Below, one piece after another: positions 1-64,000 of a stretch of 64,000 nucleotides of DNA (positions are counted from its first letter, which is position 1; every line of letters begins with the position of its first letter). The translations under genes and the position numbers were made by a program. The notes under the pieces are model-generated. The model ran no database searches. It saw only the letters and a program-made list of their open reading frames with translations, and was not told the origin of the DNA. Origin of the DNA: Candidatus Saccharimonadia bacterium (GTDB lineage: Bacteria; Patescibacteriota; Saccharimonadia; Saccharimonadales; JALRHH01); contig JALRHH010000002.1 of NCBI GenBank assembly GCA_023253175.1, positions 199-64,198 of the forward strand, written 5' to 3'.

Positions 1-489
1 CGCATTCTGAGTTGCATTGTTCGTAATGTCAGTTGCACCAAATGAGATAGTTGCACCACTGAGGCTCTGGCCAGTATCTTCAGTTGTCTTAGTAATAGTG
101 TACTGGTTGTTACTGCTACCAGGTGCTGTAGCACTTGTGCTTCGGGTCGTACTTGTTACACCGTTAGTCGTAAAGTTAGTCAGCGTAGCAGTAGGTGTGT
201 TACTGAGAGAAGGTACTTTTGACACACCACAAGCACCGAGCGGCGTGTCACAGAACTCAATCTCAATCGTAGATACGTTACCCGTGTCCGAGGTTGTATT
301 GAACGACCAGGTCAGGTCCGTTGGCTGACTTGGGCGGGCGGTGGTAGACGTAAGTGCCCTGTCCGTAACTGTCGGCGCGGCATAAGCCTTGCCCACCACT
401 AAAATTGGTAATATCGCCGAAACTGAAAGCACGAATGCTATCAGCATAAGCGTCGCTCTACGCGATTGCAGAGCCATAGTTTGAAGCAT
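1..489 (-). CDS. secreted hypothetical protein (3' end lies outside window)
   Basis: Absent from the ORF track because it runs off the left edge. ATG at 489 follows an AGGAGA-type RBS (minus strand caaggagaagtatcATG). Translation MLQTMALQSRRATLMLIAFVLSVSAILPILVVGKAYA/APTV... is a signal-peptide-like N-terminus followed by Thr/Ser/Asn-rich sequence. Track ORF 17..328(+) is its antisense shadow. Confidence 0.6.
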   Translation of the reverse strand, partial: MLQTMALQSRRATLMLIAFVLSVSAILPILVVGKAYAAPTVTDRALTSTTARPSQPTDLTWSFNTTSDTGNVSTIEIEFCDTPLGACGVSKVPSLSNTPTATLTNFTTNGVTSTTRSTSATAPGSSNNQYTITKTTEDTGQSLSGATISFGATDITNNATQNA

Positions 490-694
490 GATACTTCTCC
501 TTGTAACTATGCCCAACAACAAACCAAAACACTCGTCGACTTATATAGTCGCGATTCTGTTGGCTTAGATCCCGGATGGGATACGTATAAAGTGTGAGGC
601 ATAATTTTTGTTTTATATTAATACGCCACTAATTAATAACATACTATGAGTAAACATAACAAGTATTTTTTATATACGATGTTGTTAATTTAGT

Positions 695-1444
695 CTAAAA
701 GGTTCCTGTTACCACTATATCGTGAACCATTTTGTATGATCCAGCTGGTGTCACGGGGCTCACGTTTGCAATGTAAGAAATCGTAAAATCAGTTCGCCCC
801 ACAGCCTGATTGCCCGCAGTTGCCGCCGATCGAGCAATAATATCTCCCTGCGCATATTTAAACTGGTTTGGGGTACTATAGCCTGGCGCAGCTTCGGCAT
901 CGGCAAAATTATTATCAGGTACATTAAAAGGACTGGATCCTAGATCAGGTGATGAGTTATCGACCAGATTTATGCCAAACTCTTCGGTACCGACACTAGA
1001 AACACCGGCGGTACTTTTACCTGGAATCACCCTACCACCCTCACTAGTTAAGGATGGGCTCATGGTCTGAACTATGTAACTACTAGACAGATATGTCCGA
1101 ACCCAAAATGTTCCAGATCCTGTTCCAGTAGTAGTTGGATCTAATGTTCCAAGGTCTATGCTTGAGAAGTTAATGAAAAGCTCAAGAAACGGCTCGCTTG
1201 GCGTAATAAGACCTGCCTCTAGGTCATAATTAGTACTAGATGATCGTCCTACCCCCAAGCTGCCAATTGAGGCGTTTGCATTGTAACTAGAAGAATTTAG
1301 ATCAGGATTGCCACCCGTACCAAATTGGTATTCTTGTACTTGATAGTTATTAGATGAGGATGTTTGGGCCGAAACGGTTGCACTAAACACAACACTAGAC
1401 ACGACACCGAGTACAAGCAGTTGTTTTATTTTTTTCCGCCACAT
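695..1444 (-). CDS. secreted hypothetical protein
   Basis: Track ORF 695..1471. The internal Met at 1444 gives MWRKKIKQLLVLGVVSSVVFSATVSAQ, a typical signal peptide. The rest is Ser/Thr/Gly/Asn-rich. No recognisable catalytic motif. Confidence 0.6.
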   Translation of the reverse strand: MWRKKIKQLLVLGVVSSVVFSATVSAQTSSSNNYQVQEYQFGTGGNPDLNSSSYNANASIGSLGVGRSSSTNYDLEAGLITPSEPFLELFINFSSIDLGTLDPTTTGTGSGTFWVRTYLSSSYIVQTMSPSLTSEGGRVIPGKSTAGVSSVGTEEFGINLVDNSSPDLGSSPFNVPDNNFADAEAAPGYSTPNQFKYAQGDIIARSAATAGNQAVGRTDFTISYIANVSPVTPAGSYKMVHDIVVTGTF

Positions 1445-1489
1445 ATCTTGTCCTGCATTATAGCATGACACTTATGCTTTAAAGACCAG

Positions 1490-2182
1490 CTATCTTGTCT
1501 CGAAAGTTTCAATAATATCTACGAAATCACCGGGTCCAGGATTTGCAGTCATATTGTGGTATTGAATTTTATACGGAGCTGTTTTACCGCTCGGTCGAGT
1601 AAGTGTCATTACGTTCCCTCCACCGACAAGTCCTACAACTGCCTTGTAGATAGTGGTATCCGGCGTACATGGGAATGAAACTTTTTGCATTGTCACCATC
1701 AAAGGGCTCTTCTGCGACCCGGCGGCTTTTTTACAGTGCTCTAGAGTAGAGTCAACAATAGTAAAACCATTCCTTTGATTGACACTCACAGGTAAAACCC
1801 TGCTGATATTAGCAAGAGGAACTATTAGCTGCGCGGAATCATTAACGTCAATTATTAATTCTTGCTCAACCAAAGGACCATTAAGCTGACGGTATACGTA
1901 GTGGCCATCTCTCGTTTCATTTGCAATTGCACGCCATTTCATGGGAGTCTGTATTTGGAAATAAGGCGTGGTCTGAACCTGTACATCTCTTGCAAGGACT
2001 GAAGATACCGGGCGAGTACTAGCCGATGAAGTCTCGGACACATCGTTTTGGCTAAAAATATCGTATGCAAAAAAACTACCTAGTACTATAAATACAACTA
2101 GAGTTAACGCGACAATAGGACGAACAATACGAATACTTCTGTGTCGTTTTGTCTCGCCCTGATGTCGGTAGTATTTTGCCAC
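1490..2182 (-). CDS. membrane-anchored hypothetical protein
   Basis: 230-aa ORF with a basic N-terminus, one TM helix (IVALTLVVFIVLGSFFAY) and a soluble domain. Sits 19 nt upstream of the neighbouring secreted-protein gene. Confidence 0.55.
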   Translation of the reverse strand: MAKYYRHQGETKRHRSIRIVRPIVALTLVVFIVLGSFFAYDIFSQNDVSETSSASTRPVSSVLARDVQVQTTPYFQIQTPMKWRAIANETRDGHYVYRQLNGPLVEQELIIDVNDSAQLIVPLANISRVLPVSVNQRNGFTIVDSTLEHCKKAAGSQKSPLMVTMQKVSFPCTPDTTIYKAVVGLVGGGNVMTLTRPSGKTAPYKIQYHNMTANPGPGDFVDIIETFETR

Positions 2183-2404
2183 TGTTGCCTACTACGTCTG
2201 TTAGTGTTTGTTACTGTATGGTATTTCGAGTCAGTGTGAGAACGGTCAGTCATGTTCGTTTTGCTTTTGACCCGAAATAGCAATGTACAACCGAAGCGTA
2301 CCATAAGTGACTAAAAAACACAAGCGTAATAGATACGCGGGGTTTATAAGAATTTGGTCAATTAAGCATAACCGTAGTATTATTAACCAGAAGTAGGGTG
2401 AATA

Positions 2405-3367
2405 GTGGAAAACAAACCAGAAGAGACAAATAACGAAGCAGCGAATACGCCGAGTCAGGCGCCTGCTGATGATGTCAACGCGCTGGAAAGCACCACTGAT
2501 GCGCTGGCGGAATCTGACGCAGAGAAAAAAGCTAAAGAAGCCGGTGGCAAAAAGAAAAAGTCTGGCAATATATTCCAGCGTATTATTTCGCACCTAAATA
2601 TTTACGTACTACTGTTTATACTTATCCTCGTGCTTGCGGGTGGTTTTGTATTAATCGGAATGCAGAAAAATAAAAAAGCTGCTAAAGAAACAACCGTTAA
2701 TACGCAGTCACTCTCTGCTGATGAGCTTAAAAAACTGAGCGAATCCGAACAGAAGATTGGTGACCCTAAATCAGTTCTTTCGATTGAATCAAACGCCATA
2801 TTTAGCGGCAAAGTCCTGGTTAGGGACAGTCTGGATGTAGCAGGAACCATCAAGGTTGGCGGCGCACTGAGCCTGCCTGGTATTAGTGTTTCTGGAGCCA
2901 GTACCTTTGACCAAATCACAGCCAATAACCTATCAATTACCGGTAACACAACCATTCAAGGTCAGCTTAATATTCAAAAAGGAATCACCAGTAGCGGCGG
3001 CGCAAGCTTTGGCGGCCCAATATCAGCACCTGCAATAACTACCGGAAGCCTGCAGCTCACAGGGGCACTTGAGATAGTTAACCATTTGGATGGTGGTGGC
3101 GGAACACCTAACATAACTGGCGGTGCAGGGCTCAGTGGCTCTGATGTAGCCGGCAAAATCAACAATGTCGGCGGCACGGGCTGTAACGTAAAAGTAACGT
3201 TTGCCAAGAGATACAACTCCACACCGTACGTTGTCATATCACCCGCCAATGCAGAAGCCGCAACAAGCAATTATTATGTGAGCCAAGAATCTCCCACCGG
3301 TTTCAGTGTATGTCTAGCTGGCGGCGGAGGCAGTGGTCTCAACTTCAGCTACATGGTTATAGAATAA
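2405..3367 (+). CDS. membrane-anchored surface protein with beta-helix-like Gly/Thr/Ser repeats and a lectin-like C-terminal domain
   Basis: GTG start. Acidic disordered N-terminus, a KKKK stretch, then a TM helix (IYVLLFILILVLAGGFVLIG). Repetitive SLDVAGTIKVGG/LSITGNTTIQGQLNIQKGITSSGG segments follow. The C-terminal block VTFAKRYNSTPYVVISP...GFSVC...SYMVIE resembles H-type-lectin or tail-fibre tip domains by eye. Confidence 0.55.
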   Translation: MENKPEETNNEAANTPSQAPADDVNALESTTDALAESDAEKKAKEAGGKKKKSGNIFQRIISHLNIYVLLFILILVLAGGFVLIGMQKNKKAAKETTVNTQSLSADELKKLSESEQKIGDPKSVLSIESNAIFSGKVLVRDSLDVAGTIKVGGALSLPGISVSGASTFDQITANNLSITGNTTIQGQLNIQKGITSSGGASFGGPISAPAITTGSLQLTGALEIVNHLDGGGGTPNITGGAGLSGSDVAGKINNVGGTGCNVKVTFAKRYNSTPYVVISPANAEAATSNYYVSQESPTGFSVCLAGGGGSGLNFSYMVIE

Positions 3368-3372
3368 CCCTG

Positions 3373-3681
3373 TTACACATCGAGGAAGACGATGATTTCG
3401 TCGGCCTTGACGTGCATGATGCCACGCGTAATTGGAATCTTTTCTTCGTTGCCGCCTGAACGCACGATCACATCACAAGCGTCGAGCAGTGTCATAAAGT
3501 TATGGTGCTTTGGCAAAATGTCAAAGGGACCTGTTTCGTTAACTGCAGAGATACTCTCTGCCTCGCCATCGAAATAGACCTTGAATGGAGCATACACTTT
3601 AACGTGCATAGTCTTGCCATCAACATGCTCTGATGCGGCTGGCTTTTCTTCGCCCTCTGTCTTTTGTGGTTCTTCTGCCAT
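3373..3681 (-). CDS. atpC: F1 ATP synthase epsilon subunit
   Basis: Last gene of the atp cluster. Core sequence MHVKVYAPFKVYFDGEAESISAVNETGPFDILPKHHNFMTLL is epsilon-like. Start set at MAEEPQ (3681) so it does not overlap the atpD stop at 3695; the track ORF extends to 3759. Confidence 0.8.
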   Translation of the reverse strand: MAEEPQKTEGEEKPAASEHVDGKTMHVKVYAPFKVYFDGEAESISAVNETGPFDILPKHHNFMTLLDACDVIVRSGGNEEKIPITRGIMHVKADEIIVFLDV

Positions 3682-3694
3682 ATATTGTTCCCGG

Positions 3695-5858
<2,164 letters not shown>

Positions 5859-5862
<4 letters not shown>

Positions 5863-7460
5863 TTTTTGTCCTCTTTCTTGTCATCCTTGGGGGCTTCTTT
5901 GTCTTTTTCCTCGGATTTTTTGTCCTTATCTTCTTTAGAACCGTCTTTTTTATCACCTTCCTTGGCGTCTTTAGATTCTGCGCCGTCTGTCGCAGGAAGC
6001 GCTTCTGCGGGAGCCTCTGGAGCTGGCGGTTTGTAGCTTGGACTACACTTGATTAATAGCTCTTCCTTAACCGTATCGTACTGCGACTCATCAGTGATCT
6101 TTGCAGCGAACTCTGCAACGTTAAGCTTTAACGTACCGATATCAAGCGGTGAGGTGGAGTCTGCATGCAGCACAATATCGAGCATGAGCTGCTGCGACAA
6201 TAATGAATATGTATCGGTTGGTGTCTGGGTCATCATTTCGAACAAACGCTTACCGACCTCAAGCGCACGCTTCGCTTCTGCGGCAAGCTCTGAACCAAAG
6301 TGCGAGAATTCCTCTGCCTGACGATAATCTGCAAGGAGCTTTAGGGTTTCTGACGCCAAGGCTTTTTGGCGTTTATTGTGACCGATACCACCGGCACGAG
6401 TCACCGATAGACCAATGTTTACCGCTGGACGAATACCATTACGGAAGATGTTCATGTCCAAAATCCACTGTCCGTCAGTAATGGACATGACGTTTGTTGG
6501 GAGATACGCTGTAATATCACCACCAGCGGCATTAATAACCGGAACACTCGTAAGGTGCGCACCGGTACTATCGAGGCGTCCTGCACGCTCCAAGAGGCTG
6601 GAGTGGGCATAGAACATATCTCCTGGGTATGAGTCACGACCCGGGCTGACGCCAGACATCAGGGCCACCTCACGGTAGGCATGCGCGTGACTACTGAGGT
6701 CGTCATAAATAATAATCGTATCTTGGTTGAGCTGCTGCCACAGATATTCTGCCATTGCACAGCCCACATACGGCGCAATATAGCTCGTGATAAGCGATTC
6801 GAACATAGTACTTACCACTACAATCGCCTTGTCCATACTGCCTGTTTCTTGCAGACGACTTAGTAGTGTATCAACATCAGTACGACGCTTTGCAATCAGT
6901 ACATACACTACGACCTGGTCAGTGTTTTTCTGGTTAATTGCAAGCTGTGTCACAACCGTACTCTTACCAGATTTATTGTCACCCAGGAGCGCCATACGCT
7001 GACCACGAACGATCGGGAACAATGAATCAAGTGCGGTCACACCGCTTTCCAGCTGATCGCTTAGTAGTTTACGCTCGTACAGTGGCGGCGCGGTATTAAA
7101 CACCGGCCAGGCAGCATCAGCTGCAATCGGGCCCTTACCATCAAGGGGTTCTCCGGTAACAGAAACAACGCGTCCAATAAAGTCCTTTCCGACTTTACAG
7201 ACGAGCTCCTGGTGCTGCACAACACCAACCATACCGATCTCAAGTACATTGTCACCAAGATGAAGAATCGTGACGTGATCATTGGCGACTTGGTGCACAA
7301 AGCCCTTACTACCATCCTCAAACATTACAAGTGCATGCACGGCTACGGGATTGAGTCCTGACATGTGAACGAGGAATTTATCAACCGCAATCACTTCACC
7401 AACTGGATTTCCACTGGCGATCAATCGATCAAAGTGTTGGTTACCACTTGTTGAGGCCAT
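5859..7460 (-). CDS. atpA: F1 ATP synthase alpha subunit with a charged C-terminal extension
   Basis: P-loop GDNKSGKST, the [10 protein letters not shown] block and PGRDSYPGD. Carries an extra ~55-aa Pro/Ala then Lys/Glu/Asp-rich tail (…[34 protein letters not shown]). Confidence 0.9.
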
Positions 7461-7969
7461 TAGCTCATCGCCCCCTTCAAAATACTGGCAAGAATATCAC
7501 CCTTTTGCTCGAGACGGCGACGAAGACTGAAATCAAAATATTTGTTGGTGGTACGCAGCACGGAACCTGCCCCAATATTTGGCTGAAGGCCAAGCTGCAA
7601 TAGCACCAACGGATGGACATCTGAACGAAGCCGCGTGATCAGTTTCTGCGTAAAGGCAGGTGATGGATCCGCGCTAAAACTAATATGCATGATCGGAGCC
7701 TTGGCACGGACGTGCGTAATGAATCCAATAAGCCTGTTCCTGTCATCTTCATGCAGTAAATTCAGTTTGTTGATAGCCACTGTTTCATCGAGCAGTCGAC
7801 TTGTCTTTGGCATCTGAGCGCCTGCGCCAGGATTTCGAATCGCAGCCTCGTTTAAAAAATTATCAATTTGCTGCAATTCGCGCATCAATCGCCCCACATC
7901 AACTTTTGTTGCCACAGACAACGGAAGGCTGAGGTACGCGTCAGTCGCAGTCTCCTGCTTAGGCGCCAT
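7460..7969 (-). CDS. atpH: F1 ATP synthase delta (OSCP) subunit
   Basis: 169 aa, positioned between atpF and atpA. C-terminal ...[31 protein letters not shown] is delta-like. Confidence 0.65.
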
Positions 7970-8582
7970 TTCTGAGATCCTGTATTATAGCTTCTTTGTT
8001 CGCCTCGATATCACTGAGGATAAATTCAAGCTGGTCATTCAGGTCAATCTGATCGCCAATAGCTGCCAGCACGTAGTGATTCACGATATCAGCCATGTTT
8101 TCTTCAAATCGTTTTACGAGTCGAGCTTTCTCGGTCTCTATCTCTTTAACAATCTGCTGGCCCATGAGTTCACGCTGTTGTTCGATTGCTTCCTGAGTCT
8201 TAGAAATAGACTCAAGCGCCATCTGCTTAGCATCAGTAATAGACTGTTCATACTTGGTAAACTCTTCCTGAAGCTTCTTGGTAATCTCTGACTTCATGTA
8301 CTCATTAAGCTGCGAAGTTGTCAGCTGCAAATCCTGTTGCAGGAACATCGCATTTTCACCAATAATCTTCTCGAAGTGCAGACGACCACGGTTACGAAGC
8401 TCCTCTCGGAATTCCTCGTTAAATATGTGCTCAACGTCCTTTTCTGCAGCATCAACAACACCGTCAACGACTGTTTTACCCTTACCCCCTTGTAAGCCAC
8501 TGAGGCGCACTGCGAGCCAAATGAAGGAAACCGTTGCTGACAGTAAACTGATTAAGATTAGACCAAGCTGTACGCTGTTCAC
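7959..8582 (-). CDS. atpF: Fo ATP synthase b subunit
   Basis: A single N-terminal TM helix (LGLILISLLSATVSFIWLAV) followed by a long charged coiled-coil. Located immediately upstream of atpH. Confidence 0.6.
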   Translation of the reverse strand: MNSVQLGLILISLLSATVSFIWLAVRLSGLQGGKGKTVVDGVVDAAEKDVEHIFNEEFREELRNRGRLHFEKIIGENAMFLQQDLQLTTSQLNEYMKSEITKKLQEEFTKYEQSITDAKQMALESISKTQEAIEQQRELMGQQIVKEIETEKARLVKRFEENMADIVNHYVLAAIGDQIDLNDQLEFILSDIEANKEAIIQDLRNGA

Positions 8583-8601
8583 AAATTCCCACCCATTTGT
8601 T

Positions 8602-9450
8602 TCATATCTTTAGTAGTAAATATACCCCAAAAATACCTAAAATGAAAACAATAAGCCCAGTTATTATCACCTGGAACATGCCACGAATAATAATTTTCTT
8701 GCCAAGCGGGTTACGGCCGATCGAAATAATTGCGCTCCGAACGCCGCCGTACATCAGTACACCAGAGATAATTGTACAGACAAGGAACACGAACAAGCTC
8801 ATGTAAATACGCGCTGTTGGCACCGGCTTACCAGCAACCGCCTCGGCTGCCTTTCGAAGGAATTCCGGAACATTGGCCTGTTCTGGTTTCATCAGGGGAT
8901 TACCCGCAACAAGTACGTCAGCCTGGACACGGCCAATCATGACTTCTTTTTCGCTATTATCGCTCAGTTTTACCTTAGAGGTGCCGATCTTATTGATACT
9001 ACCGTCAAAATCAGCAACTGCACGCCCGATAATAAATGACTCCTTGGCACCAGCTTTCATGCCAATACCATCAATTGCTGATACTGCAATATAGTCGCCA
9101 GCCTTGATATTACCGTTTTGGGTGCTCACAAGCACGTCGTACTTACCTGCCGTAGCCACGAATGCCTTCTTGCCGTCAGCGGAAAGCGTAACAGGAGCAT
9201 CATTTGCATCAACCGCAACGCCGAACAGTTTATCTGCTGTCGCCTGAGTCACCGGCTCAACCTTAGATGGATCATCCTTCTTAAGCTGCACCAACATGCC
9301 ACGCTGCATGACCTGATCGGTGCCGTATCCCTGGGTTACGGCCTGCGCAAAAATCGGATAATTAATACTTACTACAGATAATGCAGCCAACACCGAAACC
9401 GCGAACACACGCTGCAGTGTACATAGCTTTTTTATTTTTGTCTTAAGCAT
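8602..9450 (-). CDS. secreted-domain protein with a C-terminal two-helix hairpin resembling an ATP synthase c subunit (no carboxylate)
   Basis: Signal peptide MLKTKIKKLCTLQRVFAVSVLAALSVVSINYPIFAQA, then a ~190-aa soluble domain. C-terminus is IYMSLFVFLVCTIISGVLMYGGVRSAIISIGRNPLGKKIIIRGMFQVIITGLIVFILGIFGVYLLLKI: two TM helices joined by a G-R-N-P loop. Ends 20 nt upstream of atpF. Confidence 0.6.
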   Translation of the reverse strand: MLKTKIKKLCTLQRVFAVSVLAALSVVSINYPIFAQAVTQGYGTDQVMQRGMLVQLKKDDPSKVEPVTQATADKLFGVAVDANDAPVTLSADGKKAFVATAGKYDVLVSTQNGNIKAGDYIAVSAIDGIGMKAGAKESFIIGRAVADFDGSINKIGTSKVKLSDNSEKEVMIGRVQADVLVAGNPLMKPEQANVPEFLRKAAEAVAGKPVPTARIYMSLFVFLVCTIISGVLMYGGVRSAIISIGRNPLGKKIIIRGMFQVIITGLIVFILGIFGVYLLLKI

Positions 9451-9491
9451 GATTGACTACAGTATATCCACCGGCGTAAGTAGATGCAATA

Positions 9492-10631
9492 TTAACCAAT
9501 AAGTTTGCCGAGAGAGTCAACCACGTAGTCGATATCTTCCTTATTCGTGCTTCGACCCATGGTAAATCGAAGGCTCGACTGAGCGTCAGCTTCGCTGAGT
9601 CCCATTGCCATAAGCACATGGGACGGCTCGTCGTTACTTGCACTGCAAGCAGAGCCGACCGCACACTGGATACCCATATCATCAAGCTGCATCATTAATG
9701 TCTCGTTGTCCTTGCCGGCAATCGTAATATGCACGTTATTCGCAAGCCTGTGCTTATGAGACCCATTTATGGTCACACCGGGCAATCTACTAACTCGTTC
9801 TATAAAATGTTTTTGGACTTCAGAAAGCCGCTCTGTCTCATTGTACCGATTTTCCTGGGCAAGCTTGAGTGCAGCAGCCAGTCCAATAATCGAAGGTACG
9901 TTTTCGGTACCACTCCGAAGTCCACGCTCTTGCCCGCCGCCCTGAGCCAAAGGTTCGAGCACGATCCCAGACTTAACGAACAAACATCCAATCTGCTTGG
10001 GACCATAGAGCTTACTGCCGTTAATGGTCATCAGGTCAACGCCGAGTCGACTGACGTGAATATCAAGATACGCCGGGACCTGACAGGCATCTGTGTGGAA
10101 GTACAAAGGCATAGTATTGCCAGACGCACGCCTCTCTGCCCGTACGGCTTCAACAACTTGTGCAATATCTTTGATGGGCTGAATTGTACCAACTTCGTTA
10201 TTGGCGTACTGCACACTAACAAGCACCGTATCGGCAGTAATTGCCCTTGCGGTAGCTTCTGGGGTAATTGTACCATCAGCCGCAGCTTTAATTTCAGTAT
10301 GATTGTATTTCTGAGCGGGCAAAAGCACAGAGTCGTGCTCTACACTTGCGACCGCAATATGGGCATCCGGAAAGCGCTGCATGATGCCATGAATCGCAAT
10401 ATTATTTGCCTCTGTTCCGCCTGCAGTAAAGACGACTTCAGAAGGCCGCGCCCCAAAATATGAAGCAATGGTGGTGCGGGCAGCGGAGATGTCTTTCTTA
10501 ACCTGACGGGCCGCCTCGTACTGAGCCGAAGGATTATATGACTTTTCTGTAAAATACGGCATCATCGCCTGAATCACCGACTCGTCGAGTGGTGTTGTGG
10601 CTGCATGATCTAGATAAATCGGCCTTGTCAT
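9492..10631 (-). CDS. cysteine desulfurase (class V aminotransferase, NifS/IscS-like)
   Basis: PLP-enzyme blocks HTDACQ, INGSKLYGPKQIG (Lys) and SGTENVPSIIG, plus the active-site Cys loop VGSACSA. Confidence 0.85.
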   Translation of the reverse strand: MTRPIYLDHAATTPLDESVIQAMMPYFTEKSYNPSAQYEAARQVKKDISAARTTIASYFGARPSEVVFTAGGTEANNIAIHGIMQRFPDAHIAVASVEHDSVLLPAQKYNHTEIKAAADGTITPEATARAITADTVLVSVQYANNEVGTIQPIKDIAQVVEAVRAERRASGNTMPLYFHTDACQVPAYLDIHVSRLGVDLMTINGSKLYGPKQIGCLFVKSGIVLEPLAQGGGQERGLRSGTENVPSIIGLAAALKLAQENRYNETERLSEVQKHFIERVSRLPGVTINGSHKHRLANNVHITIAGKDNETLMMQLDDMGIQCAVGSACSASNDEPSHVLMAMGLSEADAQSSLRFTMGRSTNKEDIDYVVDSLGKLIG

Positions 10632-10647
10632 AGCACTATGGTATCAG

Positions 10648-10992
10648 CTAGCGAGCGAAAGTATACAGCTCGCTACGTACTGCATCCTGATACATGCGGG
10701 CCGCACTGTACAGGCGATTAGCTTCATCGACCGTAACGGGCTGGTATTTACCGTGTTGTGACTTTAAGATACCGTCTGGACGGACATCGTAACGCGTCGT
10801 CTGGACATGTGTTTCGCCTTGTTTGTCGATCCATTCTTCGTGCCACACCCACGTGCGCTCATCAAGACAAAAGAACTCGCGGCGCACACTAGGATTGGTT
10901 GGACCGAAAATACGTCCACCAATCTTCGCCTCATGACGAATGAGGTTACGGTACAAATCAGCGCGGTGCTGTTCGCTGCGCTGAGTTGACAT
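10648..10992 (-). CDS. hypothetical protein
   Basis: Track ORF 10648..11064. Start moved to MSTQRSEQ (10992) to remove overlap with the upstream small ORF. No motif recognised. Confidence 0.45.
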   Translation of the reverse strand: MSTQRSEQHRADLYRNLIRHEAKIGGRIFGPTNPSVRREFFCLDERTWVWHEEWIDKQGETHVQTTRYDVRPDGILKSQHGKYQPVTVDEANRLYSAARMYQDAVRSELYTFAR

Positions 10993-11008
10993 CCCTTTCA
11001 GCAGCTTC

Positions 11009-11224
11009 TTAAGCACTGAGTCGCTCCTGATCGTTGACTGCATTATTTGTTGCAACCTGAGCAAGCACCTGGTTGTGATGACGATATGAGTCTAAGTTTG
11101 CAACATTATCACTCACCATAGTTGCTTTACCCATATTTTGTATGGCGATATCAATAACCTGATCACGCTGCTGCATGATCTCAGACGCATCTAACTGACG
11201 TTCCTTCTCAGGACTGTCAAACAT
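11009..11224 (-). CDS. small hypothetical protein (71 aa)
   Basis: ORF only. Same orientation as its neighbours and tightly packed between them. Confidence 0.35.
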   Translation of the reverse strand: MFDSPEKERQLDASEIMQQRDQVIDIAIQNMGKATMVSDNVANLDSYRHHNQVLAQVATNNAVNDQERLSA

Positions 11225-11232
11225 ATGTACTC

Positions 11233-12045
11233 CTACACATTAAATAATTTACGAGCATTTTGCGTTGTTGTGCGGGCCAGTTCTTCGACTGATTCGCCGC
11301 GGAGATCTGCTAGAAATTGAGCAGTTAACGCAATATGTTTTGGCTCGCAAATTGTACCACGAAATGGTACCGGAGTCAAGAAGGGTGCATCTGTTTCTAA
11401 AACCAAGTTTTCAAGCGGGATTGCCTTATACATCGCAAGCTGGGATTCACTCTTTGCAAACGTTGCAATACCATTTACCCCTATATACAGTCCCTGAGCC
11501 ACCGCACGCTGCATATTATCGATTGAATCAGTAAAGCTGTGAAGAACGCCCCTTACACCAGAAAACTGCTCAAATATAGGCCAAAAGTCGTCAAAAGCCT
11601 CTCTAACATGAAAAATCATCGGTAAATCATGCTTTTGCCCCAATTCCAGTTGAAATTTCAGAATCTCTACCTGGGCTTCCTTCGATGAATGAGTGTAAAA
11701 ATAATCAAGGCCGCATTCACCAACGGCAATTACTTTCTCGTGCTCGGCAAGCTGCGAAAAGCGAGTTTTCTCTGCTTCGTCACTAACATAGCGCTGTGCT
11801 TCGTGGGGATGGATCCCAATGCTCGCATACAGATTTTCGCGGTCTTTCGCAGTTTCAAGTGCGAGCTGGCTATCATCGACGTCACAGCCAACACAGATCA
11901 TTCTAGCGACACCAGCCTCGCGTGCACGATCGATAATCTCATCAACCGATGTATTGCCGGCTTTCGCCCACATATCACGAGTGCTACGCTCGCCTTCGCT
12001 TAGGCCGGCAGACTGAATATGACAGTGCGTGTCAAAAAGCTCCAT
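11233..12045 (-). CDS. TatD-family metal-dependent hydrolase/DNase
   Basis: Motifs MELFDTHCH, GECGLDY, IFHVREA, HSF and ETDAPFL. Start at 12045 (MELFD) sits just after the metG stop; the track ORF extends into metG. Confidence 0.85.
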   Translation of the reverse strand: MELFDTHCHIQSAGLSEGERSTRDMWAKAGNTSVDEIIDRAREAGVARMICVGCDVDDSQLALETAKDRENLYASIGIHPHEAQRYVSDEAEKTRFSQLAEHEKVIAVGECGLDYFYTHSSKEAQVEILKFQLELGQKHDLPMIFHVREAFDDFWPIFEQFSGVRGVLHSFTDSIDNMQRAVAQGLYIGVNGIATFAKSESQLAMYKAIPLENLVLETDAPFLTPVPFRGTICEPKHIALTAQFLADLRGESVEELARTTTQNARKLFNV

Positions 12046-12049
12046 TAAT

Positions 12050-13495
12050 TTATCCAACGACGGGTTCTTCGATACGAGGGAAAAGTGTACCATCGATTGG
12101 GCGAACAACGCCTTCTTCGAATACCTGCTTAATCTTAGTAGCTGCGTCCGGCAAGAATGGTAATAGCAATTCGGCAATCTCGAGCAAACAGCTCACCTGG
12201 TATGCCAATACTTCACGGAGATGATCAGTATCACCTGTTTTACTAATCTCCCAGGGCTTTGCTTCATCAATGTACTGGTTCAGTCCCCTGACCTGTTCCC
12301 AGACTTCGTCGAGTGCTCGGTCAAAACGGCACTGCTTCATTGCAGCATCGTATTCACCAACGTCGTGCTCTGCTTCTGGAATTGGACCAATCAGTCCGTT
12401 CTGATAGCGCTGGATCATAGCCGCGGTACGCTGGACAGCATTACCCAGCTCGTTACCGAGTTCGTTGTTGTACGCTTGGTGGAGACGTGCCCAACTGAAA
12501 TCACCGTCCTCATACGATGGGATATGACGGAGGAAATAATAACGGTACGCGTCGACACCATACGCATCGATCACCTGCTTTGGATGAATAACGTTACCAA
12601 GTGACTTACTCATCTTTTTGCCCTCAACGGTAATAAAGCCGTGCACAAAAAGCTGCTTTGGCAGTGGCAAACCAAGCGCCAGCAGCATTCCCGGCCAAAT
12701 TGCAGCATGGAATCTAATAATATCTTTACCAATTACCTGCACATTAGCTGGCCAGAACTCCTTAAAATCCTGGTGTTCCGGGTAACCAAGTACCGTAATA
12801 TAGTTCATCAGCGCCTCGAACCAGACATACATAACCTGCGTCTTGTCGCCCGGAACAGGTACACCCCAGCCGATCTTATCTTTCGGACGAGAGATACTAA
12901 TATCTTTCAAGCCGTCTTTGATCACACTGAGAATTTCTTGCTTGCGGGTTGCAGGCACGATATCAAACGAACCGTCTGTAATAGCCTTTTCAATCTGTCC
13001 GCTATAATTACTGAGCTTGAAGAAATAGTTTTCTTCTTCGATCTTTTCATATGGTCGATCGTGGTTTGGGCAGATACCACCATTTTCTTTTACAACTGCC
13101 TCTGTGAAGAAAGCTTCGTCGCCCGTACAGTACCAGCCCGTGTAAGAATCCTTGTAAATGTCCTTTTCAAGGTTTTTCCATATGATCGCTGCGCGCTGCT
13201 CGTGACCAGGATCGGTCGTACGAATAAAACGATCGTTGCTGACATGCGAAAGTGATGCCAATTCGCGGAACGGAGCGCTCATCTTGTCAGTAAATTCTTT
13301 TGTCGAGATACCAAGCTCGGCTGCCTTTTCTTCAATCTTGCCACCATGTTCGTCACTGCCGGTAGAGAAAATGACAGGCTTACCCTGCTGACGGGCCGCC
13401 CGGGCGAGTACATCTGCCTGCAGCAGCTCCATGCCGTAACCAATGTGGGGTTCGCCGTTTACATAGGGAATAGAAGTTGTGATGTAGTAGTTCAT
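12050..13495 (-). CDS. metG: methionyl-tRNA synthetase
   Basis: Class I signatures PYVNGEPHIGYG (HIGH) and KMSKSLGN. Start taken at MNYYITTSIPY (13495). Confidence 0.92.
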   Translation of the reverse strand: MNYYITTSIPYVNGEPHIGYGMELLQADVLARAARQQGKPVIFSTGSDEHGGKIEEKAAELGISTKEFTDKMSAPFRELASLSHVSNDRFIRTTDPGHEQRAAIIWKNLEKDIYKDSYTGWYCTGDEAFFTEAVVKENGGICPNHDRPYEKIEEENYFFKLSNYSGQIEKAITDGSFDIVPATRKQEILSVIKDGLKDISISRPKDKIGWGVPVPGDKTQVMYVWFEALMNYITVLGYPEHQDFKEFWPANVQVIGKDIIRFHAAIWPGMLLALGLPLPKQLFVHGFITVEGKKMSKSLGNVIHPKQVIDAYGVDAYRYYFLRHIPSYEDGDFSWARLHQAYNNELGNELGNAVQRTAAMIQRYQNGLIGPIPEAEHDVGEYDAAMKQCRFDRALDEVWEQVRGLNQYIDEAKPWEISKTGDTDHLREVLAYQVSCLLEIAELLLPFLPDAATKIKQVFEEGVVRPIDGTLFPRIEEPVVG

Positions 13496-13618
13496 TAGTA
13501 GTAGTGTACCTTTGTTTAAGAGATGAATCAAAGCCGGTCAAAGAAATAATATGCCCTAGGGCATCATCATAAACTGAGTAGCTGCATAGATCCTTTGCAT
13601 CGTAGGTCTAGTATAGCA

Positions 13619-13750
13619 CTAATCTGTTGGCTGGCTCGATAGGTGCCATAGATGGCAATAACGGCACTGGTACGCCTTCAGGCTTGCACCGTGCTGCCAG
13701 TCAGCCGCGAGCGCAGTCGACTGCGCATCTTTCTGATTATCAAACACCAT
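13619..13750 (-). CDS. possible small Cys-containing (zinc-ribbon-like) protein
   Basis: Track ORF 13619..13825 overlaps the trehalase 3' end, so the start is uncertain (M at 13789 or 13750). The C-terminal ...AYQCRYCHLWHLSS contains a CxxC. ORF-only evidence. Confidence 0.3.
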   Translation of the reverse strand: MVFDNQKDAQSTALAADWQHGASLKAYQCRYCHLWHLSSQPTD

Positions 13751-13775
13751 CTTTTCGGCGCACGGCAATGCGTCA

Positions 13776-15041
13776 CTATCTTCGTTCATCGATAAACTCC
13801 TGGCATAGCCGCTCGAATACGGCATTCGTCCAGCCGAAGCCAGTCTGGGACGGATACACGCCCTTCATTGGTGGCTTATCTGGCTGCACAACATTGTATT
13901 TCTCAAGAAACACGCCATGTTGATTAAACCAATCGAGATTTGTCTTGATCCACTTTCGGGCGATACGCTCTGCGTCAGCATGATAATCATAGCGCTGCAG
14001 ACCTTTTATGATCACGTAATGCAATGGTGCCCAGCCGTTCGGATACGCCCACTGAGTTGGCATGCGTCCTGGCACCATCTGATTAAGCTGCTGACTGTCA
14101 GTCGTCGACAAGCCACCGCGGTGTTCAAAACGACGAAGGGCACGCACCATTTGCCGCGCCTGCTTGTCGTCTGCAATACCGGCCCACATTGGATAAAAAC
14201 CAGCCAAGGATGCAACACTGCCGCGACGTTCTTTGGCGTAGTTATAATCAAAGTACATGCCACGAATATTGCTCCACATCAATTCATCAATAGATTCCTT
14301 ACGGTGAAATGCAGTATTTTCCCATTTGGCAGCCTCTCGCTTGTCATCAAAAATACGCTCTGCACGAGCAAAGTCGATTTCGTATTTGTATAGCAAACTA
14401 TTGAGGTCAACCGGCAGATAATTCAGCGCCTTACGGCTGAAACGCGGCGTCATATCCCAGCCGCTCTCTGCCTCTGCCAAATCATGCAGATAATTAATAT
14501 CGTAATAGCGCGACAATCCCCTATACACTAATCGTGCATTTGGCTTTACGCTACCCATCCAGACAGTCTGGTATTCATCTTTGGCAATATCGATCGCTGC
14601 TTTAAGCCACTTCTTATCAAGCTTGTAGCGGTCATAGAGTTCAAAAATAAACGTTGTTAGAAATGGGGGCTGTGATCGACCGGTCAGGTAAGCCCTCGAT
14701 GCATTTGGAATAATGCCGAGTCTTTTCTGCATTGCGAGCAAGTTCTCGAGCATACCTAGCACCAAATCCTTATGTCCGTCGTCCATCAGGCCAATTGCCA
14801 TGAAGTAGGTATCCCAGTAGTACATCTCATTAAAGTCAAACTCATGACCTTCCTCGTGGGCCGGCACAAGATAGGGCTTTGGCAAGCCGTACAAGCTATC
14901 GTCATCTTTTGGATGATGACGCTCTAATTTCTGCCAATACTGAGCTATATACTGTCTGGCCTCCGCAACATCTGCGGCAGTCAGATCTTCACTGCGGCGA
15001 AAGATTTTTTTCACCAAGGAGCCGGGGTTCTTTTTGATCAT
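13776..15041 (-). CDS. trehalase (glycoside hydrolase family 37)
   Basis: Both GH37 signature blocks are present: FNEMYYWDTYF and PTQWAYPNGWAPL. Confidence 0.85.
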   Translation of the reverse strand: MIKKNPGSLVKKIFRRSEDLTAADVAEARQYIAQYWQKLERHHPKDDDSLYGLPKPYLVPAHEEGHEFDFNEMYYWDTYFMAIGLMDDGHKDLVLGMLENLLAMQKRLGIIPNASRAYLTGRSQPPFLTTFIFELYDRYKLDKKWLKAAIDIAKDEYQTVWMGSVKPNARLVYRGLSRYYDINYLHDLAEAESGWDMTPRFSRKALNYLPVDLNSLLYKYEIDFARAERIFDDKREAAKWENTAFHRKESIDELMWSNIRGMYFDYNYAKERRGSVASLAGFYPMWAGIADDKQARQMVRALRRFEHRGGLSTTDSQQLNQMVPGRMPTQWAYPNGWAPLHYVIIKGLQRYDYHADAERIARKWIKTNLDWFNQHGVFLEKYNVVQPDKPPMKGVYPSQTGFGWTNAVFERLCQEFIDERR

Positions 15042-15094
15042 ATAACTAGCCTACGGCAAACGCAGACAAGCGGTCAAGATCGTAGGTGGGAAAA

Positions 15095-16321
15095 TTATCG
15101 TACAGACACGAATGTCAACGCGTGACCAACGCGGCCCGCACGTCCGGCGCGGCCGATTCGGTGTACGTAGTCTTCGTATGACTGAGGAGTCGAGAAGTTA
15201 ATAACGTGTGTAACGTCAGCGACATCAATACCACGGGCCGCAACGTCTGTCGCAACGAGGATTGAGATATCGCTCTTCTTGAACTTCTGCAGTGCGCGCT
15301 GACGCTGTCCCTGGTTCTTACCACCGTGGATTGCATCAGCCTTGAAACCGCGCTCTACGAGCTCGTCGCTCAGACGTTCTACACTTCGCTGCGTATCGTC
15401 AAAGATAATAACTTTTTCAACTGCTTCGTCCAATAGGATATTGTGAAGCTGGATAATCTTATCACCAGTTGTTTCGTATGCAACGATATCCTGGTGCACG
15501 TTCTCGCTCGTTTCACCCTGCTTCACAGATACACTCACTGGTTCAGTAGAGAAACGGTCAATAAGATCACGAACCTTGCGGTCCATTGTTGCAGAGAAGA
15601 AGAGTGACTGACGATCAGCAGGCATACCACTGAGGATCTCAGTCATGTCGTTAATGAATCCCATGTCGAGCATTCGGTCGACTTCGTCTAAGACAACCGT
15701 ATCGAAATCAGAAAGATCAAGCGTACCGCGTTCCATGTGGTCCTTGATACGACCTGGCGTACCAATCACAACCTGAGGGTTCTCACGAAGGTCACGGAGC
15801 TGAGGGCCCATTGAAGCACCACCAATAAGTAAGGCACCGCGGAGACGGCTTCCCTTGCCAATTTCACGGCATTCTTGTTCAATTTGCTGCGCCAGCTCAC
15901 GGGTCGGCGCCATAATAATTGCACGGCTACCCGGCAAAAGCATCAGCTTGTTGATCATAGGAATCGCAAATGCAGCTGTTTTACCGGTACCAGTATTAGC
16001 GATACCAATCAGGTCGCAGCCCGTCAAAATAACTGGGATAGCCTGGTCCTGAATTGGGGACGGTGTCTCGAATCCCTTATTTTTAAGGTTAGTCTTAATA
16101 AGATCGGCGACCATGAAATCGTCAAACTTATGTGTAGGCACATATTCCTCACGTTCTACTGGCTTTGCAGCCTGCACAAAACGAGATGGGTGAATATAGT
16201 CCTTTTTAGGGCCGCGGCGATTGCCACCCGTGTTACGACGACGGTTGCCCCCAAAACTCTGTCCGCCACTACGGCGGGTATTAGTACGGTTAAATGACCG
16301 TGTTTTAGTCTGATAAGGCAT
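15095..16321 (-). CDS. DEAD-box ATP-dependent RNA helicase
   Basis: Q-motif FETPSPIQ, motif I ANTGTGKT, PTRELA, DEVD, SAT and HRIGRAGRAG. Arg/Gly-rich N-terminal tail. Confidence 0.92.
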   Translation of the reverse strand: MPYQTKTRSFNRTNTRRSGGQSFGGNRRRNTGGNRRGPKKDYIHPSRFVQAAKPVEREEYVPTHKFDDFMVADLIKTNLKNKGFETPSPIQDQAIPVILTGCDLIGIANTGTGKTAAFAIPMINKLMLLPGSRAIIMAPTRELAQQIEQECREIGKGSRLRGALLIGGASMGPQLRDLRENPQVVIGTPGRIKDHMERGTLDLSDFDTVVLDEVDRMLDMGFINDMTEILSGMPADRQSLFFSATMDRKVRDLIDRFSTEPVSVSVKQGETSENVHQDIVAYETTGDKIIQLHNILLDEAVEKVIIFDDTQRSVERLSDELVERGFKADAIHGGKNQGQRQRALQKFKKSDISILVATDVAARGIDVADVTHVINFSTPQSYEDYVHRIGRAGRAGRVGHALTFVSVR

Positions 16322-16591
16322 AAAAATAGAATCCTTTTGGTTTGTAGGAATTTCGAATATCCTGGCTTCTAAGGCAAAACTGTCTGACTACGTTTCTTAC
16401 GTTCTATGCCAGGTAGATTGTCTTGATCAAGAGAAACTTGATGATCGGTACGTTCCTGATTAATACATTGATTGTCGATATGAATTCAAGGAAATTAATC
16501 TACGAACAGACCCGGATTCATCAATAACAATACTCTAATATTAGCACAAACCGTTCTAAAAGTCAATCGAGACCATGCAAATTTTCATCTA

Positions 16592-17155
16592 TTAGCAGTT
16601 AATGCTCTTAAGCTGATTCTTGAGCTGCTGGGTAAGCTGGGCAATAATCAAATCGTGTCTTTTTGTCTCGAGAGATTGGGCAGCTTTCTGTTTAGTACTA
16701 AATGATAGATTGGCGCTACTGTATTTATTTATAATGGATTGCTGGGCTTCTTTGTAACGCGTATCTTCTGCCGCTTGTTTGGCGGTATTTTCACTGAGAT
16801 ATAGCTGTTTAAGCTTTTGGCAGGCGGTCTGATAGGTTGACTCAGTATTAGATGGCATAGCCTGTTCGGCGCTCGTGACGGCTTTTGACGGCTCTACTGC
16901 AATCAGTTCTGTTTGCGAAAGCTCTACTTTGTCTGTTTCCTGGAGTTGTTCTGCCTTCACCTGGCCTGATGTGTCATGTTTGGTTTGTGTAGACGAAGAT
17001 ATATTGGTTTGATGAAATCTCGCAAAGATAATTGCACCAAATGCCAAAATACCAATCACCATAAACAGCAAAAAACCCATGCTGTGCAAGCTTTTTTTCT
17101 GCAGCATACGCGGAAAGTGCCTTCGTTTAACGTTTAAAAAATACCATAAGCCCAA
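16592..17155 (-). CDS. membrane-anchored hypothetical protein
   Basis: One TM helix (GFLLFMVIGILAFGAIIFA) followed by a Gln/Ala/Ser-rich helical region. The start may be the internal Met at 17107. Confidence 0.5.
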   Translation of the reverse strand: MGLWYFLNVKRRHFPRMLQKKSLHSMGFLLFMVIGILAFGAIIFARFHQTNISSSTQTKHDTSGQVKAEQLQETDKVELSQTELIAVEPSKAVTSAEQAMPSNTESTYQTACQKLKQLYLSENTAKQAAEDTRYKEAQQSIINKYSSANLSFSTKQKAAQSLETKRHDLIIAQLTQQLKNQLKSINC

Positions 17156-17245
17156 AGCAAATTTAGTGAAATAAATTACAATCTTTTAGAAAGAAGCATC
17201 ATTGTAAATGTAACTTACGAAAGGTTAGATGCACTGGGTATGCAG

Positions 17246-17518
17246 TTATTGGGCCTTCTGCTCAGCAACGATTGTCTCTATAAACGCTATTTCAGCGAGA
17301 TGTTCGTCAGCTTTTACTCGCTGCTCGGCTATCATCTGCTCGGCATTTTCTGCTACAAATTGCTCATAATCTTCAGCTACCAACCGATCGAAAAGCTCTT
17401 GTATAGTTTTGCCGTCAAGCTGACATAGTCTTGGAATCCACCGGGCAGTGCTAGGCCTCATACGTACGTTTACCTGCCGGGTAAACTTCTCGTCGCCAAA
17501 TTCATTACTCTTCAACAT
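17246..17518 (-). CDS. hypothetical protein (90 aa)
   Basis: ORF only, with an acidic helical C-terminus. Track ORF 17240..17428(+) is antisense to it. Confidence 0.4.
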   Translation of the reverse strand: MLKSNEFGDEKFTRQVNVRMRPSTARWIPRLCQLDGKTIQELFDRLVAEDYEQFVAENAEQMIAEQRVKADEHLAEIAFIETIVAEQKAQ

Positions 17519-17641
17519 AAATATTACATTACCATTTTTTCATCCATATGTCTAACTGGCAAAAACGTCATGGCGACAATTAGAATCCACGATCAACACA
17601 TCATACTGCGCTGTCGTGTTGACTTTTAAATCCAACGGCTA

Positions 17642-18586
17642 CTACTCGGTCATGCTCTGGGCTGCTGCTAGATAATCATTCAGGATAGCTTCGACTTCGG
17701 GCGGAGTAAGCTTGCTACCACCAACACGCGGGCTACCACCAATGATCGTAGCACCTCCCCACTTATCATCAGTGGCACCTTCCGCTTCATTCAGTCTTGC
17801 GATAAGTGACGGAATGTCAAAAGGTATAAATTCTGATTTCCTACCAATCGTATAGCGCCATTTTCCACCGGCTAGCTCTTGCGCCGCCACGTACGCATCC
17901 ACGCCGTCGACTAGGGCACCTACCCTACCGTCCTTGCCTAATTCCTGTATCATACTCCATGTTTTGCCGCCACCAATCCTCTTGTATCTCGTATCCAATT
18001 CTATAGATTCACCACGGCCCATTAAATGCTGAGAAATACGACTTTCTACACTTTGTATAACCGAACGATATTGCCCATTGTCCTTTTTAGCCATCTCGCC
18101 ACTGGCCCGAAACAGCGTATAAGGCTCGAATACCCATGCCAATTCACCAATGATTTTCAGATTCTTATCATACGGAAAGGCACCAGCAGTAACATCTAAA
18201 GTCCCCGCAACATTGATAAACCTGTTCAAAGCCGGAGAAGGATTTTTTGTTTGGCTCATATTGTTGAGCAGAAACCATGCGGCGCACACATCTTGGTCAC
18301 AGTCATTTACAAACACCTTCGGCGCAAAGACACCCTCAGGGCTAAATGCCTTATCTAGTCCCATTCGGGTGTACATCAGTATCTGTTGGGCAGTCGAGAG
18401 TGTAGCCAGCCTATCAACATCTTCGTGGTGATTGGCATTTAAGTATGGTCCTTCTGCATTATACCGGGGCACACCCGAAACATATCCGTCTAAGGCAATA
18501 GACCCTACTGGATGGGTTACTATAAACTCATCCCAATTTACTGGAGGAACTTCTGATCTAACATGCAGTTCAGCACTCATAAGCAC
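17642..18586 (-). CDS. hypothetical protein (314 aa)
   Basis: Long ORF with no shadow competitors. Contains a His/Asp cluster (NANHHEDVD ... NDCDQD) that could bind metal. No family recognised. Confidence 0.55.
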   Translation of the reverse strand: MLMSAELHVRSEVPPVNWDEFIVTHPVGSIALDGYVSGVPRYNAEGPYLNANHHEDVDRLATLSTAQQILMYTRMGLDKAFSPEGVFAPKVFVNDCDQDVCAAWFLLNNMSQTKNPSPALNRFINVAGTLDVTAGAFPYDKNLKIIGELAWVFEPYTLFRASGEMAKKDNGQYRSVIQSVESRISQHLMGRGESIELDTRYKRIGGGKTWSMIQELGKDGRVGALVDGVDAYVAAQELAGGKWRYTIGRKSEFIPFDIPSLIARLNEAEGATDDKWGGATIIGGSPRVGGSKLTPPEVEAILNDYLAAAQSMTE

Positions 18587-18667
18587 ACTGTAACATATTT
18601 ATATATGTGCAGATAAGTCATGAACCCTATGAGGGACGGCTACAAAAATGTCCGCAGGATATCCTGG

Positions 18668-18745
18668 CCCTCACGGGCAGTACCCTCAGATACTCACCAA
18701 AGTAAAAAGCCCATCCTATGATGAGCCTTTTACTTTGGTGGAGCT
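18668..18745. repeat. 78-bp direct repeat, copy A (duplicate of tmRNA 3' tip plus its terminator and downstream sequence)
   Basis: ccctcacgggcagtaccctcagatactcaccaaagtaaaaagcccatcctatgatgagccttttactttggtggagct matches 19698..19775 with 3 mismatches by hand alignment. Confidence 0.9.
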
Positions 18746-18897
18746 TATAGATAAAAGTTGGCATTTATTTGAAGCAGAACTGGGGAGATTGAGAGATTTA
18801 ATGCCCTACGGCGTATGGGAACAAACTCCTATAGTATGCCTGGGGATTAGAGCGCTAAAAAGGGGCTTATGTGTACTGTCATTAAACGAGATCTGAA

Positions 18898-19509
18898 TTA
18901 ATACAAACTATCAAGATCAGCTATAGACTCTCGAATTTGCCTAAGCATTTCATCTTGGTTGAAGCTACGCGGTGCAGAGCTAGGGTCATTAATAAACCCG
19001 TGTGCTCGTTCTATATACTCGCCTACACGACGATTCCGCAGTGTAGTCTTGAGGCTCTGGAGACTAAAAAGTCCTTCTCCTGACGTACCGAGACGAGTCC
19101 AACCCTTAACTTCAATACAGCCCTGATAGTTACCCTCTTCATCTCTGGCGCTTACATTACAAGTTTCAATGTAAGGAAAGTAGTCTCCATCTGAAAGGAA
19201 GATATCAAGCAAGCGATTGATACGCCTGAGCTCTACGTGTGCGGATTCCATTACTTCGCTAGCTTTTCGATCAGGGTCTACTACAGCGTAACCTTTAACT
19301 AGGCTATATACGTAAGATTGGATTTGGTAAGGACCTATGCCCTGCTGCAAATACCACGAGACTACCTCTCTGTCCTGCTCATCAAGCCCTCTGAAGAAAG
19401 TCTCTGCTCTCCCCCCCCCTGAATAATCGGGTATGCCAGAAAGAACCATGCTCGCTGTGTTATGAGCGTCCTGCGGGCGTTCTTGGGGATTTTCGATGCC
19501 TACTGTCAT
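18898..19509 (-). CDS. hypothetical protein (203 aa) bracketed by the 78-bp repeats
   Basis: Clean ORF with no recognised motif. It is the only gene between repeat copies A and B. Confidence 0.55.
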   Translation of the reverse strand: MTVGIENPQERPQDAHNTASMVLSGIPDYSGGGRAETFFRGLDEQDREVVSWYLQQGIGPYQIQSYVYSLVKGYAVVDPDRKASEVMESAHVELRRINRLLDIFLSDGDYFPYIETCNVSARDEEGNYQGCIEVKGWTRLGTSGEGLFSLQSLKTTLRNRRVGEYIERAHGFINDPSSAPRSFNQDEMLRQIRESIADLDSLY

Positions 19510-19697
19510 AAAGTTATATCATATAACATATATTCGTAATTTGTAAATGATTGGCAAAACAAAAACCTCTGTGTTAACAGGGTTTAAAGTGCTTATGGTG
19601 GGCACGAACTCTTATTGATCCGCTCGGCAACATTTTGCCAAGCCAAAATGCTCGCAGGGCAAGCAAGGAAAACTCAAACTGCCGCTGGCAGTTCTCA

Positions 19698-19775
19698 CCC
19701 TCACGGGCAGCACCCTCAGATATTTACCAAAGTAAAAAGCCCATCCTATGATGAGCCTTTTACTTTGGTGGAGCT
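19698..19775. repeat. 78-bp direct repeat, copy B (native tmRNA 3' tip plus terminator)
   Basis: Overlaps the last 10 nt of ssrA (AGCTCCACCA on the minus strand) and the terminator hairpin. Confidence 0.9.
19727..19765 (-). terminator. intrinsic terminator of ssrA
   Basis: Minus strand AAAAGGCTCATC-ATAG-GATGGGCTTTTT followed by ACTTTGG, directly after the encoded CCA. Confidence 0.7.
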
Positions 19776-20148
19776 GGTGGGTACTGCCCCCACGTCCGCT
19801 AGTTCAACTGATTAGTCTGTCCTACAGGTTTAGGCTATTTAATCACTTCTACAGCTGATAATAGCCAAAACGCAGTAGAAGTTTGATTCTTGTCTTAAGC
19901 CAACTTCGAATCAAGAGTTAGCAGCGTCCAGAAAAATATAAAACGCTATTGTACTATCTGGCATCGAACAAAAGCATTGCTGTTAATTAAATTAAGCAGC
20001 TAGCGCAAAGGCTGCGCGACGTCCGAGAACGTTGTCAACCATTGCTGTAAGTGAATCTTTTGCATCTATTCAGATGTATCTATGACGCTGATAAGCGACC
20101 TGCTGATCTAACCGTTAAAGTCCAACGTCGAGCTTAAAATTCAGCCCC
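19766..20148 (-). ncRNA. ssrA: tmRNA (SsrA)
   Basis: Minus strand begins GGGGCTGAATTTTAAGCTCGACG and ends GGACGTGGGGGCAGTACCCACCAGCTCCACCA. The acceptor stem GGGGCTG/CAGCTCC includes the G3:U wobble used by AlaRS. An internal reading frame ...GTT CTC GGA CGT CGC GCA GCC TTT GCG CTA GCT GCT TAA gives a tag ending ...LGRRAAFALAA-stop. Confidence 0.9.
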
Positions 20149-20210
20149 GTATCATCGACTAAACTGTACTTTAGTCGAATCTCTACTATAACAGATTTAC
20201 ATGCAAAATG

Positions 20211-20642
20211 CTAGTGCTCTCGCTGACAAATAGAGGTGTGTACGGTTGCAAGCAGATCACTGAGCTGCTGTTGCTGTTTTTCTGATAATCCAGCAAATAC
20301 TGGCGCATGATAGTTATTTAAAATCTCAAGTGATCTATCAATAACTTTCGTGCCCTTGGCCGTAAGGTATGTCAGATGTTCGCGGCGGCTACGCGGACTA
20401 ACCTGACTACTAGCTAAACCACCATCAATGAGTAATTTTATCTGACGACTCACACTTGCCTCGGTCTGTCCAAGTCGCTCTGCAAGCGTTTTCTGACGCA
20501 CGCCAGGAGATTCCTGAAGGATAAGTAAAATCTTGAACTGAGAGAATCCGATACCAAGCTGCTCCAAGAGAACCTGGTCGGAGTTACGTGCCAGGACCGA
20601 CGTAATATGATGGAGTAAATAACCAACATTTTGGCTGCTCAT
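20211..20642 (-). CDS. MarR-family transcriptional regulator
   Basis: 143 aa. Winged-helix segment RQKTLAERLGQTEASVSRQIKLLIDGGL and a typical MarR length. Confidence 0.75.
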   Translation of the reverse strand: MSSQNVGYLLHHITSVLARNSDQVLLEQLGIGFSQFKILLILQESPGVRQKTLAERLGQTEASVSRQIKLLIDGGLASSQVSPRSRREHLTYLTAKGTKVIDRSLEILNNYHAPVFAGLSEKQQQQLSDLLATVHTSICQREH

Positions 20643-20683
20643 ATAAACACTTTACTTGTTAAGTATTAACAAAGCAAGTGTTG

Positions 20684-21478
20684 CTACTGGGCGCGATTAG
20701 ACACTACTTTATACAGTGAGTACCATTCCTGAAGTGATAGTTCCTGTGGCCTTGCTGTTGGTTTGATTGTTGCCTGATCAAGGATTTCTTGCACTGCCGG
20801 CTTAGCAAGTTGCAGCCCCCCATTTAATGAATTAAGCAGCGTTTTACGGCGATTACTAAATCCGGCTTTTACTAATCTAAAGAATTGCTTGACGTCTACA
20901 TCAGGGAATAATGGCTCATTCCTACGATTTAAAATAAGGATCTGTGAATCAACCTTTGGCGGGGGTGTAAATAAATGAGCTGGCATGACGAGACCGAGTG
21001 ACGCCTCCCAATAATACTGGGCAGTTACAGAAAGTAAAGACATGCTGCCTGGCTTTGCGGCAACGCGTTCGGCAACTTCTTTTTGAATCAAAATAGCAGC
21101 CGCTACGGGCGGATTACTACTTTCGGAAAGGACCCTTATAAGATTACTGGTAAGGTAATACGGGATATTTGCGACGAGTTTGTAACCAGCAGGTAGTGAG
21201 GTTAGATCGAAGCTCAGAATATCTTGTTCAACAACTTCTAGATTACTTTCCGGGACACGACCAGGTAGTTCTTTGGCAAGCTTCTTGTCAAATTCAACAG
21301 CAATAACCCTATCAGCCCGTTCGCACAACAGCTCCGTCAGTGTTCCAAGCCCAGGCCCAACCTCAAGTACCGTGTCACCGTCCTTAACATCAACCGCCTC
21401 ACACATAGCAGACAAACTCATAAAATCAGTCAGCCAGTGCTGGCCGAGACTTTTGTTAGCGTACGGTAGTTCTTTCAT
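20684..21478 (-). CDS. rsmA: 16S rRNA (adenine1518/1519-N6)-dimethyltransferase
   Basis: LGQHWL, SAM motif VLEVGPGLGTLT and ANIPYYLT. Confidence 0.9.
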   Translation of the reverse strand: MKELPYANKSLGQHWLTDFMSLSAMCEAVDVKDGDTVLEVGPGLGTLTELLCERADRVIAVEFDKKLAKELPGRVPESNLEVVEQDILSFDLTSLPAGYKLVANIPYYLTSNLIRVLSESSNPPVAAAILIQKEVAERVAAKPGSMSLLSVTAQYYWEASLGLVMPAHLFTPPPKVDSQILILNRRNEPLFPDVDVKQFFRLVKAGFSNRRKTLLNSLNGGLQLAKPAVQEILDQATIKPTARPQELSLQEWYSLYKVVSNRAQ

Positions 21479-21510
21479 CCCCAGTATTGTACCAGTTCCC
21501 TTTACCAGAA

Positions 21511-21789
21511 TTAGTATCCATACTGTTTTGGTGGTTCAGCTGGTAGCGAATCGGGCAAGTCCACTTCCTCATTTACCTTAACAATATTAGCAAGTCCCCT
21601 AAGAGACAGAACCCTTAGGTCCATTCCTGCGATAATCCATGCACTAAACTCTTCATAGTCCATATTAAATACCCCAGGACCCTCAGACCATAACTCTACG
21701 ACACCTACCGTTTGTTCATCTTTTGACCCAATCCAGTCTACTATTCGTTCCAGTGGGTGCCGCTCCGCATGCTCCATACCGTCAACCAT
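21511..21789 (-). CDS. hypothetical protein (92 aa)
   Basis: ORF only. Confidence 0.4.
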   Translation of the reverse strand: MVDGMEHAERHPLERIVDWIGSKDEQTVGVVELWSEGPGVFNMDYEEFSAWIIAGMDLRVLSLRGLANIVKVNEEVDLPDSLPAEPPKQYGY

Positions 21790-21909
21790 AACGTTCTCCT
21801 ACCTATGTTTAATAGTAAAAACCTATATTTTATATAATGCAAGCATAAGGATAATCTCAAAATTATATATCTTTGTCAGGAAAAGCAATCCGAGACTTTG
21901 GCTACACCA

Positions 21910-22045
21910 AAGCCCAGCACGACCGGCGTCCCCGCTACACCATCGTAGCTGCGTAACAGGGTTTGATGTCCAGTCGCTACCACAGCAGACGCCATCTTGG
22001 CTACCCGGAAGTGCCTGACACAGCCCAAATGCACCACTGCTGCCC
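21910..22045 (-). pseudogene. degraded fragment of a cell-wall hydrolase C-terminal domain (paralogue of the 22728..23954 3' end)
   Basis: The minus strand translates to SSGAFGLCQALPGS...GSDWTSNPVTQLRWC with frameshifts and a TAG just upstream. Compare SSGAYGLCQALPGNKMATAGSDWQSNPVTQLKWC at the end of the 408-aa protein. DNA-level similarity to 22790..22910 is visible by eye. Confidence 0.6.
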
Positions 22046-22070
22046 TAAAGACTTGTTGGTACCTGGGAGA

Positions 22071-22523
22071 CTATCCATAATACTCACCTTTGATTACAAG
22101 TTGCGGACTATTGTGCGCATCGATTACGTCAATGTTCTTCAGGAATTCAGGTAAAACTATGTCTAATTCACGCGGATCGTAAAAACCAATCTCAGCGATC
22201 TCATCTATGCCATGTGTTGTCTTAGTTAGATCTATGTTTAGATAATCATTGGTGTTTTCAACGTTAAAGAAGAATTCTGGTCCTTGATAAACTCCGTCCA
22301 AGGTGTATTGATAAATATATAGCAATTTACCTATTTTAGGTTGGATGCCTGTTTCTTCCATTATTTCACGAGTAAGCGCGTCTAACAGCATCTCGCCATC
22401 ATCTATACCGCCGCCCGGCAGCGACCAAGTATTGTATGATCCGCCCGTTTCCGGGTTTCTATGACGAACAAGCAGAAGCGTGTTGCCCCGCTTAATGATT
22501 GCGCGTACTCGTATCTTCATCAA
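22071..22523 (-). CDS. NUDIX hydrolase
   Basis: Nudix box GGGIDDGEMLLDALTREIMEETG. Confidence 0.85.
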   Translation of the reverse strand: MMKIRVRAIIKRGNTLLLVRHRNPETGGSYNTWSLPGGGIDDGEMLLDALTREIMEETGIQPKIGKLLYIYQYTLDGVYQGPEFFFNVENTNDYLNIDLTKTTHGIDEIAEIGFYDPRELDIVLPEFLKNIDVIDAHNSPQLVIKGEYYG

Positions 22524-22727
22524 CTGTATTATATCAATATGTGCTTTCTTTCAGAATTTACTTGTGGAAGAAAGCTTCAATATTCAGGAAAGAGCAGCTT
22601 CGCAGATAATTGGAGTGATGAACGACAATTATATGATAAACCGGAGCAATTCCAGTCCATAAAGAAATCAAAGAATTGCCCCGAGAGAAGCTATATGAGA
22701 GAACCTATCTCAGTTCTCTCATTACCG

Positions 22728-23954
22728 TTACCACCAGTGTTTGCTTACCCAGGTATTGTATGCGGCCGCCCAACTGCCATAACGACCCTTAGCGTAGCCA
22801 TCACACCACTTCAGCTGGGTGACGGGATTCGACTGCCAGTCGCTACCAGCAGTTGCCATCTTATTACCCGGCAAAGCCTGACACAGACCATAGGCGCCGC
22901 TGCTATTGCGTGCCGCTGCATTCCAACCCGATTCGCGGCTGACAATATAATTTACATATGCAAAGTCGGACGAAGCGATACCAGCCGCACGCATAACCGC
23001 TTCTTTATCCGCAGGAATAAATACCGTTTTACCCTTGGCGATAATCTGTTTAACGGGCTCAACCGCAACCACTGACTGAATCTCCTTACGGGCTACTTCT
23101 TTACCGTTCTGAAGGTCTATCTGATAGGTCACGAGGCGCTTACCGGCCGAACCCTTTTGGCGCACCGCAGTTGACCCGAATGACAGTGAAGCATCTTCGA
23201 TAGTCTCGGTTTGCATCGGAATTTCCTCTTCGACAGTTGCGACCTGGCTACCATTACGAACCACAAACACTTGTGTCTGCGCGGTGATCTTGGTTTCCTT
23301 AGATGGCTGCACCGTATCATCAGCAGCAAGCTTGATTTGCTTTTCATTGAGCAGTTCGCCAACAGTTTCTGCATGGGTCCTTACCGGCACCTGCGTGCCG
23401 TAAAGGTTAATGTTGGTTGGCGTGGCGCGGTCAATAACAACCTTTTCACCAATTGCGCCATCCTTGAGGAAATCGGTCTCCATTTCACTTTCTATCTTGT
23501 CCTCTGGATAGACCTGTACCCCAGCCTGACTCGCAACACTACGAGCAGTCGTTGCGGCACTAAATGCAAACGTCTTTTTACCGTTATCGACAACTGTCAC
23601 CGGACGTGCGCGGTACACATTGACACGGAATTTTTGATCAGCGATTTCGGTATCCTGACTTGGCTCAACAACGTCACCTTCATTGAGCCTAACGTTGGCG
23701 CGCTCCAAAAACTCTCCTACTGTTTTTGCACGGGTAGGAAGCGTTTCTTGTTTTTTATCATGCGTAAACACAACGAGGTGGGAATCAGAGGCCACAACTT
23801 CGTGACTATCCGACATGACAATAAATATCAGACCAGCAAAAAACAGCACAAACAAGGTCGCCAAAGGAATTGCGAATGGATGTTTATGCCAATTGTGCTT
23901 GAGAAGCCATTTTAGTGGCTGTTTCTCGGATAATGATGTCAGTAGTTTCTTCAT
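22728..23954 (-). CDS. RpfB/YabE-like cell-wall hydrolase (TM anchor, repeated DUF348-like modules, G5-like region, transglycosylase-like C-terminus)
   Basis: N-terminal TM helix. Three repeats of the ...TVGE(F/L)L...(N/Q)(V/I)xLxxxDxVxPSxxTxI pattern. C-terminal VSRESGWNAAARNSSGAYGLCQALPG...WW block typical of Gram-positive muralytic domains. Confidence 0.7.
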   Translation of the reverse strand: MKKLLTSLSEKQPLKWLLKHNWHKHPFAIPLATLFVLFFAGLIFIVMSDSHEVVASDSHLVVFTHDKKQETLPTRAKTVGEFLERANVRLNEGDVVEPSQDTEIADQKFRVNVYRARPVTVVDNGKKTFAFSAATTARSVASQAGVQVYPEDKIESEMETDFLKDGAIGEKVVIDRATPTNINLYGTQVPVRTHAETVGELLNEKQIKLAADDTVQPSKETKITAQTQVFVVRNGSQVATVEEEIPMQTETIEDASLSFGSTAVRQKGSAGKRLVTYQIDLQNGKEVARKEIQSVVAVEPVKQIIAKGKTVFIPADKEAVMRAAGIASSDFAYVNYIVSRESGWNAAARNSSGAYGLCQALPGNKMATAGSDWQSNPVTQLKWCDGYAKGRYGSWAAAYNTWVSKHWW

Positions 23955-24038
23955 ACAATGACTTCGTATGAGGGCAGATTAATGTTAGTGAAACCACCTC
24001 TGTGCCTGCCTCGAAGCCAGGTTATATGGTACCAAATT

Positions 24039-24515
24039 TTAACGATTTAACCAAGTTCCAACAGATTGCTTGACGGTACTGCCAACACCCTTTTGGGCAT
24101 TCTGCACATGCTGAAAGTCAAACCAGGCATGATCGACGATTTCTGATTGTGCGGGTGTAATTACTGGCTCCTCAGTAAGTTCTAAAGCGAATAAATAGTA
24201 CCGCCCGACTAGCCAACCTCGCTCAACTGCAGTGTTTTCGCCGACTAGCAATAGGTCCGCTGGGTCTATGGAAACTCCCAGCTCTTCTGCGATCTCCCTA
24301 ACGGCAGCTTCGTTAGGCTGCTCACCATGCTCAATCCCGCCACCTGGCAACGACCAATCGCCTGCACTCAGCCAATTTTTAACCAGCAGTACCTCATCTT
24401 GCCAAATCAACATAACCCTGGCACGCGGTTTTGTTTTCTTTGCATACACCCATATTGCCGGCAACATAATCCAGTATAGCGTGACGCCAACTATTGCCCA
24501 GATTTTTCGTCTCAT
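24039..24515 (-). CDS. NUDIX hydrolase with an N-terminal TM segment
   Basis: Nudix box GGGIEHGEQPNEAAVREIAEELG. 4-nt overlap with the end of pcrA. Confidence 0.85.
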   Translation of the reverse strand: MRRKIWAIVGVTLYWIMLPAIWVYAKKTKPRARVMLIWQDEVLLVKNWLSAGDWSLPGGGIEHGEQPNEAAVREIAEELGVSIDPADLLLVGENTAVERGWLVGRYYLFALELTEEPVITPAQSEIVDHAWFDFQHVQNAQKGVGSTVKQSVGTWLNR

Positions 24516-26662
24516 AGCTTTTTCAGCGGTGCAAATGCCACATTAATTTTCTTTGCGCCCTTGCCCACAAAGAAAATCGTTGCCGTATCGCCTTGCATCT
24601 CCACAACTGTACCGCGCCCAAAGATGTCATGTTCGACACCATCGCCTTCATTGAGTTCCGGGACGTAGCGCGGCTCTTGGTTAAAATCATCGCTAGGAGT
24701 TTGGTCATAAGTACTCTGCCACATAGAACCGCCGAGGCTCACGCTCTCTACCTGGAATGATGCATCAATTTCACTAAGGAATCTTGAAGGCGGATTATGC
24801 TGCACATTTCCGTAAAGCAATCGACCTGTTGCGTAGCTGAGATACAGCTCTTCTTTCGCGCGGGTCATACCCACATAACACAGCCGGCGCTCCTCTTCCA
24901 TTTCCGACTGGTCATACAGCGCCCTTGAGTGCGGGAAAATCGTCTCTTCCATGCCAACCATAAATACCACTGGGAACTCCAGACCCTTCGCAGCGTGCAG
25001 TGTCATGAGCGTCACTGCATTGGCACCAGATTCCATCGTATCAACATCACTGACCAGCGAGACCTCCTCTAAGAATCCATCAAGGCCAAGGTCCTGGTAG
25101 CTCTTAGCCACACCGACCAGTTCACGAACGTTCTCTTGGCGTGCATCGGCCTGCGGAGTCTTGTCATCAAGATATGCATAGTAATCGATGCGGCGAAGCA
25201 GGCTTTCAAGCAGTACCGGCACAGCAGCCTCATCGACCATTTCGCGGCTCCGAAGTAAAATATCGCCAAGCTCGCTGAAGCCCTTCTTGGCCTTTGGCGT
25301 GATGCCTGGCGCCTCATGAATTGTCTCGAGTGCCTGCTGAAGTGTCTGTTCACCTGCTGCCTGCCATGCGTAGAATTGCTGCAGCGATTTAGTACCAATA
25401 CCTCTTGTCGGCACGTTAACAATACGTTCGAAACTGACGCGGTCTTCTGGCTGATAAATAAGTCGCAGATACGCCAGAATATCTTTAATTTCCTTACGGT
25501 CATAGAATCTCTGACCACCAATAATACGGTACGGAATGCCGTAGCGCACAAAAGCCTCTTCCACTGAACGACTCTGTGCGTTTGTGCGGTACAGCACCGC
25601 AAAATCTTGATATCGACGGAACTTGGCATCCACACTGTTTTGGACCCTTCGGATGATAGACTCTGCCTCGGCACGCTCGTTTGCGACCTGCAAAATATCA
25701 ACTGGCTTACCATCGCCAGCCTCTGTCCATAGCTCCTTGTCCGAACGCTGCTGGTTTTTGGTGATAACCGCATGGGCAGCATCAAGAATTGATTTAGTAC
25801 TACGGTAATTCTGTTCTAGTTTTACAATTGTGACTTCTGGGTAGTCTTTCTCAAAATTCAGAATGTTCCTGAAGTCTGCACCACGCCAACTATAAATAGA
25901 CTGCCAGTCGTCACCGACAACTGCGATGTTATGCGCTTCGCCCGTGAGAAGTTTAATAAGTTTGTACTGCGCCGCATTGGTGTCCTGATACTCGTCTATC
26001 ATGATGTATCTAAACTGGTTGACCCACTTTTCGCGTACTAGCTTGTTTGTTTGCAGCAGATTTACCGTTCGAGCAATCAGGTCATCAAAGTCAAGTGCGC
26101 CGGCATCTTTTAGTACCTTTTGATACAGCGGATACACCTGCGCGGCAGCACGCTGAATCGGACTATTACCGGCATCGTATTCGCCAGGAATTGTGAGGTC
26201 ATTTTTGGCATTACTAATAATCGCGGAAAGGCTCCGTGCCGGATATGTCTTTTCATCCAGCATTAGTTGCTTGGCAGCCTGCTTGATTGCGGCCTGTCTG
26301 TCAGATTCATCAAAAATAACAAAGTTTTTGGGGATATGAATCGCCTCGCCGTCCTGACGAAGTAACCGCACACAAATAGAGTGGAATGTACCCATGTACG
26401 GCATAAAGCTACGATTGTCTGGGTTTTCACCGAGCAGCACCGCAACACGCTCCCTCATTTCGCGGGCGGCTTTGTTTGTAAAGGTAACTGCCAGGATATT
26501 AAACGGTGTTGCGCGGCGACTCGCGATTAGGTGAGCGATCCGGTGGGTCAGCGTCTTGGTCTTGCCGGAACCAGCGCCGGCCAGTATCAAAAGCGGACCT
26601 TCCGTTGATTCAACGGCTCTGGCCTGTTCGCTGTTTAATCCCCTAGTTAATTCCTCTAGCAC
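24512..26662 (-). CDS. pcrA: ATP-dependent DNA helicase PcrA/UvrD
   Basis: AGAGSGKT, DEYQDTN, TLHAAKGLEF and YVGMTRAKE. 716 aa. Confidence 0.92.
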   Translation of the reverse strand: MLEELTRGLNSEQARAVESTEGPLLILAGAGSGKTKTLTHRIAHLIASRRATPFNILAVTFTNKAAREMRERVAVLLGENPDNRSFMPYMGTFHSICVRLLRQDGEAIHIPKNFVIFDESDRQAAIKQAAKQLMLDEKTYPARSLSAIISNAKNDLTIPGEYDAGNSPIQRAAAQVYPLYQKVLKDAGALDFDDLIARTVNLLQTNKLVREKWVNQFRYIMIDEYQDTNAAQYKLIKLLTGEAHNIAVVGDDWQSIYSWRGADFRNILNFEKDYPEVTIVKLEQNYRSTKSILDAAHAVITKNQQRSDKELWTEAGDGKPVDILQVANERAEAESIIRRVQNSVDAKFRRYQDFAVLYRTNAQSRSVEEAFVRYGIPYRIIGGQRFYDRKEIKDILAYLRLIYQPEDRVSFERIVNVPTRGIGTKSLQQFYAWQAAGEQTLQQALETIHEAPGITPKAKKGFSELGDILLRSREMVDEAAVPVLLESLLRRIDYYAYLDDKTPQADARQENVRELVGVAKSYQDLGLDGFLEEVSLVSDVDTMESGANAVTLMTLHAAKGLEFPVVFMVGMEETIFPHSRALYDQSEMEEERRLCYVGMTRAKEELYLSYATGRLLYGNVQHNPPSRFLSEIDASFQVESVSLGGSMWQSTYDQTPSDDFNQEPRYVPELNEGDGVEHDIFGRGTVVEMQGDTATIFFVGKGAKKINVAFAPLKKL

Positions 26663-26683
26663 TAAGATATTTTAACACCTTGG

Positions 26684-27253
26684 CTAGTTTTTAATGAGAT
26701 CAAATGGCAATGTAAATTCAGTTTTAATAATTCCCGCATCGACAGCAAGCGCAGCGCCAACAAGCACCAGCAGAACGAATGCAAGAAGGGCCGTGTTGCG
26801 AGCAGTACGACGTTTCTGAACCGCACCGATTGGTACAAAATATTTCTTTTGTTCGACAAGCTTTTCAACAAGCTCTGCTTGCTGCTGCTCTTCCTTGGAC
26901 AACACAGCCTGCGCGGCAGCAGCGATTTCTTCCGGACTCTGATCGGTTTCTGCCTCAATAGGGAGTGCTTCCTCTTTTGAGTCCGCTTCCTCTGGCTTAT
27001 CAACAATTTTGTCAGTAGGCTCAGAATCAGTTGGTGTTTCAGGTTCCTTATCTGCGGCAGATAGTGGCGCAATCGTCTTTTTAGCAGCAGAAGGCGGCAG
27101 CCTAACAGGCTCGGCGCCCATTGGCTCATCATTTGATACCATTGGATCTTTGACGACCGGTGTCTTACTGATAATTATTGGGCGCGAAGTTGCATGAGCC
27201 GGTGTAGTACCTGGCTTTTCGACATCTGTTAAGGTTTTGTTTTTGTCTATCAC
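26684..27253 (-). CDS. hypothetical protein with a Pro/Glu-rich disordered N-terminus and a C-terminal TM helix
   Basis: 189-aa ORF with TM helix ALLAFVLLVLVGAALAV. The overlapping track ORF 26662..27132 in another frame is judged spurious. Confidence 0.5.
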   Translation of the reverse strand: MIDKNKTLTDVEKPGTTPAHATSRPIIISKTPVVKDPMVSNDEPMGAEPVRLPPSAAKKTIAPLSAADKEPETPTDSEPTDKIVDKPEEADSKEEALPIEAETDQSPEEIAAAAQAVLSKEEQQQAELVEKLVEQKKYFVPIGAVQKRRTARNTALLAFVLLVLVGAALAVDAGIIKTEFTLPFDLIKN

Positions 27254-27255
27254 TT

Positions 27256-28047
27256 TTATTCCTTCGCGCTGTTCTGAACTCGGTACGCAGCATCAATGAT
27301 ACCCGAAAACTTGTGGTAATTCAGACTTGCACTGCCGACGAGTACGCCATCACAGCCCGGAATCTGAAGATAACCACCCGCCAGCTGATCGTCAACACTT
27401 CCGCCGTACAGTACACGCACGGCCTTGCTCGCCTTCTTGGTATACAGTTCTGCGATCTGATGCCTAATAAATTCAAATTGCCGCTGGATATCATCTGGCT
27501 TTGCAAGTTCTCCTCCAAAGGTACTAATAGCCCAGACTGGCTCGTAGGCAATTACAACCTGCTCAACCTCTGCGGCAGTTAGATGGCTCAGGGCAGTAGT
27601 AATCTGATCATGTAGCACCTGCTTCGTTTCGCCGTTGTGGCGCTCTTCCTGCGTTTCACCCACACAAAGGACCGGCGTAATTCCGTTTCGAACCGCAGCG
27701 GCCACCTTTTGTGCAATCTCTTCATATGATTCATGAAAATGAATTCGGCGCTCAGAATGCCCAATGATGACATAGTGTACGAGGTCACGTAACATTGTGA
27801 AGCTTACCTCACCCGTAAAGGCACCTTCATCCTTATAGAATGCATTTTGAGCCGCCAATCGGAACTTACGGCGATCAATTTGCATACTTAACGGCTGTAG
27901 CACCAACATGCTTGGTGCCAACACGACTTCGATGTCACGGTGAATCTTGATTCGTTCGTGAAGCCTATGCAGTAGTAAGCTCGCCTGACTCGTATTAAGA
28001 TGCATCTTCCAGTTTGCGATAACAAGTTTTCGACGTGTAGTATTCAT
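27256..28047 (-). CDS. tpiA: triosephosphate isomerase
   Basis: VIANWKMH, IIGHSERR and AYEPVWAI. Start at MNTTRRK (28047) avoids overlapping the pgk stop at 28058. Confidence 0.9.
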   Translation of the reverse strand: MNTTRRKLVIANWKMHLNTSQASLLLHRLHERIKIHRDIEVVLAPSMLVLQPLSMQIDRRKFRLAAQNAFYKDEGAFTGEVSFTMLRDLVHYVIIGHSERRIHFHESYEEIAQKVAAAVRNGITPVLCVGETQEERHNGETKQVLHDQITTALSHLTAAEVEQVVIAYEPVWAISTFGGELAKPDDIQRQFEFIRHQIAELYTKKASKAVRVLYGGSVDDQLAGGYLQIPGCDGVLVGSASLNYHKFSGIIDAAYRVQNSAKE

Positions 28048-28057
28048 AACGCTAATG

Positions 28058-29350
28058 CTACTCCTTATCCTGCAATGCTTCAACACCTGGCAGCTTTTTA
28101 CCGCTCATAAGTTCCATGCTTGCACCACCGCCCGTTGATACATGGTTAAAGTGTTCTGATAATTTTCGCTCTTCAACATATCCGACTGTGTCGCCACCGC
28201 CCAGCACCGTAAACGGCTTGTGCCCAAACTGACCAAGCATTGCCTCGACTAAGGTCTCGGTGCCGTGTGCAAATGGCCCAGTGGGGCCCTGCACGCCAGC
28301 AACCTCAGTAACACCGAGTGCACCGTTCCAGATAACCGTATTGGCCAGCTGAATACCGCCGGCGATAAATGCACCCGAAAACGGACCAACGTCCAGAATC
28401 ATTTCATCTTCAAGCACTTGTCCTGTTTCCGCACTTGGCTGCTTTGGATAATCCTCGATTGCTGCGATAACATGCGCATCCCAATCAACAATTCGCGTCT
28501 GGGTATTACTGTCCACACTCTTTGCAACAACACCGTCTTGCGGCAGGTAAAATATAAAATGTTCTTTCTGCGATTTCTCTTTTGCTTTAACAAGTATTTC
28601 CTTGGCCAGCGGTACTTCGTCATGATCTGCCTTACTCTTGCCAACAGAAATACCTTCAGCAAGTAAGAACGTATTGGCCATTGCACCGCCCACTGCAATA
28701 AAGTCAGCAACATCTACAAGGCGATTCAAGATATCAATTTTATCGGCAATTTTTGAGCCACCAATCACCGCCATCAGCGGACGCTTGGGATTCTCCATGA
28801 CACTAGAAATTGTGTCGACTTCTGCTTCGACCAGCAGACCGGCAACACCTGGAATATGTTTTGGTATTTCGGAAACAGATACTGCACCGTGGTGAACGAC
28901 ACCAAAGGCATCCTGCACAAACACATCAGCGTATGATGCGAGTTCCTTTGCAAATCCTTCGTCATTAGATTCTTCGCCTGGATTAAAGCGAATATTCTCA
29001 AGCATTAATATGTCGCCCGGCTGCAGGCTATCAACTTTTGCCCTTGTTTCATCACCTACACAGTCTTCAGCAAAACCAACTTGTCTATCAAGCAAAGTGC
29101 TTAGCCTCTCGGCGCACGCCTTCAGGCTAAACCTTAGATCACGCTTACCTTCTGGACGGCCGAGATGTGAACACAAAACGATCTTACAGTTTTGAGAGAG
29201 TAAATATTCGATTGTAGGAAGTGACTTTTTAATACGATAGTCGTCGGTAATTTCACCACTATCATTCATCGGCACATTGTAGTCAACGCGAACAAGCACT
29301 CGCTTGCCCTGCAGATCAATGTCCTTAATTGTCTTTTTAGTAAAGCTCAA
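28058..29350 (-). CDS. pgk: phosphoglycerate kinase
   Basis: LVRVDYNVP and STGGGASMELM. 430 aa. Confidence 0.93.
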   Translation of the reverse strand: MSFTKKTIKDIDLQGKRVLVRVDYNVPMNDSGEITDDYRIKKSLPTIEYLLSQNCKIVLCSHLGRPEGKRDLRFSLKACAERLSTLLDRQVGFAEDCVGDETRAKVDSLQPGDILMLENIRFNPGEESNDEGFAKELASYADVFVQDAFGVVHHGAVSVSEIPKHIPGVAGLLVEAEVDTISSVMENPKRPLMAVIGGSKIADKIDILNRLVDVADFIAVGGAMANTFLLAEGISVGKSKADHDEVPLAKEILVKAKEKSQKEHFIFYLPQDGVVAKSVDSNTQTRIVDWDAHVIAAIEDYPKQPSAETGQVLEDEMILDVGPFSGAFIAGGIQLANTVIWNGALGVTEVAGVQGPTGPFAHGTETLVEAMLGQFGHKPFTVLGGGDTVGYVEERKLSEHFNHVSTGGGASMELMSGKKLPGVEALQDKE

Positions 29351-29368
29351 TTCCCACCCCCGTTATTT

Positions 29369-30805
29369 TTATTCTAAGACTCGAACCTTAATGGTGTCTG
29401 TAGTTCCAACCACGCCCGGATATTTACCAGATGCCGTTACGACCATGTCGCTCTTTGCAAATAATTTGGATTCACGAAGCCAATCAGTCAGCTTGTTTGC
29501 AGCATACTTATCAACTGGACGCACAAAACTCTTTGTACCATACACGAGTGCCAACTGGTGTGCAGTTAAGCGATCTGACGTCACCGCAATCAGCGGCACC
29601 TGCGAACGATGAGATGCGATCTGACGTGCCGTCGCACCAGTCAGTGTTTCGGCAACAATTGCCTTTGCCTCGAGCTGCGCTGCGAGTGAAATCACCGCAG
29701 AACTAATCGCAGTCTGGCGATCGGCTGCTTCGAATTCCTTAAAGTACACCTCTACCGGTTCATTCTCCTGTGCATACAAAATAACTCGCTTCATGGTTTC
29801 TACGGCTTCTATCGGGTAATTACCATTTGCAGTTTCATCACTGAGCATGACACAGTCGGTACCAAGCAGTACCGCGGTCGCCACGTCAGATACCTCTGCA
29901 CGGGTTGGCTCTGGCATATCAGTCATGCTCGCAAGCATTTGTGTAGCCACAATCACGGGACGAGCATACTTCATACCAAGACCAATGATTTTTCGCTGCA
30001 CAATTGGCACTGATTCTGGTAATGTTTCGATTGCAAGGTCACCTCGGGCAACCATTACGGCGTCAGTTTCAAGTACGATACGCTCGATATTTTCCACGGC
30101 CGCACTGGTTTCAATCTTGGCGATAATCTTTGATTGACTGCCAAGGTTCTTAAGCATCTTTCGGAGCGTACGAATATCATTTTCTGTCTGCACAAAACTG
30201 AGTGCAACATAATCGATATCGTGCGTAGAACCAAAGGCAATGTCTTTCTTATCCTTAGCCGTAATAATGTCGCCACCAAAATCGGTGTCAGGTAGGTTAA
30301 TACCCTTTCGTTTGATCAGTACTCCATCGTTTTCGGCACGTACGTGTACGATGCCATCTTTGACGCTTGTTACAGTCGTGCGAACCTTACCATCAAATAG
30401 ATAGAGCCGTTCGCCGCGCTTCATTTTCTTACTGAGATCATACTGCGTTGGGATAATGCCAGAACGTTCAAAGTCCGCACCGTATTTAAACTGCAGACTT
30501 TTGCCTTTAGTTACATTAATGACGCCCTCGAAATCACCAAGACGAATTTTTGGACCCTGCAAGTCTTGCACAATCGCAATTGGCTTGCCGTACTCTTCAC
30601 TGGCTTTACGTATCCACGCGATTTGCTCTTCACGTTCTTCGTAGCTACCGTGGCTAAAGTTCAGTCTAATACCGTTAGCCCCGGCCTTGATAAGCGCCAG
30701 GATCTTTTCATAGCTATTGGTTGATGGGCCAACGGTTGCAAGGATTTTTGTTCTTTTGAATTGTGTTATTGGCACATTCGGTGCCGCGAGTGTAGTTTCT
30801 TTCAT
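29369..30805 (-). CDS. pyk: pyruvate kinase
   Basis: KILATVGPS and the MVARGDLAIE signature. 478 aa. Confidence 0.93.
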   Translation of the reverse strand: MKETTLAAPNVPITQFKRTKILATVGPSTNSYEKILALIKAGANGIRLNFSHGSYEEREEQIAWIRKASEEYGKPIAIVQDLQGPKIRLGDFEGVINVTKGKSLQFKYGADFERSGIIPTQYDLSKKMKRGERLYLFDGKVRTTVTSVKDGIVHVRAENDGVLIKRKGINLPDTDFGGDIITAKDKKDIAFGSTHDIDYVALSFVQTENDIRTLRKMLKNLGSQSKIIAKIETSAAVENIERIVLETDAVMVARGDLAIETLPESVPIVQRKIIGLGMKYARPVIVATQMLASMTDMPEPTRAEVSDVATAVLLGTDCVMLSDETANGNYPIEAVETMKRVILYAQENEPVEVYFKEFEAADRQTAISSAVISLAAQLEAKAIVAETLTGATARQIASHRSQVPLIAVTSDRLTAHQLALVYGTKSFVRPVDKYAANKLTDWLRESKLFAKSDMVVTASGKYPGVVGTTDTIKVRVLE

Positions 30806-30938
30806 TAGTATAAGTGTACCTGTTTAGAGGTAATTTGAGTAGCCTTTGAGGTAGATGTTTTTTTGGATTGGAGGGGGATCAGCTATCATGCACACTTAAG
30901 GCAAACATACTCTGGAATCGACCTACCTACGGCAGGCC

Positions 30939-31045
30939 CGAAATTTCGCGACTGAAAACAAGTTTTCATCGGAAAGTTTCCTTGCGAATTGCCACAGGCA
31001 ATTCTCACCCTGTTGCGGCAACAGGATTTCGATTTCGCCCGGCGA
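30939..31045. promoter_or_regulatory. run of six short near-perfect palindromes upstream of the pyk-pgk-tpiA operon
   Basis: The six are cgaaatttcg (30939-48), tgaaaac-aa-gttttca (30953-68), ggaaa-g-tttcc (30971-81), gaattgcc-aca-ggcaattc (30986-31004), cctgttgc-g-gcaacagg (31009-25) and tcgcc-c-ggcga (31035-45). Function unknown. Confidence 0.3.
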
Positions 31046-31052
31046 GCGACAT

Positions 31053-31087
31053 AGAAAAACACCCATCACATGGATGGGTGTTTTTCT
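31053..31087 (-). terminator. intrinsic terminator of tRNA-Glu
   Basis: agaaaaacacccatc-acat-ggatgggtgtttttct. On the minus strand the stem is followed by a T-run. Confidence 0.75.
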
Positions 31088-31088
31088 A

Positions 31089-31163
31089 TGGTGATCCCGA
31101 GGGGAATCGAACCCCTGTTGCCAGGATGAAAACCTGGTGTCCTAACCGTTAGACGACGGGACC
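31089..31163 (-). tRNA. tRNA-Glu (anticodon UUC), CCA encoded
   Basis: Minus strand GGTCCCGTCGTCTAACGGTTAGGACACCAGGTTTTCATCCTGGCAACAGGGGTTCGATTCCCCTCGGGATCACCA. Folds as a cloverleaf by eye and is closely similar to bacterial tRNA-Glu. Confidence 0.9.
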
Positions 31164-31317
31164 ACGTCGTCACTTGCGCGCCTGTCTCGTTTTGCCATAC
31201 TTGGCAAAAGCTTCAACTTAGCGCTAAGATCCTCCTTTCGTCTATCCAAACAGCCGCAGGCTTGGTCTGGCTAGTCGGGTCAGAATCTCAGACCGAAAAA
31301 TAATATCATAACAGAGG

Positions 31318-31355
31318 CCAAAAGAAAACCCCTCTGTGAGGTATGAGGGGTTTTC
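31318..31355 (-). terminator. intrinsic terminator after the LPXTG protein gene
   Basis: Minus strand GAAAACCCCTC-ATACCTCACA-GAGGGGTTTTC followed by TTTTGG. A second hairpin lies at 31366-31390. Confidence 0.7.
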
Positions 31356-31424
31356 TTGCCATGAGACTCCCCAGAGATTATCTGGGGAGTACCTGCGAGC
31401 GGTCAGTCATGCTCTTATATCAAA

Positions 31425-32855
31425 TTAGCGACGAGCTAATACGATACGGTGTGCGATGGCACCAGCTACGCTAATGGCAGCAAAGAGACCAATCACGCTA
31501 CCGACACCAGTGTTTGGCAGAACGGTAGGAGTTTCAGGTGTCGTAGGAGTTACAGGAGTACCGTTTTGGTAAATTACCTTGGCAGTACATGTAGCTGACT
31601 TAACCTGATCATTTACCATAAAGTTTACTGTCGCAACGACGTTGTATTCACCGTCCTTTGCGTACGTGTGGTCAACACCAGTTACCTTGTCGGTAACCAT
31701 TGGAGTTGTACCATCACCCCAGTCGTAGCTAACATTCTTGAACGTAGCACCACCGGTAACAGTGTACTTCAGGTTATCGACAGTAATCTGGCGACCAGCC
31801 TTCTTAGTAATATTGAGTAAGTCACATTTGTAAGTAGGAACGTTTGCACATTCCTTGTTAACTGTAACGATAGAGTTGTTGTTGTACTCACCAGTCTGGT
31901 CAGTATCTACAACAGCAATGTTCTTGAACGCGTTAGCGCCACAAGCAAGCTTGTCGGCAGTAGGTGTCGTTGCAATAAATGTAAAGAACACTGTTGCACC
32001 AGGACCCATGCTACCTGCACTCACACCACCCTTAAATAGGTAGTCATTGTTAATCGTAACACCGCTTGGGTTTGGACCGTTAAATAGCTTAACAGTACCA
32101 GGAACGAATGTTAGACCAGCAGGCAGTGCGTCACGCACCATTACGTTACTAAGTGTGTCATTACCGAGGTTCTTAACAGTGATGAGGTATTCAAGACGAG
32201 CATTTGGCTGAGCTGAAAGGTTAACAGCAGCCGCATCGTTGGTACCAGCAGCACGAACCTTCTTGGTAATTGAAACACTTGGAATCTTTACACGAGCCAT
32301 GAATGAAACAGTCGCTTCAAACTCATGACAAGGCTTAACATTTTCTAGAACAGTACCATTAAGAATGATGCTGTCGTTGATTTTTTCAGAAGTCTTCTGA
32401 ATGTTTTCACGAGTACCGGTGTTGTGTGTCCAGTACACGCTACCAGGGATGAACTCAAGACGAGCGTCAGCACGGTCAAGATTTACAGTTGCTGTATCAG
32501 TAACCGTATTAGTGTTACTTCCCTTGATAGTAACCTTTACTACCTGGCTTGTGCCAGCAGCAGTAGGCATGTCAACTTTGATTTTTAGATCTTCCGCAAC
32601 TTTATTAGAGTCAGGAAGTTGTCGGTTGTGGTAGTACACAGAGAACTTAACTACTTCGTCGTACTTAGCATTAGTACTTGGCTTGTAGGTAGTCTCACCC
32701 TTAGTCTGGTTAGCAACGCCGATTGAACCTTCAATCGTAACGTCGGCAGCCAAAACAGAGTTAATTGGCAGCGCAACGAGCGCGAAGAATGCAAATAATG
32801 CAATCATCGCACGCTTTGGGGCTGCAGCAATTTTTGAAAAAACTTTCATAATCAC
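31425..32855 (-). CDS. LPXTG-anchored surface protein with a PKD-like domain
   Basis: Signal peptide (…ALVALPINSVLAADV), Ig-like repeat sequence, and a PKD-type block YDWGDGTTPMVTDKVTGVDHTYAKDGEYNVVATV. C-terminal LPNTG is followed by a hydrophobic helix and an RR tail. Confidence 0.8.
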   Translation of the reverse strand: MIMKVFSKIAAAPKRAMIALFAFFALVALPINSVLAADVTIEGSIGVANQTKGETTYKPSTNAKYDEVVKFSVYYHNRQLPDSNKVAEDLKIKVDMPTAAGTSQVVKVTIKGSNTNTVTDTATVNLDRADARLEFIPGSVYWTHNTGTRENIQKTSEKINDSIILNGTVLENVKPCHEFEATVSFMARVKIPSVSITKKVRAAGTNDAAAVNLSAQPNARLEYLITVKNLGNDTLSNVMVRDALPAGLTFVPGTVKLFNGPNPSGVTINNDYLFKGGVSAGSMGPGATVFFTFIATTPTADKLACGANAFKNIAVVDTDQTGEYNNNSIVTVNKECANVPTYKCDLLNITKKAGRQITVDNLKYTVTGGATFKNVSYDWGDGTTPMVTDKVTGVDHTYAKDGEYNVVATVNFMVNDQVKSATCTAKVIYQNGTPVTPTTPETPTVLPNTGVGSVIGLFAAISVAGAIAHRIVLARR

Positions 32856-33124
32856 TCCTTATAGTAATTGGTCCCACCCTCTTACTTAACGCCACATCAC
32901 TGTGGCAGCTTATGGTTTCGCGATTGGCTCTTTAGCTTGTTAACGAACTCCTCCCGGAAGAGTACACAAATCGAATCATTTCAATATACATGGGTGAAGC
33001 AGAGGGAACGAGTTTAGACAAAAGATTAGGTAGGTGTCATGTGACAACTAAACTCTCTTGAATGCTCAGTTCCCGCTGCTTTTTGCAGATACTTCACCCA
33101 TAAAGGTACTTCTATACTTACATA

Positions 33125-34470
33125 AAAAACCACGTGGGTCCCCGACACAGAGTGCGGCAGCGTGTGCTGTCACTCTTTGCAATTGAATGCAGTGCCGGGG
33201 ACCCGTCTTACGATCCGTTATGTCTGTATACACAGACGATTCATCTCCCGAAGGAAATGAACACGGATCTGGTCAGCAGTTCCCGGGTCCCAGGGGGCAC
33301 GGGGGGCTGTCGGTGTGGGTCGTGTCGTCGCCACCGTGAGTGGTGTCCGAAGGACCTTCAGCCGGACCAGCGCCGCCGTCACCGGGGGAACCCACGCCGG
33401 ACTGACCGTTGTCGTCAGGAGTCCTGACGGGGTCGTCGTCCTTGGGCGGAGTACCACTGGTGCCGCCGGTGGGGCCCTGCGGGTGGTTCTTGACCGGGTC
33501 CTTGTAGGGACTGCCGTTGCCACCGCTGCCGCCGGGGTCGTTCTGACCCTTGGGCTTGAGGCAGCCGGTCGGGCTGTCGACGGTACCGGGCGGGCACTTC
33601 TCCGGCGGCGGAGGCGTGCAGTTGTGCTTGCAGCCACCGCTCGGGGTGTCACCGGGTCGATCCGGCTTGGGAGGCAGGAACTGCGGGTTGACGCAGCCAC
33701 CACGAACGAGAGCCACGCGGAGCTCGATCTTGGCGGCGTCCTTGGACGATGCCTTCTCGACCTCCTTGCAGTCGTCGGGGTTGATGAGCACCCAGCCGAG
33801 GTCGCCCTTGGCGTTGCTGCGGGTGCCCACCTGCTTGACCTCGCCGTCGGAGTAGGCGGTGTTGCCCTCCCACTTCGACTTGACGAGCATCTGGAACCCG
33901 ACCCAGTTGGTGGGATCGAGCGCCTGCTCCTTGGTCACGCCCGCCGCGTCGATGCTGTGCTGCAGCACCTCCTGGGCGGCCGAGTCGTCGGTCGCGAGGA
34001 ACTCCGTCAGGTCCTTGGCAGTCGTCGCCGACGCGCCAAAGTTGCCGGTGCCCTCCTCGGTCGCCTCCTTCAGAGACAGATCGAAGTTGGCCTCGCCGAC
34101 GACGAACTCCTTCTTCTTGAACCCCTGCTTCAGCAAGAGGTTCTCGACGGCGGCGTCCGGGTTCTCGCACATCTGCGAGACGAGGACCACCGTGGAGTCG
34201 TCGTTGGCGGCAGCCCCAGCGCTCCTGTTGTCGAAGATGACGCTGGAACCCCAGATCGCGGCGATCACGACGACGAGAGCGACGACGAGCACCAGACGCT
34301 TTCTGGACTTGAGGTACTGCATGACCTTCGCGCGCCGACCGGTAACCGGGGGCATGGAAGCGGTGTCATGACTGGTCATGATTTTCTCCTTCCTGGGAGA
34401 AATGTAGAGTTACGCACAGAGTAGCGCGCAGCTGTGTAATCTCCCATTCAGGGACAGCACGCTGATGACA
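33125..34470. other. compositionally foreign high-GC block
   Basis: Hand count: 33421-33480 has 44/60 G+C, against 21/60 for 34801-34860. The ORF track shows long ORFs in most frames here, reflecting stop-codon depletion. Bounded by inverted repeats 33136-33148/33192-33204 and 34449-34460/34490-34501. Confidence 0.8.
33273..34379 (-). CDS. membrane-anchored protein with a Pro/Gly/Cys-rich C-terminus and high-GC3 (actinobacterial-style) codon usage
   Basis: RBS ggaaggagaaaatcATG and an N-terminal TM helix LVLVVALVVVIAAIWGSSVIF. Third codon positions are almost all G/C. Chosen over the overlapping frames because of the RBS, the TM helix and the non-repetitive composition. Confidence 0.65.
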   Translation of the reverse strand: MTSHDTASMPPVTGRRAKVMQYLKSRKRLVLVVALVVVIAAIWGSSVIFDNRSAGAAANDDSTVVLVSQMCENPDAAVENLLLKQGFKKKEFVVGEANFDLSLKEATEEGTGNFGASATTAKDLTEFLATDDSAAQEVLQHSIDAAGVTKEQALDPTNWVGFQMLVKSKWEGNTAYSDGEVKQVGTRSNAKGDLGWVLINPDDCKEVEKASSKDAAKIELRVALVRGGCVNPQFLPPKPDRPGDTPSGGCKHNCTPPPPEKCPPGTVDSPTGCLKPKGQNDPGGSGGNGSPYKDPVKNHPQGPTGGTSGTPPKDDDPVRTPDDNGQSGVGSPGDGGAGPAEGPSDTTHGGDDTTHTDSPPCPLGPGNC

Positions 34471-34933
34471 ATATATTGACATCACCAGAGTGCTATCCCT
34501 GATGTGGAATGAGAAAGTAAGTACAAAATGTAGAAGTATCTGCTTCTGCAAGGGAGTCTCTGGAGTAGAACTACTCAACAGATACTGCAACCAATGCAGA
34601 CTATCCAGCACCAGAAAACAAGCCATCTAATACTAGTTAGCCTGCACTGGGTAACAGTTCCATGCAGAAGAGATGTATTTCAAAATGATTCGACTTGTTA
34701 ATGTACCCACCACTTAAGGGCTCCGGGACAAAACGAACAGCAAAACAGTTAAGCTAAAATACTTACTGTTTTCACCTCTGTTAACGTCCAGTTACGGGCT
34801 AAGACCTCACACCCATAAGCAAGGATACTTACATATTATCACAAAACGCTTAAATTGTCAATATATACCATAAGCTTTTTTGTTATTAATCAATAGTTGT
34901 TCACCTCTGATACGGAGTGGTGGGATTATCCGG

Positions 34934-37123
34934 CTACGCTTGAGCTGGCTCGTCGACCTTGAGTTTATCTTTTGCGAAGCTAAATCCAAAGGTACTTCCC
35001 TTGCCGACTTTACTTTCGAATATTAGTGCGCCCCCCTGGGCGACAATAACTTTCTTGGCCATAAAGAGTCCAAGACCCGTTCCATCCGGACGAGCCTTCT
35101 GCGCATTCTTAGCCCGGAAGAACTTGTTGAACAGATTATGCTGCTCTGACTCTGGGACACCAATACCGTTGTCTTTGACCCTGAACTCTACTGATTTGTC
35201 ATTTTCCGTCAAAGAAATATCAATCTTGCCGCCTGCTGGCGTGTAGTAGATCGCATTATCAACAAAGTTCATAATCACCTGCCGGATCTTGGTCTCATCT
35301 AACATAAGCGTAGGGAAGCTATCCGGCTGATTATATGTCAATGTCATATTCTTACCAGCCGCAGTCTCCCGGAGTTGCTGCACCTCACCCGCAATCACAT
35401 CTGACAAGTTAGTAGGCAGTGCGTCGATCACAAATTTACCTGTCTTGAGGCGAGAAAGGTTCAAAAGATCAGCAATCAAAAACACCATTCGTTGGCTACT
35501 GATAAACGACTGTTCCAGCAGTTTCTTTTGCATATCGGTTATCGGACCAGCATCGCCTTCTAGTACCATCGATACATAACCTTTGACAGAGGTGAGCGGG
35601 GTACGTAGCTGGTGAGAAGCCATACTAATAAACTCATCCTTTGTCTCATCCATGGCCTTCAACTTATCATTGGCTTTCTTTAATCGCTTCGTCGCATCAT
35701 TTACTTTTTGCTGCAATGTAACGTTAAAGTTCTCGATCTCTTCGAACCTTAGGCCATTCTGGACTGCGATTACCAATTCACCTGAAATTATCTTAATTAC
35801 GTCGACGTCCTGCTTATTGTAAGGATTCCCTGACTTCTTGTATCCAAGAGCAAGGTAGCCGACGCCTTCTGTATCAATTCCATAATCAGTAACGAGCCTT
35901 GAAATTAATGCAATATCATACTTACGCATCAGCTTCCTAAGGGCGCTCTGCTCCTCTAAATCTTCAGCAACTAGAATTTTTTGACTTGAGTCTGCAATAG
36001 TATCTGCAACAATCATTAAGTCCTCAATGCTCAGCTGTCGGCTATCAACACCGAGCATACGAGGGCTGGAATACTCTGTACTCCTAAGGTAGAACAATAC
36101 TGATGTAGATTTAATATAACTATTGATAATTCCGGCACTGTCTCTAAGTAGCTTTTCTACGTCCACATTAGCGACTACAGCCTTGTTTATGTCGTTAAGA
36201 AACGTCTGCGCATCGTACGCATCACGATAAAACAACTTATCAGAAACCCTATTAAACGTACGCTTTACGGGACCGTAAGATACGGCCGCGAATATCACAA
36301 GTATGACATTCGTAAGCGTACGCCAGTTCTCGTTGCCGGATCCGTTAAACAGATACTTTGAGGCCTCAAATGATATAAGGGCATATATGGTTAAAATAAG
36401 ACCAAGCGTAAACACATAGGCCAATGATCGAACCACGACCAACCTGAGATCAAATAACCTGTGTTTAAACACGGCGTAGTACATTCCGCCGACAAAAGCC
36501 GCCATTGGCACAATACCTATATTGGTAAGCCCAAACCAGCCCGTTGCCACAGGAAGTATGAAAAGCATTAAAACCAGCAGAGGCAGAGAGTAGGCAAAAC
36601 TGCGGTAGATAGTCTTTAGTCTTGTTTTTTGGGCGCCCTTACTGCGTTTAATATTCTTCTTTAAGACCACAAATATTGCAGCAATCATTGACACTAAAAA
36701 TACAAAATACACAGGCAAACCGGCCCCAAATTCAACTGCATAGACATTGTCCTGGAGATGGACTCCCGCAGGCACAAGTGCGGTAAACGACATTAAGCCT
36801 ACCAGAAAAATAGGCACATAGAGTGCCTTGAATATTTTTCTGGCCCTTTCGTCCTGAACCAGGCTAATGGTGAAGTGAAGCAGGTTAACTGCAGTAAAAT
36901 AACTAAAGAAGAAGACAAAATAATTAGCCTTGAGCGCTGTCTCGGGAGAGCGGCCTATGTCATTGCTTATATAGTTAGCAATGATCCACACAGCAACAGA
37001 TGCAGCCAAAGCAGCGAAAGTAATGCTTGTAACTGACTTTGCCTTCTGTACCAAAACGGCTGCCGAAAGTACGATCAATGCGACAATAATTATAAGATCA
37101 ATTATTAGGTATACATCCAGCAT
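34934..37123 (-). CDS. sensor histidine kinase with a polytopic N-terminal membrane domain
   Basis: About 7-8 predicted TM helices in the first ~300 aa, then a cytoplasmic linker/sensor region. H-box MASHQLRTPLTSV; ATPase boxes VDNAIYYTP, DNGIGVP and GTGLGLFMAK. Confidence 0.9.
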   Translation of the reverse strand: MLDVYLIIDLIIIVALIVLSAAVLVQKAKSVTSITFAALAASVAVWIIANYISNDIGRSPETALKANYFVFFFSYFTAVNLLHFTISLVQDERARKIFKALYVPIFLVGLMSFTALVPAGVHLQDNVYAVEFGAGLPVYFVFLVSMIAAIFVVLKKNIKRSKGAQKTRLKTIYRSFAYSLPLLVLMLFILPVATGWFGLTNIGIVPMAAFVGGMYYAVFKHRLFDLRLVVVRSLAYVFTLGLILTIYALISFEASKYLFNGSGNENWRTLTNVILVIFAAVSYGPVKRTFNRVSDKLFYRDAYDAQTFLNDINKAVVANVDVEKLLRDSAGIINSYIKSTSVLFYLRSTEYSSPRMLGVDSRQLSIEDLMIVADTIADSSQKILVAEDLEEQSALRKLMRKYDIALISRLVTDYGIDTEGVGYLALGYKKSGNPYNKQDVDVIKIISGELVIAVQNGLRFEEIENFNVTLQQKVNDATKRLKKANDKLKAMDETKDEFISMASHQLRTPLTSVKGYVSMVLEGDAGPITDMQKKLLEQSFISSQRMVFLIADLLNLSRLKTGKFVIDALPTNLSDVIAGEVQQLRETAAGKNMTLTYNQPDSFPTLMLDETKIRQVIMNFVDNAIYYTPAGGKIDISLTENDKSVEFRVKDNGIGVPESEQHNLFNKFFRAKNAQKARPDGTGLGLFMAKKVIVAQGGALIFESKVGKGSTFGFSFAKDKLKVDEPAQA

Positions 37124-37174
37124 ATACCTAATATTCTACTATTGCTCACATAATCGCAAGACGGTTATGGTAAA

Positions 37175-38104
37175 TTACACGCCCTTCCGACGATCTCTGT
37201 CGGCCTTTGTGAAGCTGGCGCTGGAATTAATACCAAGCTTTTCTCGAATCATCATAGTGCCAAGTCGACGATAAAATGCGGTGCGAGGCATCCTAATAAC
37301 TCCACTCTCAAGGGTCATCGAGTCCATAAAGCCAAAGCGTGGAGCCCAAATTGGATCTTTGCGATGATTCTTCACGTCCTTAGTCATGTGCAAAAATGCC
37401 TGAGACGAACCTAAGGCAGAGGCAACATCAACACCCTGAGATATTGATGGAAGTGGCGCATCCTCATCATTGGCAACCGCCTCTAAGGTGCGCATATCAG
37501 CATATGAAGGCAGACTTGGTAAGCACCGGCTTATGTCCAGCTTAAGATCCTTAACCTCATCAATTGGCATATCCTTCGGGATTCCCATCATAGTCCTGAA
37601 AGAATGTCGTCCCTCTGGATGAAAAGAAGTAATCTGCGCAGCAAACCCGACGTTCATAATGAAAACATCAGGAATACTACGACGGCGTGCTTCATCGGAA
37701 ACCATTGTTCCAAGATCAAGGTGCGTTAACTCGGTCTCGTCAAAAACGAGCGTAGAACGGCTCATGAACTCCTGGACGTTATCTTCGGTGATACCATCGG
37801 TATAGACACGAACTTTTGCCTCAGGGTTGATCTCATGGACCATATCACGAAATACTTCGGCCTTATTTTGTCCAAGAGTTTTATTAGTTGCACCAGGAAC
37901 ACGGTTAATGTTTTCTGCCTCAAAAACCTCTGGGTCAGCGATATCAAATGACTGGACGCCCATTCGTGCAAGCTTTTGACCAAGCTGGAAACCATCGCCA
38001 CCAACACCTGCAATAGCTACGGATGCATTCATAATAGCTTGTTGTTCCGCCTCATTCCAAAAACCATAGTTACGGGCAAATTCGGGACTATTAACAGAAT
38101 TCAT
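37175..38104 (-). CDS. ThiF/MoeB/E1-like adenylyltransferase family protein
   Basis: Rossmann motif VAIAGVGGDGFQLGQKLARMG followed by DIADPEVFEAENINR (compare the D.D..E.SNLNRQ block of the ThiF family). 309 aa. Confidence 0.7.
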   Translation of the reverse strand: MNSVNSPEFARNYGFWNEAEQQAIMNASVAIAGVGGDGFQLGQKLARMGVQSFDIADPEVFEAENINRVPGATNKTLGQNKAEVFRDMVHEINPEAKVRVYTDGITEDNVQEFMSRSTLVFDETELTHLDLGTMVSDEARRRSIPDVFIMNVGFAAQITSFHPEGRHSFRTMMGIPKDMPIDEVKDLKLDISRCLPSLPSYADMRTLEAVANDEDAPLPSISQGVDVASALGSSQAFLHMTKDVKNHRKDPIWAPRFGFMDSMTLESGVIRMPRTAFYRRLGTMMIREKLGINSSASFTKADRDRRKGV

Positions 38105-38133
38105 AATTACCTACCTTTAATTTAACCGAGTTG

Positions 38134-38922
38134 TTACGCGGCAGTCCTATTAATGTCGGTATTTAGGCTAAAGTGTTCTATATTCTGTTCTGTTGCACGA
38201 ATCCGGTTAACTGCTTGATCACTATCAAAACCAAGACCCTTAGCCATAGCAGGCACATCTACTGAGATACCAAGATTGTCAGCTGCATACTCTGGCACAA
38301 ACTTAGGATCAGCAATGCGCTCTAGCGGCACACCAAGACCACTCTTCAAGTAACGCTCGACAGTCGGCTCAACAACACCAAATGTCGGAACAAGGCCATG
38401 AGCAGTAATATGAGCTACTACTTTCTTGAATAATGGAGCGCTCATCTGCGCCTGAACCCTTGGGTTTTCATGGCGTGCAATGTACCGAGAGACCTCTGTT
38501 GAACCTATAGGAAGTGGGTTATCAGTAAATTTTTCTGGGAAAAATTCTTCAATAGGAAGTGGTCGTGGATCCATCGCGCGCTTCTCGATAGTACGAATAC
38601 TACCAACAACCCTCGCAAGACCCTCGCCTTCCTTTGACCTCTCAAGAAGAGCCCAGTGAGTAGAGCGAACATCGTCATTATCAACCTCAGTACCATCCTC
38701 ACGCACATCTGAATGAGGAATCATCTGAGTCTGGTATGCATACACGTTCGCACGAAGCTTAAGGTATCCGTCATGTTCTTGTTCGCGGCCAGGCAAAATC
38801 TGGTCACCAACAGCGATCATACCAACAGCAAAGTTTGTCTCTGGGCGCTGGTTAATAAACCAGGTACTTTCTACCGTTGGGATAACCATCTCGTTCGAAA
38901 TTGTGAGGTCGATCTTTGACAT
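38134..38922 (-). CDS. LuxI/FeeM-like GNAT-fold N-acyltransferase (autoinducer-synthase-like)
   Basis: By-eye alignment to LasI/LuxI blocks: YLKLRANVY (cf. KLRAQVF), an acidic cluster EDGTEVDNDD, VVGSIRTI (cf. GCWRIL), STEVSRYIA (cf. WELSRFAI), and FGVVEPTVERYLKSGLGV (cf. TVTTVGVEKMMIRAGLDV). Confidence 0.55.
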   Translation of the reverse strand: MSKIDLTISNEMVIPTVESTWFINQRPETNFAVGMIAVGDQILPGREQEHDGYLKLRANVYAYQTQMIPHSDVREDGTEVDNDDVRSTHWALLERSKEGEGLARVVGSIRTIEKRAMDPRPLPIEEFFPEKFTDNPLPIGSTEVSRYIARHENPRVQAQMSAPLFKKVVAHITAHGLVPTFGVVEPTVERYLKSGLGVPLERIADPKFVPEYAADNLGISVDVPAMAKGLGFDSDQAVNRIRATEQNIEHFSLNTDINRTAA

Positions 38923-38940
38923 TGGATTCCTTAATTATTA

Positions 38941-38993
38941 CTAAAATAAAAACGACATGACTGTTAGGCCTTTTGGGCTGTCAGTCATGTCGT
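38941..38993 (-). terminator. terminator-like hairpin plus T-tract inside the 5' leader of the acyltransferase operon
   Basis: Minus strand ACGACATGACTG-(18 nt)-CAGTCATGTCGT followed by TTTTTATTTT. Then comes RBS AAGGAA and the ATG at 38922. Confidence 0.5.
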
Positions 38994-39016
38994 AGTCTTG
39001 TAAAGAACTGTTTGCT

Positions 39017-39044
39017 ATTATACGCTTTTTTGCATATTTGTCAA
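39017..39044 (-). promoter_or_regulatory. consensus sigma70-type promoter for the acyltransferase-ThiF-kinase operon
   Basis: Minus strand TTGACA-(16 nt)-TATAAT, with -35 at 39039-39044 and -10 at 39017-39022. Confidence 0.55.
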
Positions 39045-39270
39045 TATACTTTTGTAAATACATAATTGCTTATGATAATAAAAAGACACCGGACATAGCA
39101 AAGCGCCATATCTAGTGTCTAATTGTGCTGCAAAAGTACTATCTTAGTTGTACTCCTTATACTCCTCCAAGTCAACAAAGATTTGTTAGTCTTCTATTTT
39201 AAAGTTATATAGAACTAATTGATACAAGTTTAATATATAATCCTTTTACGGATAGCTAAATGGATGTAAC

Positions 39271-39792
39271 ATGAAAACGAAGAATCTTCTTGGCGATAGT
39301 AAAAGCAAAACTTTTGGTAACAAAACCAATGAGGCGACCAGCAGGCAAACGGTAGTGGCGGTCATATTCGACCCTTCATCAGATACATATCTTTGTCAAT
39401 ACTGGGAAGAATACAGTGGACTTACGTGTCTATTATCGGGAGGTATAGAAGATGATGAAGACAGCTATGAGGCTCTAAGAAGAGAAATTCGTGAAGAAAC
39501 TGGCTACATCGACTTCGATATTATAGGCATCCTTGGAGGCACCCTAAACACTTATTACGTGAAAGGCTCGACAGGAGAAAGCCTTGTCAAACACATAACC
39601 CCCTACCTTGTTCGGTTAAACTCATCTCGACAAATAGAAACTACTAAAGAAGAAGATGAAAGATTTGAGAACCTTTTCCTAGACCACAAGAATATTAATG
39701 AATTGATGACAAAATATGAAAAAAATAGCGGATCGACTCTTGCTGATCATAAAGAAATTTTATCAAGGGCGGTTAGGTATTTAAACCAATAA
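39271..39792 (+). CDS. NUDIX hydrolase
   Basis: Nudix box GGIEDDEDSYEALRREIREETG. Confidence 0.8.
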   Translation: MKTKNLLGDSKSKTFGNKTNEATSRQTVVAVIFDPSSDTYLCQYWEEYSGLTCLLSGGIEDDEDSYEALRREIREETGYIDFDIIGILGGTLNTYYVKGSTGESLVKHITPYLVRLNSSRQIETTKEEDERFENLFLDHKNINELMTKYEKNSGSTLADHKEILSRAVRYLNQ

Positions 39793-39847
39793 TTGACATA
39801 TATTGATTTGTGTTTTATAGTTTTCCTAATTTAACATAGGTTGAGCC

Positions 39848-42808
39848 GTGGAAAAGCCAGTACTAGATCAAGCAATAGATATGCCTCCAGCAAATATTAT
39901 CATTCTTGGCTTGCCGGGTTCAGGCAAGACTACCCTTGGCGAGCTAATGGCAGAAGGCAATGGCGAAATGGAGTACATTTCAGTTGGCCAAATCTCACGC
40001 GAGCTACCTGATGACGATGAGCGCCGTCATTATGTAGATAATCTCTATAAGGAACACAATCGTCCGGTAGGAAGTCCGGATTTTTTTGTTGAACTCGTCA
40101 GACCAGCAATCAAAAAAGCGCATAGTGAGAATAAAGGCATAATCTTAGATGGCATTCCAAAAAAACCAGAAGAAATAGAACCACTTAATCGACTCCTCGA
40201 AGAAGAGGGCATCAAAATTGATGGCATCGTAATTTGTGAAGTTTCACCGTTTACAGCCCTACAGCGGGTTATAGACAGAGGGCCCCGTGAAGGAGGGCTT
40301 GATACCGTAGACACGGCCATAAACCGAGGCGCAGCTTACTGGGAGGCTATTGAGGGATTTCGGGGCAGACTCGGTGGGTTTCTTGGGCTTAAAATTGTGA
40401 ATGTTGATACGGAGCATTTAGACCCACAAACGGCAGTACATAAAGCGAATGAGATTTTGGAATCGATACGCCTTAAAGAGGCATCTGCCAATGTAATAGA
40501 TATAAAAACAAAAGAAGTAACGCTAGAAAAAGCTGAAATTGATCAAGTTCTGCAGTCAATCGAGAAACGTAACGACAAAGAGACTATGTTGTTGCTTTCT
40601 AGGCTATTTGTAGATACAAAATATGTACCCTTAATCGAGAAAATCCTTGATTCTAACCCGGACATAACACCATCTGACGTAAGTCATGAATTAGTTGCAG
40701 CAATGCCGGAGTTTAAATATCTACCCCTATCTGCAGGACGTTATGCTGATATGCTGATCAGAAATGTCTATGAACCCCTAAGAAACCTAGCTAATACCAT
40801 ACCCAAAGAAGCCAGGCTGCGAGCTAGTGGCAGACTGGATTCAGAAGTGTTAGGCGTCGTCATCAGAGAGGCTCTTGTTACCAAGGAGATTATTCGATGC
40901 TATCAAGGAAAAGCTAATAAAGTAAAAAGCTCTGAAGAGTTTGTAAATGAGGAATTCGAGATAAGAAAAGCAGACCTCGAGTACACAGAGTCTTTCCTTA
41001 GAAAAGCCAATGCACTACCAGACGGTATGACATTAAGAACACTCATGATGATACAACCACGATATTGGAACATCTTCACCTCCAGTGCATTACTTGGGTC
41101 AGTTGACGGCAACTATCAAAAGCATATCAATAGCCTTCCTGGCTCTCATCACTCACTATCAGTGCCTGTTGATATGCCGAGGCGAATGATAGCCAACTCC
41201 ATGGGAGAGTATCAACCATTCATTGAAGCCGTATCAACAAGCGAGAGAAGCGGCTTTGACACAAGCCTAGGATTCCTACACGTGATAGGTATGGACGAGA
41301 ATGGCAAAGCGTTTCAAGTTGAATGGCCTTTGTTGATGCAGGATTCGAGACTGGCGATGCATCCAAATGCATTATTAAGAGACATGCTCGCGCGAGGACA
41401 TGGGATATATTTTAATCATGATTTCTGGCATAACATTGTACCCGTATATGCTGAAAGCTTTAACTTATATCATCCTCACGCGCCTATTGCATATGGTGGA
41501 CTAATGCCAGAATATTTAGATTTCGGTAAAAGTCTACGATCGGAGAAAGAGGAATACGAGATTTTTGTTGCCATGACGCACGCACAGGCACAGCGATACA
41601 GAATGGAGCACGACCCTGAATACAAAAGATCACAAATAGAAGCAGCGTTGACAATCATTAATGATATACCCCACTTGAAGCAACAGCTTATTCAAAGTGA
41701 CGGCGAGAAATTTGCAGAAGATGTTTCAAAGTATTTCATGACCGTTACCATCGGCAGATTGTTGAATATCATCCCGCCTGATTCAAACGATCTTCTTCCC
41801 ATTGTAGATAAGCTTGAGAAAGACCCTTACCTTTCTCAAGACATATCAAAGTCAGACTTCTTAAAGCTTCTCTTTACTCAACGAATGGCCCTTGCAACAA
41901 AAGATAGTAGGCTAAGTTTTATGCAGGATATTCTGTCCGAGAGCAGCATAGATGAAGCCATAAAAGAAAGAATCATCGAAAGTCTTCTGCCCACAATCAA
42001 TAATATTGAACGTAAGCCAGCTCTTTCTCATGAGCTTATTGAGGAGCTCTGCCAACACAAAGCCATCGTCTCTATCGCGCTACAGTACATTGAACCCGCT
42101 AATCCCCATGCAGAATCAGGTTCAGTCGCACTATACAAATCCCTGGAAGATATGGGTCTCAAAGCACTTCTAGACAATGACACTCAACACATTAACCTAC
42201 GAGGCCTTTCGCTACTACGATGGCTAGCAATAGTCGCGCCACAAAGAGATCCCTTAAAAGGTCATATGGAAAAAGTACACGGCAAGAACGGGATTATTTT
42301 TGGAAACGAAATAGTTCCGCCTACAGAAGTTATCAGACGACACACTGAAACAATAATTCAAAATCAAGACGTATATGAATACAGAAAATGGGCCCGAGAA
42401 TTTGGTCAGAGTTTGGCGGCTAGTATCTACGATCTACTCCTGCACGACGGTCAAGCCAATAACAAAGACCAACGTACCGCCTTGTACATTCTCTCCAACT
42501 ACAATGGAGTAGACCCCGCTCAGCGACAGATCATAAACAATGGCATTAGAAAGCTAGATTTAATGTTAGAGGACTTAGTAAATGCAAAATACTCTCTTGA
42601 TATTTCTGATCTTGAAGAAATATCTGAACTCGCTGATGTGTGTAATGAGTATAGCCCCGAGCTCAGTGAGACAATCGCAGACAACCTAAAGCGCTACTCA
42701 TTCCTACAGCAGCAAGAAGTTGCCTATCAGACATTCGCAAGCACAAACTATGCTACGTCAAAAGCCGCCATAGAGAATTCAACCATGGATCTACTAGATA
42801 ATACATAA
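39848..42808 (+). CDS. 986-aa protein: N-terminal adenylate-kinase-like P-loop NMP kinase domain fused to a ~780-aa domain of unknown function
   Basis: IIILGLPGSGKTTLGELMA (P-loop), ISVGQISR, GIILDGIPKKPEEIEPL and RVIDRGPREGG parallel the adenylate kinase blocks GxPGxGKGT / ISTGDxLR / ILDGFPRT / R..R.DD. The remainder is largely helical with His-rich patches (FNHDFWHN, YHPHAP). GTG start at 39848; an alternative ATG lies at 39881. Confidence 0.6.
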   Translation: MEKPVLDQAIDMPPANIIILGLPGSGKTTLGELMAEGNGEMEYISVGQISRELPDDDERRHYVDNLYKEHNRPVGSPDFFVELVRPAIKKAHSENKGIILDGIPKKPEEIEPLNRLLEEEGIKIDGIVICEVSPFTALQRVIDRGPREGGLDTVDTAINRGAAYWEAIEGFRGRLGGFLGLKIVNVDTEHLDPQTAVHKANEILESIRLKEASANVIDIKTKEVTLEKAEIDQVLQSIEKRNDKETMLLLSRLFVDTKYVPLIEKILDSNPDITPSDVSHELVAAMPEFKYLPLSAGRYADMLIRNVYEPLRNLANTIPKEARLRASGRLDSEVLGVVIREALVTKEIIRCYQGKANKVKSSEEFVNEEFEIRKADLEYTESFLRKANALPDGMTLRTLMMIQPRYWNIFTSSALLGSVDGNYQKHINSLPGSHHSLSVPVDMPRRMIANSMGEYQPFIEAVSTSERSGFDTSLGFLHVIGMDENGKAFQVEWPLLMQDSRLAMHPNALLRDMLARGHGIYFNHDFWHNIVPVYAESFNLYHPHAPIAYGGLMPEYLDFGKSLRSEKEEYEIFVAMTHAQAQRYRMEHDPEYKRSQIEAALTIINDIPHLKQQLIQSDGEKFAEDVSKYFMTVTIGRLLNIIPPDSNDLLPIVDKLEKDPYLSQDISKSDFLKLLFTQRMALATKDSRLSFMQDILSESSIDEAIKERIIESLLPTINNIERKPALSHELIEELCQHKAIVSIALQYIEPANPHAESGSVALYKSLEDMGLKALLDNDTQHINLRGLSLLRWLAIVAPQRDPLKGHMEKVHGKNGIIFGNEIVPPTEVIRRHTETIIQNQDVYEYRKWAREFGQSLAASIYDLLLHDGQANNKDQRTALYILSNYNGVDPAQRQIINNGIRKLDLMLEDLVNAKYSLDISDLEEISELADVCNEYSPELSETIADNLKRYSFLQQQEVAYQTFASTNYATSKAAIENSTMDLLDNT

Positions 42809-42894
42809 AAACCCTGATCTCTATTTTATATTATTCTTTAATTTTCATCAGGAGTGGGGTAAGATGTCAACAACTTAAGTTAAAACACATAATT

Positions 42895-43287
42895 ATGCTA
42901 AAGATTGCGGTCATAGAAGACGACAAGCCGATCCAGATGCTCTACAAGACAAAGTTAGAGGTTGATGGTTTTGCCGTGGTGACAGCAGACAATGGCAAGC
43001 AAGGGCTAGAACGGCTCGAAGCTGAACTGCCTGATTTGGCCCTAGTTGACCTGCGCATGCCAGAAATGGGCGGAGATGAAATGCTGTCTCGCCTGCGTGA
43101 AACAGAGTGGGGGGCGAGCATTCGCGTGATCATTCTGACCAATATTAGCCGTGACGAAGCGCCCAGTGCGCTTCGTTTCTTAAATGTAGACCGCTACCTC
43201 GTCAAGGCGCATCACACCCCAAAACAGGTTGTTGACGTCGTAAATGAAGTACTGAACATTAAAAAGCATTCTAATCAAGGACGCTGA
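42895..43287 (+). CDS. single-domain (CheY-like) response regulator 1
   Basis: Receiver residues are intact: EDD, phospho-acceptor D in LALVDLRMP, T in ILTN, K in LVKA. No output domain. Confidence 0.85.
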   Translation: MLKIAVIEDDKPIQMLYKTKLEVDGFAVVTADNGKQGLERLEAELPDLALVDLRMPEMGGDEMLSRLRETEWGASIRVIILTNISRDEAPSALRFLNVDRYLVKAHHTPKQVVDVVNEVLNIKKHSNQGR

Positions 43288-43331
43288 CGAAGTTGCTTGC
43301 CGAAAGTCAGTAATTCACTTACGATAAGACT

Positions 43332-43700
43332 ATGCCTAAAATTGCAATTATCGAAGACGACCAAGCTATTAGCCAGATGTACCGCATGAAGTTCGAAGCC
43401 GAGGGCTTTGAGGTTGAAACTGCGGCTAATGGAAAGCTCGGACTTGAACTCGCCGATAAAATGCGACCAGATATTATCCTTTTGGACCTTATGATGCCAG
43501 AAATGACCGGTGATGAGATGTTAGTTAAGCTCCGTGAAGCCGACTGGGGCAAGAACATCCGCGTGATTATCCTGACAAATATGGGCGAACAAGAAGCCCC
43601 ACCAGTCATCAAAACACTTGGCGTAAAGCGCTTCATCATCAAAGCAGAGATGACCCCGCGGCAAGTTGCCGAAATGGTAAAGAACGAGCTTGCAGCGTAG
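43332..43700 (+). CDS. single-domain (CheY-like) response regulator 2
   Basis: Paralogue of RR1 with EDD, ILLDLMMP, ILTN and IIKA. Confidence 0.85.
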   Translation: MPKIAIIEDDQAISQMYRMKFEAEGFEVETAANGKLGLELADKMRPDIILLDLMMPEMTGDEMLVKLREADWGKNIRVIILTNMGEQEAPPVIKTLGVKRFIIKAEMTPRQVAEMVKNELAA

Positions 43701-43703
43701 CCT

Positions 43704-44084
43704 ATGGCGCATATTGTTTTAGTCGAAGACGACGCACTGCTGTCGGAGATGTATCAAGCCGCACTCATCAGCGAAGGCTTTCAGTGCTCTGTTGCGCTTG
43801 ACGGTACAACCGGCCTTGACCTGATCACCCACACCCAGCCAGACTTGGTTCTACTGGATCTGATGCTTCCACAAATGAGTGGCGACGAGGTACTTGCGAA
43901 AATGCGACAGCTAGATCGCACCAAGCATACTCGTGTCATAATTATGACCAATATCAGCGAAAGCGAAGCCCCTGAACAGCTTAAACACCTTCAGTTTGAG
44001 CGTTACATCGTAAAAGCCAACACGTCACTACTCGAAGTTATCGAAATTATTAAAAAAATGTTCGTATCCCAACCTGTTAAGTAG
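43704..44084 (+). CDS. single-domain (CheY-like) response regulator 3
   Basis: Paralogue of RR1/RR2 with EDD, VLLDLMLP, IMTN and IVKA. Starts 3 nt after the RR2 stop. Confidence 0.85.
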   Translation: MAHIVLVEDDALLSEMYQAALISEGFQCSVALDGTTGLDLITHTQPDLVLLDLMLPQMSGDEVLAKMRQLDRTKHTRVIIMTNISESEAPEQLKHLQFERYIVKANTSLLEVIEIIKKMFVSQPVK

Positions 44085-44119
44085 TGGCGTAATTGCCGTA
44101 AAACAGATACACTTGCAAT

Positions 44120-45415
44120 ATGAATATAGCTATTGTTGGCTTTGATACTGAAGGCAAAGCGACCTACGAGTTTTTATCCGCACAAGGGCATGAGCTTACA
44201 ATTTGCGACCAGAAGACTGATCTTGTCTTGCCGGAAAATACGACTTCGCAGCTGGGAGAAGGATACCTTGATGACCTTGATCGATTCGATCGTATCGTTC
44301 GTACGGCTGGGCTCCACCCTGCGAAGATTCTGGAAAAAAACCCGGACGTATTGGATAAAATCACCAGCCATATAAATCTTTTTTTTGAAAACACCCCGAC
44401 CAAAAATATTATTGGCATTACAGGTACGAAGGGTAAAGGCACGACAAGCACGCTCGTCGCGAAGATACTTGAGGCCAGTGGAAAAGATGTGAAGCTCGGC
44501 GGAAACATAGGGGTTCCACCGCTAACATTTCTAGACCGACTAACTGATCAATCATGGGTAGTGTTAGAACTCTCCAGCTTTCAGCTGATAGACCTTCGTG
44601 AATCACCGCATATTGCGGCAGTACTTATGATTGTTCCAGAACACCTAAACTGGCACGAAGATATGGAAGAATACATTGCCGCAAAGCAGCAACTCTTCAT
44701 TCATCAGTCCCCTGATGACATCGCAATTTACTTTGATGGCAACGAAGACTCATTAAGTGTTGCCGACGCCTCAGAGGGCCAACTGATACCATACTTTTCT
44801 GAACCCGGGGCGGTCATTCAGGATAATGTTATTCAAATAGACGACAATACTATATGCCACATGGATGAATTAAAGCTACTCGGTGCACATAATTTACAAA
44901 ATGTGTGCGCAGCTGTGACGACAACCTGGCAGGTTACTCATGACACCAAGGCAATGAAGCAAGTACTCACCTCCTTTACCGGGCTTCCCCACCGTCTGGA
45001 ATTTGTACGAGAGCTCGATGGCATCAAATACTATGATGATTCGTTTGGTACCACACCTGAAACCGCAATAGTTGCGATTGAATCATTTGAGCAGCCAAAA
45101 GTTGTTATCCTCGGTGGGTCCGACAAGGGGGCATCGTTTGAAGCATTGGCGGATAGTGTGATCAAACATGCAGTTCGCGCGGTTATTTACATAGGAGCAA
45201 CCGGACCAGCCATTGCTGACATCCTTCGAAAAAAGGGATATACCAACCTCCACGAAGGTGGCAGTACAATGGACTCAATCGTTACGGCCGCGCGCAACGT
45301 AGCCCAGCCTGGGGACGTCATATTATTATCGACAGGCTGCGCAAGCTTTGGGCTGTTCAACGATTACAAAGACCGTGGCAATCAGTTTATCGAAGCTGTC
45401 AAACAGCTAAACTAG
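44120..45415 (+). CDS. murD: UDP-N-acetylmuramoylalanine--D-glutamate ligase
   Basis: Mur ligase P-loop GITGTKGKGTT, plus LPHRLE and SFG(T/L) blocks. 431 aa. Confidence 0.88.
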   Translation: MNIAIVGFDTEGKATYEFLSAQGHELTICDQKTDLVLPENTTSQLGEGYLDDLDRFDRIVRTAGLHPAKILEKNPDVLDKITSHINLFFENTPTKNIIGITGTKGKGTTSTLVAKILEASGKDVKLGGNIGVPPLTFLDRLTDQSWVVLELSSFQLIDLRESPHIAAVLMIVPEHLNWHEDMEEYIAAKQQLFIHQSPDDIAIYFDGNEDSLSVADASEGQLIPYFSEPGAVIQDNVIQIDDNTICHMDELKLLGAHNLQNVCAAVTTTWQVTHDTKAMKQVLTSFTGLPHRLEFVRELDGIKYYDDSFGTTPETAIVAIESFEQPKVVILGGSDKGASFEALADSVIKHAVRAVIYIGATGPAIADILRKKGYTNLHEGGSTMDSIVTAARNVAQPGDVILLSTGCASFGLFNDYKDRGNQFIEAVKQLN

Positions 45416-46052
45416 CCAGTACGCGGTTAAGCTGCCTAATAATTGCAGGCTCAGGCTGCAGAACGATTGCTCTTCCCTTTGCGAGCTTTTGAATATCTTG
45501 TTCAATCCAGTGATAATGCGTGCATCCAAGCACGATCACATCAGCACCAGCATCAAGCACTTCGATAATTCGGCCGTCGACTTTTTTCCTATCCACGTTA
45601 TTTGCCTGGATCATTGCCGCCCAGTCACTGCAGTCAGGCTCTAATACCGTGGTATCTTTTGCATAAGTATCCTTGAGCCAGCCATACCGCTTGCTCTTAA
45701 GCGTGGCAGGCGTTGCACAGACAGCAACTATACCAGTTTTAGTTTGCTGTGCCGCTGGCTTAACCATTGGTTCGATACCTACCAATGGCACACTTATCTG
45801 CTCCCTAAGCTGCCTGATGATTGTAGTCGTCACGGTATTGCATGCGATCACGATAACCTCACACCCCTGCTCTATCATTTCCTGTAAGATTGGAGTAACG
45901 AGGTCTAGTAGCTGCTCAGGCGTCTTATTGCCATAGGGTAGATGAGCGCTATCATCTCTAAAGATAACTTCACTATCTGGGAAAGTCTCTCTTATCGCCC
46001 GCGCAACAGACTCACCACCCCTGCCAGAATCAAACACACCAATAGTATGCAT
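45399..46052 (-). CDS. murI: glutamate racemase (short form, 217 aa)
   Basis: FDSGRGG, IACNT and LGCTHY catalytic-Cys blocks. Convergent 17-nt overlap with murD. Confidence 0.8.
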   Translation of the reverse strand: MHTIGVFDSGRGGESVARAIRETFPDSEVIFRDDSAHLPYGNKTPEQLLDLVTPILQEMIEQGCEVIVIACNTVTTTIIRQLREQISVPLVGIEPMVKPAAQQTKTGIVAVCATPATLKSKRYGWLKDTYAKDTTVLEPDCSDWAAMIQANNVDRKKVDGRIIEVLDAGADVIVLGCTHYHWIEQDIQKLAKGRAIVLQPEPAIIRQLNRVLASLAV

Positions 46053-46864
46053 TATGAATCCTGGATAGTATTACGAGCGGCGCGGAGTACGTTATCGAAT
46101 AAAGCACAGACGGTTAGTGGACCAACGCCGCCTTTTGCTGGGGTGATCGTAAGGTCATCTCTGTCATAAAGCTCCGGTGCAACATCGCCGACAGTCTTGC
46201 CGTCTTCACTGGCCACACCCGCATCAACCACGACGGCACCTTCCTTGATCATATCCGGATACAGGATTGCAGGGCTGCCAGTTGCAGTCACAATTACGTC
46301 AGCATCCTGAGTTTTTTCACCAAGATTTTCGGTATTTCTATCGGCAACCGTTACGTCAACTTCTGAACTTTTCAATATTTTTTCAAGCGGTGCGCCGACA
46401 AGCTTACCACGCCCAATAAGGAGTACTTTTTTGCCGCGAAGATCTACATTATACCCAGCCAGCAGCCACATGATTGCCATCGGTGTTGCGGGTTCAAACA
46501 CTGCATCCTTACCAAGCGCATCAACATCTTTTTCCGGAGCAACCAGATTAACAATAGCGTCTGTTTCTGATGGATCAGCTAAAGGAAGCTGTACGATAAT
46601 GCCATGCACGGAGTCATCCTCGTTAAGCCGCTGGATCACTTGTGGTGCCTCTTCTTGCTTTGGGTGATGGGACTCAACCTCTATATCAATATCTGCGCCG
46701 TATCGCTTTTTAAGACGTACATAGGTATCAATTACGGGGTCTTGCTTGACTTGTACTATTGCGAGCTTTGGCGTAATGTCATGAGCCTGAATGAGAGCAC
46801 GAGCCTGCTGCGCCTGACGAAGCTTAATAAAGTCAGCTAATTCTTTGCCATTGAGTAGTTTCAT
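46052..46864 (-). CDS. folD: bifunctional methylenetetrahydrofolate dehydrogenase/cyclohydrolase
   Basis: MKLLNGKELA start at 46864, GRGKLVGAPL and PAKGGVGPLTV. Confidence 0.88.
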   Translation of the reverse strand: MKLLNGKELADFIKLRQAQQARALIQAHDITPKLAIVQVKQDPVIDTYVRLKKRYGADIDIEVESHHPKQEEAPQVIQRLNEDDSVHGIIVQLPLADPSETDAIVNLVAPEKDVDALGKDAVFEPATPMAIMWLLAGYNVDLRGKKVLLIGRGKLVGAPLEKILKSSEVDVTVADRNTENLGEKTQDADVIVTATGSPAILYPDMIKEGAVVVDAGVASEDGKTVGDVAPELYDRDDLTITPAKGGVGPLTVCALFDNVLRAARNTIQDS

Positions 46865-46944
46865 ATCTGGGATATTATACGTCAAAGGGGCTTGCAAAAA
46901 CAGAGGTAATTTGTTACAATCGTCTGGTCCTAACATAAAAGTTT

Positions 46945-47021
46945 GGGCCTGTAGCTCAGTTGGTTAGAGCAGCGGACTCTTAATCCGCGTGTCGTGGGTT
47001 CGAATCCCACCAGGCCCTCCA
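46945..47021 (+). tRNA. tRNA-Lys (anticodon CUU), CCA encoded; integration target of the island
   Basis: GGGCCTGTAGCTCAGTTGGTTAGAGCAGCGGACTCTTAATCCGCGTGTCGTGGGTTCGAATCCCACCAGGCCCTCCA. Anticodon loop is CTCTTAA. Confidence 0.9.
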
Positions 47022-48602
47022 AATATCCAGTTTTGAATCTGAATACCAATCTATATCTGTAGATTGGTATTTTTGTTTAGTTCGTCCCTTTACAGCCAAG
47101 GGCTTAAGCCATTCATTAGGTTCGATAGTTAATTTGCCATTCATTAGGGTTATAGATTTGCTGAATGATGTAATAATTTTTCTCTTATCTAGGATCGTCC
47201 CACTACTGAATTTTGAAGCCGCAGTAAAGGCTAATTCTATGGTGTCTTCCGCAATTTTAAGCCAATCAGTTGTCCGCTTATTGCAATCAATCAACTCTTC
47301 GTCTAATTTACGAAGGTTTTGCTTAAAAATGCCGGACCTTGTGGTATATTCAGAGTCGTTTATAAGCTTTAATGCGCGCATTTCGATAAGGCCATTCAAC
47401 TTATCCATCTCGACCTCTTTCCTGTCCATCACATTCTGCCTAAATGCCTTATTAAATTTACTCTCAGCAGCATGCTTACTGCGCAAAATAGAAAGTGCGA
47501 TGTCTTTAAACTCAGGTACAATTTGATATTGCGATATTATCTCCCTGATCTGATTTTCGATTGACTCGAGACGTGTATATTTCTTTTGGGTACAAACTTT
47601 CGACTGGCTCTTCCTGGTACAGTGATAATGCACATAAGTTTTATACTCATTCAACGACTTAATATATTTAGTATTAGACTTTCCCACTACGCTACAGCCA
47701 CACTCCCCACATCTAATCAAACCCGTAAAAGAGTAGGCGTGGGTATTTGATCTAGGCTTTCCTCTATCTTTAAGAATACGTTGAGCAAGATCAAACTGCT
47801 CTAGCGATATCATAGCCTTGTGATTTCCTTTGTAGAGTTCACCATTGTGCGATATATAACCTGCGTAGAACGGATTAGTAAATATGTTATAGATCATGCT
47901 CGTGGGCATTTTCTTGCCACCAGCACGCTTTGTTCTTCGTGTTCTAAAACCCCATTCTTCATTCGCAATACGACATATTTGGCCAGGAGTATAAATTCCA
48001 CTAAACAACATATCCCACATTTTTAAGATTAAGTCGTAAGGCTTTTGGTCAATCTCAGTAGACGTAATAATTTTGTCTTTATTGGTCTGCAGCCTACCGA
48101 ATTGATCAAGTAAGGGAACTTTCATATATCCCTGCGGAACCTGACCGGGACGCTCACCGTTTGACGCTTTCTGTTCCATACCCCGCTTAACATCGCGGCC
48201 TTGTTTTGCGGACTCGTACTGTGATTGGTTCATCGTCATTTGAAGCATCATTATGCCCTCGGCACTATTGTCAAAACCGAATGTACAGAATTTTAAATCT
48301 TTTAACGTTGATCTGAGCCTGTATGTTATGGCAGCTGAATCTATTTCATTACGAGATAGTCTATTTGGATGCCAACATACTATTCCATCTGCAAATCCTT
48401 CATCTATTAGATCGAGCATTTCATTAAAAATGCTCCGACCAGGCTTAAAAGCAGTTTTACTTTCAGGTTCCATCCACTTCACTATCTCAATATTCGGATA
48501 GTATTCCTTGATTTTACTTATCTGTGACTGAAGTGAAAGCTCCTGCCGCTCTGCCCGCTCTTCAGACTTTCTAACATATGCGATGTATCTTAGGTTTGTC
48601 AT
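46980..48602 (-). CDS. large serine recombinase (integrase)
   Basis: N-terminal resolvase-type catalytic region IAYVRKSEERAERQELSLQSQ, a recombinase domain, a zinc ribbon CGECG...HYHC and a long coiled-coil C-terminus. The last ~13 codons are encoded by the reverse complement of the tRNA-Lys T-arm (…WRAWWDSNPRHAD). Confidence 0.85.
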   Translation of the reverse strand: MTNLRYIAYVRKSEERAERQELSLQSQISKIKEYYPNIEIVKWMEPESKTAFKPGRSIFNEMLDLIDEGFADGIVCWHPNRLSRNEIDSAAITYRLRSTLKDLKFCTFGFDNSAEGIMMLQMTMNQSQYESAKQGRDVKRGMEQKASNGERPGQVPQGYMKVPLLDQFGRLQTNKDKIITSTEIDQKPYDLILKMWDMLFSGIYTPGQICRIANEEWGFRTRRTKRAGGKKMPTSMIYNIFTNPFYAGYISHNGELYKGNHKAMISLEQFDLAQRILKDRGKPRSNTHAYSFTGLIRCGECGCSVVGKSNTKYIKSLNEYKTYVHYHCTRKSQSKVCTQKKYTRLESIENQIREIISQYQIVPEFKDIALSILRSKHAAESKFNKAFRQNVMDRKEVEMDKLNGLIEMRALKLINDSEYTTRSGIFKQNLRKLDEELIDCNKRTTDWLKIAEDTIELAFTAASKFSSGTILDKRKIITSFSKSITLMNGKLTIEPNEWLKPLAVKGRTKQKYQSTDIDWYSDSKLDIWRAWWDSNPRHAD

Positions 48603-48745
48603 TTAAACTCCACTTAAAAGGACGGCCCTGGTTCACCCAATAAGATAGAAATCTACTGGCAAGGCCGCCCTTAAAAGGCAGTATGTATGATTCTCTATCT
48701 ATATGGGTGAACTCGTTAATTATACGCTATTTATATATTCTTAAG

Positions 48746-49261
48746 TTAGTTCTGAACGTCATTGCCGAACAGTAACTCTGCTTCGGATACTTGCCTCTTC
48801 TGATGTCGTTGTATTAAACCTAATTTAGATTGGTAAGGTTTCTTGGTATTCTTTGTAATAGATTTCCTATGCTCCTCAATCTTTATATCTACCTCCCTTA
48901 GAGCAAGATGGTTGCTTTTCATTAAACTGGTTATGATTAATGTAAGCTTACTGATTTCCACCCTATAATGGTGTTTTGCTGGAATTGAAGCCAGTTTATG
49001 GCTAACAACCCCATAGTTAATCAATATATTTAAGGCAGTCCTCTGATTATTTCTGGAAAGCCCCGTCTCTATAAACATTTCATCTGCAGTCTTATAGAAA
49101 TATCCATCTTTTCTACTGGTTTTATCTTGCCAGTAGAGCAGCTGGTTGAACATAATCGCAGCATCTCGAGATTTAAAACATATTGCAAGCGCGCCTGAGT
49201 ATGCTATTGGCCTTTGCTTAATTAAGCTATATACAACTTGCTGATGTTTGCTCAGACTCAC
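48746..49261 (-). CDS. island-encoded putative winged-helix DNA-binding/replication-organiser-like protein
   Basis: The block YFYKTADEMFIETGLSRNNQRTALNILINYGVV resembles DnaD/phage replication-organiser N-terminal wHTH proteins. Start taken at the GTG at 49261, preceded by AAGGAG; the track ORF starts at 49303. Confidence 0.45.
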   Translation of the reverse strand: MSLSKHQQVVYSLIKQRPIAYSGALAICFKSRDAAIMFNQLLYWQDKTSRKDGYFYKTADEMFIETGLSRNNQRTALNILINYGVVSHKLASIPAKHHYRVEISKLTLIITSLMKSNHLALREVDIKIEEHRKSITKNTKKPYQSKLGLIQRHQKRQVSEAELLFGNDVQN

Positions 49262-49266
49262 TCCAG

Positions 49267-49413
49267 TCACTCCTTTGGTGTTATTGATTCTATAAACATA
49301 CAAAGCTCTGCTATCTTCATTCGCGCCTCCTCATTACTAATATCCATAGAGTAGAGGTCTTTAAAAGTCCTTCTAAATATCTTTATATGTTCAGTAGTAA
49401 TGTCTGCGTTCAT
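49267..49413 (-). CDS. small island ORF (48 aa), possible excisionase/regulator
   Basis: Below the track cutoff. Reads MNADITTEHIKIFRRTFKDLYSMDISNEEARMKIAELCMFIESITPKE. Its stop sits 3 nt before the proposed GTG start of the downstream gene. Confidence 0.3.
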   Translation of the reverse strand: MNADITTEHIKIFRRTFKDLYSMDISNEEARMKIAELCMFIESITPKE

Positions 49414-49427
49414 ATCTTAAGTAATCT

Positions 49428-49471
49428 AAAAGCCCTCATTCTTATGACTGGTATAGAACGAGGGCTTTTTT
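49428..49471. terminator. hairpin flanked by A/T runs separating island cargo genes from the recombination module
   Basis: aaaagccctc-(22 nt)-gagggctttttt. Could act as a terminator in either direction. Confidence 0.4.
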
Positions 49472-49700
49472 CTTCCAGTCATATTTTCAGTATATGCATC
49501 CATTCCCAAAAAGCGTGTTGTGAAAGTGCGCAGCAGCATATTAGCCTCGGCCCAGACTGTATTGTTGTATAATCCTGGTAAGTGGATTTCCACTGAGACC
49601 TAAAGCCACTCCTAAAAAAGAAGGTATGGTCACCAAATCTATAGCGAAAAAAATCCCGTCGTTTGGGTACTTTTCGCTATAGTCATAGTCCGAAAGGAAT

Positions 49701-49964
49701 ATGGGCGGCCGAAAGGTCGTCGCCCAGCGGCGGGTTTTTTGTATGCCGAAAATCCAGGAGAGCAAAATTAATATGCCCAACTTAGTTAAAGATAAATCTA
49801 GTTACCTACCCGTACTGCTTGTAGCCACTATAGTCATACTAGTAGGTATTGTGCTGTACGCTTTATACGGACCATCAGAGGCTGACAAACTGCCTAATAC
49901 ACCAGATATTCACCAGCAGATGCTAGACGAAACTGTTCGCCAAAACGAATTAAACTCTAACTGA
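49701..49964 (+). CDS. possible small membrane protein
   Basis: Contains TM helix YLPVLLVATIVILVGIVLYALY. The likely start is an internal Met at 49743 or 49773. It is the only plus-strand ORF in the island. ORF-only evidence. Confidence 0.3.
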   Translation: MGGRKVVAQRRVFCMPKIQESKINMPNLVKDKSSYLPVLLVATIVILVGIVLYALYGPSEADKLPNTPDIHQQMLDETVRQNELNSN

Positions 49965-49989
49965 AGCTTACGTAGGCAGACGGTACGAA

Positions 49990-50559
49990 CTATGAGCTAC
50001 TCTGATCGGGTAGCCCAATACGAGATAGGAAGTTTGCAAAGCGTTGTGATAAAGCTTCACGATAAATCTCATTAATAGATGTAACGTAGCTCCTCTTGCG
50101 AGCATCGTACAAAACCTCTCTCGGTGCTGTTATGAAGTGTTTAAAATCAAGCACCAATTCAGGGACCCCATTATCAAGGTCCTCTTGTAAATAATGGTAT
50201 CTCTTGTAAGTATCATTAGCTCTAATTTTAGCCATCAACTTTTCGCCGAATACTTCCATTTGACGCGTTGCGATATGTTCCCCCCTTGAGAAATCATCAA
50301 GCTGGTACGCTGGACAAACAAGTATAGTATCAATATTTTTGTCTGTTTTAACTGGTTTAGGCTTCTTGTTTCTTTCTTCATAATCTTGCTGCAAGTCACA
50401 ATCTTGAGTCAGTACAACCGCGTATTTTAAATTAGCCTCTATATGTAATGTATTACTCCCACTTCCAATAGAGATTAAAAGATCCTCAAAGATGTCCCCT
50501 TGGCATATTCGGGCCTTTCTGTAGTATCTATACGGACTTTTTATTAGACTTGTGTACAT
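49990..50559 (-). CDS. island cargo protein D (189 aa, unknown function)
   Basis: No recognised family. The N-terminal pattern QGDIFEDL...(~20 aa)...YAVVLTQDCDL is loosely reminiscent of the GD(I/L)(W/F)...RPxVV(L/I)S pattern of MazF/PemK-fold proteins; this similarity is weak. Confidence 0.5.
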   Translation of the reverse strand: MYTSLIKSPYRYYRKARICQGDIFEDLLISIGSGSNTLHIEANLKYAVVLTQDCDLQQDYEERNKKPKPVKTDKNIDTILVCPAYQLDDFSRGEHIATRQMEVFGEKLMAKIRANDTYKRYHYLQEDLDNGVPELVLDFKHFITAPREVLYDARKRSYVTSINEIYREALSQRFANFLSRIGLPDQSSS

Positions 50560-50737
50560 ACCTGGTGTGGTTATAAGAAGTATTGGTTCTAGAATAAACT
50601 ACAGCTTTGTCACTGGGTTGTGTCGAAGAGGTCCTAGCAGAAACAGACTGTTTTGCTGGCTTTTTTCGGGTATCCTCCGATGGCTTAGTATATCTGCCTG
50701 ATTCAGCCATCCTGTAATGAATATAGTCTTCGCTCAT
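50528..50737 (-). CDS. island cargo protein E (69 aa, basic, Ser/Thr-rich)
   Basis: Starts 2 nt after the stop of the upstream gene and overlaps the downstream gene by 32 nt, suggesting translational coupling. Confidence 0.4.
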   Translation of the reverse strand: MSEDYIHYRMAESGRYTKPSEDTRKKPAKQSVSARTSSTQPSDKAVVYSRTNTSYNHTRYVHKSNKKSV

Positions 50738-50739
50738 TT

Positions 50740-51489
50740 TTATTTTTCCATTTCTTTTCTAACTTTATCGGTAATTGATAATTCGAATATACTTTCTGCC
50801 TCATCCTTTAAATCAGTAAATGACTTTAAGATTGCATCTAAATCTGTGTCTACTGGCCGAGGGGTATAACAGTCAATGTCTAAAATATAAGATGATCTCA
50901 AGATAGGACTAGGGTACTTATCATTCCAAATACCGTATTTAAATATCGCGCTACAGCTATCTGTCTTATATTCGAACTGATTTAATATCCTGAGCGGAAC
51001 CCTATCTTTTGAACCAATAAATTCATGAACGACAAGTAAGTCGCTAGATATGTAGGCCTTCCAGTCCTGCAACTTTCGGACAGAATCAAATTCAAGATTA
51101 TTTATATACCTTAGGCCCATACGAATTAGTTGCTTTACACTGTGATCGTTCAAAAATTTTATACACATTTTAGATATGTAATCTTTAATGGCACTTGAAT
51201 CTTTATATGAAAAATATTCTAGAACAAGATAAGATGGTCCTATTTCTAATCTGTTTCCATTTGTAGTATTAAGGAAGTGCCAAACATCAATTTCTTCTAC
51301 GGAATTAATAACCTCTCCTGAATCAACCTGAAACTCAAAATTCCCAACTTTGCCTTTTTTCTTAGAGATATCATCAAATAAGTCGCCAGCTAGTTGTCTG
51401 TACTCTTCAAAATTAGTAAGCTCCGTAGATTCAAAATCTAGTCGAAAAATCACTTGCTTCAGATAATTTTTCTTATATGTATGGCTCAT
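50740..51489 (-). CDS. island cargo protein F (249 aa), possibly TIGR04255-like
   Basis: The N-terminus MSHTYKKNYLKQVIFRLDFES resembles, from memory, the conserved N-terminal strand of the sporadically distributed TIGR04255 family. No catalytic motif recognised. Confidence 0.5.
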   Translation of the reverse strand: MSHTYKKNYLKQVIFRLDFESTELTNFEEYRQLAGDLFDDISKKKGKVGNFEFQVDSGEVINSVEEIDVWHFLNTTNGNRLEIGPSYLVLEYFSYKDSSAIKDYISKMCIKFLNDHSVKQLIRMGLRYINNLEFDSVRKLQDWKAYISSDLLVVHEFIGSKDRVPLRILNQFEYKTDSCSAIFKYGIWNDKYPSPILRSSYILDIDCYTPRPVDTDLDAILKSFTDLKDEAESIFELSITDKVRKEMEK

Positions 51490-51542
51490 ATCGTCTAAGA
51501 TTAATATAACACGATTGCTAGTCGCCGTCTTAATTAAGGTCC

Positions 51543-52304
51543 CTATTCCTTAATTTGAACTCTTTTCTTAAGCTCCAAAGTATCATTCATTTCCATAATA
51601 TAAAAGCCATCTTCAAACTGCCTACTTACTGTGTTGAAATCTTTTAGTATATATCTTTCACCGTAATTTTTGATTAATAAACGAGATGAATCATTTTGGG
51701 CTGAAATCACATATAGACCGTTCTGAGAGCTGGCAAAATACTTTCCAGTACCTAATGCAATAGCAAATACTAGAGTTAGTAAATAAATATAGTAAGCATT
51801 TCGTTCAGCCAACGTTTTATATGGTTTATTGAGATCTTCTTCCCTGCTTTTCTGGGCTTTTTCTAGTGCCTTATCCAAGTTACGGTAACGTATAAGATTA
51901 AAAATAAAATCTATTTCAAAGGTAAGCAGAAGTAGACAAATGATACCCGCCATTGTCAGCCAGTTATGTCCGCCCATACCATAGTAAACGAGTGCAGAAA
52001 TTACGGAAGCTATGGCCATACCTACCACTCTTCTCATCTCACGCTTAATTGATTCCCGTTTTATACCATCCGTCATTTCAATCATCGCTACTTTAATATG
52101 ATCAATCATAAAAAATCCATAGCTTAATAATGCGATGCTGACTATGAGAGTGATTACGTTTACCTCTATAAATTTGTAACTTACATTGAAATGATTTAAA
52201 TAAGCATATTCAAAAATGTAAGCAACCGCATAACTGGTTGCCGTAATCAACAGGACTTGTATACCACTATTTTCTAAAAATCCTTCTTTATTATTTTTTG
52301 GCAT
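51543..52304 (-). CDS. island cargo protein G (253 aa, polytopic membrane protein with a small C-terminal soluble domain)
   Basis: About 5 hydrophobic helices (e.g. VLLITATSYAVAYIF, VITLIVSIALLSYGFFMI, GMAIASVISALVYYG, MAGIICLLLLTFEIDFIF, YYIYLLTLVFAIALG), then ~70 soluble residues. Confidence 0.55.
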   Translation of the reverse strand: MPKNNKEGFLENSGIQVLLITATSYAVAYIFEYAYLNHFNVSYKFIEVNVITLIVSIALLSYGFFMIDHIKVAMIEMTDGIKRESIKREMRRVVGMAIASVISALVYYGMGGHNWLTMAGIICLLLLTFEIDFIFNLIRYRNLDKALEKAQKSREEDLNKPYKTLAERNAYYIYLLTLVFAIALGTGKYFASSQNGLYVISAQNDSSRLLIKNYGERYILKDFNTVSRQFEDGFYIMEMNDTLELKKRVQIKE

Positions 52305-52594
52305 TCCTACTCCTACGCTTCATATTGTGTGATTATCCGGCATCGAATAATAAGCAGCAAGCATAACAAGAATCATCTATTCTGATATTAATAATTGACG
52401 CATCTAATCTAGATAATGTGCATATTATAAAAGTTGTTGCAATTACTACAAATATAATTACTACGTTAAGAAGTAAGGAACGTGTTTATGTTGCATTCTG
52501 TTGAATAAAGAGAATGCTCCGGTAGCTATACTTCCACCTAAATGCCCCGCATCGCTTAGCTGATTCTAGTTGCTGTAAGCTCCACTATGGCCCT

Positions 52595-52632
52595 CCAAAA
52601 TAAAAACTCCCTTCTCGGGAGTTTTTATTTTG
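52595..52632 (+). terminator. strong intrinsic terminator, probably the original tRNA-Lys terminator displaced by the island
   Basis: ccaaaataaaaactccc-ttct-cgggagtttttattttgg, starting inside the second copy of the 11-nt core. Confidence 0.75.
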
Positions 52633-52769
52633 GAAAGTTTACGTGAATTCGAAACCAGTACCACGAAGTGGTGGGTTCGATAGCTAGGAGCTCACGCAGG
52701 AGCTTGCTCCGAGTAAGCAACGTAGATATATGCAATAATCCCACCAAAGTAATTTGCTATCATAGCTAC

Positions 52770-53039
52770 ATGTGTAGAAACATTAAACCACTCTATAATT
52801 TTGAACCACATGCTACCAATGATGAAATCATGGCTGCCGCAACACAGTTTGTTAGAAAGATTTCTGGGTTCCAGAAACCATCAGCTGCAAACGAGGCTGC
52901 TTTTAACAAAGCGATCGGAGAGATAGCGCACGCGAGTCATCACCTGCTCGAAGATCTTGTCACGCAAGCCGCGCCCCGAAACCGCGAAATAGAAGCAGCC
53001 AAAGCACACGCACGTGCAGTAAAGCGTTTCGGAAATTAA
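52770..53039 (+). CDS. DUF2277-like small protein
   Basis: Starts MCRNIKPLYNFEPHATNDEIMAAATQFVRKISG, matching my recollection of the conserved DUF2277 N-terminus. The track ORF starts earlier, at 52668. Confidence 0.6.
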   Translation: MCRNIKPLYNFEPHATNDEIMAAATQFVRKISGFQKPSAANEAAFNKAIGEIAHASHHLLEDLVTQAAPRNREIEAAKAHARAVKRFGN

Positions 53040-53043
53040 GACA

Positions 53044-53346
53044 CTAGTCCTGCCAGGCAAGTTCGTGTCGAGCAGGATTCTTATACTGAGGTGACAAGCA
53101 TGCCATAATAAAATGTGCCTCGCCTTCTGTTATCAAACCCTCATCCCGGTCTTTCTGGGCGGCCGCACATCTTGCCTCATATTGATCGTTTCCTAGAATA
53201 TCTACCACCATCTTTTCCTTCGTCTCGGGCGCAGAGTGCGGAGATTCCTCGTCAACTTCAGCCCGCACCTCTTCAGCTGAACGTGATCCGTATTGACCCT
53301 TCATAAGCTTTTCAAAGTTGGTATCTAATTCCATGATAAGTTCCAT
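53044..53346 (-). CDS. hypothetical protein (100 aa)
   Basis: ORF only. Confidence 0.4.
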   Translation of the reverse strand: MELIMELDTNFEKLMKGQYGSRSAEEVRAEVDEESPHSAPETKEKMVVDILGNDQYEARCAAAQKDRDEGLITEGEAHFIMACLSPQYKNPARHELAWQD

Positions 53347-53603
53347 TATATGTAACTGTGGCGCCTATGCAACCATGAGCAATACAATCTGAAAAATATT
53401 TTTGTTTTAGCCATAAGTACGATACTATACAGATATCTGCTAACAGCAGCATCAAGAGTACGGTTAGAGATCTAGCTCGATGATCCGTCGGCAACCTGCG
53501 AAATGTAAGGTGCTCCACCTAGACCAATTACTAACAATAATTGGAAGGATGTGGTTACAACATACTTGAAGCCCATCCTTTCTAGAGATAGAAGGGATTT
53601 TTA

Positions 53604-54233
53604 ATGTCAGAAGCACTGCACATTACAGAACAAACATTCACGAACGATATTACCTCTGAACAGGTGCTGCATGCACTCCGGAGCGAAGGCGCCATCTGGC
53701 TAAAAGGCTTTGTATCGCCAGATGATCAAGCCGCAATAGTAGAAGAAGTTCTGTCACATGAGCTTACAGAAGTAGACAGAACAAATCATCGAATTCGAGA
53801 ACAATTCAAAGATGTTGACTGGAAGTTTGAGGAAACGCCACCGCTCTCAAAAATACTAGGACAGCGCATCGTGCAGCTTGTGCAACCGGCTGTCCGGGCC
53901 TGGGAGGTTAATCACGTTCGTGCGCAGCTATACTCACCCGGCGAGGTTGGCATTGAGTGGCACTACGACTATAAACGTGATCTTAGAGTTGTTGCGGTTG
54001 CTTCATTCCTTGGCCCCGCACTATTCCAAGCAAAGCTTGACTCTGGCCAAGTAGATTGGCAACTACAACCCGGTGACCTCACGCTCATGCGCGGCGCACT
54101 ACTGAACGGCAACATTGATGATAGGCCGCACCACCGAGTAGAAGCACCACTATCAGGACAACGCCTATCAATTGCCTACCGAGAGTTTACGGAAATAGTA
54201 CCTGAACTGGAGCCAAGAAATGTCACAAGTTGA
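53604..54233 (+). CDS. putative 2OG-Fe(II) oxygenase superfamily protein
   Basis: HxD...H...RxS pattern: WHYD, HHRVEAP and RLSIAY. Overlaps the folE start by 14 nt. Confidence 0.5.
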   Translation: MSEALHITEQTFTNDITSEQVLHALRSEGAIWLKGFVSPDDQAAIVEEVLSHELTEVDRTNHRIREQFKDVDWKFEETPPLSKILGQRIVQLVQPAVRAWEVNHVRAQLYSPGEVGIEWHYDYKRDLRVVAVASFLGPALFQAKLDSGQVDWQLQPGDLTLMRGALLNGNIDDRPHHRVEAPLSGQRLSIAYREFTEIVPELEPRNVTS

Positions 54234-54762
54234 AACAAGCATTGAAACAATCCTACGGCACATAGATAACAACCCTACTCGAGAAGGCCTGCAGGACACA
54301 CCAAAGCGGTACGCTAAATTTATTACAGAATTTACGAGTCCGCCGGAATTTACCCCCACTACCTTTCAGAGTGAAGGTTACAACGAGATGATCGTGCAAG
54401 ATAACATTGCCTTTTATAGCCTGTGCGAGCATCATCTCCTTCCCTTCTTTGGAACCGGTACGATCGCCTATATTCCAAATGATCGGATCATTGGACTATC
54501 CAAACTAGCCAGAACGCTGGAACACTTCAGTCGGCGATTACAGAATCAAGAGCGCATCACTGAACAAGTGGCTGAATACCTACAAGACATCTTGAAACCG
54601 AAGGGTGTTGGTGTGGTTCTAACCGCGCGGCACTTATGCATGGAAATGCGCGGTGTCAGCAAACCGAATGTTTGTACGAGCACCTCCACACTCAGGGGTA
54701 TATTCAAAACAAATCCGCGAACTCGGGCTGAGTTTTTGAATCTCAAAAGTAGCAGACCATGA
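54220..54762 (+). CDS. folE: GTP cyclohydrolase I
   Basis: CEHHLLPF motif, TPKRYAKF and QERITEQV blocks. 180 aa. Confidence 0.9.
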   Translation: MSQVETSIETILRHIDNNPTREGLQDTPKRYAKFITEFTSPPEFTPTTFQSEGYNEMIVQDNIAFYSLCEHHLLPFFGTGTIAYIPNDRIIGLSKLARTLEHFSRRLQNQERITEQVAEYLQDILKPKGVGVVLTARHLCMEMRGVSKPNVCTSTSTLRGIFKTNPRTRAEFLNLKSSRP

Positions 54763-55520
54763 CAGAATTAGTGGGCATTCTTAATATAACACCTGATAGC
54801 TTTTCGGATGGCGGTCAATGGAGCGACCCATATAAAGTCCTGGGACGAGTTAATGCGCTGCGACTAGAGGGCGCAGATTTGATTGATATTGGAGCGGAGT
54901 CAACCAGACCCGGAGCGCATGAAATTACAGCAAATGAGGAATGGCAGAGACTTAGACCGGTAATAGGAATTCTGCGGGAATATTATCCCGCTTGCATATT
55001 CTCCATCGATACACGGCATGCCCAGATCGCACGACGAGCCATTAATAGCTGGTCAAGTGATCTAATCATCAATGACGTTACGGGTGTCCATGATCCTGCA
55101 ATGGCAGAAGTACTTGCCGAACATGGGTCACGTGCCATCGTCAGCCACCTACCAGCTGCAAGCGGTGGTGATATCGCAAAAGCCCATACCGTCACAGAGA
55201 CAAATCTCAACCGAGTTATAGACGAACTTCATACACAAATTGAAGTACTTGTGGGTCAAGGTATTGAGCGGGGTAAGATTATTGCAGATCCGGGGATTGG
55301 ATTTGGCAAGCACCGAGATTTAAACCGAGAGCTGGTAACTTTTGCCCAGTATACTGACTATCCAGTGACGATTGGATATTCAAGGAAACGATTTCTTGGT
55401 GAGCGGCGACTCGACCCGGCTTATAATGCAGAAATTGGCAAGATCGCAGCTGCAAGTGGCGCCGCCTACCTCCGAGTACATGATGTAACGGCGCACCGTG
55501 GAGCACTACGCTCGACATAG
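54759..55520 (+). CDS. folP: dihydropteroate synthase
   Basis: GILNITPDSFSDGG, DIGAESTRPG and YLRVHDV. Confidence 0.9.
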   Translation: MTELVGILNITPDSFSDGGQWSDPYKVLGRVNALRLEGADLIDIGAESTRPGAHEITANEEWQRLRPVIGILREYYPACIFSIDTRHAQIARRAINSWSSDLIINDVTGVHDPAMAEVLAEHGSRAIVSHLPAASGGDIAKAHTVTETNLNRVIDELHTQIEVLVGQGIERGKIIADPGIGFGKHRDLNRELVTFAQYTDYPVTIGYSRKRFLGERRLDPAYNAEIGKIAAASGAAYLRVHDVTAHRGALRST

Positions 55521-55531
55521 TATCCCGGAAT

Positions 55532-56071
55532 TTAGGGGGCGAGCGCTATACCTTCGTTAATTTCTGATACTTGATATTCAATAGTTTTTTCTTTTGGCGA
55601 TACAACGACGCTCACAATAGTACGTGAATCTTCGCTCACGCCTGACTTGAGCACAACAGGGGATTTGGTATCAAGTTTAAATGACAGGGGCTTCCTAATA
55701 ATATCTTTGCACCACGCTACGGTCGGTGGCTGCGCTGTAGACGCAAAAGTAATGGTAAATTTCTTTCCTTCGGGTAATATGGTGAATAGTTCTTCGCAAA
55801 TCTTTGCTTCATCGGAGTAGCTGTATAGACGATATAGATAGCCGCACTTATCAAAGCAGTGAGATTTAGGATCATAGCCTTCGGTCACTAGTTGTGTATT
55901 TTTAGGTGCAGCTGGCATAAGCAGTGCCAGTGATTCATTACGAGATAATTTGGGCGAATCTGAACCCAGCGACATGAAGAATGTAAATACCGCGACCTGT
56001 AGGCCTATGGCCAGTAGAACAGCCCCAACGATAATCAATACTTTCTTAGTGGTGCCGGAATTCTGATTCAT
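55532..56071 (-). CDS. membrane-anchored hypothetical protein
   Basis: N-terminal TM helix VLIIVGAVLLAIGLQVAVFTFF followed by a soluble domain. Confidence 0.5.
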   Translation of the reverse strand: MNQNSGTTKKVLIIVGAVLLAIGLQVAVFTFFMSLGSDSPKLSRNESLALLMPAAPKNTQLVTEGYDPKSHCFDKCGYLYRLYSYSDEAKICEELFTILPEGKKFTITFASTAQPPTVAWCKDIIRKPLSFKLDTKSPVVLKSGVSEDSRTIVSVVVSPKEKTIEYQVSEINEGIALAP

Positions 56072-56156
56072 ATCCTATAGTGTACGCCTATATAATCCCT
56101 TTGCGAAGCAGGTACCACAATACAATTGAAGTAGGAATTAATGAGGTAATACCGAA

Positions 56157-56660
56157 TTAATTAGCCCTACTCACTAATTGGACGGCATTTTGACACATAG
56201 TAGGTAAATCTTCGGCAATCTTGACCTGAGGGCAGTCCTGACCAAAGCGTCTTTTAATATAACGTGCGTTTCCGAAACCTTCGTCAATGCCGATAGTTAG
56301 CTTGATACCTTCGTATTCGTGTCGCATTTTCCACTCCGCAAGCTCAAAACGTGAAGTCTAGGCATATGCACGTCCTGGAGTGTCTTCAGCCTGGGCTGCA
56401 AGCCAAAAGCTCACTACACCGAGTCTTCCTGCTTCGCGCAAAAAGTGTGTTTCCCAATCAACTTGATTTTCGTATACGAATGTTCCCTCTGGGTAATCTT
56501 TTCGGGGCGATGCAACTATAATTGATGAATCTAGATCATGAATAATAGAGGTGGCTTCAGTCTGCCAATCTGGCGCCCCTTGGATAGGTCCTGCCAAGAA
56601 AATAACTGCGCCGTCTGCTTCGACAATTTCTGGAGGTTGAAGCAAGAGTCGTTCAGGCAT
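56157..56660 (-). pseudogene. nucleoside 2-deoxyribosyltransferase-like gene interrupted by one in-frame TAG
   Basis: Track ORF 56358..56660 ends ...TPGRAYA-TAG. The same frame continues TSRFELAEWKMRHEYEGIKLTIGIDEGFGNARYIKRRFGQ...SRAN-TAA (hand-translated to 56157). The N-terminal VIFLAGPIQGAPDWQ and the YA-x-TSRFELAEW block span the stop. Confidence 0.55.
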
Positions 56661-56769
56661 AACTTAATTATACCAAAAAGACGTCAGCACTGATGTCTAT
56701 TCATTGAGCCTCATGCAGTACGGCATTCTTGCACGGGCTAGAGATGGTTTAGCTTCAACCCTGGGCGCT

Positions 56770-57573
56770 TCAAGCTACCGTTTCCGTCAGTAATAGCTGG
56801 ACTTTATTATTCCTAGTGTCAAAAACCGTTGCGCCAAACCTGATAAGTTGTGCCGTATCTGCAGCAAGCACATGATTTACTACTGCTAAATCTTCGGTCT
56901 GTGCGGGTTTTACGATAGCAATATTCATAACTCTAGCGCCAATTTGGCGCGCAAAAGCTCGTTCTGTTTGCGAACCTAACGACATGTCCGTATCAATCAT
57001 TCGAACGACAGTAGTTATTGGGTTAGCATCTTTACCGTCAGTAATAAGCCCAGCAAACACACTCGACATCTTAAAGTATTCTGAAGCTCGAATTTCGGCA
57101 CTTGCCTTACTCGTCATTAAATTTGTATCGAGTTCGATGGCGTCAAAGGCCTGATGTGCGGCTTTGCGTAAAGCGTCCACATCACGGGCCACGAATCCTG
57201 GGGTAAATTGGTATCCCCCGATAACACTAAGCCAAAATTCCATGAACTCTGCCTGGTTCCAGTGCGTTTTGCCAACGAACACAGGTTCGATTGCCGATCT
57301 AGGGTCTATCTGAGCATCAGCTGCAAGCTGTTCCGCTAGTAGACGTGCAGACTCTGTATTTCGAGAAATTACATCCTTCATCTCTAAGCTATCATCACGA
57401 GCGTGACCTCCACTCGTTATCGACGTGCTGAGATAAGTTTCTGGCGTAATACTTTGAGAAACTTGATTTTCATAGAGCCACCAATATGCCTCATACGGAT
57501 CGAGTCCTTCAGCATTAACCACCCCAGTAAGCTCCTGAAGTAGTGGCCGGTAACGGAATTCGGGATTTCTCAT
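56770..57573 (-). CDS. hypothetical protein (267 aa)
   Basis: Clean ORF with no motif recognised. Confidence 0.5.
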   Translation of the reverse strand: MRNPEFRYRPLLQELTGVVNAEGLDPYEAYWWLYENQVSQSITPETYLSTSITSGGHARDDSLEMKDVISRNTESARLLAEQLAADAQIDPRSAIEPVFVGKTHWNQAEFMEFWLSVIGGYQFTPGFVARDVDALRKAAHQAFDAIELDTNLMTSKASAEIRASEYFKMSSVFAGLITDGKDANPITTVVRMIDTDMSLGSQTERAFARQIGARVMNIAIVKPAQTEDLAVVNHVLAADTAQLIRFGATVFDTRNNKVQLLLTETVA

Positions 57574-57622
57574 ATAGACTTAATTATTACTGAGAAGATC
57601 GACATCTACAAGCATAAGCGAA

Positions 57623-57641
57623 CTGGTACACCCGGCAAGAT
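57623..57641. repeat. 19-nt duplicate of the tRNA-Arg 3' end
   Basis: ctggtacacccggcaagat is identical to 57771..57789, which covers the tRNA 3' acceptor/T-stem plus CCA. Confidence 0.85.
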
Positions 57642-57771
57642 AATGCACATTAATCTGTGCGCCGAGAATACTCGGGCAGCAGACTAATGACCGAACTTTA
57701 GCTCGAATCTTGTCTCGATAAATCGAGCAGAAAACAAAAACCACCCACAGGGGATGGTTTTAATTTTCTCC

Positions 57772-57848
57772 TGGTACACCCGGCAAGATTCGAACTTGCG
57801 ACACCTGGTTCCGAAGACCAGTGCTCTAATCCGCTGAGCTACGGGTGC
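57772..57848 (-). tRNA. tRNA-Arg (anticodon UCG), CCA encoded
   Basis: Minus strand GCACCCGTAGCTCAGCGGATTAGAGCACTGGTCTTCGGAACCAGGTGTCGCAAGTTCGAATCTTGCCGGGTGTACCA. Anticodon loop is CTTCGGA. A terminator hairpin lies at ~57738-57765. Confidence 0.88.
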
Positions 57849-57978
57849 ATAAAGGCTTTTACAGATTAGCACATCTGTTACAAAGTTGGTAGTATCGTGC
57901 GCTTCTGTGGGGTATCTAACAGCCCTCATGGCCTAATACCGTTATCATAGATGATGCTAACCTAATAAAGGAGGAATT

Positions 57979-58140
57979 ATGGCTCTATCAGACCGCGGTT
58001 TTGCATCTATGAGCAAGTCCAAACAACGAGAAATTGCCAGCATGGGCGGCAAGGCAACCGCTGGCAAGAACCTCACTAAGGAAGCACGAGCTAAAGGTGG
58101 ACGCGTCAGCCGACGTGGCCCAGCACGCTCAAGCATGTAG
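57979..58140 (+). CDS. small KGG-repeat general stress protein (53 aa)
   Basis: Below the track cutoff. RBS aaaggagg 5 nt upstream of the ATG. MALSDRGFASMSKSKQREIASMGGKATAGKNLTKEARAKGGRVSRRG... matches the GFASM...REIASKGGK stress-protein repeat. Track ORF 57957..58148(-) is its shadow. Confidence 0.65.
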   Translation: MALSDRGFASMSKSKQREIASMGGKATAGKNLTKEARAKGGRVSRRGPARSSM

Positions 58141-58178
58141 ATTATCAAAATCCACCCTTTCCCTAAAAGAGCCGTAGT

Positions 58179-58928
58179 TTATGCGGCTCTTTTTGTTTTG
58201 CGGCGCGCCTTTTCGCCGCGCCTGCTCAAATGATCCGCCGCTTCGTCAATAAGGAACAGGCTCACGTCGTCCTGTGTTTTACCCTGTGCTTGGAATGGTG
58301 TGCTGATGACCTGGATCAACCGGAGCATGTAAACCAGAATAAAAGAGATAACAGCTGTAATAATAATTCCACCGGTCAGTGGTTCGATTTCTGTAAAGAG
58401 GATAAATGCAATAACAATTGGGATGATTGATTTCGCAAGAATCGATGCCGACGGAATGAAAGTAATCCGTTGAATATACGTTACGCGGAACAAGATCTTA
58501 AGGAGCTGAGCCTGTTGCTGCTTGAGTTTTACGATGTAATTTGGTGGTACGCCAGCCTTTTCCATCTCAACAAATAACTCATTCAGCCTATGAATATCGA
58601 ATCTTGCGGTGTGGTTTTTGTTCCTAATTCCGTCCCCGAATGACCGTGCGACATCTGACAAAATCGTTCTGAATTTCTCTAGATTAAACTTGGGGTACAC
58701 CGCATGTGTCGCCTCGGCGTCTTCGTACATATTCTCTAGAATCGAGGAGAATTCCGAAGGTACACGTTCACTCTCTTTATAGTCAGCAATGGTCGTTGAA
58801 AGCAAGAAACCGAGTACGAAGAACGTTCCCGTGATAACACCAGTGTGGAGCGAACCAAGCGTCAACACCTCGTTCCCAGTGTTATGTAGGATTATCTTAG
58901 CCACCACGACAATGATCGTTGCCAGCAA
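58179..58928 (-). CDS. integral membrane protein (possibly bestrophin/UPF0187-like)
   Basis: Two hydrophobic helices near the N-terminus, a ~110-aa soluble helical region, then two more TM helices. TTG start in the track, so the true start is uncertain. Confidence 0.45.
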   Translation of the reverse strand: MLATIIVVVAKIILHNTGNEVLTLGSLHTGVITGTFFVLGFLLSTTIADYKESERVPSEFSSILENMYEDAEATHAVYPKFNLEKFRTILSDVARSFGDGIRNKNHTARFDIHRLNELFVEMEKAGVPPNYIVKLKQQQAQLLKILFRVTYIQRITFIPSASILAKSIIPIVIAFILFTEIEPLTGGIIITAVISFILVYMLRLIQVISTPFQAQGKTQDDVSLFLIDEAADHLSRRGEKARRKTKRAA

Positions 58929-59065
58929 ACTGATAATAAAAATGTTAAAACGCGAAAGACTCAGGGTACACTCCTTTAGTTACTTTTAGTTTATATAGTA
59001 TACAAAACTACACGAAACAGCATTGTTATGTATCTTACACGTAATACTTAACATGTTAAGTATTA

Positions 59066-59632
59066 CTATTCAGCTGATTTTTCTTCAGATTTCTTGCGTT
59101 CTACCGGACTTGGTAGTGCCTTCTGCTGCGGAGCATCCGCGCCTTTTAGGGCCTGCTGCAAAAGCTCCACCAAATTAGCTGCGTGTTCTCTGCTCATGCC
59201 CAGGCGTGAAACCATGAGCGGCTGAGTTGCCGGACCGTTAGTCTGCATGAAGTTAAGCACCAATCCGTGCTGGTTCATGACGGCGTGTGCCATATCGGTA
59301 TAGATCACCCGAGCGTCAACTGGCATCACCATGACGGTGTTCTTAAGGCCGTTGTCGTCTCCAAGGCCGTCAAGCTTTTCGTAGCCAGCAAGCTCCCAGA
59401 GCTTCGTCGCTTCTTCTTCCTTAACCGCAAAATGGCTGATGAGCAAGAGCAGGATGTCTTCACTTGGGCGCTGTCGGCCTTGCTCAATTTCATCAATAAG
59501 ACTTAAGTCAACTTCAACACTGCCGGCAACCTCAGCAACACTTTCGCTGAGCGTTTCCCGCATCCGACGCAGGCGCGCGCCGAGTAATTTGTATGGTACC
59601 TCTGAGTTTGTGTCTGCCATGTCTATATCCAT
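59066..59632 (-). CDS. XRE-family HTH protein with a C-terminal domain
   Basis: LLGARLRRMRETLSESVAEVAGSVEVDLSLIDEIEQGRQRP is an HTH_XRE-type segment. Confidence 0.6.
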   Translation of the reverse strand: MDIDMADTNSEVPYKLLGARLRRMRETLSESVAEVAGSVEVDLSLIDEIEQGRQRPSEDILLLLISHFAVKEEEATKLWELAGYEKLDGLGDDNGLKNTVMVMPVDARVIYTDMAHAVMNQHGLVLNFMQTNGPATQPLMVSRLGMSREHAANLVELLQQALKGADAPQQKALPSPVERKKSEEKSAE

Positions 59633-59706
59633 GGTACACCGCTACCTGCCACGAAGCAACAGACCAGCTATCTTGAATCCAAAGACGTAGGCTATAATAA
59701 ATCTAT

Positions 59707-60732
59707 ATGTACATCCTAGAAAACGTCCCGCTTCGCAATTATTCAACTATGAGACTTGGTGGCACCGCCGCATTTCTAACAGAAGTAAACAATCGACATG
59801 AACTGGTTGAGGCAGCCGAGTGGGCAGCCGACAAGAACGTCCCAATCATGGTCATTGGCGAAGGCAGCAATATTATCTGGGATGATGACGGCTACCCCGG
59901 AATTGTCGTGGTTAATAAAATCACTGGTATCACCAGCAGTGGTGACTACGACACTGGCGTGTATATTACTGCCGCCAGCGGTGAAAACTGGGATAATTTC
60001 GTCGCCCATACGACAAAGCAAGGCCTTACCGGCATTGAATTTCTTTCCCTTATTCCTGGCACAGTTGGTGCAACCCCTGTTCAAAATGTTGGGGCGTACG
60101 GCGCAGAAGTATCAAGTACCATCACAACAATCGAGGCATACGATACCGTAGAAAAGAAACTGGTCATTTTAAGGGGTAGTGATTGTCAATTCGGCTACCG
60201 AACGAGCCGCTTTAAGACAACCGACAAAGGCAGGTATCTTATAACTGCAGTGACATTCTTCCTGCAAAAAGGCAGCCCAGAAGGACCGTTTTATGGAGCG
60301 CTTGAAACCTATTTACGCGAGCACAACATCACCGATATAGACCCAGGCACCATTAGGGAAGCAGTGATAGCAATTAGATCCAGTAAGCTGCCCGATCCGA
60401 AGCTCGTCGCCAACAACGGCTCGTTCTTCGCCAACCCAATTGTTGCTGCGGGCGAACTTACACAGCTACTGGCTGATTACCCGACTATACCGTACTGGGA
60501 GCTGGGGAACGAGCGAATTAAGTTATCTGCCGCCTGGCTGATTGAGCAAGCTGGCTTTAAGGATTACCACGACGAAGAGACTGGTATGGGGACATGGCCA
60601 AAGCAGCCACTTGTACTCGTCAACGAACACGCTGAAACCACAGCCCAACTAAAAGCATTCCGCAAAAAGATTTTAGACGCTGTTCATATCAAATTTGGCG
60701 TTACCCTCGAACAAGAACCCGAACTCGTTTAA
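59707..60732 (+). CDS. murB: UDP-N-acetylenolpyruvoylglucosamine reductase
   Basis: FAD-binding N-terminus (MRLGGTA..., VIGEGSNIIW), a GYRTSRFK block and the MurB C-terminal domain. Confidence 0.88.
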   Translation: MYILENVPLRNYSTMRLGGTAAFLTEVNNRHELVEAAEWAADKNVPIMVIGEGSNIIWDDDGYPGIVVVNKITGITSSGDYDTGVYITAASGENWDNFVAHTTKQGLTGIEFLSLIPGTVGATPVQNVGAYGAEVSSTITTIEAYDTVEKKLVILRGSDCQFGYRTSRFKTTDKGRYLITAVTFFLQKGSPEGPFYGALETYLREHNITDIDPGTIREAVIAIRSSKLPDPKLVANNGSFFANPIVAAGELTQLLADYPTIPYWELGNERIKLSAAWLIEQAGFKDYHDEETGMGTWPKQPLVLVNEHAETTAQLKAFRKKILDAVHIKFGVTLEQEPELV

Positions 60733-62012
60733 ACGTCGCTGGGGAGTGGGAATTGTTCCGCAAAGGTTTCGACTTCGATTCTTAACTTGTTAAGTGTTTC
60801 TTGGTCTTCCCTGGAGTCAATCGCCTGTTTCATCCATTCAGCAATTTGCTCCATATGCTCTTCCTTGAGACCACGAGACGTAATTGCCGGCGTACCGAGG
60901 CGTATGCCGCTCGGCCTAAATGGCGGCAACGGATCGTCTGCTACCGCATTTTTGTTGAGCGTAAGACCAATTTCATCGAGTGCAGTCTCTGCTACATTTC
61001 CGTCAATACCAAAGCTTTTGTGTACATCAGCCAAAATAAGGTGATTGCTTGTACCACCGGTGACGAGTTCGAAACCGCGCGCTTTCAGCGCATCCGCCAA
61101 AGCCGCTGCATTCTTTACAATCTGCTGTGCATAATCTTTGAATTCTGGCTGCAAGGCTTCACCAAATGCGACTGCCTTGGCTGCAATGACATGCATGTGT
61201 GGGCCGCCCTGCATTCCAGGGAAGATTGAACGATCAATCAGGGTTGGGATATTTTCGATGGTTTTTTCTGGGGCTTTCAGGGGATTACCGACCACGCCCT
61301 TACTCAAAATCAAGCCACCACGTGGACCACGCAGCGTCTTATGTGTGGTAGTGGTGATTACATGGAACCCGTAGTCAAACGGATTCTTTGCCACGCCGCC
61401 AACAATCAACCCCGCAATATGCGCCATATCCGCCATCAGTAGACACTGATCACCAACCTCTTTCGCAATAGCAGCGAACTTTTCGTAATCGAGTTCACGT
61501 GGATACGCACTGAAGCCGGCCAGGATAATCTTTGGCTTGTGTTCCAGGGCAAGTTCACGCAGCTCATCGTAATCAATCTCTCCGGTTGCAGGATCCTTCA
61601 TCTTGTAGCGGATGAAGTTATACAGCTTGGCACTACGGGTAACAGGCGCACCGTGTGTTAAGTGACCACCGTGGCCAAGGTCCATCGCGAGCACGGTATC
61701 ACCAGGCTCTAACCATGCGCTGTAGACCGCTTCGTTCGCAGGAGCACCAGAGTGTGGCTGCACGTTGGCATGATCTGCACCAAAGAGCTGCTTGGCACGA
61801 TCAATCGCAAGCTGTTCTACCTGATCAGTAAATTCCTGCCCGCCGTAGTAACGTCGACCCGGGTAACCTTCTGAATACTTGTTTGTAAAAACACTACCGA
61901 GTGCCGTCAGCACGTCACGGCTCACATAATTCTCTGATGGAATGAGTTCCAGACCCTTTCGCTGACGAGTCTCTTCTTTTTGTATCAAATCCCAAATAGT
62001 CGTGTCATTCAT
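60729..62012 (-). CDS. glyA: serine hydroxymethyltransferase
   Basis: LELIPSENY, GGHLTHG and the PLP-Lys block TTTHKTLRGPRGG. Confidence 0.93.
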   Translation of the reverse strand: MNDTTIWDLIQKEETRQRKGLELIPSENYVSRDVLTALGSVFTNKYSEGYPGRRYYGGQEFTDQVEQLAIDRAKQLFGADHANVQPHSGAPANEAVYSAWLEPGDTVLAMDLGHGGHLTHGAPVTRSAKLYNFIRYKMKDPATGEIDYDELRELALEHKPKIILAGFSAYPRELDYEKFAAIAKEVGDQCLLMADMAHIAGLIVGGVAKNPFDYGFHVITTTTHKTLRGPRGGLILSKGVVGNPLKAPEKTIENIPTLIDRSIFPGMQGGPHMHVIAAKAVAFGEALQPEFKDYAQQIVKNAAALADALKARGFELVTGGTSNHLILADVHKSFGIDGNVAETALDEIGLTLNKNAVADDPLPPFRPSGIRLGTPAITSRGLKEEHMEQIAEWMKQAIDSREDQETLNKLRIEVETFAEQFPLPSDV

Positions 62013-62185
62013 AGCTGTTCCCTCTTTGCTATGTATTGTACATGAGCGAAATAGCGGCTACTGATGTAGTTTTCGCTATAGACCCTAAAAGGGGTTGAAC
62101 GGCCAGTATATGGGCGTACAATAGGAGTAAGCACACGAAACTTCTCTTGATTATTTATATCCCCTGTGATATAATAAAAGACACT

Positions 62186-63706
62186 ATGTCTACTACGAAT
62201 GAAAAAATTGGTCAACTTATTTATCAAGTAAGGCAAGAACGCAGCATGACGCAAGCAGAGTTTGCGCGCAAGCTCGGCACCAGCCAATCTGCCGTAAATC
62301 GCATCGAACACGGCAAACAGAACCTCAGCCTTGAGACACTCGGCCGCATCAGCGATGTGCTTAAGAAGCCGCTCATCAGCCTCGGTACCAGCGCCGTTAA
62401 CCTCCGCATCGAAGGTGGCCGCGAACTGAGCGGCAGCATCAAAACTAATGTCTCAAAGAACGCAGCCGTTTGTCTGTTGTTCGCTGCGCTCCTTAATAAG
62501 GGTACGACCCGATTCAAGCACATGCCTCGCATCGAAGAGGTCTACCGAATTATCGAGGTACTTGTGAGCCTGGGCGTGTCCGTTAAATGGATGCCGGGCA
62601 ATGACCTGGAGATCAAGCCGCCAGCAGAGCTGAACCTCGCCAAAATGGACAAGACTGCAGCCCGCAAGACGCGCAGCGTCATTATGATGCTTGGCCCACT
62701 AATGCATCTGTTTGACGATTTCAAGATCCCGTACGCAGGTGGCTGTAAGCTCGGTACCCGTACCGTGCAGCCGCACCTCTTTGCACTTGAGGAATTTGGC
62801 GTCGATATTATCGCCAAGACTGGTCACTACCACGTAACTGTTAACAAGAAGCAGCCGGAAGAAATTGTTCTGTACGAATCTGGTGACACTACAACCGAAA
62901 ACGTTATTATGGCCGCCGCAAAATTTGAAGGCGAAGTTACGATCAAGATGGCCAGCGCCAACTACATGGTCCAGGACCTCTGTTTCTTCCTAAAGAAGCT
63001 TGGCGTTAAGATCGACGGCATCGGCACAAGTACGCTTCGCATTCGCGGCGTCAAGGACATCAAAAAGAACGTTACCTATTACCCAAGTGAAGACCCAATT
63101 GAATCAATGACTTTCGTAGCAGCAGCTGTTGCGACTAACTCGAAGCTTACGATTACGCGTTCCCCTATCGATTTTCTTGAGCTCGAACTTTTGAAGCTCA
63201 AGAAAATGGGTCTCAAGGTTGAAGTGTCAGAACGATACAAAGCCAACAACGGCCACACCGAACTTGCTGATGTGACAATTCACAAGCATGACGGAATGTT
63301 GAAGGCATTAGACGAAAAGATCTATGCCCGTCCATTCCCTGGACTGAACATCGATAACCTCCCATACTTTGTACCGGTTGCAGCAGTAGCAAAAGGCCGC
63401 ACCCTTATCCATGACTGGGTATACGAAGAGCGCGCACTTTACTACACCGAGATGCGAAAACTTGGTGCGAACGTCACCCTAGCCGATCCGCACCGTGCAT
63501 ACATTGATGGGCCAACTAAGTGGAGTGCCGCAGACATCGTATGTCCACCTGCACTTCGCCCCGCCGTGCTACTACTTATTGGTATGCTTGCAGCCAATGG
63601 CGTTTCAATTTTGCGGAACGTATACTCGATCAACCGTGGCTACGAAGATCTGGCGGAACGCCTCAACAGCGTTGGCGCAAGTATCACCGTTATGCACGAA
63701 CTTTAG
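62186..63706 (+). CDS. murA: UDP-N-acetylglucosamine 1-carboxyvinyltransferase with an N-terminal XRE-type HTH fusion
   Basis: Residues ~1-70 are IGQLIYQVRQERSMTQAEFARKLGTSQSAVNRIEHGKQNLSLETLGRISDVL (HTH_XRE). The MurA body follows: LRIEGGRELSGSI..., the catalytic-Cys loop GGCKLGTRTVQPH, and YEDLAERL. Confidence 0.85.
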   Translation: MSTTNEKIGQLIYQVRQERSMTQAEFARKLGTSQSAVNRIEHGKQNLSLETLGRISDVLKKPLISLGTSAVNLRIEGGRELSGSIKTNVSKNAAVCLLFAALLNKGTTRFKHMPRIEEVYRIIEVLVSLGVSVKWMPGNDLEIKPPAELNLAKMDKTAARKTRSVIMMLGPLMHLFDDFKIPYAGGCKLGTRTVQPHLFALEEFGVDIIAKTGHYHVTVNKKQPEEIVLYESGDTTTENVIMAAAKFEGEVTIKMASANYMVQDLCFFLKKLGVKIDGIGTSTLRIRGVKDIKKNVTYYPSEDPIESMTFVAAAVATNSKLTITRSPIDFLELELLKLKKMGLKVEVSERYKANNGHTELADVTIHKHDGMLKALDEKIYARPFPGLNIDNLPYFVPVAAVAKGRTLIHDWVYEERALYYTEMRKLGANVTLADPHRAYIDGPTKWSAADIVCPPALRPAVLLLIGMLAANGVSILRNVYSINRGYEDLAERLNSVGASITVMHEL

Positions 63707-63822
63707 TTCAAGATATTTTCAAGACCCGACTGATAGCCTGTCTTTAGATAGACGATATACCCTACCGCGATAGCCAGTAGTACCAGCAGGATAATTGTTC
63801 GGTGCCATTCTGTAAGTTTCAT
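63703..63822 (-). CDS. possible small membrane protein (39 aa)
   Basis: Below the track cutoff. MKLTEWHRTIILLVLLAIAVGYIVYLKTGYQSGLENILN. Its ATG overlaps the sortase stop (TAAATG). Confidence 0.3.
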   Translation of the reverse strand: MKLTEWHRTIILLVLLAIAVGYIVYLKTGYQSGLENILN

Positions 63823-64000
63823 TTATTCCACCACCAATCGTGCAGTTATAACCAATCGATCCTTCGCAGACCAGAGCGGTGTACAGGTATAAATTGTAAG
63901 GACGGGGGCAGTCGTTGGCGCAACCAATGAAGTATCGGTTGGTGGCACTACATTAGTTGCCTCAACAACATATTCGTAGCGCTTGCCCTCCCAGTATATG
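63823..64000 (-). CDS. sortase (C-terminal part; 5' end outside window)
   Basis: The minus strand translates to ...IYWEGKRYEYVVEATNVVPPTDTSLVAPTTAPVLTIYTCTPLWSAKDRLVITARLVVE-stop. It contains the sortase TLxTC active-site block. Confidence 0.7.
   Translation of the reverse strand, partial: IYWEGKRYEYVVEATNVVPPTDTSLVAPTTAPVLTIYTCTPLWSAKDRLVITARLVVE

What the first reader, a model, noticed from the sequence alone, without database searches (positions are those of the whole stretch)
39848..42808. 986-aa protein fusing an adenylate-kinase-like domain to a large uncharacterised domain
The first ~200 aa carry the NMP-kinase blocks (LGLPGSGKTTLG, ISVGQISR, ILDGIPKK, RVIDRGPREGG). The remaining ~780 aa have no motif I recognise. 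They are mostly helical, with conserved-looking His/Trp patches (GIYFNHDFWHNIVPVY, NLYHPHAPIAYGG). A protein this size is a large investment for a reduced genome. Its placement between a NUDIX hydrolase and three receiver proteins suggests a nucleotide-dependent enzyme or scaffold in the same pathway.
Basis: partly seen in the sequence, partly recalled or inferred. Interest (0 to 1): 0.55.

Follow-up and report, generated by a model that had tools for sequence, protein, structure and literature searches.

The report
Kinase fused to unknown nucleotide-linked domain
A real, well-conserved 986-residue protein of a tiny episymbiotic bacterium joins an adenylate-kinase-like module to a 770-residue domain that matches no known protein family or solved structure, and its gene neighbours in many genomes point to a new enzyme of nucleotide salvage or clean-up.

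Summary
The ORF (39848-42808, +, 986 aa, GTG start) is real, intact in independent assemblies and under strong purifying selection. Residues ~16-212 are a short-LID NMP-kinase fold. The P-loop and LID arginines are kept, but two NMP-site residues are changed (Arg88→Lys, Gln92→Glu, by alignment to B. subtilis Adk), so it is not an ordinary Adk. Residues ~216-986 match nothing in Pfam, NCBIfam, PHROGs, PADLOC or PDB sequences. A confident AlphaFold model (pLDDT 92, pTM 0.89) has no Foldseek match in PDB or BFVD. The family is very rare: 35 clusters among 1.84 billion representatives, all apparently from Saccharibacteria and other candidate-phyla bacteria. The kinase is fused in three clades, a separate adjacent gene once, and absent from stand-alone forms. 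Invariant residues down to ~18% identity (E492, H524-D525-x-x-H528, R564, Y570-E571; H542 nearly so) suggest a metal-dependent active site. In 10 of 15 loci the adjacent gene is an NTP pyrophosphatase (NUDIX or Maf). Other loci carry 5'-nucleotidases or purine/pyrimidine genes. The three receivers are local synteny only. Best reading: a new nucleotide-processing enzyme working with a dedicated kinase. The chemistry is unknown.

The parts
39848..42808 (+). Complete ORF, 986 aa, GTG start, stop included
   Evidence: (100% twin P0001/P0043 on 4+ contigs), and (purifying selection; GTG start shared with L013).
39893..40483 (+). N-terminal adenylate-kinase-like (NMP kinase, short LID) domain, residues 16-212
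   Evidence: Pfam ADK 38.5 bits, above the gathering score. PDB ADK matches. Foldseek target-normalised TM 0.77-0.85. Translation checked.
39908..39934 (+). P-loop GLPGSGKTT (residues 21-29)
   Evidence: It aligns to GLPGAGKGT of B. subtilis Adk.
40529..41005 (+). Helical sub-domain that opens the unknown region (residues 228-386; long helical hairpins)
   Evidence: AF2 models, block pLDDT ~87-95. Present in stand-alone homologues, whose profile matches start at position ~20-80.
41033..41647 (+). Conserved core (residues 396-600): three long antiparallel strands plus short helices, carrying most invariant residues (N422, Y423, E460, G475, F476, E492, P494, H524, D525, H528, H542, R564, Y570, E571)
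   Evidence: alignment of 27-30 members; secondary structure.
41417..41431 (+). Invariant H-D-x-x-H motif (H524, D525, H528), candidate metal or catalytic site
41471..41560 (+). Second His patch HPHAPIAYGG (H542, A545, P546, G551) through R564 and EKEEYE (Y570, E571 invariant)
42218..42286 (+). Basic conserved motif RW..I.APQR..LKGHMEKVHGK in the C-terminal helical sub-domain (residues 791-813), a possible phosphate-binding patch (inference)
39271..39792 (+). NUDIX hydrolase (173 aa, intact GX5EX7REUXEEXGU box), the conserved neighbour
   Evidence: Pfam NUDIX 3e-11. Orthologues are adjacent to the family in L013, L006/L008 and L015.
39793..39821 (+). Promoter-like site TTGACA-17-TATAGT (11 of 12) between the NUDIX stop and the GTG start
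   Evidence: consensus scan only, not evidence of function.

Best explanation
The protein is a two-module enzyme of nucleotide-pool salvage or sanitation, found only in candidate-phyla (CPR) bacteria. The N-terminal module is a catalytically competent NMP-kinase-type phosphotransferase. Its ATP site is canonical, but its acceptor site is altered, so its substrate is probably not AMP. The C-terminal ~770 residues form a previously undescribed domain. It has a beta-sheet/helix core that presents an invariant His/Asp/Glu/Arg cluster: E492, H524-D525-x-x-H528, H542, R564, Y570-E571. I infer that this cluster is a metal-dependent active site acting on a phosphorylated nucleoside, most likely as a phosphoesterase or phosphotransferase that makes or consumes the kinase's NMP-like substrate. 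It works alongside an NTP pyrophosphatase partner (NUDIX or Maf) that turns non-canonical NTPs into NMPs. Shown: the domain architecture, the conservation, the fusion/fission pattern and the gene neighbourhoods. Inferred: metal dependence, a nucleotide substrate, and coupling to the kinase.
For: 1) Kinase module. Pfam ADK scores above its gathering score. The fold match to AK1/UMP-CMP kinases has target-normalised TM up to 0.85. The P-loop, R51 (=Arg36) and the LID residues R140, R144, R147, D152 and R160 are conserved and align with M. tuberculosis and B. subtilis Adk.

2) Rosetta-stone link. The kinase is fused in clades 8, 9 and 5. In L014 it is a separate gene immediately upstream (40% identical to the window's N-domain, E 7e-47). 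This makes it a dedicated paralogue tied to the C-domain.

3) Neighbourhood. In 10 of 15 loci an NTP pyrophosphatase is the adjacent gene. NUDIX is adjacent in the window, L013, L006/L008 and L015. Maf is adjacent in L009, L011/12, L014, L018, L019 and L020. These are two non-homologous enzymes that both convert NTP to NMP. Also nearby are UMPH-1 pyrimidine 5'-nucleotidase (L015), YfbR-like HD 5'-nucleotidases (L016, L018), a HAD hydrolase, purB-purA-guaB (L010), and pyrD/E/F plus purB/C (L001). The NUDIX orthologue elsewhere sits beside Ham1/RdgB ITPase and another NUDIX, a house-cleaning cluster.

4) Catalytic look. A small set of polar residues stays invariant at 17-22% overall identity. 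Both domains are under strong purifying selection.

5) The stand-alone forms show that the C-domain has a function of its own.
Against: There is no homology or fold match that would show what chemistry the C-domain performs. I could not read the model's coordinates, so it is not shown that the invariant residues cluster in space. Maf adjacency is divergent rather than operonic, and it may be inherited synteny within two possibly sister clades. Five of the 15 loci have neither NUDIX nor Maf beside the gene (L001, L003, L004, L010, L016). The kinase's Arg88→Lys change could mean reduced or different activity. The family's rarity argues against an essential salvage step.
Confidence: 0.42

Rival explanations
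1. The C-terminal region is a non-catalytic scaffold or sensor that regulates or localises the kinase module, or in stand-alone forms binds another partner. The conserved residues would bind a ligand rather than catalyse a reaction.
For: The region is largely helical, with long helical hairpins. No enzymatic fold was detected.
Against: Invariant H-D-x-x-H plus E, R and Y-E residues persist at under 20% identity, which is typical of active sites. Stand-alone forms with no kinase gene in the locus (L010, L015, L016) keep the same residues. 770 residues under strong purifying selection is a high cost for a scaffold in a ~1-Mb genome.
Confidence: 0.17
2. It is a conflict-system protein (anti-phage defence or an inter-bacterial effector) that depletes or modifies nucleotides. 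That would explain its patchy, rare distribution.
For: The family is extremely sparse: 10 clusters in 5.8 billion proteins and 35 in 1.84 billion representatives. It is a large multidomain protein with a P-loop module. In L001 the gene lies between duplicated EamA fragments, which looks like an insertion. A probable integrated element lies ~4 kb downstream in the window.
Against: There is no PADLOC hit beyond a weak P-loop match. The family is absent from phage, plasmid and viral-contig collections. Its neighbours are housekeeping genes (Maf, murD, murI, folD, ribosomal proteins, pur/pyr genes), not defence islands. The Maf pairing is stable across homologues only ~40-60% identical to one another. 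No signal peptide or secretion-associated domain was seen by eye in the sequence; this was not tested with a predictor.
Confidence: 0.12
3. The core is a highly diverged zincin-like metalloprotease (H-D-x-x-H with a downstream Glu replacing HExxH...E) or another protein- or peptide-directed metalloenzyme, and the nucleotide context is coincidental.
For: The layout is a beta-sheet, then a short helix bearing H524-D525-x-x-H528, then E571 on a helix 43 residues later. This resembles the gluzincin arrangement. The resemblance is from memory and is a lead only.
Against: The catalytic Glu of HExxH is an invariant Asp here. hhalign against an M48 peptidase gives probability 0.1%. No peptidase family appears in Pfam or NCBIfam. 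Foldseek finds none of the many PDB zincins. This reading does not explain the kinase fusion or the NUDIX/Maf/nucleotidase context.
Confidence: 0.07
4. It is simply the organism's adenylate kinase with a long C-terminal extension. Two sources label homologues 'adenylate kinase' or 'adenylate kinase family enzyme'.
For: JGI names for P0009 and P0012. The Pfam ADK hit.
Against: It scores 49 bits against the 168-bit cut-off of TIGR01351, and it is below every NCBIfam adenylate-kinase cut-off. The residues aligned to Arg88 and Gln92 of canonical Adk are Lys and Glu. The kinase paralogue tracks the C-domain: it occurs only fused to it or adjacent to it. Most bacteria that carry the C-domain family are a tiny subset of CPR, whereas adk is universal. 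Whether a canonical adk exists elsewhere in this genome was not testable; none lies in the 64-kb window.
Confidence: 0.05

Closest known systems
Adenylate kinase / NMP kinase family (Pfam PF00406; short-LID type such as AK1, M. tuberculosis Adk, UMP-CMP kinase)
   Same: Residues 16-212 share the fold (Foldseek target-normalised TM up to 0.85), the P-loop, the Arg36-equivalent (R51), the LDG motif, and the LID arginines and aspartate.
   Different: It is only ~20-26% identical to solved kinases and falls below all NCBIfam Adk/UMP-CMP kinase cut-offs. The Arg88 position is Lys (Val in P0005/P0006, with the next Lys conserved), and the Gln92 position is Glu. It is fused to a 770-aa domain.
6-phosphofructo-2-kinase/fructose-2,6-bisphosphatase, and NadR or NadM-Nudix type bifunctional nucleotide enzymes (analogy from established knowledge, not tested)
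   Same: A P-loop kinase module of the adenylate-kinase fold class is joined to a second catalytic module that acts on the same small phosphorylated metabolite. NadM-Nudix shows a NUDIX partner recruited by fusion.
   Different: There is no sequence or structural relationship between the second module and the His-phosphatase, NMNAT or NUDIX folds. Here NUDIX is a neighbour, not a fused domain.
House-cleaning nucleotide hydrolase network (NUDIX, Maf, Ham1/RdgB ITPase, YfbR-type HD 5'-nucleotidase, UMPH-1/cN-III)
   Same: These are the genes that recurrently surround the family. The proposed role is in the same process.
   Different: The C-domain is not homologous to any of them: no Pfam hits, hhalign against a YfbR-like protein gives probability 0.2%, and there is no Foldseek hit.
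HD-domain phosphohydrolases and class I cyclic-nucleotide phosphodiesterases (HD[LIVMFY]xH signature, recalled from PROSITE PS00126)
   Same: An invariant H-D-[LFIM]-x-H string in a partly helical catalytic region. Nucleotide context.
   Different: The rest of the signature fails: Ile/Leu sits where [AG] is required. No upstream H or downstream D of the H..HD..D pattern is invariant. There is a beta-sheet core. No HD or PDEase Pfam hit and no Foldseek hit, despite hundreds of PDE and HD structures in the PDB.

Membership tests
Adenylate kinase / NMP kinase (PF00406) | Family HMM score above the curated threshold | tested here: met
   Pfam ADK scores 38.5 bits against a gathering score of 26.8.
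Adenylate kinase / NMP kinase (PF00406) | P-loop GxPGxGK[GST]T and the NMP-site Arg36 (S-x-G-x-x-x-R) | tested here: met
   GLPGSGKTT (residues 21-29) and ISVGQISR (R51) align to B. subtilis and M. tuberculosis Adk. R51 is nearly invariant among the fused members; the P-loop is present in all of them but its residues vary.
Adenylate kinase / NMP kinase (PF00406) | LID-region arginines and aspartate that bind ATP phosphates | tested here: met
   R140, R147, D152 and R160 are invariant and R144 nearly so. They align to the ERLKGRGRAD..NR segment of M. tuberculosis Adk.
Adenylate kinase proper (NCBIfam adk equivalogs, TIGR01351) | Score above the equivalog or subfamily cut-off | tested here: not met
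   The best hit scores 49.4 bits against a cut-off of 168. All 20 adenylate-kinase models are below their cut-offs.
Adenylate kinase proper | Arg88 in DGFPR and Gln92 (AMP phosphate and adenine recognition; B. subtilis/E. coli numbering, from established knowledge) | tested here: not met
   DGIPKK-PEE: the aligned residues are K105 and E109. P0005/P0006 have Val at the Arg88 position.
HD-domain phosphohydrolase superfamily | H...HD...D metal motif on an all-alpha fold, detectable by the HD/HD_3/YfbR models | tested here: not met
   No HD-family Pfam hit in any of 30 members, even at E<=10. hhalign against a YfbR-like protein gives probability 0.2%. No Foldseek hit. The core contains a beta-sheet.
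Zincin metallopeptidases (HExxH + E) | HExxH motif with a catalytic Glu; zincin fold | tested here: not met
   The motif is an invariant H-D-x-x-H. hhalign against M48 gives probability 0.1%. No Foldseek or Pfam hit.
Known anti-phage defence proteins (PADLOC-DB) | Match to a defence-system model, or association with phages or plasmids | tested here: not met
   The only PADLOC matches are a weak P-loop hit to VakA (E 0.002, residues 17-53) and a sub-threshold hit to SP_VI (E 0.056). No relatives in phage, plasmid or IMG/VR collections.
Any solved protein fold (PDB) | Foldseek match with E<=1e-3 for a confident model | tested here: not met

The most novel reading that the evidence does not exclude
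The C-terminal domain is a new protein fold housing a metal-dependent enzyme. It would perform a so far unassigned step of nucleotide salvage or sanitation in genome-reduced CPR episymbionts, for example releasing or repairing NMPs derived from scavenged or modified nucleic acids. Its product would go directly to its own dedicated NMP kinase, while NUDIX or Maf removes the non-canonical triphosphates.
Probability: 0.3. Interest if true: 0.78.

Novelty: categorically new. Interest (0 to 1): 0.62.

Why it matters
Saccharibacteria and other CPR bacteria cannot make nucleotides de novo and live off a host. How they obtain, convert and police their nucleotide pools is largely unknown.

This family has four features that make it a concrete, testable candidate for a new nucleotide-metabolising enzyme, and possibly a new fold. 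It is a 770-residue domain with a confident predicted structure and no detectable relative. It has a small invariant His/Asp/Glu/Arg constellation. It is tied by gene fusion and fission to its own NMP-kinase paralogue. Its neighbours are house-cleaning pyrophosphatases and 5'-nucleotidases.

It also shows that 'adenylate kinase family enzyme' labels on such proteins hide most of the protein. Its rarity limits the general impact.

Tried and rejected
- **Family libraries.** Pfam, NCBIfam, PHROGs and PADLOC scans of the whole protein gave only P-loop/ADK hits. Scanning all 30 family members at E<=10 showed no family shared by the C-domains.
- **PDB sequence searches.** Single-sequence and profile searches of the PDB returned only spurious coiled-coil or interferon hits for the C-domain.
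- **Foldseek.**
  - The full-length model returned only adenylate kinases.
  - The C-domain model returned nothing significant in PDB or BFVD.
- **HD-domain and zincin ideas.** Tested by hhalign against locus-derived YfbR-like and M48 proteins, with probabilities 0.2% and 0.1%.
- **Motif resemblances considered only by eye and from memory.** Kinase-like catalytic loop (HGDLWxxN against NHDLWHN), cyclic-nucleotide PDE signature, membrane-desaturase His boxes and nucleotidyltransferase carboxylates. All were rejected because spacing or the remaining motif residues do not fit, and because Foldseek found none of these abundant folds.
- **Receiver/two-component link.** Rejected because the receivers are not conserved next to the gene.
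- **724-aa unannotated protein near the NUDIX orthologue in L021.** It is not a family member.
- **Literature searches.** Three searches found no description of the family.
- **Profile-seeded search of the 5.8-billion database.** It added no new members beyond the exhaustive representative search.
Full report
**1. The observation**

The ORF at 39848-42808 (+) is 986 aa and starts at GTG. An identical protein is on record from NCBI, ENA and Logan assemblies on at least four contigs. It appears as a 986-aa form on a 950-kb contig and as a 975-aa form that starts at Met12.

The nearest homologue (L013, 83% identity) also starts at GTG and has Leu where Met12 would be, so the long form is the better call.

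Comparison with three homologues gives pN of about 0.10-0.35 against saturated pS of about 0.74-0.89. Against L013 (pN ~0.10) and L008 (pN ~0.15-0.17) the two domains differ little; against L003 the C-domain is more diverged (pN 0.35 against 0.24). This is a real gene under strong purifying selection. It is neither split nor frameshifted.

A near-consensus promoter-like site, TTGACA-17-TATAGT, lies in the 55-bp gap after the NUDIX stop codon.

**2. The N-terminal module**

- Residues 16-167 match Pfam ADK above its gathering score (38.5 against 26.8 bits).
- They match PDB adenylate kinases at E of about 1e-9 to 1e-10.
- In the full-length AlphaFold model the module superposes on AK1, UMP-CMP kinase and M. 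tuberculosis Adk with target-normalised TM of 0.77-0.85.
- The P-loop (GLPGSGKTT), R51 (equivalent to Arg36) and the LDG motif are conserved.
- The short-LID residues R140, R144, R147, D152 and R160 are conserved across the fused members and align with the catalytic residues of solved kinases.

It nevertheless falls far below every NCBIfam adenylate-kinase and UMP-CMP-kinase cut-off (best 49 against 168 bits). The residues aligned with Arg88 and Gln92 of canonical Adk are Lys105 and Glu109.

I read this as an active phosphotransferase whose acceptor is probably not AMP. That reading is an inference.

**3. The C-terminal ~770 residues**

Nothing matches in Pfam, NCBIfam, PHROGs or PADLOC. Nothing matches in PDB sequences, searched with both the single sequence and the profile. 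No weak Pfam family is shared by the 30 members even at E<=10.

With a 30-sequence alignment, AlphaFold gives a confident model with mean pLDDT 91.9 and pTM 0.89. Its layout is:
- a helical sub-domain at residues 228-386;
- a core at about 396-600, with three long antiparallel strands (458-467, 470-482, 488-497) flanked by short helices;
- a large helical C-terminal part.

Foldseek finds no match at E<=1e-3 in 350,542 PDB chains; the best hit has E 0.7 and query-normalised TM 0.06. It finds none in BFVD.

**4. The family**

An exhaustive HMM search of 1.84 billion cluster representatives finds 35 proteins, 29 of them at E<1e-30. The word-indexed 5.8-billion set gives 10.

Two hits in the genome-representative scan are Saccharibacteria-type MAGs, one of them labelled Candidatus Saccharibacteria. 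That scan used peptide patterns drawn from the window's own clade. One stand-alone lineage (L015/P0026, and also P0042) reads UGA as Gly, which is code 25 (Gracilibacteria/Absconditabacteria). The evidence is that 'WW' in the database translation becomes the conserved 'GG' when retranslated.

No relatives occur in phage, plasmid or viral-contig collections.

Residues invariant across 27-30 sequences, at 17-34% identity to the window protein outside its own clade, are E492, P494, H524, D525, H528, F538, Y556, F559, R564, Y570 and E571. Nearly invariant are N422, Y423, L437, E460, G475, F476, G486, M497, V533, Y534, H542, A545, P546 and G551.

In the second patch H542, A545 and P546 are conserved, but H544 is not. 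W527 is not conserved, and the HHSL string is not conserved outside the closer clades.

A second conserved block, RW..I.APQR..LKGHxEKVHGK (residues 791-813), is rich in basic residues.

**5. Is the kinase always fused?**

No. Twelve of the 30 aligned members carry it. There are three states:
- **Fused.** Average-linkage clustering puts the fused forms in three clades: the window clade, the P0009-P0017 clade, and P0023.
- **Split.** In L014 the kinase is a separate 242-aa gene, 72 bp upstream of a 732-aa stand-alone C-domain and in a different reading frame. It is 40% identical to the window's N-domain. This is a single Logan contig, so an indel artefact cannot be excluded.
- **Absent.** The stand-alone forms in L010, L015 and L016 have no such kinase anywhere in the locus.

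The kinase is therefore a dedicated but dispensable partner, and the C-domain has a function of its own.

**6. Gene neighbourhoods (15 distinct loci)**

| Locus | Neighbours of the family gene |
|---|---|
| window, L013, L006/L008 | Orthologous NUDIX (56-61% identical to the window's) immediately upstream on the same strand |
| L015 (code 25) | Same NUDIX orthologue (45% identity, E 2e-41) immediately downstream of a ~22%-identical stand-alone homologue, followed by a UMPH-1 pyrimidine 5'-nucleotidase |
| L009, L011/12, L014, L018, L019, L020 | Orthologous Maf NTP pyrophosphatase divergently upstream |
| L018 (in addition) | HD_3 nucleotidase, a NUDIX and an AAA_33 kinase within 4 kb |
| L020 (in addition) | A NUDIX 1.2 kb away |
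| L016/17 | YfbR-like HD 5'-nucleotidase, a HAD hydrolase and EamA |
| L010 | purB-purA-guaB upstream and thymidine kinase nearby |
| L001 | pyrD/E/F and purB/purC |
| L003, L004 | Nothing comparable next to the gene |

So in 10 of 15 loci the adjacent gene belongs to one of two non-homologous families that both hydrolyse NTPs to NMPs. These loci represent roughly three to four independent lineages: the window clade, the code-25 lineage, and the two Maf-linked clades, which may share ancestry.

In a Saccharibacteria genome that has the NUDIX orthologue but not the large gene at that locus, the NUDIX sits beside Ham1/RdgB ITPase and a second NUDIX. That is a classic house-cleaning cluster.

The three receiver genes follow the gene only in the window and L013. 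This is local synteny, not a functional signal.

**7. Interpretation**

Three lines of evidence converge on nucleotide metabolism, specifically salvage or sanitation of the nucleotide pool:
- the fusion and fission with a dedicated NMP-kinase paralogue;
- recurrent adjacency to NTP pyrophosphatases, 5'-nucleotidases and purine/pyrimidine genes;
- the invariant His/Asp/Glu/Arg set.

I propose that the C-domain is a metal-dependent enzyme acting on a phosphorylated nucleoside, and that the kinase handles its NMP-like substrate or product. My confidence is about 0.4 for this general statement. It is much lower for any specific chemistry, such as a nuclease or nanoRNase that feeds NMPs to the kinase, or an enzyme acting on modified NMPs.

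The rivals, in decreasing likelihood, are:
- a non-catalytic scaffold or sensor;
- a rare conflict-system protein;
- a diverged zincin-like enzyme;
- an ordinary Adk with a C-terminal extension.

**8. Novelty**

Noticed in passing
window 37175-38104 (-) and 38134-38922 (-): An adjacent pair: a ThiF/E1-like adenylyltransferase (PRK08223-type, 146 bits, below its cut-off) and a weak GNAT/exosortase-type N-acyltransferase-like protein (TIGR03694, E 5e-5). The NCBIfam model PRK14852 (989 aa) places its ThiF region at positions 315-489, so a fused version may exist. The pair is not conserved next to the 986-aa gene in L013.
   Followed up: partly
window 42895-44084 (+) and 34934-37123 (-): Three tandem single-domain receiver (CheY-like) genes of 130, 122 and 126 aa, with a multi-TM HisKA histidine kinase ~3 kb upstream of the focal gene on the opposite strand. 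The same arrangement occurs in L013 only.
   Followed up: partly
window 46945-52000: tRNA-Lys(ctt) at 46945-47021 (+) is overlapped by the end of a 540-aa serine-recombinase ORF (46980-48602, -). GC then falls to 0.36-0.40 between 48 and 52 kb. This is probably an integrated mobile element at tRNA-Lys.
   Followed up: no
L001 8970-14232: The homologue P0009 and a 221-aa unknown ORF lie between a full EamA gene and a 93%-identical 104-aa EamA fragment. This looks like an insertion with target duplication. The same contig carries a fragmented adenylosuccinate synthetase (four pieces) and a DDE transposase.
   Followed up: no
L015 1387-4767; P0026, P0042: Database translations show Trp where the family has invariant Gly (YWW for YGG). 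Retranslation with code 25 restores the Gly. These members come from UGA=Gly CPR lineages, and their stored protein sequences are mistranslated.
   Followed up: yes
L021 8001-10090: A NUDIX orthologue (57% identical to the window's) occurs without the large gene, next to a Ham1/RdgB-type ITPase and a second NUDIX. A type-IV-secretion-like cluster (TraC-like, PrgI, P-loop_TraG) lies upstream.
   Followed up: partly
L011 5552-6409 and L015 5080-6288: A UPF0176/rhodanese (TrhO-like) gene lies within ~3 kb of the family gene in two very distant loci (33% identity between the two). It could be coincidence or old synteny.
   Followed up: no

Follow-up and report, generated by a model that had tools for sequence, protein, structure and literature searches.

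A small integrative element at a tRNA-Lys gene whose serine integrase is predicted to exchange its C-terminus upon integration

Serine integrases act on short att sites (~40-50 bp) of imperfect dyad symmetry, exchange strands at a 2-bp crossover and depend on a separate directionality factor for excision. In the mycobacteriophages BPs and Brujita, the integrases of which are tyrosine recombinases, attP is located within a coding sequence, that of the repressor, and integration changes both the C-terminus and the behaviour of this regulatory protein. In the Myxococcus phage Mx8, attP resides within the integrase's own coding sequence, and integration converts IntP into IntX, a protein with a new 3′-encoded end and altered properties (PMC6070905). 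Genomic islands of the Islander type abut an intact tRNA gene, which is regenerated on integration, have their far end marked by a short, displaced duplicate of the tRNA 3′ end and encode the integrase on the tRNA-proximal side (PMC7192596). According to a survey of 2,168 genomes, serine integrases had not been reported to use t(m)RNA genes; the survey found 14 such cases among 297 candidates (PMC7192596).

All four features of the Islander-type islands are found at a locus in the window, that is, the whole 64,000-nt stretch of DNA analysed here (Table 1): an intact tRNA-Lys(CTT) gene with the CCA encoded at its end, a displaced tRNA 3′ fragment forming a direct repeat, a tRNA-proximal integrase gene and a tRNA gene that would be regenerated on integration. 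However, Islander-type islands employ tyrosine integrases, whereas this locus has a serine integrase, the duplication covers only 9 nt of the tRNA, and the crossover would fall in the acceptor/CCA end instead of the anticodon or T loops. The 540-aa large serine recombinase (LSR) gene abuts the tRNA, reads through the core and ends in WWDSNPRHAD, as stated in the preliminary description of this DNA, and the 11-nt core GGCCCTCCAAA indeed has only two copies in the window, one at each end of the island. That description equated the core with the end of the tRNA, which holds for nine of its nucleotides (acceptor 3′ strand, discriminator and CCA), but not for the remaining two, which lie beyond the gene. 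We consider it very probable that the interval 47024-52588, between both cores, is a small integrative element inserted into the 3′ end of tRNA-Lys(CTT) by the mechanism proposed below. Judged from named relatives alone, the host is probably a member of Saccharibacteria.

Table 1. Features of the tRNA-Lys island and its boundaries (positions in the window)
Feature	Coordinates	Strand	Basis
tRNA-Lys(CTT), target gene, B arm of attL	46945..47021	+	ARAGORN and Rfam tRNA (75.2 bits), in agreement
LSR, integrated form, 540 aa	46980..48602	-	Pfam PF00239, PF07508, PF13408; PHROG integrase, 3.5e-67
attL copy of 11-nt core	47013..47023	+	exact repeat
Predicted intrinsic terminator for tRNA, element-supplied	47041..47078	+	terminator scan; fold
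19-nt inverted repeat, 84% complementary	48631..48712		between Rep-like gene and LSR start
Rep-like winged-helix protein, 185-aa ORF (~171 aa as called elsewhere)	48746..49303	-	PHROG matches
LOOT RNA motif (Rfam RF03000), opposite to integrase	49597..49721	+	67.8 bits
Cargo ORF, 189 aa	49990..50559	-	weak match to PHROG 4575 (unknown-function family)
Cargo ORF, 249 aa, TIGR04255 family (unknown function)	50740..51489	-	NCBIfam TIGR04255, 1.1e-23
Cargo ORF, 253 aa	51543..52304	-	hydrophobic sequence
Predicted P′ arm of attP, ten codons and stop (IVELTATRIS)	52556..52588	-	ORF joining; DNA common to free forms
attR copy of 11-nt core	52589..52599	+	exact repeat
Displaced native tRNA-Lys terminator (B′ arm), predicted	52598..52633	+	fold; layout at unoccupied L109/L110 sites

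When one mismatch is tolerated, the repeat by itself is weak evidence, with two or more matches arising in 15/100 shuffled sequences, which is not significant alone. The repeat could, accordingly, be coincidental, the element having other boundaries or having been inserted by another recombinase, such as a since-lost tRNA-targeting tyrosine integrase; tRNA-Lys T-arm-like fragments just beyond attR (52668-52681 and 52737-52746) could mark an older event of such a different type. This explanation is, nevertheless, highly improbable, given that exact matches to the 11-mer average 0.04 in shuffles (two or more in 0/100), that the G+C content drops over the same interval (0.33-0.42 between 47000 and 52500 vs ~0.45-0.50 in the flanks), and that the only recombinase the island encodes is a serine recombinase, with no tyrosine recombinase present. 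Furthermore, the repeat sits where the rule derived from the family predicts, the adjoining sequence continues the integrase frame with the family tail motif and DNA common to free forms, and the flank past the repeat resembles the terminator at unoccupied sites.

The latter resemblance bears out the proposal that the strong hairpin directly after the far core represents the displaced tRNA terminator. AAATAAAAACTCCCTTCTCGGGAGTTTTTATTTT, immediately 3′ of this core, folds at -16.4 kcal/mol (z = -4.2) and matches in layout the tRNA-Lys genes of L109 and L110, in which an A-rich leader, a hairpin and a T-run directly follow the CCA; the absence of an integrase next to tRNA-Lys genes with such a similar 3′ arrangement indicates that these sites are unoccupied. 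At these orthologous sites, in related species (FolD 79-83% identical), tRNA-Lys ends with GGCCCTCCA and is devoid of an adjacent integrase. A second hairpin, inside the island, lies antisense to integrase codons ~509-521 and consists of a 14-bp stem followed by TTTTTGTTT (-18.6 kcal/mol, z = -5.3). In a strict scan, an equivalent hairpin with a T-run was present at 29/52 family loci compared with 47/860 control segments, which suggests that the element provides a terminator that is used in place of the displaced one.

The LSR contains the catalytic (PF00239, E = 2.6e-19, residues 7-150), Recombinase (PF07508, 1.6e-9) and zinc-ribbon (PF13408, Zn_ribbon_recom, 1.9e-8) domains, and Y9, R11 and S13 as well as Cys298, 301, 303, 328 and 337 are invariant in alignments of 24 and 10 sequences. 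AlphaFold2 predicts a coiled-coil pair (helices 363-410 and 416-467, pLDDT 80-95), paralleled in the model of P0012 by paired long helices at 368-415 and 421-472 (pLDDT 80-95), and these models place a long coiled-coil insert in the zinc-ribbon domain. The order of catalytic-serine, recombinase and zinc-ribbon domains, the last with a coiled coil, is that of the phage LSRs (A118/LI, phiC31, Bxb1, TP901-1 and SPbeta), in which attP and attB are likewise identical over a very short stretch only (here 9-11 nt) and the integrase gene is also located beside attP. Comparison with characterised enzymes recovered the A118/LI integrase (4KIS), but similarity to solved LSRs is low, the match being distant and restricted to residues 218-376, which cover the recombinase and zinc-ribbon domains (E = 1.8e-9). 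Unlike in these phages, the target is a tRNA 3′ end, attP is predicted to lie inside the integrase ORF, so that integration alters the protein, an antisense terminator is contained within the coding region, and no directionality factor was recognised among the island ORFs by domain, family and PHROG searches. We are not aware of any sequence signature shared by recombination directionality factors.

The integrated LSR ends with WRAWWDSNPRHAD (DIWRAWWDSNPRHAD) and is encoded there by the antisense strand of the tRNA, to which the last 42 nt of the ORF belong. The ORF terminates at a TAA that is antisense to bases 2-3 of the anticodon and A37 (46980-46982), and the attL core, TT-TGG-AGG-GCC on the integrase strand, specifies the residues (I)WRA. 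The final ten residues (531-540) had been assigned to the antisense of the T-arm; they are antisense to the tRNA, but extend over the acceptor strand, variable loop and anticodon stem as well. If the cores are joined in silico, with 52588 connected via the core to 47024, the ORF is again 540 aa long and ends with WRAIVELTATRIS (DIWRAIVELTATRIS). The circular form was thus correctly foreseen to close after the ten residues IVELTATRIS, and, as detailed below, these fit the tails of free forms.

This layout is not a peculiarity of a single locus. More than 100 homologues with 45-55% identity end, nearly without exception, in WRA[RQIST][WRG][DG][SL]NP[RG]H[PSA]A, an ending that corresponds to a tRNA 3′ half read in antisense. 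Among 71 loci of related LSRs whose 3′ end is complete (36-63% identity), 56 enter a tRNA gene in antisense orientation (47 according to ARAGORN, 8 according to Rfam and one tRNA with a group I intron), the targets being tRNAs for Lys, Asn, Asp, Arg, Ser, Trp, Gly, Tyr, Gln and His. The integrated tails vary with the tRNA, from 3 to ~30 residues after the Trp. In some subfamilies, the integrated LSR is cut short after WCG, WQG or WLGW. Hence, Saccharibacteria-like bacteria harbour a large and apparently undescribed family of LSRs with the same layout, evident both at this locus and as a family-wide pattern, and the sequence comparison supports applying our interpretation to the whole family. 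The proposal of a mobile island, a weak argument when drawn from one locus, becomes a strong one in the light of this comparison.

Eleven loci are in a free form. One of these, L024, is a circular contig of 8,030 bp with a 30-nt terminal overlap, in which a 529-aa LSR ORF is closed over the junction. The free L056 and the integrated L055 are 96% identical at the DNA level over 3,539 nt, the alignment ending exactly where the tRNA 3′ end lies, and near-identical genes accordingly exist in both states. The free-form tails share the motif W-x-x-[IV][VL][DE]-x-[VI][RA]T with the circle tails of integrated relatives rebuilt by joining through the 9-11-nt repeats at their far ends (L029, L041, L048, L049, L050, L080, L018 and L033). 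IVELTATRIS, the predicted excised tail of the present island, conforms to both sets, and TGGAGGGCCATMGTRGA and CAGCARCTAGAAT of the P′ arm are also present in L024 and L027, both free forms. The broader motif W..[ILVKT][VL][DENM].[VIL][RAG]T, drawn up from the very data in which its matches were counted, occurs 21 times in 1.83 million six-frame residues; every match is on the integrase strand and lies at the 3′ end of an integrase or else 6-10 kb upstream of an integrated copy.

Based on these comparisons, we propose that, in the free circle, attP would be embedded in the integrase gene at its 3′ end, with the codons preceding Trp528 as the P arm, a core, TGG-AGG-GCC (WRA), that would copy the tRNA acceptor end with the CCA, and the last ten codons and the stop as the P′ arm. 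The LSR would exchange strands inside CCTCCA (47016-47021), the hexamer to which the family comparison appears to confine the crossover: the identity blocks between att sites span 9-11 nt, and their overlap across relatives is the 6-nt TGGNNN. The best dyad centre, CC at 47016-47017, has a modest symmetry peak (0.353 vs a background of ~0.25) and may weakly point to this dinucleotide. The predicted attP and attB are 50 bp each, and their junctions would read CACTATGGCCCTCCAAATATCCAG and CCAGGCCCTCCAAAATAAAAACTCCC, respectively. Integration would regenerate the tRNA exactly while shifting its own terminator 5.6 kb to the attR flank, whereupon the replacement terminator, antisense to the C-terminal codons of the integrase, would lie 20 nt past the CCA. 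The integrated ORF would then enter the antisense tRNA and stop at the TAA provided by the anticodon loop, exchanging a conserved, probably helical tail for a peptide dictated by the tRNA.

Whether the exchanged residues matter is a separate question. The overlap with attP might simply result from compactness, with ten dispensable residues and two functionally alike isoforms, and we regard such an inert swap as only slightly less than an even prospect. In the AlphaFold2 models, the last helix continues through WRA into the tail in the free form and breaks at SNP in the integrated form, but the C-terminal 40 residues are modelled at low confidence in both (~40-55 in the tail), as would suit a dispensable end; the wide variation in integrated tail length suggests that no particular integrated tail is selected, and the P′ arm, a putative binding site in which GTTAGAAC and the AGA codon recur, would be conserved as DNA in any event. 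By contrast, entropy in the tail (1.34, 0.96 and 1.60 at codon positions 1, 2 and 3, respectively) is lowest at position 2 and highest at position 3, a protein-coding substitution pattern. Moreover, the conserved Arg, encoded by AGA/AGG in most members, is retained as CGC or CGA in L062 and L047, the hydrophobic positions are kept through differing codons (TTG, GTC and CTG), and the motif persists in subfamilies that target different tRNAs and whose integrases are only 37-55% identical. It is lost in every integrated form.

A further question is whether this particular copy still moves. The island is present at the same place in all same-strain contigs, from many samples and at 99.96-100% identity, and neither the attP junction nor an empty attB, both anticipated for a mobile element, was found among the retrieved contigs of this strain. 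The LSR is, in addition, ~15 residues shorter than its relatives immediately before WRA and could, judging from this gap, have decayed in part; in L018 and L033, tandem attR-like remnants indicate that elements of this kind decay in place. The copy might therefore be a fixed remnant that integrated once and can no longer excise, its ORF being open by chance, which we deem rather unlikely. The 540-aa ORF is intact and preserves all invariant residues, including the zinc-ribbon cysteines and the catalytic Ser13, the two att cores match perfectly, and the excised ORF closes after exactly ten codons with the family motif; the same-strain contigs, for their part, effectively represent one clone, so the missing empty site says little.

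Beyond the integrase, the cargo is variable, and the only cargo gene common to relatives encodes the Rep-like protein, which matches the PHROGs 'replication initiation O-like' (1e-28) and 'DnaD-like helicase loader' (2e-11). Its homologues, found in 17 loci, always lie immediately upstream of the LSR, and the one in L024 matches DnaD_N (4e-7). The inverted repeat between the two genes might serve as an operator or as an origin. The LOOT RNA occupies an equivalent relative position in L096, L087, L089, L050 and L067. The 189-aa ORF has no homologue among the other family loci, and the 253-aa product, whose hydrophobic sequence resembles that of a membrane protein, matched no family above threshold in Pfam, PADLOC, NCBIfam and PHROG searches. 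None of six island proteins matched a PADLOC defence-system model, and no relative was found in IMG/VR. An inovirus, suggested by the small size and the tRNA site, was rejected, as Pfam and PHROG searches of the ORFs of the island and of the circular L024 yielded no pI/Zot ATPase or small coat protein.

With respect to the described systems, the arrangement is shared with Mx8, in which a crossover in the integrase ORF likewise results in different free and integrated C-termini; this is analogy rather than homology, Mx8 Int being a tyrosine recombinase, whereas the enzyme studied here is a serine recombinase that would swap some ten residues, in a family-wide manner and at tRNAs of at least ten identities. 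Unlike in BPs and Brujita, the affected gene is that of the integrase and not of a repressor. With Mx8 as the precedent, what appears to be novel is a serine integrase that swaps its own C-terminus upon integration, with tRNA genes as targets and across an entire family.

Thus, the last ten residues of the integrase are predicted to change when the element integrates, and the same layout extends across the LSR family. It is conceivable, though in our estimate doubtful, that this swap constitutes a built-in state sensor by which the element reprograms its own enzyme throughout the family in Patescibacteria. If so, the integrase of the free circle, equipped with the terminal helix, would support integration, and the integrated isoform, devoid of this helix, would differ in activity, stability or directionality, being either locked off or capable of excision without a separate directionality factor.

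The island at tRNA-Lys(CTT) bears out its preliminary description, and its layout generalizes to a large family of integrases. The 64-kb window holds exactly two copies of the 11-nt core GGCCCTCCAAA, one of them at the tRNA end, against a mean of 0.04 exact matches in shuffled sequences, with 0 of 100 shuffles reaching two; with one mismatch permitted, the count alone is unremarkable. The interval between the copies has a G+C content of 0.33-0.42, compared with about 0.45-0.50 outside, and the second copy is followed directly, as had been described, by AAATAAAAACTCCCTTCTCGGGAGTTTTTATTTT, which comprises a hairpin and its T-run (fold -16.4 kcal/mol, z = -4.2). The integrase ORF reads through the core into the antisense strand of the tRNA and ends in DIWRAWWDSNPRHAD and a stop: GGC-CCT-CCA read antisense gives WRA, the next ten residues correspond to the antisense of the acceptor strand, T-arm, variable loop and anticodon stem, and anticodon bases 2-3 with A37, read antisense, supply the TAA stop. 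These ten residues had been recognized correctly as tRNA antisense, but their assignment to the T-arm alone was too narrow. When the island is circularized at the core, the frame is preserved and the ORF closes with DIWRAIVELTATRIS, also at 540 aa, as had been predicted; the two isoforms end in WRAIVELTATRIS and WRAWWDSNPRHAD, and the predicted junctions are CTCCACTATGGCCCTCCAAATATCCAGTTTTG for attP and CCCACCAGGCCCTCCAAAATAAAAACTCCCTTC for attB. The protein shows the hallmarks of large serine recombinases, as far as these were open to testing.

All contigs with an identical FolD, integrase or DUF2277 neighbour are occupied by an island 99.96-100% identical to this one, and no empty site or circle of the same strain was present among them. 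As these contigs represent one clone, they are uninformative on mobility; breaks in Logan contigs are likewise no evidence for alternative junctions, since they lie inside the tRNA body, away from the att core. Neither an attP junction nor the family attP pattern was found in IMG/VR. Two related species (FolD 83% and 79% identical) retain the FolD, racemase and Mur-ligase order and carry no integrase near tRNA-Lys(CTT), which ends in the same GGCCCTCCA; directly after it come AATTAAAA or AAGTATAA and then a hairpin with its T-run. The attR flank of the window (AAATAAAA, hairpin and T-run) matches the flank at these unoccupied sites, which supports the proposal that it is the displaced native terminator of tRNA-Lys.

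A protein search with the integrase returned 1,812 matches at E <= 0.001, the best 120 of which share 45-55% identity and are about 555 aa long. Nearly all of these 120 end in SWRA[RQIST][WRG][DG][SL]NP[RG]H[PSA]A, the antisense of a tRNA 3' half, whereas a few homologues diverge after WRA (P0012 with WRAIVDAVAARINS, P0078 with WRAIVHAISTAISS) into tails similar to that predicted for the excised window island. The C-terminal WRARRDSNPRHPA of hundreds of predicted recombinases (P0002-P0120 type) is antisense tRNA translation, and the scan pattern WRAx[WR]D[SL]NP[RG] matches antisense tRNA genes genome-wide; such C-termini in protein databases should be read as tRNA read-through, not as a conserved protein motif. 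A scan of genome contigs with full-length alignment gave at least six loci, with three true relatives among the matches listed, all in Saccharibacteria MAGs.

We compared 80 metagenome loci (36-63% identity), plus a few from genomes; 71 of them, duplicates retained, include a complete integrase 3' end. The ORF enters an opposite-strand tRNA gene at 47 of the 71 loci according to ARAGORN and at a further eight according to Rfam; one enters a tRNA split by a group I intron, 11 are free forms and four were assigned to neither class. The targets comprise tRNA-Lys (CTT, TTT), Asn, Asp, Arg, Ser (four anticodons), Trp, Gly, Tyr, Gln and His. Wherever CCA is encoded, it is read as Trp, so that the integrase frame is constant relative to the tRNA, and the two residues that follow vary with the target's acceptor stem (WRA for Lys/Asp, WL. 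for Asn, WQG for Trp, WCG for Gly). One integrase type, at 92-96% DNA identity to the free form L056, resides in tRNA-Ser(GCT) (L055), tRNA-Ser(GGA) (L058) and tRNA-Ser(TGA) (L069), whose 3' ends share CGGAGAG, indicating that one enzyme uses several attB sites. At L091, a group I intron lies beside the integrase ORF end, and this element seems to have entered an intron-containing tRNA, of a kind described for Patescibacteria (PMC13011429).

Free forms also occur among the relatives. The L024 contig, whose integrase is 55% identical to that of the window, is an 8,030-bp circle, judging from a 30-nt terminal overlap (k-1 for its assembler); its 529-aa integrase ORF closes over the circle junction and reads TGGAGGGCC then ATCGTAGATGCT, with no tRNA. 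Circularity is demonstrable only for L024, the terminal overlap being absent in the free-form contigs L047, L056, L057, L059, L060, L062 and L095; L056 is 96% identical in DNA to the integrated L055 across 3,539 nt, and the two part exactly at the tRNA 3' end. For integrated relatives, we rebuilt the circle from the longest stretch, upstream of the integrase, that matched the end of the tRNA. Matches of 9-11 nt restored in-frame tails of a single type, namely WRAIVESIGTKV (L029), WRAIVELIRT (L041), WLSVVNDVRTMIMA with a stop (L048), WLPVVMEVRT (L049), WRAIVDDVRTEIMNY (L050) and WQGVLEQVRT (L080), the same type that ends the free-form ORFs of L057 (WLQKLDDVRT), L059 (WRSIVEDVRT), L095 (WCTVLDEVRT) and L106 (WYAILDQVRT). 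Among 1.83 million six-frame residues from all loci, the tail written as a regular expression had 21 matches, each on the integrase strand, with a W-x-x agreeing with the integrase of the same locus; they lay at the 3' end of the integrase or, for integrated copies, 6-10 kb upstream. The motif was derived partly from the data searched, but the restriction in strand and position and the additional matches, which played no part in its definition, are not circular. The short 9-11-nt repeats are real att cores.

The identity blocks share only TGGNNN (CCA and three more bases, read antisense), and a dyad-symmetry scan of 24 attP sequences, some duplicates retained, reached its maximum, 0.353 over a background near 0.25, at the GG of TGGAGGGCC. 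Together, these two sequence signals tentatively place the crossover at the CC within the core. GTTC/GAAC symmetry noted by eye would put the centre at core index 8, but the systematic scan and the identity-block overlap favour index 4/5. In a Saccharibacteria MAG, one integrated element has tandem attR-like copies upstream of it (TGGAGGGCCATCGTGGA, encoding WRAIVELIAT), three to five per array and 0.45-1.2 kb apart, which look like distal stubs of earlier elements at the same tRNA-Lys.

Across codons 3-12 of the tail in 19 attP sequences, mean entropy is 1.34, 0.96 and 1.60 at codon positions 1, 2 and 3, a coding-type pattern indicating that the free-form tail is conserved as protein. Hydrophobic positions are retained via differing codons, and the tail Arg is AGA/AGG in most members, CGC or CGA in two. 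In AlphaFold2 models, of low confidence in this region, the last helix of the free form P0012 (530-557) spans WRA and eleven residues more, and that of the integrated window protein ends at WRAWWD, ahead of SNPRHAD. The integrated ORFs of the Gly, Tyr, Gln and some Trp subfamilies stop one to two residues past the core triplet (WCG, WQG, WCRV, WLGW), so that loss of the conserved tail is the change common to all integrated forms. A real regulatory switch at the C-terminus is possible, though less likely than not; that the swap is a neutral by-product of compaction we rate at slightly under an even chance.

A terminator scan detected a hairpin on the tRNA strand within integrase codons of about 509-521 (fold -18.6 kcal/mol, z = -5.3). 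The corresponding stretch in relatives encodes the conserved NKKAxxKxxEEAL, and its other strand reads as a G+C-rich hairpin with a T-run behind it. Under a strict scan, this arrangement was found in 29 of 52 distinct loci; among control segments drawn from the antisense strand of these ORFs, 47 of 860 had it, and most of the family loci that were missed showed a bulged hairpin on inspection. From the embedded hairpin and T-run, the element appears to bring its own predicted terminator for the target tRNA, whose native one is displaced.

Only the integrase and the gene directly upstream, which matches the phage 'replication initiation O-like' and 'DnaD-like helicase loader' families, are common to relatives; the window island adds copy-specific ORFs for a 189-aa, a 69-aa, a TIGR04255-family and a hydrophobic 253-aa protein. 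Defence cargo was considered, and the island gave no PADLOC match. No capsid or terminase was found in it or in the circular L024, and an inovirus identity was rejected for both in the lack of pI/Zot, coat proteins and any inovirus marker; no relative was found by protein in IMG/VR. The island is best described as a small integrative element of plasmid-like character. Its host is probably one of the Saccharibacteria: close relatives of the integrase were found in three named genomes, each a MAG of that group, an identical protein is encoded on a 950-kb contig, and one relative uses an intron-bearing tRNA of the Patescibacteria kind. An inverted repeat that could be an operator or origin lies within the 143 nt that separate the Rep-like gene from the start of the integrase. 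The LOOT RNA (RF03000), an orphan Rfam motif known, to our knowledge, only from metagenomes, was detected in 6 of about 85 loci at the sensitivity used; in five relatives with differing tRNA targets it consistently lies 1-3 kb upstream of the integrase on the opposite strand, and it could serve these elements in replication control or as a regulatory RNA.

Just outside attR, upstream of the DUF2277 gene, two tRNA-Lys T-arm pieces about 55 nt apart could be a relic of an older insertion or chance matches. On the other flank, most FolD homologues are about 269 aa, and the true folD start is probably ~25 codons further in than that of the longest ORF, leaving about 80 nt to the divergent tRNA-Lys.

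Features of the window and of related loci (window coordinates unless a locus is named)
Feature	Position	Strand	Details
tmRNA gene	19766-20148	-	ordinary chromosomal feature
folD, longest ORF	46052-46936	-	294 aa
tRNA-Lys(CTT)	46945-47021	+	ARAGORN, Rfam
Integrase ORF	46980-48602	-	540 aa; Resolvase, Recombinase, Zn_ribbon_recom domains
Core at tRNA end	47013-47023
Crossover CC (tentative)	47016-47017
Embedded terminator	47041-47078	+	14-bp hairpin then TTTTTGTTT; 20 nt past CCA
Inverted repeat	48631-48649 / 48694-48712		19 nt, 84% complementary, 44 nt between arms
Rep-like gene	48746-49303
LOOT RNA	49597-49721	+	inside island
Distal core	52589-52599
T-arm piece GTGGTGGGTTCGAT	52668-52681		13/14 match to tRNA-Lys
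T-arm piece AATCCCACCA	52737-52746		10/10 match to tRNA-Lys
SAM (S-box) riboswitch	53446-53555	+	about 850 nt past attR; ordinary chromosomal feature
LOOT RNA, L096	3250-3386	-
LOOT RNA, L087	2457-2586	-
LOOT RNA, L089	7568-7700	-
LOOT RNA, L050	7971-8107	-
LOOT RNA, L067	7312-7446	-
attR-like copies, L018	113, 936, 1387, 1927, 3148
attR-like copies, L033	61, 601, 1822
Group I intron, L091	11660-11850	-

tRNA genes are not usually counted among the targets of serine integrases. A survey stated that t(m)RNA use by serine integrases 'has not been reported previously' and found 14 of 297 candidates, for which proof was needed (Mageeney et al., 2020; PMC7192596). Unlike textbook serine integrases, the family described here targets tRNA genes, has attP inside the integrase ORF and contains an embedded antisense terminator. 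The known precedent for attP inside an integrase ORF is phage Mx8, the enzyme of which is, however, a tyrosine integrase (PMC6070905). In the literature covered, which was incomplete and does not prove novelty, we found neither this integrase family nor any serine integrase ORF that spans attP described. The family, with at least many dozens of members, systematically targets the tRNA acceptor/CCA end of at least 10 tRNA identities, and its use of short sites in universally conserved tRNA ends suggests possible tools for Patescibacteria that are hard to work with, Saccharibacteria among them. With the integrase end rewritten on integration, the hypothesis of Mx8-like self-regulation becomes testable for serine integrases. 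The overlap of C-terminus, attP and putative antisense tRNA terminator, three functions in about 100 bp, shows a route by which a compact element may insert harmlessly beside an essential gene.
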